Part shown: positions 1 through 64,000 of the stretch, one piece after another
Layout of the letters: every line of letters begins with the position of its first letter
How positions within the stretch are numbered: the first letter of the stretch is position 1
Origin: Dictyostelium discoideum
Taxonomy: Eukaryota
DNA: 64,000 nucleotides
Reading direction: 5' to 3'
NCBI GenBank assembly: GCA_000004695.1
Contig: CM000151.3
Coordinates: 7,904,001 to 7,968,000 of the forward strand
The notes under the pieces: model-generated
Told to the model about the DNA's origin: nothing
What the model saw: the letters and a program-made list of their open reading frames with translations, nothing else
The model's database searches: none
Program-made: the position numbers and the translations under genes

Positions 1-138
1 ATTGTTCCAATCACCATTATTGTTCCAATCGCCATTATTGTTCCAATCACCATTATTGTTCCAATCACCATTAACTTCACCATAAACTTTACCTCCCATA
101 CATAAGGCACCTACAACTAATAATGATAAAATCTTCAT
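1..138 (-). CDS. N-terminal fragment of a secreted repeat protein: signal peptide then GDWNNN hexapeptide repeats. The gene continues beyond the window start.
   Basis: Minus-strand ATG at 138..136. Translation is MKILSLLVVGALCMGGKVYGEVNGDWNNNGDWNNNGDWNNNGDWNN, open to position 1. The first 20 residues are a hydrophobic signal-peptide-like segment. Four 18-bp tandem DNA repeats (attgttccaatcaccatt) encode the repeats. Confidence 0.45.
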   Translation of the reverse strand, partial: MKILSLLVVGALCMGGKVYGEVNGDWNNNGDWNNNGDWNNNGDWNN

Positions 139-1077
139 TTTTTTTTTTTTTTGTTTTTTTTTTTTTTAAATTACTAGTTTTTGTTACAAATTGATTTTAC
201 AAATTTACTAAATATAAAAAACTTTTTATTAGAATTTTTAAATATTAAAAAAATTATTTATTTTAAATTTATGATTTTATAAATATTATATGTTTATTAA
301 ATTTCTTTTTTTTTTTTATATTAAATTATATATTGATAAATATATATATATATTAATAATTACATTTTAACTTTTTTTAATTGTATTGATATTTAATTTG
401 AATATGAACAAAATACTACAATGATTTAATATTTTTTTTTTTGAATAATTAAATAGATTATACTTTTTGTCTGTTAACTTTTTTTTTTTTTTTTTGAAAA
501 TAAAAAATAAATAAATAATAAAAAAAAATAATACAATTTAATAAAAAATAATTATTAAATTTGTTCTATGTTTTACAAATTATAATTGGTGTGAATTTTT
601 TCATATGCTTGTGTGTTGGGAGTGTGTTTGAAAATAAAATTTTTTTCTATCGCTATTAATAGAAAATTCTCACAGTGTATATATATATTATTGTTTTTTT
701 GGAAAAAAAAATAATTGAGTTGAAAGTGTGTTAATGTGTGAATGAATATTGAACAATGTACAATAAATAATTTTTATATGAGAAATGTAAAAAATGGGGT
801 AAATTAGTGTGTGGGTGTGTGAAAAAAAAAACAATTTATTAATTATTTGATTGATATACAAATATTTTAATGTAGTATGGGATTTTTTTTTTGGTATTTT
901 TATTTTTTTTATTTCTTTTTTTTTTTTATTTTTTTATTTTTTTTTAATAAAAATGTATATTTTTTGTAGATTATTATACCTATGATTTTAATCACAATGA
1001 TTTTTTAAATTTGGATATTCCCAGTAAAATCTTTTTTAATTAAATAGGTTAAAAAATAAAATAAAAAAACAAAATTA

Positions 1078-1111
<34 letters not shown>

Positions 1112-1277
1112 ATTTCCTTAATTTAAAAATGAGTTTGAGTATTAGTTATCTTAGAGTAAATTTAACTTTTTTTCCCTTCAAAAGATTATGTTTTTTTATA
1201 ACCATCTTAAAGAAATAAAAATTAATAAAAATTCTATTATATGTTTTTTTTGAAAATTAAAGAAATAAATTTGAATT

Positions 1278-1280
<3 letters not shown>

Positions 1281-1340
<60 letters not shown>
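1281..1340. repeat. (AAT)20 microsatellite, intergenic.
   Basis: Direct reading. Confidence 0.9.
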
Positions 1341-1341
<1 letters not shown>

Positions 1342-1629
1342 GGAATATTAGTTTATGTTTTAAAATTTAAATTCATTTTGAATTAATTAATTTGAAAATA
1401 ATTCTTAATATATTGAAGTTCAAAAATAAATTTCCATTTGAATTTATTAAAAAAATATATTAGTGATTGTATAAAAAAAAGTTTATTTTATTTTTTCCAA
1501 AATAAAAATAAATATAAAAAAAATAAAGGTATTTTATTTATTTCTTTTGTTTTGTTTTTGTTTTTTTATTTAATTTTATTTTGTTTTTTTTTTCTTTTTT
1601 AGTTTTTTTTATTTTTTTTATTATTTCAT

Positions 1630-3779
1630 TTATAAACTCTTTTTATTTTGATATTCTTTAAGGGCAGATCTATAATCGATTTCAGGTACATGATCAATTG
1701 GAGCATCGAGATCAACATATTCTCTAATTCCTCTTGGATCCATTGAGGAGGTACTGTGTCTTGAGGGTTGAGTTGGATAAGGACGATAACGCATTGATTG
1801 TGGTGGACCGCCATCCATACCAGGAGGGCCACTACCATAACGACCTCCACTACCACCACCATTGCTACTACTATTTGGAGAGAGATTACCTGTTGGACCA
1901 CCATAACTTCGTCTCATTGGAACAGGACCACCCACCATATGAGGAGGGATTGGACCTCCGTTGCCACTACCGCCGCCGCCACCACCAGTGGCAGTGCCAT
2001 TTGCACCACCAGGTCTACCACGCATATTATTTGGTGAGGCGAAAACTGGTGACATAATTTGAACCATACCTTGATTTGGAATCATACCTGGAATGATCAT
2101 TGGAACCACCACAGTTTCCCATTGACCAATGGCAGGATTAAATCTAGTTCTTGGTGTTAACATTTGAGTGGCAGTACCAGGTGGATGACCACCTCTACCT
2201 AAGCCTGTACCACCTGGAGCACTAGGTCCGTAACCACCGAAAACCATTTGATTTTGATTTTGACTTTGCGGTGGTAGTGGTGTGATACGACGTGGATCAG
2301 AGAAATAATTTAAAAAGAATTGTTCCTCTGTTCCTTTTGCTTCCGATTCCTTTTGTAAATCTTCAGGATGCTTTAGATTGATATGTTTCTTTACAAACTC
2401 TGCACCTCTAAATAATTTTGAACATAAACTACATTTAAATTTCTCCTCTTCAATCTTTATGGTATTGGTGGCAATATATTCTTCAGCCGCCTTTTCAATT
2501 GATTCCTTACAAGTATATTGTTCTTCTGATGTTGGAATCTTATTAATCTTATTCTTTGTATTATTATCCAAAGATGTTACCCATAACATTTCACTTTCTG
2601 TTGTTAATTTTGGTTGTTTATTATCAATTTCCATTGATGTTGTTGTTGTTGTTGTTGTTGCTGATGTAGTATTATTTGTTGTTGTTGTTTTTGTTGTTGT
2701 TTCATCATCCTCCATTTCTTTATCTTCATCTACTTTTTCAGGTTTATCTTCTTTTATTTTATCTTGATTTTCTTCTTCTACTTTTTCAGGTTTATCCTCT
2801 TGTATTTTATCTTCTTCTTCTTCTTTATCTTCTTTTATTTTATCTTGTTCTTCTTCTTGTTCTTCTTTATTATTTTCTGTTGTTTTTGTTGTTGTAGTTG
2901 CTGTTGTTGATGTGGTAATTGATGATGATGATGATGATGATGATGATTGAATAGCTGTGTTATTATTATTAATATTATTATTATTATTAATGATTGAAGT
3001 TTGTTCACCCTGTGTTCTTCTTAAATGAATGGTACCACATTTTCTAGTGGTTTCACATTCATCACTAAATTCCTCAGAACAATAATAACAATAAAAATGA
3101 ACATATCTAAGATAGAGTATAGTTCTATCTAAACGTTCAATATTTGTTAATGAATCCCATTTCTCGAATGAATTGATTGGATTATTTGTGATACCTTTAT
3201 TTTCATCAAATAATTTCATCAATGTTGTTGATTGTTCTAAATCAATAGTTATTCTATTCTCTGTTGATGCAATATTTGGTGTAATCTTAAATCTTCTTTC
3301 TGCATCTTCTGATGGTTTATTAATATTTAAATATAAATCGAAATCTCTCATCTACATTTTTTTAAAAAAATATATAAATATTTAAGAAATAAAATTAAAT
3401 TAAAAAAAAAAAAAAAAAAACACATACCTTATGACCATTTAATTCTTTTAATGCTTTTGAAGCGAGTTCAGCATTTTTAAAAGTTACCCAACCTAAACGA
3501 TAAAAGTTTTTATATCTAACTGGTTCACTTAATGTTAACTTTGTAACACAAATTTCACCATTTCCAACTTTATTTAAAACTTCCAATAATTCTTCTTTTG
3601 TACAAGTAGGTGATACTGCTTTAATAAATAATGTTGATTTTTCTTTATCATTAATATTAGATTTATTTATAGATGTTATGCTAGTTGATATATTATTATT
3701 GTTGTTGTTATTGGTATTGCTATTATTATTGTTGTTAGTATTATTATTATTACTCTTTTCTTCTGTTTCTGTTGTTGTA

Positions 3780-3846
<67 letters not shown>

Positions 3847-5062
3847 CACTAACTTCTTCACCTGTTGCTGAAGTTGTTGTTATAGTTGTAGTATTATTTG
3901 TATTATTGGTTGTGGTTGATGTATTATTTATATTGTTACTATTATCCTCATTATTTATATGAGGATGATGATGATGATGCATATCTAAACCATCTAAATC
4001 TAATTTATCACCTTCTTTAATATTATCCTTTGACTCTAATGAAAATTTATGATTTTCTAGAAAAAAAAAAATAAAAAAAAGATAATGTTAGCAACTTATA
4101 ATTTTAAATGAAAAAAAAAAAAAAAGAAAGAAAACATACCATCATTTAAATTTAAAGCAAAAGTTTGAATAAATGATTTTGATTTTTCAACTTTTTCTTT
4201 TCTTTTCTTTGCTAAAAAGAAAGGATCATATTTTTCTTTAAACCATTCTTCTTGTTGATGCTCCTTAAAGAATACTCTAGATTGTCTCTTTGAGTATTCA
4301 ATTTTATATTCTTCATATTTTTTATCTGCTTCAATTGGTGTGATTGAATCATCTTGATAATCTAAAAACTGTTTATAAGATCTAAAATAACCACCTTCAA
4401 AAATATCTCCTCTCTTTTGTGCCCTCTTTGGTCCACCTATTAATCCTTTTGCTGATCCACTTGGAATTGTTGATGGACTTGATATTGATGTTGATGTTGA
4501 TGTTGTCATTCCATTAGTATTATTATTATTATTTTCATTATTATTATTATTATTATTATTAATATTGTTATTATTAATATTATTATTACTATTATTATCT
4601 ACAACCATTGACGAAGGGAACCCATTTCTATTACCTCTATACCCGTTACTATTATTACTACTACTAATATTATTATTGTTATTATTATTGTTATTATTAT
4701 TGTTGTTGTTATTATTATTATTATTGTTATTATTATTATTACCACCATCCCTATAAATATATCACATGTTAATAAAATTAATTACTATAATATAAATAAT
4801 ATGAAAAAAATACATACCAATCATCTCTACCTCTACCTCTACCTCTATATGGTGAAGGTGATCTTCTTCTTCTTTCAGGTGAATGATCACCTCTTCTTGA
4901 ATATCTATCTGGTGAATATCTTTCATAGTCTCTCTCTCTACTATCATCTCTTCTCTTTCTATATCTATTATCATAATCCCTATCACTATCACTATCGGAC
5001 GAACTATCTCTATTTGGTCTTAATGGTCTACCAAATTCATCAACTGCTTCTTCTTGTTCCAT
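1630..5062 (-). CDS. Ars2/SRRT (serrate RNA effector molecule) homolog, 4 exons: 4818..5062, 4140..4750, 3428..4056, 1630..3351.
   Basis: Exon 1 is an RS/RD-rich N-terminus (DRDYDNRYRKRRDDSRERDYERYSPDRYSRRGDHSPERRRRSPSPYRGRGRGRDDW). Exon 2 carries the conserved EEWFKEKYDP motif. Exon 3 carries the RRM-like region RLGWVTFKNAELASKAL. Exon 4 has LYLRYVHFYCYYC, CGTIHLRR, the C2H2-like CSLCSKLFRGAEFVKKHINLKHPE, and the C-terminal EYVDLDAP motif. All of these align to human SRRT. Donors GTATGT fall at 4817, 4139 and 3427 and the acceptors are TAG; phases check out. Confidence 0.85.
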
Positions 5063-5553
5063 TTTATTTATTTGTGTGTATGTGTATTTGTGTATGTGTG
5101 TATTTATGTTTATATTTGCTTGGTTTTTAAAATATTAAATTATGGGGTGAATGTATTTAATTTTATTGATTGTTAATTATTTCGTACTATTACTATTTGA
5201 ACAACTTTTTTAATTTTTTTACTTTATTTTTTTATTTTTTTATTTTTTTATTTTTTTTATTTTATTTGAAAGTTATTGTAATTTTTAATAAATTAAAATT
5301 TTAATCTATATAATATTATTATTTTTTTTTTATTATTTTTTTTATTTTTTTTTATTTTTTTTAATATAATTTTTTATTTTATTTTGTACATATATTTTAA
5401 ATATACTAAATTTAATTCTCCTATTCCAAAAAACAACAATGAACAAATTAGGATATTTTAAAACTAATTATTATCTCTAATAATTTGTAGGTTGATTGTT
5501 TAATGTTATGAAAGTGAAATAAAAAAAAAAAAAAAAATTTTTTATAATTTTTG

Positions 5554-5588
<35 letters not shown>

Positions 5589-5708
5589 AAAATAAAAATA
5601 AAAAAATAAAAATAAAAAAATAAAATTAAAAATTTTTTTTTTTTTTTTTTTCACTCACTCCACAAATTTTTATTATTTATTTATTGTTTTTATTTGTTTT
5701 TATTATTT

Positions 5709-5755
<47 letters not shown>

Positions 5756-5799
5756 ATAAAATAATAAAATAATAAAATAATAACAATAATAAAATAATA

Positions 5800-6348
5800 A
5801 TGATAACCAATTTTAACGGAAATGAAAATAAAAAAAAAGTTTTAATATCATTCGATTCATTCAAAGATTGTTTAAGTTCATTCGAAATTGGAAAGTGTGC
5901 TGATAAATCATTAAAAGAAAAATATAGTGGTGGTAGTGGTAGTGATGAAAAACAGATTGAAACAGAAATTTTAAAAATTAGTGATGGTGGTGAAGCATTA
6001 CTCGAATGTTTAGAATCAAGTTTAGGTTTAAAGTTGGTTGAAATTGATACTAAGGAATATTCAATAATTGGACCATTAGGAACTCAAATTGAAAAACCAT
6101 TTGTTCATTATGCAGTAAATGAACAAGAGAAATATGCAGTCATTGAAATGGCAGAAGTTAGTGGTATTCAATTGGTTCCAACCTCAAAACGTAATCCATT
6201 CAATACTACTACCTATGGTACAGGTCAATTAATCAAACATGCCATCGAAATTGGTGGTTATAAAACAATTTATATTGGTGCAGGTGGTTCTGCAACAAAT
6301 GATGCTGGTTTAGGTGCATTACAATCTTTAGATGTGATCGATATTATT

Positions 6349-6413
<65 letters not shown>

Positions 6414-7113
6414 AAATAATAATATATTATTTGGTAAAGATTTAAATAAAATTAAAGAAATTAAAATAAAGAATAAATTTAAATTTAAAGATGTTTTATT
6501 TTATTTTTTAACAGATGTTAGAAATGTAATGATTGGAGAGAAGGGTGCAGTTTATAGTTTCTCTGAACAAAAAGGAGCGAAAACAAAAGAGGATAAAGAA
6601 ATATTAGAGAAAGGAATGATCAATGTTTTAAATCATTTACCAGTGGATATATCAATGATTGAAGGCTCTGGTGCTGCTGGTGGTTTACCAAGTAGTTTTC
6701 TTTCAATTTTCAATGAATCAACTCAAATCATTAATGGCATGGATTTCGTTTGTAAATCCTATGGTTTAGATGAGAAGTTTCAATCAAATCAAATTAAACT
6801 TATAATCACAGGTGAAGGTTGTTTTGATGAAACTACTTTAGATGGTAAAGTTGTTTCAAAAATGTATTATTACTCAAAAACATTCAATTGCAAGTTATTA
6901 ATTATATGTGGTAAAAATAATTTATTAAAATCATCATCATCATCATCATCAGCATCCAATTCATTCCCAAATGATTCAAATATTCAAATCTATGATTTAG
7001 TTTCACTATTTGGTATTGAAAACTCATTAAATAATACCAAACATTGTATTGAAACACTATTTAAACAAAATGAAAATTTAACAATGTTTTTAAATAAAAT
7101 TATATTATCATAA
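5800..7113 (+). CDS. Glycerate kinase (GlxK/GckA family), single exon, with a poly-Asn insertion.
   Basis: 437-aa ORF. The N-terminal SFDSFKDCLSS, ISDGGEALLE, GAGGSATNDAGLGALQSL and ITGEGCFDETTLDGKVV motifs match the glycerate kinase family. (AAT)n encodes an N24 insertion. Confidence 0.85.
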
Positions 7114-7259
7114 ATGTACTATTTATTTTTTAAATTTCTTTTTTAAATTTTCACCATTATCTTCATTCTTTCTTTTATTTTTCTTTATACCTTTTTCTTT
7201 TAAAACTTGATTTAAAAATCTAAAAATAATAAAAAATTAATACACAATATCTATATTTA

Positions 7260-7847
7260 TTATATATATAAATATAACACATACTTTTCAGCATCTTCAA
7301 TTGTATTTTTAAATTTTTTATCTTGACTATTATTTACATTTGGTTCATTTATCTTTTTATCTGTATTATTATTATTATTATTATTACTACTATTATTTTT
7401 TTTATTATTTTTATTATTTTTATTATTATTACTTAGTATTTTATCTTTAATTTGTTGATCATTATCATCATCTTTAAAAGTTATAATATTATTTTTCTCA
7501 TCAATTTGAATGTGTTTTGATCTTTGTGCTTCAATTTGTTTATTTTGAACTGATTTCTCTTTATTTAATTTATCGAGATTAGAGTTAAAGCTACCAAATG
7601 ACATTCTACCAACACTTTTAAATCCTAAAACTTCACTTGTACTACTTGTATTTAATGTTTCACCATCGAATGATCCTTTGGCGACCCAATGTGAATCTTT
7701 TATTGATTTCTCTAATTTCGCTTGTAACTCTTCCCTATATGCTGCTTCTTTTTTATTTTGCATAAATTTCATTTTTGACAATGTCTCTGATATACCTGAT
7801 CCTGTTCTGGATGGTGATTCTGTTGCTTTATCTAATCCATTCATCAT
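7260..7847 (-). CDS. Hypothetical protein, 195 aa, charged with an N/K-rich tail.
   Basis: Clean ORF with non-repetitive N-terminal 110 aa (MMNGLDKATESPSRTGSGISETLSKMKFMQNKKEAAYREELQAKLEKSIKDSHWVAKGSFDGE...). I could recognise no domain. Confidence 0.5.
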   Translation of the reverse strand: MMNGLDKATESPSRTGSGISETLSKMKFMQNKKEAAYREELQAKLEKSIKDSHWVAKGSFDGETLNTSSTSEVLGFKSVGRMSFGSFNSNLDKLNKEKSVQNKQIEAQRSKHIQIDEKNNIITFKDDDNDQQIKDKILSNNNKNNKNNKKNNSSNNNNNNNTDKKINEPNVNNSQDKKFKNTIEDAEKYVLYLYI

Positions 7848-8602
7848 ATCTTTCTTTCTTTTTTTTTTTTTAATTAATTAAAAAAAGTATATGTTGTTTG
7901 TTGGGGGGTGTATGGAAAATTAAATTAAATGATTCAATTTTTTCGTTTTTTTTTTTTATTTTTTTTTATTTTTTTTTTCCATTTTTTTTTTTTTTTTTTT
8001 TTTTCAATTTTAATTTTGTGGTTTTTATTTTCTAAAAATGTCATATATATTCATAGACAAATTTATACATATATATATGATAAAAAAAATGAAATAAAAT
8101 AAAAAAAATTCTATTTTTGTGTAATAACTATTTATTTAATTATTTTTTTTTTTCAAAAAAAATAAATAAATAAATAAATAAAAAGAATAAAAAAATAACC
8201 AGTTATAGTGATGTTCTGAATTTAAATAGAAAAATTTTTTTATTTTATTTTTTTTTAAAAATTTTTTTTTTTATTTTTTTTTTAAAATTTTTTTTTTTTA
8301 ATTAAATTTTTTTTTTTTTTATTTTTTATTTTTTTTTTTAAAATTAAATTTTTTTTTTTAAAAATTTGATATTACCTATAATATACACAAAAAAAAAAAT
8401 AAAAAAAAAATAAAAAAAAAGATAAAAACTAAATTAAAAAAGAAAAAAAAAAAAAAATAATAAAAAAAAAAAAGAGAGAATAGAAAATAAAAAAGAAATA
8501 CAAAAAAAAAAAAAAAAAAAAAAAGAAATCCAAAAAAAAAAAAAAGGAATCCAAAAAAATAAAAAAAAAAAATAAAAAAAAAAAAAATATATATAAACAT
8601 AT

Positions 8603-9487
8603 ATGATGAACAATATTGATAAAATTGAAAAAGATATTATGTATATGAACCCCATTGATTCTAAATTTTTTTTCAAACCTACTGTTATTAATGATAATAA
8701 TAATAATAATAATATAAATAATATAAATAATATAAATAATAATTATACAAAAATAAATAATTATAATAATCTTATAAATACCAATATTAACAATAAAAAT
8801 AATAGTAATAGTAATAGTGTATTTTCACAACCAGATCAAGCAGCTACTATTACCAATATATCAAACCCTTGTACATTAGCATCGCCAACACCATCATCAC
8901 CATCGAATAATAAACTTTTAATGATACAAAGAGATGATATGGAAAAAGATATAAATGATTATTCAAATTTAAATTTTGACCCTCATCAAATGTCAAAACC
9001 ATCATATCATCATCATTCTCATTCTCATTCTCATCATTCTCATTCTCATTCTCATTCTCAAAATAGTCATTACCTTAACAATTTACAACTTCAAAATTTA
9101 CAAAACTTTCAACAACAACATCAACAAAAGCCAATTTCACCACCACCATCATCTTTAAATATAGTTGTAAATAGAAATAGGTTTTTTGAAAATTCTGATC
9201 CAAACTTTTCTTACTTTTCTCATAATGAATCAAATATATCTGACTTTTTCTACAACTATGTACATTATGATCATAATTTCAACTTTAATGAAAATTCTTT
9301 TATTTTTAATACCAACAACAACAATAATAATAATAATGAAATAAATAATAGTGTTATTGGTAATGATATTTTACAGACAGTACCTCCTTCACCAACTCCA
9401 ACACCACCTCCACCACCACAACAACAACAATTTACACAAATTAAAAATACAAATTATATTTTCGTACCCCAACAATTAAAACAATAG
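8603..9487 (+). CDS. Hypothetical low-complexity protein, 294 aa (Asn-rich, HS dipeptide repeat, Pro/Gln-rich C-terminus).
   Basis: ORF with Dictyostelium-typical poly-N, (HS)n and PTPTPPPPPQQQQ tracts. No recognisable domain. Confidence 0.4.
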   Translation: MMNNIDKIEKDIMYMNPIDSKFFFKPTVINDNNNNNNINNINNINNNYTKINNYNNLINTNINNKNNSNSNSVFSQPDQAATITNISNPCTLASPTPSSPSNNKLLMIQRDDMEKDINDYSNLNFDPHQMSKPSYHHHSHSHSHHSHSHSHSQNSHYLNNLQLQNLQNFQQQHQQKPISPPPSSLNIVVNRNRFFENSDPNFSYFSHNESNISDFFYNYVHYDHNFNFNENSFIFNTNNNNNNNNEINNSVIGNDILQTVPPSPTPTPPPPPQQQQFTQIKNTNYIFVPQQLKQ

Positions 9488-9688
9488 GATAGTATTAAGA
9501 AAAAAAAAAAAAAAGAAATGAAAGAAAAAAAAAAAAAAAAAAAAAAAAAAAGAAAGAAATAATTTTTTTTATTTGAATAAAATATTAGTTTATTATTATT
9601 ACTATTTTTAAAGTGTTTTGACTATTTCTTTTTTTTTTTTTCTTTTTCTTTTTCTTTTTTTTTTTTTTTTCGTTTGATTTTATTAATT

Positions 9689-10705
9689 TTATCTACGTAG
9701 TGAAGAAGTTTGATAATTTTGATTAAAACTATTTATTGAAGTTGAATTCCAATGTTGTTGAATAGTTTTTAATTCATTTTCTAATCTATGTAACCTATTT
9801 AAAACGAAACCTGTAACACCTACAACAGGGTCATCAGCAGATAAAATCGAATGGTCCATTGAAAAGAAATCTTTATCATATTGTTGCATTTTATTTAAAT
9901 GATTGGTATCTTTTAATAACTCTATAAGTGGTGAAAAATTAATTTCTTTCACTTTATTTTGTTGTTGTTTTCTTTGAATTCTCTCAATAATTTGTTTACA
10001 ATTATTTTGAAATTTATTAAAATCAAATTCATTATTTAATTTCATTGTATTATATATTTTAATTTGTTCATTTGATTGATGTGATTCCTGTTGCTGTTGC
10101 TGTTGTTGTTCAATATGATTTAATGGTACAAGCGGGTTATTTAAAAAAATATCGATTGAATATTGATCTGATAAATCAGATAATTCGTTATATAATATAC
10201 ATAAACTTTCTTTAATGAAAATATCAATTAATCTATGTACTTGAATAATTAATTGTGAAACTAATTTATTATAAATTAATGTATTATGTTGTTTTGGTTG
10301 TTGAGGTTGTTGTTGTTGTAATGATTGGGGTTGAGGTTGTTGATTATTATTTTCTTTTTTAGTAAATGATAGATTGTCCATATGTTTTCTAACTATAATT
10401 AAATCTCTATCAATTTCAGACATTGAAGAAGGTGGTGTATCTAAATACATTACTGGTATAACAGAGAAATTGAATGAATCTTCTTCAATTAAGAATTTAT
10501 CTGTTTGATTTTCAATTAATTCTAAATACCATTCTGCTAATTCTTTTTTCTTATTACCTGAAATATAAAATTCTTTTTTAATCTTTAATATCTTTTGTTC
10601 ATATTCACTCTTTATTTGTTCTTTAATTGGAATAGTTGAAAATTTTAAAAAATTTGGTAATACATCTTCTTCATATAAATAAATTTCTTTTTCATTATTT
10701 TCCAT
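9689..10705 (-). CDS. Hypothetical protein, 338 aa.
   Basis: Long ORF with mostly non-repetitive sequence (MENNEKEIYLYEEDVLPNFLKFSTIPIKEQ...LNRLHRLENELKTIQQHWNS) plus internal poly-Q tracts. No domain recognised. Confidence 0.55.
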   Translation of the reverse strand: MENNEKEIYLYEEDVLPNFLKFSTIPIKEQIKSEYEQKILKIKKEFYISGNKKKELAEWYLELIENQTDKFLIEEDSFNFSVIPVMYLDTPPSSMSEIDRDLIIVRKHMDNLSFTKKENNNQQPQPQSLQQQQPQQPKQHNTLIYNKLVSQLIIQVHRLIDIFIKESLCILYNELSDLSDQYSIDIFLNNPLVPLNHIEQQQQQQQESHQSNEQIKIYNTMKLNNEFDFNKFQNNCKQIIERIQRKQQQNKVKEINFSPLIELLKDTNHLNKMQQYDKDFFSMDHSILSADDPVVGVTGFVLNRLHRLENELKTIQQHWNSTSINSFNQNYQTSSLRR

Positions 10706-11395
10706 TATTTATAATAATAATAATAATAAAAAAAATAATAATAATAACTATAATATTTTAAATGTTTTTTTTTTTTTTTTAGTTTTTTAATTAATCAAAA
10801 ATTAAATTATAAAAAAAAAAAAAAAAAAAAATTAAATTATGAAAAAAAAAAAAAAAATAAAATAAAATAAAATAAAAAAAAATAAAAAAAAAAAAAAAAA
10901 AATTAAAAGTGGAATGATCATGCATACCCACAAAAAGCACTATTTATTTTTTCATTTTATTTTTTGTTTCATTTTCTTTTTTTTTTTTTTCTTTTTTAAC
11001 AAAAATACAAAAAACGAATGTATCCATTCCGTTTTTGATTTAATTTTTTATTTAAATGTGTTGGTTCATTAATGTGAAAAGAGAGGATGCAGATAAAAAA
11101 AAAAAATAAAAATAAAAAATAAAAAAATAACAGCAACAACAAATGTAACAAAACCAGTTGTTATTCGTTACTATAATTATTTTTTAGTATTATTCATTTT
11201 ATTATTAAACAATAGTAGTGATGATAGGTTGTTTATCATTATTGCCCCCCCCCCCACACGCTAATTATCTTATTTTATAGCTAAAAGCAATTTGTTTATC
11301 ATCACAACTATTGTTGTTATTGCTGATTTTTTTTTTTTTCCTGCGACCACTATATCACATTAATAGGTGCCGGTGCCCAACACACATATTTAAAT

Positions 11396-11437
<42 letters not shown>

Positions 11438-11484
11438 ATCAATCTTGTCACACCCACTTCTTTTTATATTTTTTATTTATTTAT

Positions 11485-12629
11485 TTAATATAGTATTATT
11501 ATTTCTACCAATGATAGTAATAATAATAAAGTTAATGAAATTATTGATAATTTTAAAGAATTACTACTTTGATATTGTTGTTCATCAATATCTCTATAGG
11601 TTACAGTAAAGATTGTATTTTTACATGGATTTTTTTTTTGAATTTCAATATCAATATATTTACAATGTTTAGTGAAACATGATGATCTTGAATAAAAATT
11701 TTCAACCATTCTACATCTATTTCTAATGATACATTCAGTTTTTCTTGTAAGATGTTCAAAATGATCGTATGTATCATTTAAACAGTTTCCACTATTACAA
11801 TCACAATATTTACCAATACCACATGAATTTATTGAACATTGTTTTTCACTATTATTCTCATTAATTGAATTAGAATCATTTAATGATTCTATACAAGTTC
11901 CTTTTTTTGAACACTAAATATCATTATTATTATTATTATTAAAAGATAATTAATATTATTATTATTTTAATTATTTTTAATTATTTAAAAATAAATAAAT
12001 ATTACAGTTAAATTTGGTTTACATTGATAATCAAAATCATCATTAAAAGTACAAGTTTCATTTAAATCTAAACTATATGGTAATGAACATAATTGAGTTG
12101 ATTCTGAACAAAATGCAAGTGTATCACAAGCAACATCTGAACCTGAACATGATTGATTTAGTTGAATTGAGTAAACACATTGTGAATCAACACATGCGAA
12201 TCCACCTTGACATTCGTTATCGGATGTACATGTATTTGATTTTAGTTTACAAAAACCATCAATACATGAAACTTTATCAACACCAAGTGAACAATCTTGA
12301 TCCCTTGAACACTGTTCACCGACACTTGAAAACCTAATATTATCACATTGATTGGCTTCTGAACATAATAAACCAATATCACAAACTGAGCTATCTACAC
12401 AAGATTCTCCATATCTTTTAGGTTGAATACAAACATACTTTTCAAATTCATTATTCGGATCTGATCCACATATTAATCCATCTGAACATGATCCAATTTT
12501 AAAACCATCTGTAACACATTCTTCACCTTCTTTTAAACATTTAAAACATTTTGGTTCAATTTGTTGACAATTTATTAAAAAATTATTTAATTTTAAAATT
12601 ATTATTAAAAATATTATTATTATTCTCAT
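11485..12629 (-). CDS. Secreted cysteine-rich (EGF/disintegrin-like spacing) protein with a probable GPI-anchor signal. Two exons: 12006..12629 and 11485..11913.
   Basis: N-terminal signal peptide MRIIIIFLIIILKLNNFLINCQQ. About 50 Cys in CxxxxC / CxDG patterns. The C-terminal hydrophobic tail SLKLSIISLTLLLLLSLVEIIILY is typical of GPI attachment. Intron 11914..12005 has a GTAATA donor and TAG acceptor. Exon 2 translation has no stops. Confidence 0.65.
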
Positions 12630-13202
12630 AATTATTTGTTGGATTTTTGGATATTTTTTTATTTTAGTATAAATAATTTTAAAAATAAATAAATAAATAA
12701 ATAAAAAAAACTTTTTTAAAAAAATATATATATCAATATATAAATAAAATTAAAATGAATTATTTTTTTTTTAAACATATTTTTTTCAAATTCCAACAAC
12801 ATTTAATATTATTTAATATTTTTATTATAAAAAAAAAAAAAAAAAAAATTAAATATTTTAGATAAATTTAACACACTAACTATTTATTATTTATTTGTAA
12901 TAAAGGTGTGTTGGGGAAATTTGGTGTTTGTGTGTGTATGTTTTTAAGGTGTGGGTTTGATAAAATCATATCATGTAAAATTCGATATTATTAATATTAT
13001 TATTTTTTTTTATTTCATTTTCTACATATTTTTTTTATTCAAATTTATAAAAATTGTAATTTCAACATTTTTCAATACTATCTAAACTATTATAAAAGAT
13101 TCTAAAAGAATCTTTTCAGAATTCTTTTTTATTTTTTTTTTTTTAATTTTCACATTTTGACAACAAATAATTTTTCATTTTATATTTTTTTTTTTTTTTT
13201 TT

Positions 13203-13238
<36 letters not shown>

Positions 13239-13418
13239 CTAACTTCCATCTTAACCAAACGAATTCTTATTTTATTTTATTCCGAGCCATCTTATTTTTT
13301 CAGATTACATTTTCAAAAAAAAAAAATAAAAAAATAAAAAAAACAAAATAAAAAAAAAAATATATAAAAAAAAAAATAAATAATAATAATAATAATAAAA
13401 AATAATAATAATAATACA

Positions 13419-26690: not shown

Positions 26691-28265
26691 CTAGTTTTTA
26701 ATTGATTGATAAATATTACCACCTTCTCTAGGATTAATTTTAATAACATCAATTTGATTTACTTCACCATCAATTATTTCAAAACACCAATGACCTTTAA
26801 AAGAAAAAGTTCTTTCATGTAAAGGTAAGAGAGAGAATGGATTACCTTTTTGAACAGATCTTCTTTTTTGACCACGTAGAGTTGCAGTGATTGATTTACT
26901 ATTGTTCCTAATTGTTAGGTGACCAATTGAGGATGAACCTAAAAAGTTTGTTGAAGATCTTGAAAAAGTAAGAAAATAACTTGAGGTATTATAAACCTTG
27001 AAAGAATCAATGATTGCCAATTCATCACCTTTACACTTTGAAAATGGTTCGAAATTACCAACCAAAGTTGAGAAATAGTTTTGAGTGTATTTTAAAAAGT
27101 CACCAATTTTACCAAGTCCAATCTCTGGACGAGTTGCAGAGATTACACCATTTTGAGAATTTAAAAAGAATGAAAATGATTGATTCTGGAATTCATATTT
27201 TGTATAGTAGAATGGAATATAAACAAGCGAGAATAGTTTCTCGTTGAATTGGATAGTGGATGAAACATTCTTTACAAATTTTGATTGTTCTTGTTGTTTC
27301 AAGTATTCAATTGACATTGATTGCTCAGTTTCTAATAGGTGGTTCAAGTAATCACGTTTCCAAACTACGTCTGGTTCATAACGGGCCAATACCTCCACTT
27401 GGTCCAATTGAGCGAATTGGTTGAACTCGTCCAATGATTTCTCAATGACATTGTTGAAATCAAATTGCTGGCTTACCATACAATTCATTATACTTTCATC
27501 CGATAACAAATCCATTGAATTACATGCTAATAATAGTATTCTATTAATTGTTCTCGTTATATATCCATCAACTTTATTCCATTTGATTGATTTATCCTTT
27601 AAAATATCTTCAGAGTTTTTATTATTTAAATTGTTGTTATTTCCATTATTATATAATTCAACATTTTCTTTATTTAAAATTGTTGCTGATGTTGATGTTA
27701 TTGTTTTTTTATTTTTATCAGCATTATTTGAATTATTTAAACTATTATTATTAACATTATAATAGTTATTGTTATTATATGTTGAATTTGTGTTACCATA
27801 TTTATCATATAAAGCATTTGTATTTAATTTTGAATCATACGTAACGAAACCTGAAAATTCAACATTATAATTTACTCTATATGAATAAAATGGTATATAA
27901 ACTTTTTTTAAATGATTATCAACCAACTTTTTAAATCCAGTTGGTGGTAACCAAAGTGAATTTAACCATGAATCAAATGTATTGGTCGCAGTTTTTGGTG
28001 ATATTTGAAATTCTGATAATTGAACACATAACATTTTACTATCAATATTATTATTATGTTCTTTAAATTCTTTAAATAATTGATATTTATTATGATTAAT
28101 TTGTGATATTATTGTTGGTGATGGTTGTTGTGATGATGGTAATGATGGTGCAATTGGTTTCGGTTGGATTGTTAGTGTACTATCATTACCATTTTCATTA
28201 TCATCACAATCACAATAATTATTAGATTGTGGAAAATAAGGTTGAGGTAAATTATTGTTATCCAT
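26691..28265 (-). CDS. Hypothetical protein, 524 aa.
   Basis: Long clean ORF starting MDNNNLPQPYFPQSNNYCDCDD with a largely non-repetitive C-terminal 300 aa. No recognisable domain. Confidence 0.55.
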   Translation of the reverse strand: MDNNNLPQPYFPQSNNYCDCDDNENGNDSTLTIQPKPIAPSLPSSQQPSPTIISQINHNKYQLFKEFKEHNNNIDSKMLCVQLSEFQISPKTATNTFDSWLNSLWLPPTGFKKLVDNHLKKVYIPFYSYRVNYNVEFSGFVTYDSKLNTNALYDKYGNTNSTYNNNNYYNVNNNSLNNSNNADKNKKTITSTSATILNKENVELYNNGNNNNLNNKNSEDILKDKSIKWNKVDGYITRTINRILLLACNSMDLLSDESIMNCMVSQQFDFNNVIEKSLDEFNQFAQLDQVEVLARYEPDVVWKRDYLNHLLETEQSMSIEYLKQQEQSKFVKNVSSTIQFNEKLFSLVYIPFYYTKYEFQNQSFSFFLNSQNGVISATRPEIGLGKIGDFLKYTQNYFSTLVGNFEPFSKCKGDELAIIDSFKVYNTSSYFLTFSRSSTNFLGSSSIGHLTIRNNSKSITATLRGQKRRSVQKGNPFSLLPLHERTFSFKGHWCFEIIDGEVNQIDVIKINPREGGNIYQSIKN

Positions 28266-28303
28266 TAATTAAGTAATTTATATATATCTATATGTTTAAC
28301 AAA

Positions 28304-28347
<44 letters not shown>

Positions 28348-28596
28348 AAAAAAAATTAAAAAAAAAAACATTACAAAAAATTTTTTCATAAATGATATCT
28401 TGATAATAACTTAATTTTTTACATTTTTTTTTTTTATTTTTTTTTTTATTATTTAATTTTTTTTTTTTATTTTTTTCAACAAAACTAAAAAGATTAAATG
28501 GATCAATGAAAACTCACATTTTTACGAAAAATTATTTCTAGTTTTTTTTTTTTTTTTTTTTGGTGAAATTATTTTTAGTTATAATTTAGGGGATCG

Positions 28597-28631
<35 letters not shown>

Positions 28632-28695
28632 AATTATTTTTATTAGTTTTTAATTAGTTATTATTTTGAGTAATGTTTTTTTTTTTTTTTTTTCT

Positions 28696-30880
28696 TTAAA
28701 TAAAACCATGACCACCATCTAATAATGGATTAGTGGAATAACATACTGGAACTTTTTCACAACAATTTTCTTTATCAATTGGTACAGTTTTCATGGCACA
28801 ATGTAAACCTTTTCTTTCACAGTTTAGGTCTTCACAAGTTAAACAATCATTTCTACTTTTAACACAGCATTCTTCACCAAAGTGATTGATTCTACATTCA
28901 TGTTTTGGTGGACATCTTAATGAGCATTTTGGTGGTGGTCTATGGGCAACAACGCAACATTCTTTTCCATGTTGATCAACTTTACATTCATGGCCTGGTG
29001 GACATCTCAATGAACATTTATCGTGGTGAACTTTAACACAACATTCTTCACCAAAGTGGTTGACTCTACATTCATGTCTTGGTGGACATCTTAAAGAGCA
29101 TTTTGGTGGTGGTCTATGGGCAACAACGCAACATTCTTTTCCATGTTGATCAACTTTACATTCATGGCCTGGTGGGCATCTCTTATTACATTTTTCATGT
29201 TGTGGTGGGTGTGGTCTTTCTGAACGGACACAACATTTTGAACCATCATGTCTAATTTTACATTCAAAACCTCTACCACAATCTAAATCACAAACTTCAT
29301 CACAATGAATCTTTACACAACATTTTTTACCATGATCATCAAATTTACATTCATGTTTTGGTGGGCATCTTAATGAACAAACTTCTGGTGGTGGTGGTCT
29401 ATGGGATCTGACGCAACATTCTTTACCATTGTGATCAACTTTACATTCATGGCCATGTGGACATCTTAATGAACATCTATCATGGTGAACCTTTACACAG
29501 CATTGATGACCTTGGTCATTAAATCTACATTCATGATTTGGTGGACATCTTAAAGAGCAAACTGGTGGTTTTGGTGGTTGAGTTGGACCACTTGGAACAC
29601 ATTTAGCAGTTTTACCATCTTTACATTCACAATAGAAACCATCTGGACAATTTACATTTGAACATGGGTTAGTGTTACCACCTGATGTACTTGATGAACC
29701 GGTTGTTGGACTTGGAACACATTTAGCAGTTTTACCATCTTTACATTCACAATGGAAACCATCTGGACAAGTTACATCTTTACATGGATCTGGATGACCA
29801 CCTGATGTACTTGATGAACCGGTTGTTGGACTTGGAACACATTTAGCAGTTTTACCATCTTTACATTCACAATGGAAACCATCTGGACAGTCAACATCTC
29901 TACATGGATCTGGATGACCACCTGATGTACCTGTTGATGAACTACCGCCTGATGTACCTCCTCCATTTGGTACACAATTTACGCCATTACTATCCTCTAC
30001 ACAAATATGTCCAATTGGACATAAGGTTGTTAAACATGATGATACACCAGCAGTTGATGAACTGGTTCCTGGTAAACCTGTTCCACCAGTTGTTGATGCA
30101 AGACAAGTTGCAACATCATTTACCATTGAACAATGATAACCTTCTGGACAATGTGTAGTTGAACATGAACTTACACCACCTGATGAACTACCACTTGATG
30201 AACTACCTGATGTACCACCTGATGAACTACCACCTGATGTACCACCTGATGAACTACCACCTGATGTACCACCTGATGAACCACCACCAGATGTTGAACT
30301 ACCAGAGCTTAAACCTTCACCTTTTTTTATAAATTTAAGAAATGAAAAAAATTAATATATTTAGATTTTATTTTATTTTATTTTATTTTATTTTTTTTAA
30401 TCTTTTTACTTACAAATTGATTCACCTGGGCAACAGGAAGTTGGATTTGAACAAGAGTTCTTTTGGAAACTACATGATTTACCTAATAAGGCACATTCTT
30501 TAATCTTGGCATCAGAACAAGAATACTCGGTTGGAGTTGTAATTTTAATAAATCCATCAAGATTGAAGCATTTATTTGATACTTCAACAACTTGGTTATT
30601 GGATGAATTTCTATAACAACTATTTTCATATGTACAAGTATCAAATGTACCTTTAGAGCAAGCCCATTTTTGTTCACCACAACATGGTGTATAATTTATA
30701 ACAATACATTCCGAAGATTTATGACATTCTTCTTCATTAGTAATTTTATTACAATCTAAAATTAAAAAAAAAAAATAAAAAAAAAAAATTTTATATTAAT
30801 ATTTTATATTATATTAAAATATTATAAATCTAATATCAATTTATACCCGTCGCATAGGATTTTGATACAAGGAATATCAT
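28696..30880 (-). CDS. Secreted cysteine-rich tandem-repeat protein, 3 exons: 30847..30880 (possibly extends to 30912), 30414..30755, 28696..30320.
   Basis: Exon 2 encodes a Cys-rich module (DCNKITNEEECHKSSECIVINYTPCCGEQKWACSKG...SCCPGESI). Exon 3 encodes an S/G/T linker, then 3 repeats of about 39 aa (HPDPCKDVTCPDGFHCECKDGKTAKCVPSPTTGSSSTSGG), then about 9 repeats of CSLRCPPxHECKVDxHGKECCVxxHRPPPK. Donors GTATAA at 30846 and GTAAGT at 30413, acceptors TAG and AAG. Phases are consistent from ATG 30880. An upstream ATG at 30912 would give a textbook signal peptide, but needs one extra A in the A5 run at 30897..30901. Confidence 0.65.
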
Positions 30881-32344
30881 AAAAAATACTCCAATATTTT
30901 TTAGAAACAACATCCTTTATTATTTTTTTATTTTTAACTTAGTTAGTTATTGTTTTTTTTTTAATTTGAATTGATTAAAAATAAAATTGAATAATGAATT
31001 AAAAAAAAAAAAAAATATTAATTATTAATACTTTTTTTTTTTTTTGGTTTTTTATTTATTTATTTTTTTTTTTTTATTTATTCAATTTTAAATTTAAAAA
31101 AAAAAAAATAATAAATTATTATTATTGTGCATAATTTATTATTAATTTATTTGATTGTAATTCAGAAAATAGCAAAAAATTAAGAACAACACCACGCACA
31201 TTCACAGCTGTGTAGTAAATTTGGTATATATTAAAAAAACACTACCATAGTGGTAAATATATAATAGTAGCAATTGATATATTTCTACCACTACATATTT
31301 ATTATTCAATTTTTTTTTTTTTTCCCACTCACCCACCTCTGCCACTCTATTATACAAATCTCACCTATATTATTTTTTTTTTTTTACAAATTAACACAAA
31401 AAACAACAAATAAAAAAAATTATGTTTTTTCATATATACATTCATTGTGGGGTATCTATTTTATATCATTGATTTTTTTTCCTTCATTATTTTTAATCAA
31501 CACCCTTTTCATATAATTATTTTTAACATACCCCAAATTTAAACACACAAAAAAAAAAAAAAAAAAAAATTAAATAATTTAAATGAAAAAAGTTATAATG
31601 TACCAATTTACAAATTGAAATTAAAAAAAGCGTATATTATTTATTATTATTATTATTTTTATTTTTATTATTTTTATTATTATTATTAACTTTTTCATTT
31701 TTACAAAAAAAAAAAAAAATAAAATAAAAATAAAATAAAATAAAATATAATATAAAGAAAAAAATAATACTAAATTTAAGAAATCAAATTTGAATAAAAA
31801 TAGGTGTTGGGAATTAATGATACTTACCTTCCCCAATAAACATTTTAGTTTTATTGACATTAATAACAATTTTTAAATTTTTAATATTTTTATTTTGTTT
31901 TATTGAAACATTAAAACAATTTCAATTTATTAATTTAATATAAATCGATTGAAAATTAATTGGAGAAAATTGATTATTATTTTTTTAAAAAAATTTGTTA
32001 AACTTTTCAAAAAAATTTGAAATTATAAATATAATTAAAGGTGTTTGATTTGAGTTAATTCAATAATTCCCAATTCAAAAAAAAAGTTAATTCAATAATT
32101 AAGTAAATTTATTACCCAAATTACATATTCCAAAAAAACTTTTTTGAAATGGATAATGCACTTCTCCTTGAGATACTTGTTCTCATTTTATTTTATAGTT
32201 TTAAATTACATGGCCTAAATAAGGGGTTGGTGAGTAGATTATTTTTTTTTCGTTGTTTTGCTATTGTTACAAAAAACTCTGTATTTGTTGTTTGATATAA
32301 AAAACATTACGATTTACGCTATTAAAAATTTTGGTTTCAAAAAT

Positions 32345-32415
32345 GGCTCCTTAGCATAGTGGTATTGCGCTTCCCTAGTAAGGAAGAGGTCATGAGTTCG
32401 ATCCTCATAGGAGCC
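32345..32415 (+). tRNA. tRNA-Thr(AGU): tRNA-Thr (anticodon AGT), 71 nt.
   Basis: Cloverleaf read directly. Acceptor GGCTCCT pairs with AGGAGCC. D-arm GCAT/AGTGGTA/TTGC. Anticodon stem CTTCC/GGAAG with loop CTAGTAA (anticodon AGT). T-arm ATGAG/TTCGATC/CTCAT. Confidence 0.93.
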
Positions 32416-32445
32416 TTTTAAAAAACCACAACTTTATAGTCGCAT

Positions 32446-32455
32446 GTTCGATTCC
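32446..32455 (+). promoter_or_regulatory. External B-box (exB, GTTCGATTCC), 30 nt downstream of the tRNA-Thr gene.
   Basis: A second copy of the T-arm B-box consensus sits 30 nt after the tRNA 3' end. This is a known feature of most Dictyostelium tRNA genes. Confidence 0.6.
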
Positions 32456-32706
32456 CAAATTTGTAATGAATTACATTAATAATATATTTATTGTGTTAAT
32501 TTATTATGATAAAAATTGGCAATAACATTAAAAATATATATCCAGTGGAAAGATTTTTCATCATATATAAAATGAAAAATTTTAAAATTAAAAAAAAATT
32601 TTAAAATTAAAATAAAATTACAATAATGAACAGTTTTATTTTTAAAGTACAAAATTAATCCCAAATATTTAATTTTTATTATTATTTTATGGAATTTTAT
32701 TTTATT

Positions 32707-35143
32707 TTATAAATGAGAAAGATCAATTATATTAATATATTTTGTAATAAATAAAGGATTTAAACTATTGATAAAATTCATATTAGAATTTCTAATATAA
32801 ATAGTTTGTAAACCAAAAGGTATGCAACCATCAGCGGAAATATTTTGATTAAATTCAGAGTTTAGAATGAATAATTTTTTCAAAAGTTTTGGTAAAACAT
32901 TATTTCCAATTGGTTGATTGAAATGATAACCTAAATTTAGAGATTCTATTGAATTTGGTAAATCACCAACTTCAATTTTACGATTAAAATAATTTAGTGT
33001 CAAAGTTTTTAAAGATGTAGTATTTTTTAACATTTCTCTTAAACCATTATTTGTACCACCAACACAAAAATTGGATGAACTATTTGAACCGAAACCACCT
33101 TTATTACTAATACCATAGCAGTCATATTCATCATTTTTCACGGTTATCTCTCTATTGTAACCACCGAGATTTAAAGATTCTAAAGTTGGAGGTAAAGTAT
33201 CGGCAGGAATGATTTGATTGAAATGGTAACCGAAATTCAAAGATTTTAATTTGGTATGAATGAAAATACCTTGTGGTATAATTTGATTGAATTTTGAGCC
33301 GAAATCAATACTTGTTAAAGTTTGAGTCATCATTGATAAAGGTCTATTGAATTTATTACCAAAATCAATACTAGTGATACTTGAAGGACACAATTTAATA
33401 TCTCTATCGAATGCACGACCAAATTTAATCTCTCTAATTGAGTTTGGTAAAGACTTTATACCAATATCACTATTGAAATGTTCTCCGAAATGAATTGAGG
33501 TTAAATTATAATTTGAAGAGATATCATTTGCTTTAATATTTTGATTAAATTCTGAATCGAAAACAAGTCTTGTGATTGATTTTGGAATTGGATTAAATGA
33601 AATTGATTCTTGATTTGAACAAGAATTGAATTTATAATCTAAAGTTTTAACAGAATCTGGAATTGAACCAATTTCAATAACACCTTTATAGGATCTTGGA
33701 TCCAAAATCAATGATGTCAATGAGGATGGAAGTTGACCCATTTTAATGGTTTGTTGAAATTTATGACCAAATTGTAAATGTTTCAATTGTTTTGGAAGCC
33801 AATTACCATCCAATGATTGATTGAAACTATCACCAAATGTAATACTAATGACATTGTCACTAATTACACCTTTAGCAATTCTCTGATTGAAACCATAACT
33901 AAATCGAATTGAGGATATTGATGGTGGTAGCAATCTATCTTGAATTACATTATACTCTTTTTCAAATTCAATGGATTTTAATCCCTCTGGTAATGAATTC
34001 ACTCTAATCATTGATAATTCTAATAATGATGAATTTGATAATATTGAAGATGATGATGAATTTGAAATACCATTATTAATACTATTACTACTACTACCAA
34101 TATCACTTGAACCACTACTACTGCTACTACAATTACCACCATCACTATAACTATCATCATCGTCAATATCAGAATCATAGGAATCTTCATCAGCATCATC
34201 ATCATTATCATCATGATAATTTAATACCATTGATTGTAAATAACCTTTGAATTTATAATCCACCAATTGAATTGGTGTTAAAAATACCTTTTTATTTGCA
34301 TGAATATTATAAAGTCTAAGATGAAATAAAATTTGAGTTTTAATAACAATATTTCTCCAAACTTGACGAAATAATAAATAATTTCTATCATTAACACCGT
34401 TTGTTGTTGTTGTGGTTGTCATTATAGTGGTACTACTTCTACTAGTTGTAGTTGTAGTTGTAGTTGTTGTAATTTCACCATCATTACCATTTATTCTTTC
34501 ATTTTTTAATGTTATTATTTTATTTAAATCTTTTTCTTCAATTATTGAATTATTATTATCATTATTATTATTATAAATATTATTATTACTATTTTTATTA
34601 TTATTATTAAATTGGTAATCTTTGTTTATTATATTATTATTATTTTCAATTATTATTAATATTGAATAGTCAAATTTATTATTTCCACAACATTTATTAA
34701 GTGAATTGTGTGTATTTATTATTTTATTTTTACAATCGGTAGTTTTATTTTTTAATTTTAACAATCTGGTGAATTCATCTAATAACTGATATTGATTATA
34801 GTTTAATCCATAATAAGATATTGCTTCTTTATTTACAGTTTTATTTTCAATTAATCTATTATTAATTAATTTGGTAAGTATTTGATTTTTTGGGAAAATG
34901 AAAATAAAAATAAAAAAAAAATAAAAGTGTGCGTGAAAATATCTGAAAAAAAAAATAAAAAAAATAAAAAAAAAACAAAAAATAAAAAAATTAAAAATAT
35001 ACATACCTAAAATTATTACAATAATCCAATAATCCATCGTATGATATATATAATCCATTTATTGATAATATTAATATGCAATCTAAAAATGATTGTTGAT
35101 TATACTCTTTTTTTATTAAGAAATCATAAATTAAATTATCCAT
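32707..35143 (-). CDS. FNIP-repeat protein (Dictyostelium FNIP/LRR-like repeat family), 2 exons: 35007..35143 and 32707..34855. An alternative acceptor gives 32707..34942.
   Basis: About 15 tandem ~22-aa repeats of the form Lxxxxx(L/I)xFGxxFNQxI (for example SIHFGEHFNSDIGIKSLPNSIREIKFGRAFDRDIK), diagnostic of FNIP repeats. Exon 1 is MDNLIYDFLIKKEYNQQSFLDCILILSINGLYISYDGLLDYCNNFR, with donor GTATGT at 35006. Both candidate acceptors (CAG at 34943 and TAG at 34856) are in phase. Confidence 0.7.
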
Positions 35144-35875
35144 TGTGGTTAAGTGTGTGTATGTGTGGTTAAAAATAATTTTATTTTGAAAAAAAATAAA
35201 AAAAAAAAAAAAAAAAAATAGTTATTAGATTTGGGAATTGTTTGAAATACACAGGGTAAAGTCACAGGGTTTTGTTTTTACTTTTTTTCATTTTTCTGTT
35301 TTTTTTTTTGACATTTAGACGAACCAGGAATAGAAAAGTCAAAAATTAATTTTGAAATTTTTTTTTTTAATTTTTTCAAAACAGAAAAAAAATTCTGTCT
35401 GGTGTCCCCAGCTTTTTCTCGAAAAAAGAAAGATGACAATAAAAAATAATAATATTTGTAAATACAAAGATGATCTTTATTTTTTTTTATTATGTTTATC
35501 GATATCGTTGTTATTTTTATTTGACATTTTTATTTTTTTTGATTTTTGATTTTTATATTTTCTTAATACAATTTTTGAAACTATTAAATAATAAAATAAT
35601 ATATTAATTGAAGTTAAGATATTTTCAAGAAAAAAAAAAAAAAAAATTTTGGACCGAATTATGTATATTTATTAAAAAAAATAAAAATAACCTATTATTA
35701 ACATTAGAGTTATTTTTAAACCAATTAAAAGAATTTTTTTTTTTTTTAAATAATTTTTTTTTTTACTCTTTATCTATAATATCTTCCAAAAAGGAAATAA
35801 CTCGTTTTATGAGTTTTTTGTTATAAAAAAAATACATTCAACTGAATTAAGATTTAGCAGTATTAAAATTTTAAG

Positions 35876-35911
<36 letters not shown>

Positions 35912-36047
35912 CTTCTTTTTATTTTTCGATTTTTATTTTTTTTTTATTTTTTATTTTTTAATTTTGTTTTTATTTTTTTTTTTTTTACAAATAAATGAAA
36001 AGTTAAAAAGAGATTTATAAAACAATAAAAAAAAAAGTAAAAATATA

Positions 36048-37055
36048 ATGGAAGAAAAAATAAAATTTTATTTTGAAATAATTGATTTCCAAAATCAAAA
36101 ATTTAAAATTCAAGAATTTACCTCAAAATTAATTGGTTTAAAAGAAGAAAGTTTTACAACATTTAAACCAATAGTATATGAAAAATATTTAAATTGGACT
36201 CAATCAATTGAGGAATCAATTTTAAAAACAAATGGTACAATAAATAAATCAATTTTTGAAGAAATTTTTTCCTATTGCGGTTACATCGGAGAATTCCTGG
36301 AATATGAGCCTTTTATAGTATTTTTAAAATTTACAACATTTGGTATAATTTTAGATGATTATATATTTGAAAAAATTAATTCACTAAATATGAAATTAAA
36401 TGAAAAAGAAAAACTTATTAATAGTTTAATATATTATAATAATAAAAATGAAAATAAAATTGGTTTCGAATTCTGGGAAATAATAAATGAATTTCAAAAT
36501 TTTACACATAAAGAGTCATTTCAGAGAATAATAAATGCAAATAGTTTATGGATAAAATCATCAATTGATTCAAGGAATATTTCAAATTCCCCAATAAATT
36601 CAAGATGTTCATTTAATGAATATTTTGAAAAAAGATCATCAGATGCTTCGGGTGATTTTATTTTAACAATTTCTATGATTGGAATAATGGATAATTATAT
36701 TGAAAATTCTATAATAGAAAGTAAAGAATTTCAAACTATAAATTACCATGCAAAGTCTTTTTTTTTATTAATAAATGATTTATATTCATTTAATAGAGAA
36801 ATTAATGAAAATGATTTATTAAACTATATAAAGATATTAGCAATTCAATTAAATTCAATACAATTATCAATTGATAAAACAATTGAATTAATAATTGATC
36901 ATTATTTGAAATTTTTATCGTCAATTGAAACAATCTTAAAATTATACCAAAATGATCAATCAACATATCAATTATTAAAACAAGTTTTCCAAAATTCAAA
37001 TAAAATTTTATCTGGTATTTATTTTGCACATAAAAAAAGTAAAAGATATAATTAA
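36048..37055 (+). CDS. Terpene synthase (class I, microbial-type TPS), 335 aa.
   Basis: Aspartate-rich DDxx(D/E) motif ILDDYIFE and NSE/DTE motif NDLYSFNRE (ND-x2-S-x3-E) at the expected spacing of about 140 aa. The size matches the Dictyostelium TPS family. Confidence 0.75.
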   Translation: MEEKIKFYFEIIDFQNQKFKIQEFTSKLIGLKEESFTTFKPIVYEKYLNWTQSIEESILKTNGTINKSIFEEIFSYCGYIGEFLEYEPFIVFLKFTTFGIILDDYIFEKINSLNMKLNEKEKLINSLIYYNNKNENKIGFEFWEIINEFQNFTHKESFQRIINANSLWIKSSIDSRNISNSPINSRCSFNEYFEKRSSDASGDFILTISMIGIMDNYIENSIIESKEFQTINYHAKSFFLLINDLYSFNREINENDLLNYIKILAIQLNSIQLSIDKTIELIIDHYLKFLSSIETILKLYQNDQSTYQLLKQVFQNSNKILSGIYFAHKKSKRYN

Positions 37056-37346
37056 AATATTAAAAATTAAATAATAAAAAAAAAAAGATATATATACATA
37101 TATATATATATATAAATTACAAGATTGGTTGTTTTTTTTTTTTTAAAATATTTAATTTTTTCATTTTTATTATTATTACTATACCTACTACTACTACTAC
37201 TATTATTATAAAGATTATATTACTATTGTGGAAATGATAAAAAAAAAAAAACTTGAATTAACCATTATTAAATATTAATATTCAGTTTTTGATGAAAGAG
37301 GAGTTGTAAATAATATAGTTATAATTCCTTTTTCTTTTTTCTTTTT

Positions 37347-37408
<62 letters not shown>

Positions 37409-37453
37409 CTTTATAGGAGATGTTAATAACTATCAAACTAAAAACTATATTTT

Positions 37454-38263
37454 TCAATTATTATGGTTTTCATTTTCTTCTGAAATTTCTAATTTGTTCA
37501 TTTCTTTTTCTAAAGTAGATTCTTCAGTTGATTCATTATTTGAGGCTTCAACTTCTTTCTCATTGAATGGAATACCAGTCCAATCGTAGTTTTCATGTAA
37601 TTGACGACGCCATTTCTTGATTTGACCATCCCAAGATCTCTTTGAACAGACTTGATTCTTATTTGGGGTTTTTGGATCAGTTGGTTTTCTCTTTGATTTT
37701 GGAACCAAAGCAATGTAATTTTTGTAACCAGCTGTCATCTTACCAATATCGATTTGTCTTTGTCTAGCGGCCAATCTCTTTGGATCAGTTTCTTTGAGTG
37801 GAGTTTTCTTTGGTGATTCATTGGTTGAAGGAGTGGCACCATCGATAATGGCAACTGGTTGTTCAGTAGTGGTGGTAGAATTTGCAACGGCAGCAAAAGC
37901 GGCATTAACATCATTAATCTTTTTATTTGATTTTGGTGTGGTTGTTGTTGATTTCTTCGATGGTGTTGTTGTAGTATTCTTTTGATTTGGTGTTGCAGTA
38001 TTCAATGAAAATGGAATTGGGTTTTGTTTCTTTGTGGAAGATTTAGTGTTGGAATTATAATGATTGTTACGATTGTTTGATTGTGGTGTGGTGATATTTG
38101 AATTTGCTTTTTTAGTTGGTGTGATGTTATTATTATTATTATTATTATTAATATTAGTTTTTGTAGATGACGATTGTGCATAGGCAATTTTGAATGGACT
38201 AATTTGTGGTGAGAAAATTGGATATTTTTGACCATTTGCAGTGTTGTGTTGTGAACTGTTATT

Positions 38264-38297
<34 letters not shown>

Positions 38298-39103
38298 GGT
38301 GTAGTTGGAAGAGATAATGGTACAACAATTTCTTTTTGATGATTCTCTACAATATCAATTTGAATTGGTCTTTTGGTATTGGCCGATTTAAATGATAGGA
38401 GAACATCAATGGTATATTTAACAGAGGAGGAGGAGGAGGAAGCAGCAACGAAAGCATCGGTAAGTTTGGTGGTGGTGGCGGTTATTGATTCTAAATCGAT
38501 GGTAGAAATTGGAGATGATTCTCTAAGTGGGCTAGATAAAGGAGAGATACCACCAGTGGAGATATCCATACTCTTCAATTCTTTTTTAATGGATTCAATA
38601 TCATATTCATTTTTGGCTAACAATGATGATGATGATGACGAATGTTTTGTTGTTGAAACCATTGAGTTTTTAGAAGGTGTAAATAAAATATTTTTCTTTC
38701 CAAAATTAACACCATCATTACTATTTAATTTTCTATCTTTATTATTATTATTTACATTTGGTCCATTACCAATAATACCAACAGAGTTTTTCTATTTATT
38801 TAATTATTTATTAAAATATAAAAGAAATAAAAAATAAAAAATAAAAATAAAAAAAAATTAGTTTTTATTTTTATTTTTTTATTTTTTATTTATATTGTTT
38901 AATTTAAATTATTTAAATTTTAAAAAAAAAAAAAAAAAAAAATACTTTACCTTTATTGGTGCATTATTTGGTGAATTTGGTATATTATTTTTAATATTTT
39001 TAAATAGTGTTCTATTGGTTTTTGAATTATGGATACCATTGGTAGAACTATTATTATTAGTTGTGGTGGTGGCGATTGGTGTAATTATAGTTGATGATGA
39101 CAT
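37454..39103 (-). CDS. slbp: Histone stem-loop binding protein (SLBP) homolog, 2 exons: 38951..39103 and 37454..38791.
   Basis: C-terminal RNA-binding domain RLAARQRQIDIGKMTAGYKNYIALVPKSKRKPTDPKTPNKNQVCSKRSWDGQIKKWRRQLH matches the SLBP RBD signature (human ...[25 protein letters not shown]). Donor GTAAAG at 38950, acceptor TAG at 38792, in phase. Confidence 0.8.

Positions 39104-64000: not shown

Follow-up and report, generated by a model that had tools for sequence, protein, structure and literature searches.

Spore coat proteins SP96/CotA, SP70/CotB, SP60/CotC and SP75/CotD of Dictyostelium have a known role in storage, secretion and assembly, and are composed of a signal peptide, a Dicty_spore_N domain, cysteine units of type C-x4-C-x5-C-x(6-10)-C (C4C) and mucin-like linkers (PMC3068167, PMC11574339, PMC4931340). 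Between their cysteine units, members of the family carry mucin-like Ser/Thr/Gly repeats together with basic proline repeats, and their cysteine content is 7-13 % (PMC3068167). SP87, encoded by pspD (cDNA PL3, DDB_G0277379), is listed on chromosome 2 at ~7.935 Mb with 678 aa; pspD is listed as a prespore/spore coat gene and a SpaA ChIP target (PMC5923282, PMC11574339, PMC4931340), reported as recurrent on "social/cheater" gene lists (bioRxiv 10.1101/2022.10.21.513250). SP85 has been published as a cellulose-binding linker protein of the spore coat (titles cited in PMC9485057 and PMC3160888). Comparable cysteine modules are encountered in the FOLN hairpin of follistatin/SPARC (BM-40), where the FS domain also has a Kazal half, and in avian CREMP, a metazoan extracellular structural protein with many short C-x4-C-x5-C-x8-C modules and highly repetitive DNA.

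The locus considered here lies on chromosome 2 of D. discoideum AX4, in a window of 64,000 nucleotides (the whole stretch of DNA analysed). The original prediction of a gene for a secreted, cysteine-rich and repeat-built protein was confirmed, the gene occupying 28696..30913 of the minus strand. It displayed three exons (Table 1) and a 677-codon coding sequence without internal stops, for a precursor of 677 aa (13 % Cys) that is predicted to be secreted. We consider it about 90 % probable that this AX4 gene is intact, encodes a structural glycoprotein of the spore coat with a modular build (almost certainly SP87, from pspD) and carries two gene conversions of the AX4 lineage.

Table 1. Features of the spore coat gene and its upstream region (window positions)
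Feature	Position	Strand	Description
Putative promoter elements	31187..31337	-	G/T-rich islands TGTGCGTGGTGTTG (31200..31187) and GGTGGGTGAGTGGG (31337..31324)
Exon 1	30847..30913	-	ATG at 30913 and signal peptide MLFLKNIGVFFMIFLVSKSYA (30913..30851); phase-1 end (…GCG ACG G/GTATAA)
Intron 1	30756..30846	-	91 nt, GT..AG (GT at 30846, AG at 30757..30756), 4 % GC, phase 1
Exon 2	30414..30755	-	Dicty_spore_N domain, residues 23-138
Intron 2	30321..30413	-	93 nt, GTAAGT..AG, 7.5 % GC, phase 1
Exon 3	28696..30320	-	Gly/Ser linker, 5 + 8 Cys units, C-terminal cap, TAA stop 28698..28696
Gly/Ser(Thr) mucin-like linker	30175..30294	-	TRF; microsatellite-like repeat of 12-27 nt, length polymorphic between genomes
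Five C4C (EGF/FOLN-like) units	29599..30165	-	C-x4-C-x5-C-x(6-10)-C, regular expression; residues 189-377
Eight C-x3-C-x5-C-x8-CC units	28864..29559	-	Regular expression; residues 391-622
C-terminal cap	28741..28845	-	CLTCEDLNCERKGLHC…CCEKVPVC, residues 629-663; repeats last third of Dicty_spore_N
Conversion tract 1, putative acceptor	29797..29889	-	93-nt exact copy of 29677..29769; replaces ancestral …CPANYKCEVH-GSQAKCVP--GGITSGG…; adds Cys289
Conversion tract 1, putative donor	29677..29769	-	Unit 4 tail and linker
Conversion tract 2, putative acceptor	29096..29175	-	80-nt exact copy of 28922..29001; replaces ancestral …GTECVFGERGEQLCVVKRPH…; adds Cys533
Conversion tract 2, putative donor	28922..29001	-	Unit 7

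The gene model was the longest open product among all enumerated GT..AG combinations. The same exon boundaries gave open products of 667-696 aa in five other Dictyostelium genomes (L010, L011, L012, L013 and D. citrinum L014), despite the drift of intron 1, which measured 91, 103, 105, 105, 133 and 134 nt over the six genomes and was not kept to multiples of three. Most of the variation in protein length was due to indels in the Gly/Ser linker.

By its domain content, the protein belongs to the dictyostelid spore coat family defined by Dicty_spore_N and FOLN/EGF-like modules (PMC11574339; PMC4931340), where the original prediction had found no family that could be named. The Dicty_spore_N domain (Pfam PF04562) directly followed the signal peptide and covered profile positions 1-114 of 115 (67.3 bits against a cut-off of 22.3, E = 2.5e-18). 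The five C4C units fit the spacing published in PMC3068167; Gly/Ser/Thr linkers stood between them, the final three units formed a 120-bp tandem array, and their EGF matches were weak only. In the series of C-x3-C-x5-C-x8-CC units, short KVHHD linkers alternated with basic proline-rich HRPPPP linkers. Eight such units were counted rather than the "about nine" CSLRCPPxHEC units announced, and all units carried four or five cysteines, not the six of the "6-Cys repeat architecture" initially described. Against Pfam FOLN the whole protein scored 20.7 bits, just below the cut-off of 21.1, and the fifth unit of this second series (B5) passed alone with 22.7 bits. The C-terminal cap matched Dicty_spore_N positions 80-114 in Pfam (23.6 bits against 22.3), and its motif also ended proteins P0010 and P0015. 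Linkers such as GGTSGGSSS, HRPPPP and ERPHPPQHEK lay between the cysteine units, and the mature protein contained 13.3 % Cys.

Homology searches with the full protein or the N domain alone returned almost no matches. An exhaustive HMMER search over 1.84 billion representatives returned no more than 22 matches; among the eleven of these for which source names were looked up, ten bear dictyostelid names (Dictyostelium, Tieghemostelium, Polysphondylium, Heterostelium and Synstelium), in agreement with a restriction to Dictyostelia, and the top match has a gene-model label only. The named matches included a "prespore protein" and "spore coat protein SP70".

SP96, SP70, SP60 and SP75 belong to the same family but come from separate genes with IDs and lengths of their own (600, 537, 429 and 555 aa, respectively); the protein studied here has in addition the C-terminal cap and eight units of type C-x3-C-x5-C-x8-CC. 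These units were common to two SP85/PsB-like paralogues, P0001 (D. dimigraforme) and P0012 (D. cf. discoideum, a candidate SP85 orthologue), which displayed the same CSL[KR]CPPxHEC…CC and CDL[DN]CGRGFECKI[KR]HDGS[KQ]CC units and also proline-rich linkers, with 61-68 % identity over the shared units. Both nevertheless carried only four units, together with Thr-rich tetrapeptide repeats and a different N-terminal cysteine-rich domain that is not Dicty_spore_N. With the follistatin/SPARC hairpin, the protein shared the C-x3/4-C-x5-C-x8-C(x)C spacing, a Pfam FOLN match and a predicted β-hairpin; its units were stand-alone hairpins in arrays, and a Pfam search for a Kazal family match at E <= 1 gave none. 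Since only FOLN-type hairpins were present, the protein is not an FS-domain protein and the resemblance is at motif level. The likeness to CREMP was one of architecture, the modules of the latter being far more uniform.

The predicted structure agreed with this modular organization. The AF2 model (pLDDT 62, moderate confidence) showed 14 hairpins of two strands each, with disordered linkers between them and one β-hairpin per C4C unit. The best Foldseek matches in the PDB, all weak, were EGF arrays of NELL, follistatin and EGF domains of Notch; a PDB sequence search matched the Gly/Ser linkers only. A single-sequence AF2 model of the N domain (pLDDT 52) was too poor for use.

Exon 1 had been suspected of carrying a signal peptide placed out of frame by one A, from an A5 run and an ATG at 30912, so that translation would have to start at ATG 30880, where the signal peptide is poor. 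The gene would then be damaged (a pseudogene) or contain a homopolymer sequence error, a reading that rested solely on these two counts, without support from any tool, and to which we leave practically no room. The ATG occupied 30913..30911 and the run, situated inside exon 1, was an A6 (30902..30897); with these corrections exon 1 read MLFLKNIGVFFMIFLVSKSYA in frame and joined exon 2 in frame through a phase-1 intron. The reported frameshift was thus a counting error. ATG 30913 and ATG 30880, 33 nt apart, shared a common frame, and from the former the spliced product was open for 677 aa. The signal peptide of 21 aa, judged by eye, displayed a basic n-region (MLFLK), an 11-residue hydrophobic core (NIGVFFMIFLV) and the end SKSYA before TD, with small residues at -3 and -1. 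A check of the homopolymer against the five other genomes revealed the same A6 and start codon; exon 1 was nucleotide-identical in L010 to L013 and displayed one synonymous difference in D. citrinum, and independent annotations of orthologues use the same ATG. Neither a disrupted frame nor lost constraint was found: dN/dS was about 0.06 for the N domain, indicating strong purifying selection, against 0.26 in the repeats, and all 85 cysteines were invariant. The gene is intact, ordinary and already known. Its identification as pspD (almost certain) is based on position, family and length. The flanking ORFs exactly matched DDB_G0277389 and tps4/DDB_G0277385, the FNIP gene corresponded to DDB_G0277387, and the gene lay between DDB_G0277389 and DDB_G0277387, a place at which any ID it bears would be out of series. 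An unnamed spore coat paralogue located near pspD would be the alternative, and has in its favour that a direct sequence match to a record named SP87 was not obtained, that the length differs by one residue (none of the enumerated splice combinations gave 678 aa) and that strict positional numbering would put DDB_G0277379 beyond tps4, on the opposite side. We give it a slim chance: this was the sole Spore_N/FOLN/Cys-rich spore-coat-like gene within the 64-kb window, large-scale scaling of IDs to coordinates placed 0277379 no farther than about 7-12 kb from 0277385 and 0277389, and 677 against 678 aa was a unique length fit, the remaining family members having clearly different lengths and IDs. 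The identity with cotD/SP75 was rejected (DDB_G0283149, 555 aa), as was a second cysteine-rich ORF at 11488..12749 as pspD, which displayed no family match. A literature search on the neighbouring DDB_G IDs and "SP87" gave no matches.

Exon 3 of this probable pspD gene contained repeats that are nearly identical at the DNA level, as originally noticed, although the three units measured 120 bp instead of about 117 bp. They spanned 29590..29937 (TRF: period 120, 2.9 copies, 92 % matches; starts at 29922, 29802 and 29682). Units 1 and 2 differed at 5 of 120 nt and shared an exact run of 93 nt (29889..29797 = 29769..29677), whereas units 2 and 3 differed at 25 of 120 nt. The CSLRCPPxHEC...CC units displayed a period of 174 bp with 96 % identity at 28858..29182 (TRF) and included an exact run of 80 nt (29175..29096 = 29001..28922); the identical stretches announced at 28960..29080 and 29090..29200 proved to be a real pair with only approximate coordinates. 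Outside the Gly/Ser microsatellite, the longest exact repeats of the orthologues were 30-37 nt, and the 93- and 80-nt runs were found only in AX4, far beyond both chance and orthologue levels. AX4, as a single reference assembly, was compared here with four genomes of the D. discoideum complex and D. citrinum. In the tract zones it differed from all others by 18-26 %, these differing among themselves by 1-2.5 %, and the outgroup D. citrinum had the non-AX4 state at both tracts. The cysteine count rose from 85 to 87, each tract contributing one. As judged by this comparison, both tracts appear derived and private to the AX4 lineage, represented by that one assembly. Absent conversion, the ancestral sequences expected were CPANYKCEVH at 29797..29889 and GTECVFGERGEQLC at 29096..29175.

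Two intragenic gene conversions, with minimum lengths of 93 and 80 nt, most probably produced these tracts: each overwrote one unit with its neighbour's copy, at offsets of 120 nt (tract 1) and 174 nt (tract 2), in the AX4/NC4 lineage after its split from the other sequenced isolates. The initial proposal of a "very recent expansion or gene conversion" was upheld in its second half only. Arrays with 92-96 % DNA identity do look like fresh duplications, and a very recent tandem expansion by unequal crossing-over would have added new units; yet all six genomes, D. citrinum included, shared the composition of 5 + 8 units plus cap, in the same order and aligning one-to-one, and the AX4 change concerned the content of two units only. 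Because unit number is unchanged across genomes, this is not an expansion, and we regard such an origin as very improbable. An artefact of the reference assembly or of its consensus is a somewhat more serious contender, although still unlikely. The tracts were present in one assembly, a look-up of the AX4 exon-3 ORF in read-based assemblies gave no independent AX4-derived contig, and the discrepancy between the listed 678 aa and the 677 aa of the model hints at a version difference. A collapse or mis-join would normally alter copy number, however, and unit number and reading frame were exactly kept; tracts of 80-93 nt with offsets of 120 and 174 nt fit well inside single Sanger reads, and their edges lay inside units as clean mosaics, with the ancestral RDVD and KDVT codons kept beside the copied segment.

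Conversions of the AX4 lineage remain the preferred reading, and two short ones, adding one cysteine each, would separate the AX4 allele from the five other Dictyostelium genomes. This difference is relevant to the use of AX4 SP87 as "wild-type", to primers and probes placed in the repeats, and to concerted evolution of repeat-built matrix proteins. If the conversions are real and private to NC4/AX4, the added Cys289 and Cys533 and the two homogenised units might measurably alter disulfide cross-linking or coat permeability of the standard laboratory strain relative to wild isolates, which we consider unlikely; SP87 would in that case offer a convenient instance in which concerted evolution has remodelled a protein of the extracellular matrix inside one species. 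The gene and its family are already known, and lineage-specific conversion is only a modest new detail; since both were characterised in the 1990s, the locus has little discovery value. A false frameshift/pseudogene flag is removed here from an intact gene, and the modules of the protein are mapped precisely.

From the N-terminus, this map runs through signal peptide, Dicty_spore_N, Gly/Ser linker, five C4C hairpins, eight C-x3-C-x5-C-x8-CC units and cap. By analogy with the family literature, prespore cells would synthesise SP87 and keep it in prespore vesicles until culmination, when it would be secreted and then incorporated in the protein-cellulose-protein spore coat. The numerous small disulfide-knotted hairpins may serve as rigid beads that also offer sites for interaction or cross-linking, and the Ser/Thr/Gly linkers would bear O-glycans. 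A mature mass of 69 kDa is predicted, which fits an 87-kDa glycoprotein, the gap to the apparent mass being one that O-glycans would explain.

The two G/T-rich islands upstream of the gene (Table 1) are putative promoter elements, presumably similar to the CA-rich/G-box elements of prespore promoters. For pspD, the summit of SpaA ChIP was reported at a distance of 253 bp on the upstream side of the gene (PMC5923282 supplement), near window position 31166. Around the islands, the 5' flank was otherwise highly A+T-rich.

The gene on the minus strand (28696..30913) was modelled in three exons, the longest open model when all nearby GT..AG combinations were enumerated. Its product of 677 aa, without internal stop, displayed 87 cysteines, and its coding sequence had a GC content of 37%, against 22% for the window. 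Both introns were GT..AG, in phase 1, 91 and 93 nt long and only 4-8% GC. Exon boundaries were in frame across genomes, with intron lengths varying from 91 to 134 nt (first) and from 74 to 93 nt (second). Read base by base, the upstream ATG occupied 30913..30911 rather than starting at 30912, and the homopolymer was A6 (30902..30897) instead of an A5 run at 30897..30901. This ATG lies 33 nt from that at 30880, in the same frame. Exon 1 reads MLFLKNIGVFFMIFLVSKSYAT, then G and, across the exon boundary, GTATAA; the leftover G is joined to AT of exon 2 to form Asp, followed by CNKITNEEEC…. Five other genomes carry the same start codon and A6 run, namely L011 and L012 (labelled 'D. discoideum'), L010 and L013 ('D. 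cf. discoideum') and L014 (D. citrinum). Exon 1 was nucleotide-identical to AX4 in the first four and displayed one synonymous difference in D. citrinum; the same ATG was the annotated start in independent annotations of the orthologues. The gene has a normal, undamaged signal peptide, and the claim that the signal-peptide exon is out of frame by one A came from a miscount.

Features of the window and of related contigs (window positions unless a contig is named)
Feature	Position	Strand	Remark
Exon 1	30913..30847	-	modelled
Exon 2	30755..30414	-	modelled
Exon 3	30320..28696	-	modelled
C-terminal cap, CxxC…C…C…CC…C	28741..28845	-	internal repeat vs 30414..30520 (-)
ORF, DDB_G0277389	26691..28265	-	exact match (D. 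discoideum AX4)
DDB_G0277387, FNIP-repeat gene	32707..35058	-	
tps4/DDB_G0277385 ORF	36048..37055	+	
G/T-rich islands, putative promoter elements	31187..31200, 31324..31337, ~31529..31547		minus-strand reading
tRNA-Thr(AGT) gene	32345..32416	+	between pspD and FNIP gene
tRNA-linked interval, L009	787..6366		coordinates as listed
tRNA-linked interval, L012	1..2028		coordinates as listed
tRNA-linked interval, L014	12618..17105		coordinates as listed
Second Cys-rich ORF pair	11488..12749	-	8.5-10% Cys

The neighbouring genes DDB_G0277389, DDB_G0277387 and tps4 place the window on chromosome 2 of AX4. With a probability of about 95%, the gene at 28696..30913 is pspD, encoding spore coat protein SP87. 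pspD corresponds to DDB_G0277379 at ~7.935 Mb of chromosome 2 (PMC5923282 supplement). As numbering on this chromosome proceeds by ~1.2 kb per DDB_G unit, 0277379 is expected inside the window, where the target was the only spore-coat-like gene over 64 kb. Of the two genes separating 0277385 from 0277389, the FNIP gene takes the only free ID, so the ID of the target must be out of series. The published length of pspD is 678 aa (PMC4931340 supplement, a table of true residue counts, e.g. pkaR 327 and cotA 600), against 677 aa here, a discrepancy possibly due to a different version or cDNA. In the same supplement, the remaining family members are 600, 537, 429, 555, 464 and 532 aa long and have IDs far from that of pspD; cotD/SP75 is DDB_G0283149. 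A lookup of the exact 677-aa sequence in the protein collection returned no match.

Residues 23-138 matched Dicty_spore_N (Pfam, 67.3 bits, cut-off 22.3). The protein, initially assigned to no nameable family, is therefore placed in the dictyostelid spore coat family already described (PMC11574339; PMC4931340); gene and family are both known. The exon 3 product starts with a Gly/Ser(Thr) linker, followed by five C-x4-C-x5-C-x6-10-C units (A units, residues 189-377) and eight C-x3-C-x5-C-x8-CC units (B units, residues 391-622), with linkers alternating between KVHHD and basic proline-rich stretches. Taken alone, the C-terminal cap scored 23.6 bits against Dicty_spore_N, over Pfam positions 80-114 (the final third of the domain); the same cap also terminates related proteins of other dictyostelids. 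Unit B5 alone exceeded the Pfam FOLN threshold, and A units gave only weak EGF matches. Single-sequence AF2 (pLDDT 62, moderate confidence) predicted each Cys unit as a two-strand β-hairpin and the linkers as disordered. Top PDB fold matches of this model, all weak, were NELL EGF arrays, follistatin and Notch EGF repeats, and a PDB sequence search with the protein found no sequence relatives. An exhaustive HMMER search over 1.84 billion representatives yielded 22 matches; source names were obtained for 11, the top match having only a gene-model label, and ten of these 11 were dictyostelid names, including 'prespore protein' and 'spore coat protein SP70'. Related proteins P0010 and P0015 displayed N domain, repeats and cap in the same order as the target, while the SP85-like P0001 (D. 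dimigraforme) and P0012 (D. cf. discoideum) had CSLKCPP… and CDLDCGRGFEC… units in common with it. These features show a member of the spore coat family that is secreted, rich in disulfides and built like beads on a string. The predicted mature protein (656 aa, 69.4 kDa, 13.3% Cys) is compatible in mass with an 87-kDa glycoprotein.

The near-identical DNA repeats of the original prediction were real. TRF reported 2.9 copies of a 120-bp unit at 29590..29937 (92% matches) and, at 28858..29182, a period of 174 bp (96% matches), and the longest exact repeats of AX4 were 93 nt (29889..29797 = 29769..29677) and 80 nt (29175..29096 = 29001..28922), against at most 30-37 nt in the orthologues (Gly/Ser microsatellite excluded). 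Of the two origins proposed, recent expansion was contradicted by the 5 + 8 units and cap common to six orthologues, which aligned unit for unit, and conversion was upheld by two AX4-only tracts. AX4 stood apart from all others at exactly two places: where the five other genomes display …CPANYKCEVH-GSQAKCVP--GGITSGG… (unit A3) and …CPPGTECVFGERGEQLCVVKRPH… (unit B5), AX4 has copies of units A4 and B7, respectively. Within the tract zones AX4 was 18-26% different from every other genome, versus 1-2.5% among the other D. discoideum-complex genomes; outside them, AX4 and L011 differed by 0.2-4%. Since D. citrinum and the others share the non-AX4 state at both tracts, the AX4 state is derived. The tracts are known from the AX4 reference assembly alone, and their being an assembly artefact is very unlikely given that they are short and keep both frame and unit number. 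The comparison thus points to two intragenic gene conversions over short tracts, dating from after the separation of the AX4 lineage from the others. As donor and acceptor show zero differences, the conversions were, in qualitative terms, probably recent relative to that separation. Each tract contributes one cysteine (residues 289 and 533), giving 87 in AX4 versus 85 elsewhere, and all 85 shared cysteines were invariant. Lengths ranged from 667 to 696 aa, mostly through variation in Gly/Ser/Thr linkers.

dN/dS values were ~0.06 for the N domain and ~0.26 for the repeats, and such low values mark the gene as functional and constrained. L011 and L012 (GCA_054859385.1 and GCA_054859355.1) displayed ~3% mismatches and many indels relative to AX4 over 8-12 kb of 20365..34428, and dS of pspD was ~0.066 overall and only 0.012 in the N-domain exons. 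The repeat region thus seems to have diverged more than its flanks, and further small conversions may be the cause.

Published work lists pspD among prespore genes and among the targets of SpaA (PMC5923282). From this status and the family literature, prespore cells would make the protein, keep it in prespore vesicles and secrete it at culmination, and its Cys hairpin units may mediate assembly with cellulose and other coat proteins. Because units have an odd number of Cys, disulfides could also form between units or between chains, and the linkers would be O-glycosylated. SP85 is a cellulose-binding linker protein of the coat according to titles cited in PMC9485057 and PMC3160888, and SP85-like proteins share C-x3-C…CC units with the target; by analogy, putative binding of cellulose or coat proteins by its C-x3-C…CC half is a reasonable guess.

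Between 275 and 630 bp upstream of the ATG, the otherwise extremely A+T-rich 5' flank displayed G/T-rich islands, which read as CA-rich on the opposite strand. These putative promoter elements are similar to the CAE/G-box elements known from prespore promoters. The SpaA ChIP summit for pspD lies at -253 (PMC5923282 supplement).

The tRNA-Thr(AGT) gene was kept in all six genomes. In one 'D. discoideum' isolate, an RVT_1 retroelement ORF of 1448 aa (non-LTR type) lay ~230 bp away from it, and in D. citrinum a gag-pol/integrase element of 1360 aa (LTR type) lay ~330 bp away; AX4 had neither. Such a pattern suggests retrotransposon insertion that is polymorphic and targeted to tRNA genes, as is typical of Dictyostelium.

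The second Cys-rich ORF pair of the window displayed a hydrophobic, signal-like start (MRIIIIFLIIILKL…), and matched neither a Pfam family nor pspD. On L001 (D. dimigraforme), a short gene (8612..9396, 182 aa) lay directly downstream of P0001 (6001..8266); its C-x3-C…CC-type units (8892..9245) matched pspD residues ~342-662, which indicates a probable tandem gene pair with this module.

Follow-up and report, generated by a model that had tools for sequence, protein, structure and literature searches.

Which enzyme is encoded at positions 36048-37055 of this stretch of Dictyostelium discoideum DNA, and what does it make? The window (the whole 64-kb stretch that was analysed) is very AT-rich, with a GC content of 14-30% in 2-kb bins. 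A sequence-only reading had proposed a class I terpene synthase at this position from two metal-binding motifs, and had held that neither the family member nor its product could be told. We find that the locus is, with high confidence, D. discoideum DdTPS4 (DDB_G0277385, Q75J90), a single-domain microbial-type class I terpene synthase that has been reported to produce (E)-nerolidol. Its identity, domain family, catalytic-residue conservation, fold, synteny and purifying selection are established in the present analysis. The literature has described this gene, the family to which it belongs and its product since 2016, and the locus is held in UniProt as terpene synthase 4. The reading frame is thus an ordinary gene that had already been catalogued as DdTPS4, and its value here lies in calibration: a microbial-type terpene synthase in an amoeba was rightly recognised from two motifs in raw sequence.

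Identity of the locus

The gene is a single ATG-to-stop open reading frame of 335 codons plus a stop codon, on the forward strand, and encodes 335 residues, as the sequence-only reading had it (Table 1). An exact-sequence look-up in NCBI and UniProt revealed that this protein is 100% identical, over its full length, to XP_642676.1, EAL68749.1 and UniRef100_Q75J90. The UniProt entry Q75J90 is named "Terpene synthase 4" (TPS4_DICDI, DDB_G0277385) and comes from D. discoideum AX4, which places the gene in a dictyostelid, as had been supposed. Because the annotated database protein equals the reading frame, the DdTPS4 gene has no intron; the orthologues start and stop as DdTPS4 does, and an intron is absent from them as well. 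The GC content of the reading frame is 19.0%, versus 11.8% in the 500 bp upstream and 13.0% in the other flank.

The link between the name DdTPS4 and the locus DDB_G0277385 rests on the UniProt name and on a cross-check against the closest paralogue. We found no mention linking this locus to DdTPS4 when literature text and supplements were searched for DDB_G0277385, and supplements for XP_642676 and Q75J90. Two observations bear on the numbering. First, the published pairing of DdTPS2 with UniProt Q7KWU0 (TPS2) and of DdTPS9 with Q54YE2 (TPS9) (PMC10088877) indicates that UniProt numbers follow the DdTPS numbering. Second, the closest D. discoideum paralogue of our protein is TPS8_DICDI, as published for DdTPS4 and DdTPS8, which supports the same correspondence independently.

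Table 1. Features of the DdTPS4 locus and its immediate neighbours, in window coordinates
Feature	Coordinates	Strand	Basis
DdTPS4 coding sequence, complete, single-exon	36048..37055	+	ORF list, exact database identity, Pfam PF19086, orthologue start/stop
Asp-rich metal-binding motif DDYIFE, aa 103-108	36354..36371	+	Orthologue/family conservation
R196 codon, presumed diphosphate-sensor Arg, 47 residues upstream of the NSE Asn	36633..36635	+	Invariant in family
NSE motif NDLYSFNRE, aa 243-251; triad N243, S247, E251	36774..36800	+	Conservation, alignment
C-terminal RY pair, R333-Y334	37044..37049	+	Conservation; aligns with RY of Ap.LS 8gy0 and DbPROS 8h72
FNIP-repeat gene, head-to-head neighbour	32707-35058	-	Pfam FNIP match
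Intergenic, very AT-rich, 989 bp, shared with FNIP-repeat gene; presumed promoter region	35059..36047		Sequence, ORFs
Intergenic 3', 398 bp, DdTPS4 tail-to-tail with SLBP gene	37056..37453		Sequence, ORFs
SLBP gene, last exon	37454-38662	-	PF15247 SLBP_RNA_bind, E=4.8e-30

A microbial-type class I active site

The protein matches Pfam PF19086 (Terpene_syn_C_2, "Terpene synthase family 2, C-terminal metal binding") with 56.4 bits (E=4.3e-15), well over the cut-off of 23.7, and the match spans residues 94-284, corresponding to positions 1-195 of the 199 in the profile. In the same Pfam search, the plant-type N-terminal domain PF01397 gave no match, and the plant-type PF03936 scored 20.5 bits, under its cut-off of 26.3. 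DdTPS4 is a microbial-type and not a plant-type enzyme.

Class I terpene synthases are expected to carry four sets of residues: an Asp-rich motif, an NSE triad, a diphosphate-sensor Arg and an RY pair. The first two had been noticed in the raw sequence, and both are present as described. DDYIFE is a DDxxxE variant and not the canonical five-residue DDxxD/E, whereas NDLYSFNRE aligns with the NDxxSxxxE of solved terpene synthases. D103 and N243 are 140 residues apart, which upholds the claim of correct spacing, since about 140 residues is the usual distance in microbial enzymes of this class (D80 to N219 in pentalenene synthase). The pattern [ND]Dxx[ST]xxxE occurs only twice in a six-frame translation of all 64 kb, and the DdTPS4 NSE motif is one of the two. 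Two further catalytic signatures are added here, namely R196, which lies 47 residues ahead of the NSE Asn, close to the expected 46 or so, and which we take to be the diphosphate sensor by its role in bacterial class I terpene synthases, and the C-terminal pair R333-Y334. The class I active-site inventory is therefore complete in DdTPS4, together with a class I fold.

These residues are conserved at two evolutionary depths. Among orthologues, D103, D104, E108, R196, R333 and Y334 are invariant, and NDLYSF(N/K)RE is present in all aligned sequences except one (P0005), whose gene model skips that stretch; no orthologue whose gene model is intact lacks either metal-binding motif. In a wider family alignment of 23 sequences, mostly dictyostelid, identity to DdTPS4 is only 20-27%; the columns without variation are D103, R196, D244, S247, N259 and R333, and those conserved in at least 90% of sequences are D104, E108, Y192, N243, F248, E251, I271 and Y334.

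Fold and solved relatives

The AlphaFold2 model computed from the 23-sequence family alignment is helical throughout, with a mean pLDDT of 90.0 and a pTM of 0.90. An AlphaFold run on nine close orthologues was also helical, but unreliable (pLDDT 47.7), and was discarded for the family model. Used as a Foldseek query against the PDB, the family model gave 247 matches at E up to 0.001. The best 50 of these 247 are all microbial class I terpene synthases, with TM-scores of 0.67-0.78 and a probability of 1.00, and include the pentalenene, epi-isozizaene, 1,8-cineole, T-muurolol and trichobrasilenol synthases, the N-domain of geosmin synthase, and the linalool synthase Ap.LS.

Sequence comparison with the PDB points the same way once the family is taken as a whole. 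A single-sequence search gave only marginal matches (E of at least 0.026), and the orthologue profile did little better (E=0.0046). The family profile matched 122 distinct solved terpene synthase sequences; the best was the linalool synthase of Agrocybe pediades (8gy0, E=4.7e-29) and the next was delta-6-protoilludene synthase (8h72, E=9.5e-29), both over almost the full length.

The sequence-only reading had offered two tests for its own refutation, a predicted structure lacking the alpha-helical terpene synthase fold, and Asp-rich motifs that are not conserved in orthologues. As the fold is confirmed and the motifs are conserved, neither refutes it, and the assignment to class I terpene synthases stands on the Pfam score, the conserved catalytic residues and the fold.

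Distribution and selection

Orthologues of DdTPS4 were found only in the group comprising D. discoideum, D. citrinum, D. dimigraforme and D. firmibasis. Relative to the protein of AX4, identity is 90-96% in other strains of D. discoideum and D. cf. discoideum, 70-73% in D. citrinum, 67-70% in D. dimigraforme and 58% in D. firmibasis. A word-indexed homologue search gave six orthologue clusters from the single protein, and the same six when it was repeated from the orthologue alignment at E up to 10.

Paralogues surfaced only in an exhaustive HMM profile search of 1.84 billion representative proteins, which itself yielded just 20 matches at E up to 0.001. Among these 20 are D. purpureum TPS6, TPS7 and TPS11; terpene synthases of Heterostelium, Tieghemostelium and Polysphondylium; unnamed proteins on short metagenome or read-assembly contigs (JGI/IMG, Logan); and one oribatid mite protein and one fungal protein. 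The sole D. discoideum paralogue among them is TPS8_DICDI, 33% identical over 199 residues. A protein that is not a terpene synthase and has SIR2-like and TPR domains (P0026, E=2.1e-05) is probably a low-complexity false positive.

A protein of Tieghemostelium lacteum (P0010, E=2e-53) was considered as an older orthologue and rejected: its score is summed over three separate terpene synthase domains, and each of these, at about 30% identity, is no closer to DdTPS4 than DdTPS8 is. This 873-residue protein (KYQ93189.1) carries the three domains consecutively in one gene model, and is either a true triple-domain protein or the product of three tandem genes merged by annotation. Two other architectures were observed. 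The gene model of D. purpureum XP_003289235.1 (P0021, 787 residues) unites a RhoGEF domain with half of a terpene synthase domain, the C-terminal one. In Oppia nitens XP_054158417.1 (P0022, 649 residues), an oribatid mite protein, there are two microbial-type terpene synthase domains, an example of the family in an arthropod.

Pairwise Nei-Gojobori estimates of dN/dS, approximate given the biased codon usage, range from 0.16 to 0.43 and lie below 1 in all ten pairs, which indicates purifying selection of moderate strength. Intact single-exon orthologues, with all catalytic residues kept, are present in four related taxa.

AT-rich genomes are rich in spurious reading frames dominated by Asn, Asp, Ile and Lys, and the motif matches could in principle be coincidences in a chance open frame. 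The probability we give to this explanation is close to nil. The Pfam match exceeds its gathering cut-off, the structure model is confident and has its Foldseek matches, orthologues exist at 58-96% identity, and the GC content of the frame is higher than that of its flanks; together, the Pfam, orthologue, model and Foldseek results refute it.

Neighbourhood and strain variation

DdTPS4 lies between an FNIP-repeat gene and a gene for an SLBP-family protein, both on the opposite strand. The tail-to-tail arrangement with SLBP recurs in five related assemblies. The wider order, in which a minus-strand gene of ~770-800 residues is followed by TPS4 and by another minus-strand gene, is kept in D. firmibasis, D. 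citrinum, D. dimigraforme and D. cf. discoideum; across these four related taxa, Pfam confirmed SLBP in three and FNIP in one.

No P450, prenyltransferase or second terpene synthase was found by Pfam among the 27 reading frames of at least 150 residues in the 64-kb window. With FNIP-repeat and SLBP genes as neighbours, DdTPS4 is not part of a TPS-P450 cluster, an arrangement described in the literature only for DdTPS8, DdTPS2 and DdTPS3. A scan of the DdTPS4 flanks for bacterial promoters and terminators returned 30 sites versus 26.2 expected, no more than chance would give, and no terminators, a result that is irrelevant to a eukaryote. Poly-T or T-rich tracts of ~40-70 nt are present in both flanking intergenic regions (35860-35990 and 37330-37410); long tracts of this kind are a usual feature between genes in Dictyostelium, and we attach no function to them.

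Several other reading frames in the window were of note. Two neighbouring frames on the reverse strand (58538-59218 and 60365-61039) carry a LUD domain of the lactate-utilisation type (PF02589, E=1e-32 and 2e-38) and look like a tandem duplication of a bacterial-type gene. A forward-strand frame at 5800-7113 holds a full glycerate kinase domain of bacterial type (PF02595, E=3e-74). PHO80-like cyclin domains (PF08613, E=1e-31 and 1e-29) are found in two forward-strand frames 24 kb apart (23670-26066 and 50174-51136), which are possibly paralogues. The 758-residue frame at 42446-44725, on the reverse strand, combines matches to Ras-family GTPases in two stretches with weak Sec23-trunk or VWA-like matches, an unusual combination; an upstream exon is likely, since the first Ras-family stretch starts mid-profile.

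In the D. discoideum assembly GCA_054859385.1 (L001:3001-4004, homologous to 36048-37055 of the window), the TPS4 orthologue carries a deletion of 1 bp that precedes the NSE motif. The site falls at about window positions 36717-36722, where AX4 reads TCTATAATAGAAAGT versus TCTATAAT-GGAAGT. The annotation bridges the frameshift by an 'intron', giving the 296-residue model mentioned above (P0005), which is missing residues ~223-261, NSE motif included. Either this strain carries a pseudogene allele or the assembly is wrong at this site. As one strain assembly holds such a frameshifted copy, DdTPS4 may be dispensable.

Could DdTPS4 be a decaying or non-functional terpene-synthase-like gene? The deletion in one strain assembly, dN/dS values of up to 0.43 in some pairs and the confinement of the orthologue group to D. 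discoideum, D. citrinum, D. dimigraforme and D. firmibasis would fit decay. Against this, AX4 and four other taxa have an intact frame in which every catalytic residue is kept, dN/dS is below 1 in all ten pairs, and expression and activity are reported for all nine DdTPSs (PMC6524965). We thus consider decay highly improbable and treat DdTPS4 as a functional enzyme below.

Reported product and proposed reaction

The primary biochemistry is that of Chen et al. 2016 (PNAS), in which GC-MS of the recombinant enzyme supplied with farnesyl diphosphate (FPP) reportedly gave (E)-nerolidol as the main product. The assignment that we use is a later, secondary statement by the same group: the eLife 2019 study (PMC6524965, citing Chen 2016) gives (E)-nerolidol, an acyclic sesquiterpene alcohol, as the product of DdTPS4. 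The view that member and product could not be told has therefore been overtaken, the gene being TPS4_DICDI/DdTPS4 and its product published.

The same study places the enzyme in its biological setting. Each of the nine full-length TPS genes of D. discoideum is expressed during the multicellular stage, and each proved active in tests; sesquiterpenes made by DdTPS1-4, 6, 7 and 9 occur in the volatile bouquet; the headspace profile has a labelled nerolidol peak; and (E)-nerolidol is reported among the volatiles released during multicellular development. DdTPS4 is described there as the terpene synthase closest to DdTPS8, and the acyclic product of the one is contrasted explicitly with the cyclic product of the other (PMC6524965).

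Product and emission are thus taken from the literature, and the following sequence of events is our proposal, drawn by analogy with the family. Three Mg2+ ions would be held by D103, D104 and E108 of the Asp-rich motif together with the NSE triad N243, S247 and E251. This trinuclear cluster would bind the diphosphate of FPP, while R196 and R333-Y334 would hold the diphosphate in place and seal the active site. FPP would then ionise to an allylic farnesyl/nerolidyl cation. Finally, water may capture the cation at C3, with no ring closure, to release acyclic (E)-nerolidol.

The substrate range could be broader than FPP. It is possible, if doubtful, that DdTPS4 is a promiscuous acyclic-alcohol synthase that in vivo also turns GPP into linalool or GGPP into geranyllinalool. 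Linalool is among the compounds given off by D. discoideum, and several recombinant DdTPSs form it (PMC6524965); most D. purpureum TPSs accept GPP too, and seven accept GGPP, according to the literature; and the solved sequence that best matches the family profile belongs to a linalool synthase from a fungus, whose sister enzymes are linalool/nerolidol synthases. The linalool-forming recombinant enzymes named in PMC6524965 are, however, DdTPS2, DdTPS3 and DdTPS9, not DdTPS4, and chain-length preference is not settled by anything in the DdTPS4 sequence. We retain FPP as the substrate and (E)-nerolidol as the product.

The region proposed to separate linear from cyclic products

Work on fungal enzymes has led to a proposed rule based on the motif 'GYxxWxxxxxRY', in which a Tyr at the position of Ap.LS Y299 goes with linear products and an Asn (in the text also Asp) with cyclases (PMC10088877). 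In DdTPS4, residues 323-327 read GIYFA (window 37014-37028), and by sequence alignment it is Ile324 that corresponds to Ap.LS Tyr299. The neighbouring Tyr325 is invariant in orthologues, and Ala327 stands where the WxxxxxRY motif has Trp. At the position equivalent to Ile324, both DdTPS8, which makes a cyclic product, and DpTPS6, which makes linear farnesene, have His. Since Ile324 is neither Tyr nor Asn, the rule leaves the acyclic product of DdTPS4 unexplained. On the alignment, the linear-product rule of PMC10088877 does not transfer to DdTPS4.

An alternative is that the mapping or the product is wrong and that the locus, like its paralogue, codes for a sesquiterpene cyclase. The residue at position 324 differs from the Tyr tied to linear products, DdTPS8 as the closest paralogue cyclises FPP to discoidol (PMC6524965), and the nerolidol product comes from a secondary statement and not from primary data. 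Yet the UniProt name matches, the closest-paralogue relation fits the published pairing of DdTPS4 and DdTPS8, and the authors themselves set acyclic DdTPS4 against cyclic DdTPS8 (PMC6524965). We judge a cyclase at this locus to be quite improbable and hold to DdTPS4 as the (E)-nerolidol synthase.

A joint reading can be put forward tentatively, as a rather unlikely one. The DdTPS4 lineage may arrive at an acyclic product via an active-site solution unlike that of the fungal and bacterial linalool/nerolidol synthases, with Ile324-Tyr325 and Ala327 instead of their Tyr and Trp in the G(Y/N)xxWxxxxxRY region, and the gene may be young, restricted to D. discoideum, D. citrinum, D. dimigraforme and D. 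firmibasis, and polymorphic for loss within D. discoideum. If this is true, DdTPS4 and DdTPS8 would form a natural system in which to study both the divergence of cyclase and acyclic activity and the role of nerolidol in development. The questions for the field are what use Dictyostelium makes of nerolidol, why DdTPS4 stops at an acyclic product while DdTPS8 cyclises, and whether any wild strains lack the gene.

Relation to known terpene synthases

The encoded protein and DdTPS4/TPS4_DICDI (Q75J90) are the same over all 335 residues, with no difference. The closest characterised relative in D. discoideum is DdTPS8 (Q54BE5), the discoidol synthase of the DdTPS8-CYP521A1 cluster. DdTPS8 shares with DdTPS4 the DDxxxE motif (DDYIYE in DdTPS8), the NDxxSxxxE motif and the RY end, and likewise makes a sesquiterpene alcohol (PMC6524965). 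Unlike DdTPS4, it cyclises FPP to discoidol and adjoins a P450 that processes discoidol, as described in the same study.

Among solved structures, Ap.LS of Agrocybe pediades (PDB 8GY0) resembles DdTPS4 in fold, with a TM-score of 0.70, and is the best sequence match of the family profile. Ap.LS and Ap.LNS, the fungal linalool and linalool/nerolidol synthases, also share the presumed course of the reaction, with ionisation and water capture and without cyclisation (PMC10088877). In contrast, Ap.LS is only ~15% identical to DdTPS4, has an Asp-rich motif of the form D-E-x-x-D, and carries Tyr299 in place of Ile324 and Trp in place of Ala327.

Bacterial class I sesquiterpene synthases (pentalenene synthase, epi-isozizaene synthase and the geosmin synthase N-domain) have the same single alpha-domain fold, with TM-scores of 0.70-0.78, but are 10-15% identical to DdTPS4 and are cyclases. 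The geosmin synthase N-domain (5dz2) has the best TM-score to the DdTPS4 model among the best 50 of the 247 matches, 0.78. Its motifs, DDHFLE (DDxxxE) and NDLFSYQRE, are very like DDYIFE and NDLYSFNRE. Plant terpene synthases (PF01397 plus PF03936) share the class I chemistry and the metal-binding logic with DdTPS4, and differ from it in possessing their own plant-type N-terminal domain.

Follow-up and report, generated by a model that had tools for sequence, protein, structure and literature searches.

Dictyostelium discoideum encodes an SLBP with a bona fide RNA-binding domain (RBD), a match far beyond chance, and the cognate histone hairpin RNA is present in the same species, at the H2AX class of histone genes. 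Taken as a whole, the protein is very probably best explained as a clamp on the histone hairpin that also carries docking motifs in its N-terminal region, including an eIF4G-like eIF4E-binding motif. The finding as originally posed, namely an SLBP gene and the joint presence of SLBP and stem-loops in protists, is already known, as the gene is annotated and both protist SLBPs and their stem-loops were published in 2008. The D. discoideum homolog was noted in that year (PMC5054213), and the stem-loops and SLBP homologs of protozoa are credited, in a passage of PMC12819152, to Davila Lopez & Samuelsson (2008); the sense of news conveyed by a first-pass annotation of this DNA was thus not borne out.

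SLBP and histone hairpins in protists are the basis on which the hairpin-type 3' end of histone mRNAs is now regarded as ancestral to eukaryotes. What we add here is a direct and reproducible demonstration of a covarying canonical hairpin at H2AX in eight dictyostelids, and not at the variant H2A paralogs. In addition, we draw attention to an eIF4G-like motif in the N-terminal region of SLBP, which seems to be undescribed, as we found no description of it in the literature consulted. If real, this motif would explain in a simple way how non-animal eukaryotes could tie the 3' end of histone mRNAs to the cap, and D. discoideum would then be a genetically tractable organism for such an SLBP–cap coupling mechanism.

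The gene lies in the window (the whole 64-kb stretch of DNA that was analyzed) and is composed of two exons:

37454..39103, minus strand: SLBP gene DDB_G0277383, from start to stop codon, with a spliced translation of 496 aa
38951..39103, minus strand: exon 1 (aa 1-51, 153 nt), with the ATG at 39103 and a phase 0 end before the GTAAAG donor
38792..38950, minus strand: intron of 159 nt (GT..AG), highly AT-rich, the excision of which gives exactly the annotated protein
37454..38791, minus strand: exon 2 (aa 52-496 and the TGA stop), as read from the sequence

In a homology search, the product of this two-exon gene is identical to DDB_G0277383 of D. discoideum AX4 (100% identity over 100% of the length), which validates the exon model as well as the gene coordinates given in the first-pass annotation; its amoebozoan host is likewise correct, the organism being D. 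discoideum. Among the returns of that search, this SLBP is the single protein from the species. A pseudogene or a chance match is ruled out by the intact frame, the identity to the annotated protein, and the presence of orthologs across Dictyostelia. As for the neighborhood, a functional link with the adjoining genes is ruled out, since these are a terpene synthase, an FNIP-repeat protein, and a tRNA.

The RBD and its associated features occupy the C-terminal part of the protein:

37583..37792, minus strand: SLBP RNA-binding domain (RBD), aa 385-454, based on Pfam PF15247, the crystal-structure alignment, AlphaFold2, and Foldseek
37658..37669, minus strand: TPNK motif, aa 426-429, in which T426 corresponds to human Thr171, the threonine that is phosphorylated (4L8R_C alignment)
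37637..37639, minus strand: Arg436, aligned to human Arg181 and invariant in 33 homologs
37457..37582, minus strand: acidic, Ser/Thr-rich C-terminal tail, aa 455-496, from the sequence; an acidic tail is found in all dictyostelid orthologs

The reading of the gene as an SLBP homolog with a conserved RBD, already made in the first pass, holds by sequence, by profile, and by predicted fold. The signature TPNK...SKRSWDGQIKKWRRQLH that had been reported there is found letter for letter at aa 426-450 (positions 37595-37669 of the window). Against Pfam PF15247 (SLBP_RNA_bind), which has a gathering cutoff of 27 bits, the RBD scores 103.8 bits (E 4.9e-30) and the full-length protein 103.4 bits. A sequence search of the PDB returned only RBDs of SLBPs (4TUX at E 2.8e-17, 4L8R/4QOZ at 3e-14), and the six significant matches to human SLBP (4L8R, 4QOZ) and Drosophila SLBP (4TUX, 4TUW, 4TV0) show 44-51% identity over 67-70 aligned columns. 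The AlphaFold2 model is confident across aa 381-455 (pLDDT 94-98) and contains three helices (388-402, 405-413, and 435-453), a three-helix fold that the D. discoideum RBD shares with the human and Drosophila proteins (TM 0.83-0.88). In Foldseek, the best match to the RBD model is human SLBP (4QOZ_C; TM 0.88, rmsd 0.9 Å, 68 columns), and significant matches were confined to SLBP RBDs, with no non-SLBP structure below E 3.

The conserved residues tell the same story. T426, whose conservation the first-pass annotation had proposed to check, is invariant in the 8 dictyostelid orthologs of our alignment; so are P427, N428, K429, K435, R436, S437, W438, D439, and H450 among the aligned dictyostelids. 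Most of the RBD residues that are invariant in dictyostelids do not vary among 33 diverse homologs either, including K435, R436, S437, W438, and D439. Like its human and Drosophila counterparts, the D. discoideum protein therefore keeps the TPNK threonine, the KR-SWD segment with its stem-contacting arginine, and the C-terminal His. It departs from the human protein in having an isoleucine (I400) for Tyr144 and an alanine (A393) for Arg137. In human SLBP, Arg181 makes contact with G7, the second G of the stem, and the role of the phosphorylated Thr171 has been described as well (PMC10388802).

The domain architecture differs. Unlike in animal SLBPs, the RBD is C-terminal in a protein of 496 aa, behind ~380 mostly disordered residues; this N-terminal region has no detectable similarity to theirs, and alignment is confined to the RBD. 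The acidic tail that follows the RBD is a feature shared with Drosophila SLBP, and we presume it to be comparable to the phosphorylated acidic tail of the latter (a likening drawn partly from the title of PDB entry 4TUW).

Since the window contains no core histone gene (tblastn with the four core histones), the histone stem-loop, a search for which had been suggested in the first pass, was looked for at histone loci from elsewhere. Within the window, the hairpin pattern scan gave no histone hairpin on either strand, and Rfam at the gathering threshold returned tRNA only. Of H1, H2A(X), H2B, H3, and H4, the comparison covers one histone class, H2AX. In eight dictyostelids, D. discoideum among them, a single canonical histone stem-loop is present at the H2AX locus, 60-221 nt past the gene end; D. 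purpureum is one of the species with this element. At the D. discoideum H2AX locus (L010), the hairpin reads GGUUUU-UUUC-AAAACC-ACCA and lies 204 nt after the stop codon. It is built of a 6-bp stem opening with GG and a U-rich 4-nt loop, flanked by an A-rich stretch on the 5' side and ACCA on the 3' side (hairpin RNA, GGUUUUUUUCAAAACC; 26-nt RNA, AACAAAAGGUUUUUUUCAAAACCACC).

Several measures speak for the authenticity of these hairpins. The Rfam model RF00032 (Histone3, cutoff 34 bits) scores 40.4, 37.7, 37.7, 35.6, 33.7, and 28.3 bits 3' of the H2AX orthologs in six relatives, four of which are above the cutoff. Across the 8 species, stem pairing is kept in 100% of cells, with compensatory changes at two pairs, and the observed covariation score of the stem was reached by 0 of 500 shuffles. 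The hairpin pattern scan found one sense-strand match just 3' of each of the eight H2A(X) genes and only four other matches across all ten histone loci examined; by the same scan, no sense-strand stem-loop was found 3' of the H2A paralogs (L008 and L009). Together with the conservation of the TPNK threonine, the H2AX hairpins support the interpretation of the protein as a stem-loop-type SLBP. The stem-loop is the cognate RNA target for SLBP; it does not by itself establish cleavage or imply a given mode of 3'-end formation (cleavage versus polyadenylation).

The remainder of the protein had been described in the first pass as low complexity. This is true insofar as the N-terminal ~380 residues are mostly disordered and rich in N, S, and T (sequence and AlphaFold2), but it overlooks several short conserved motifs, one of which resembles an eIF4E-binding motif:

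38396..38416, minus strand: YTIDVLL, aa 177-183, a match to the canonical Y-x4-L-phi eIF4E-binding motif (consensus and conservation)
38330..38434, minus strand: extended conserved block, aa 171-205 (SSSSVKYTIDVLLSFKSANTKRPIQIDIVENHQKE), comprising the canonical motif and a downstream hydrophobic/acidic segment (conservation in 33 homologs)
38672..38695, minus strand: KNILFTPS, aa 84-91, conserved in dictyostelids (N85, L87, F88, and P90 invariant)
38189..38215, minus strand: FSPQISPFK, aa 244-252, conserved in dictyostelids, with two Ser-Pro sites (columns F244 through K252 invariant)
38003..38023, minus strand: NPIPFSL, aa 308-314, conserved in dictyostelids (P309, I310, P311, F312, and L314 invariant)

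The block at aa 171-205 is the sole one beyond the RBD that is conserved across the 33 homologs, with the consensus YxRxFLLxF-x6-PxExxIxE, and its Tyr177 is invariant in the 8 aligned dictyostelid orthologs. The Y-x4-L-phi motif occurs in 32 of 40 homologs (0.6 expected) and in 56 of 119 SLBP family representatives (1.5 expected by chance). For the block as such, the latter count is a minimum, because the strict regular expression undercounts: several of the sequences scored as negative have the homologous block with altered residues. For strictly canonical motifs, it is a maximum. Across the family, the enriched form of the motif is eIF4G-like, i.e., (R/K)xYxR(D/E)FLLxF, and the motif-positive SLBPs that we can name come from Amoebozoa of several classes.

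Pfam PF12152 (eIF_4G1, curated cutoff 27 bits) matches the equivalent block in 10 of the 33 homologs, with a best score of 29.4 bits and two homologs at or above the cutoff. D. discoideum SLBP itself gives no match to this profile at E up to 10 and is not a member by it; we hence claim that the protein would work like the eIF4E-binding proteins, not that it belongs to them. An HMM of the block built from non-dictyostelids matches D. discoideum aa 171-194 weakly (E 7e-4, 5.5 bits). At the motif, AlphaFold2 predicts a helix (179-188) with moderate confidence (pLDDT 64-68), which scores better than the one other short helix predicted in the N-terminal 380 residues, these being disordered elsewhere. 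Judging from the sequence, D. discoideum SLBP would bind eIF4E via YTIDVLL.

The same block may, however, be a conserved linear motif for a partner other than eIF4E, or a relic of which the interaction has been lost in dictyostelids, and we give this explanation a good chance, if one somewhat short of even. In its favor, the canonical positions are degenerate in Cavenderia (YSVDFIK, with L-phi changed to I-K), Heterostelium (HTVEYLL, Y to H), and D. purpureum (YDASFFM, L to F), and none of the four dictyostelid proteins that were scanned one by one gives a significant eIF_4G1 match. Moreover, trypanosome SLBP2 needs no canonical motif to bind EIF4E2 (PMC7139794), so that the motif is neither necessary nor proven sufficient. 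On the other hand, YTIDVLL of D. discoideum agrees fully with the canonical consensus and has a predicted helical structure, and among non-dictyostelid homologs there are eIF_4G1 matches, spanning the motif and ~16 downstream residues, that attain the curated threshold. The enrichment of the motif over expectation, in its eIF4G-like form, also argues for eIF4E as the partner.

If SLBP is indeed a hairpin clamp with N-terminal docking motifs, its RBD would hold the H2AX-type hairpin on histone transcripts, and the bound protein would mark these transcripts, as in animals, for 3'-end definition and/or stability, as well as for translation. The disordered N-terminal 380 residues would then form a series of short docking motifs, of which the eIF4G-like eIF4E-binding motif (YTIDVLL and the downstream segment) is the best supported. 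Through this motif, SLBP bound at the 3' end could touch the cap-binding protein directly. Such an SLBP–eIF4E contact may close the mRNA into a loop, thus promoting histone translation, or it may keep the mRNA in a repressed hold like a 4E-BP. More broadly, amoebozoan SLBPs (including that of D. discoideum) and about half of the non-animal SLBP family may possess a canonical eIF4G-like motif of their own and contact eIF4E directly, dispensing with the SLIP1 adaptor used in animals. Two proteins would then suffice to close the loop, or the pair would act as a switch of the 4E-BP type that is specific to histones; this generalization we put forward tentatively, at nearly even chances.

Known systems provide points of comparison for such a coupling. 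Animal SLBPs, as far as we know, connect to the cap complex via an intermediary, SLIP1/MIF4GD (PMC7084953), and the D. discoideum protein is unlike them in having a Y-x4-L-phi motif. A precedent for an SLBP-family protein paired directly with eIF4E is found in Trypanosoma brucei, where SLBP2 pairs with EIF4E2 (PMC7139794; PMC10810786). Unlike SLBP2, which according to a review has no canonical motif, the amoebozoan SLBPs carry a canonical eIF4G-like one. With the eIF4E-binding region of eIF4G and the 4E-BPs (PF12152), the D. discoideum block shares the canonical consensus, the helical prediction, and the hydrophobic/acidic segment that follows. In contrast to eIF4G, the motif in SLBP is fused to an RNA-hairpin-binding domain and not to MIF4G/HEAT domains.

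The second alternative concerns the way in which the 3' end is formed. SLBP may bind the hairpin without directing a U7-type cleavage, in which case polyadenylation would take place downstream, the hairpin would be internal to the 3' UTR, and the protein would have an exclusively post-transcriptional role (in translation and/or stability) via its eIF4E-binding motif. We consider this plausible but, on balance, doubtful. The distance from stop codon to hairpin is 204-221 nt in Dictyostelium species versus 60-111 nt in the other genera, and an ATTAAA/AATAAA hexamer lies 65-85 nt past the hairpin in D. discoideum and D. firmibasis. With the hairpin this far away (~200 nt) and a hexamer downstream of it, the hairpin could be internal to a polyadenylated mRNA, as has been proposed for Physarum, whose histone mRNAs combine a stem-loop with a poly(A) signal and occur in poly(A)+ RNA (PMC8600027). 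A conserved docking motif for the cap-binding protein also points to a cytoplasmic role. Furthermore, conservation of the purine element downstream does not extend to Dictyostelium species, where CAAAGAA in that form is absent and only an A-rich run is seen.

Other signals around the hairpin speak against this alternative, although none of them is decisive. The metazoan U7-dependent system comprises a purine-rich downstream element, the U7 snRNA, and Lsm10/Lsm11, with the cut made 4-5 nt past the stem. The 3' flank ACC(C)A, which corresponds to the place where animal histone pre-mRNAs are cut, is conserved in most of the dictyostelid species examined. AATAAA/ATTAAA is absent between stop codon and hairpin in five of the seven loci checked, and in four genera a CAAAGAA-like purine-rich element follows the stem at a distance of 11-19 nt.

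Finally, it is highly improbable that the RBD has been repurposed and the protein binds mainly non-histone RNAs, a possibility raised in the first pass: the hairpin is demonstrated at one histone gene class only, but it is of the canonical histone type and occupies the canonical position behind the major H2A gene in eight species. Two variant H2A paralogs lack it, as does an unrelated 64-kb stretch of the genome, and the RNA-contact residues are conserved.

The clamp-and-docking explanation can also be set beside another amoebozoan, Physarum polycephalum, which likewise has SLBPs (PpSLBP1 and PpSLBP2) and histone genes with canonical stem-loops (PMC8600027). Physarum has these two paralogs, against the one D. 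discoideum protein returned by the homology search, and an eIF4E-binding motif is not reported for them in PMC8600027, on whose description our comparison is based. PpSLBP1, in turn, resembles the D. discoideum protein in its layout, with a long N-terminal region and a C-terminal RBD (PMC8600027).

DDB_G0277383 lies in a window with a G+C content of 22%, on an 8.48-Mb contig that we take to be chromosome 2. It has two exons, and its ends agree exactly with those in the first-pass annotation:

37454-39103, minus strand: SLBP gene, start codon to stop codon
39103..38951, minus strand: exon 1
38950..38792, minus strand: intron of 159 nt, GT..AG
38791..37454, minus strand: exon 2, with TGA at its end

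In a homology search, the spliced product of 496 aa is identical (100%, full length) to a D. discoideum AX4 ‘hypothetical protein’, and its UniRef name is histone RNA hairpin-binding protein.

The SLBP RNA-binding domain (RBD) recognized in the first-pass annotation is real, as Pfam, PDB sequence matches, an AlphaFold2 model, and Foldseek independently agree. With 103.8 bits (E 4.9e-30), PF15247 (SLBP_RNA_bind) scores far above its curated cutoff of 27, and the PDB sequence matches are SLBP RBDs only, namely Drosophila 4TUX, 4TV0, and 4TUW (E to 2.8e-17) and human 4L8R/4QOZ (3e-14). In the AlphaFold2 model, made from 33 homologs, the domain (aa 381-455) reaches a pLDDT of 94-98 and folds into three helices (388-402, 405-413, and 435-453). 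Significant Foldseek matches against the PDB are likewise confined to SLBP domains, the best being 4QOZ_C (TM 0.88, rmsd 0.9 Å, 51% identity, 68 columns).

In an alignment to human SLBP, T426 of the TPNK signature corresponds to Thr171, R436 to Arg181, and W438, D439, and H450 to W183, D184, and H195. Phosphorylation of Thr171 raises the hairpin affinity of human SLBP 7-11-fold, and its key contact is formed by the Arg181-G7 hydrogen bonds (PMC10388802). Both T426-K429 and K435-D439 are invariant in 8 dictyostelid orthologs, the TPNK threonine thus being conserved, and most of these positions are also invariant across 33 diverse homologs. Two positions differ from the human domain: Ile400 replaces Tyr144 and Ala393 replaces Arg137.

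The 64-kb window holds no histone gene and, by Rfam and pattern scan, no histone hairpin. Histone loci were reached from a D. discoideum H2AX probe (identical to the AX4 protein) through dictyostelid H2A proteins to their genomic loci by exact sequence. Each H2AX-type locus, in D. discoideum and seven other dictyostelids, carries one canonical sense-strand hairpin shortly 3' of the gene:

Hairpins at dictyostelid H2AX loci (stem, loop, stem, 3' flank; distance after gene end)
D. discoideum, L010: GGUUUU UUUC AAAACC ACCA; 204 nt
D. cf. discoideum, L001: GGUUUU UUUC AAAACC ACCA; about 220 nt
D. firmibasis, L002: GGUUUU UUUC AAAACC ACCA; about 203 nt
D. purpureum, L007: GGCUUU UUUA AAAGCC ACUCA; about 128 nt, counted from where a partial gene model stops
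Tieghemostelium lacteum, L003: GGUAUU UUUU AAUACC AUCC; 78 nt
Cavenderia fasciculata, L004: GGCUUU UUUC AAAGCC ACCCA; 110 nt
Heterostelium album, L005: GGCUUU UUUC AAAGCC ACCCA; 59 nt
Polysphondylium violaceum, L006: GGCUUU UUUC AAAGCC ACCCA; 98 nt

Rfam Histone3 (RF00032, gathering score 34) gives 40.4 bits at L006, 37.7 at both L004 and L005, 35.6 at L001, 33.7 at L002, and 28.3 at L003. All six stem pairs show standard pairing in 100% of cells across the 8 sequences, and two of them have changed on both sides (C-G/U-A in 4/8 sequences, U-A/A-U in 1). The covariation score is reached by 0/500 shuffles, and slid registers collapse. The pattern scan has good specificity, with only four further matches in all ten H2A loci and 0 in the window. 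At two other H2A paralogs, the scan of the sense strand detected no hairpin behind the gene:

L008:2804-3400: P. violaceum H2A paralog P0052, 198 aa
L009:5001-5362: D. purpureum H2A paralog P0054

Among dictyostelid H2A paralogs, the hairpin seems to be restricted to the H2AX-type gene. This pattern mirrors the division of animal histone genes into replication-coupled and variant ones.

Since a canonical hairpin stands 3' of H2AX, a cognate RNA target exists in D. discoideum, and the first-pass interpretation, against which histone genes devoid of stem-loops would have spoken, gains support. Judging from the conserved RBD and its conserved, covarying cognate hairpin, the DDB_G0277383 protein very probably binds the histone hairpin. 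Together, the two do not prove that 3' ends are formed by cleavage after the hairpin. The main alternative is that the hairpin lies internal to polyadenylated mRNAs and that SLBP acts only on translation or stability. In its favor, the hairpin of Dictyostelium species is ~200 nt from the stop codon; poly(A)-signal hexamers occur within 65-85 nt past it in D. discoideum and D. firmibasis. Moreover, histone mRNAs of the related Physarum have a hairpin plus a poly(A) signal and are present in poly(A)+ RNA (PMC8600027). Cleavage, however, is suggested by the conserved ACC(C)A 3' flank, by the absence of AAUAAA/AUUAAA between stop codon and hairpin in 5/7 loci checked, and by a purine-rich CAAAGAA-like element 11-19 nt past the stem, present in four genera, namely Tieghemostelium, Cavenderia, Heterostelium, and Polysphondylium:

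L003:10581-10610, L004:10598-10627, L005:5036-5065, L006:10628-10657: purine element CAAAGAA / CAAAAGAA / CAAAGA past the H2AX hairpin

A similar element in animals, the histone downstream element, pairs with U7 snRNA. In Dictyostelium species, the place of the purine element is taken by an A-run, ACAAAAAAACAAA, which again favors the polyadenylated alternative. On balance, U7-type cleavage may operate in Dictyostelium, with the arguments for and against about equally weighted.

Outside the RBD, the protein had been described as low-complexity, which is true only in part. It is rich in N, S, and T, and most of aa 1-380 has a pLDDT below 50 and is predicted to be disordered, but an alignment of dictyostelid orthologs (identity down to 35-47%) reveals islands of invariant residues:

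aa 84-91, window 38672-38695, minus strand: KNILFTPS
aa 171-205, minus strand: Tyr177 block followed by VE(N/D)HQKE
aa 211-216, window 38297-38314, minus strand: SxPxTP (D. discoideum SLPTTP)
aa 244-252, window 38189-38215, minus strand: FSPQxSPFK (D. discoideum FSPQISPFK)
aa 308-314, window 38003-38023, minus strand: NPIPFxL (D. discoideum NPIPFSL)

Several of KNILFTPS, SLPTTP, FSPQISPFK, and NPIPFSL contain Ser/Thr-Pro sites, and the F-T-P of the first recalls what we take to be the human SLBP phosphodegron, SFTTP.

In the Tyr177 block, YTIDVLL conforms exactly to Y-x4-L-phi, the canonical consensus for eIF4E binding (for example YTREELL; PMC7139794). It coincides with a predicted helix (179-188; block pLDDT 64-68), the better-scoring of the two short helices that interrupt the predicted disorder of the first 380 residues. 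The eIF4E-type motif is not peculiar to Dictyostelium; this block is the sole non-RBD region to align across 33 homologs (consensus YxRxFLLxF-x6-PxExxIxE). N-terminal to the RBD, the strict motif occurs in 32/40 homologs of the first search versus 0.6 expected from shuffles. An exhaustive search of 1.84 billion cluster representatives gave 2465 matches at E <= 1e-3; in 119 of the best 150, the RBD is preceded by 60 or more residues, and 56 of the 119 carry the strict motif versus 1.5 expected. Most copies are eIF4G-like, (R/K)xYxR(D/E)FLLxF(K/Q), and named motif-positive proteins come from Amoebozoa of several classes (Thecamoeba, Clastostelium, Planoprotostelium, and Synstelium). Pfam eIF_4G1 (PF12152), the only recurrent second family, matches the equivalent block in 10/33 homologs, twice at or above its curated cutoff of 27 (29.4 and 27.0 bits); in the Pfam scan it is not significant on D. 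discoideum SLBP itself. A block HMM built without dictyostelids has its best match at the homologous site in every dictyostelid protein, with a low score in D. discoideum (aa 171-194, E 7e-4) and an E of 9e-6 in P. violaceum. Canonical positions are altered in Cavenderia (YSVDFIK), Heterostelium (HTVEYLL), and D. purpureum (YDASFFM), and the strict motif is missing from about half of the family members sampled, including the fern proteins P0312 and P0371. We regard direct binding of eIF4E by D. discoideum SLBP through YTIDVLL as a prediction that is marginally more doubtful than convincing.

The SLBP finding as posed is already known, since the gene is annotated, a D. discoideum HBP/SLBP homolog was stated in 2008 (Marz et al. 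2008; PMC5054213), and Physarum has two SLBPs and histone genes with hairpins (PMC8600027); its interest is correspondingly low. The original observation itself stands, and its interpretation finds support. Histone stem-loops and SLBP homologs of protozoa are credited to Davila Lopez & Samuelsson 2008 (PMC12819152), whose abstract reportedly names Dictyostelium explicitly. What is added here is the explicit covarying histone hairpin at H2AX in eight dictyostelids, D. discoideum among them, as well as a first pointer to an eIF4G-like candidate eIF4E-binding motif in the SLBPs of Amoebozoa. Full-text searches with SLBP and eIF4E-motif terms yielded no account of a canonical eIF4E motif in any SLBP, which is no proof of novelty. 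An SLBP-eIF4E pairing has its nearest precedent in T. brucei, whose SLBP2 binds EIF4E2 and does so with no canonical motif (PMC7139794). Animal SLBP is described as reaching the cap complex via SLIP1/MIF4GD and eIF3 (PMC7084953).

Ferns encode strong SLBP RBDs (Adiantum nelumboides P0312, 98.7 bits; Ceratopteris richardii P0371, 89.7 bits, versus the Dictyostelium RBD), in contrast to the report that hairpin-type histone 3' processing was not found in plants (PMC8600027). Two separate stretches of P0286, a metagenome protein of 224 aa, match the Dictyostelium RBD and may represent tandem RBDs.

Several features lie near the SLBP gene:

37330-37412: A-run of ~80 nt (gene strand) flanking the SLBP gene on its 3' side, with a single G every 6-30 nt, which we regard as simple sequence of the kind usual between Dictyostelium genes
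36048-37055, plus strand: 335-aa ORF with a terpene synthase family 2 match (PF19086, 56.4 bits), convergent with the SLBP gene, stop codons ~400 nt apart
32707-35058, minus strand: 783-aa ORF made up of FNIP repeats (PF05725, 222.6 bits, 7 stretches)
32345-32416, plus strand: tRNA-Thr, anticodon AGT (Rfam 65.5 bits, ARAGORN in agreement)
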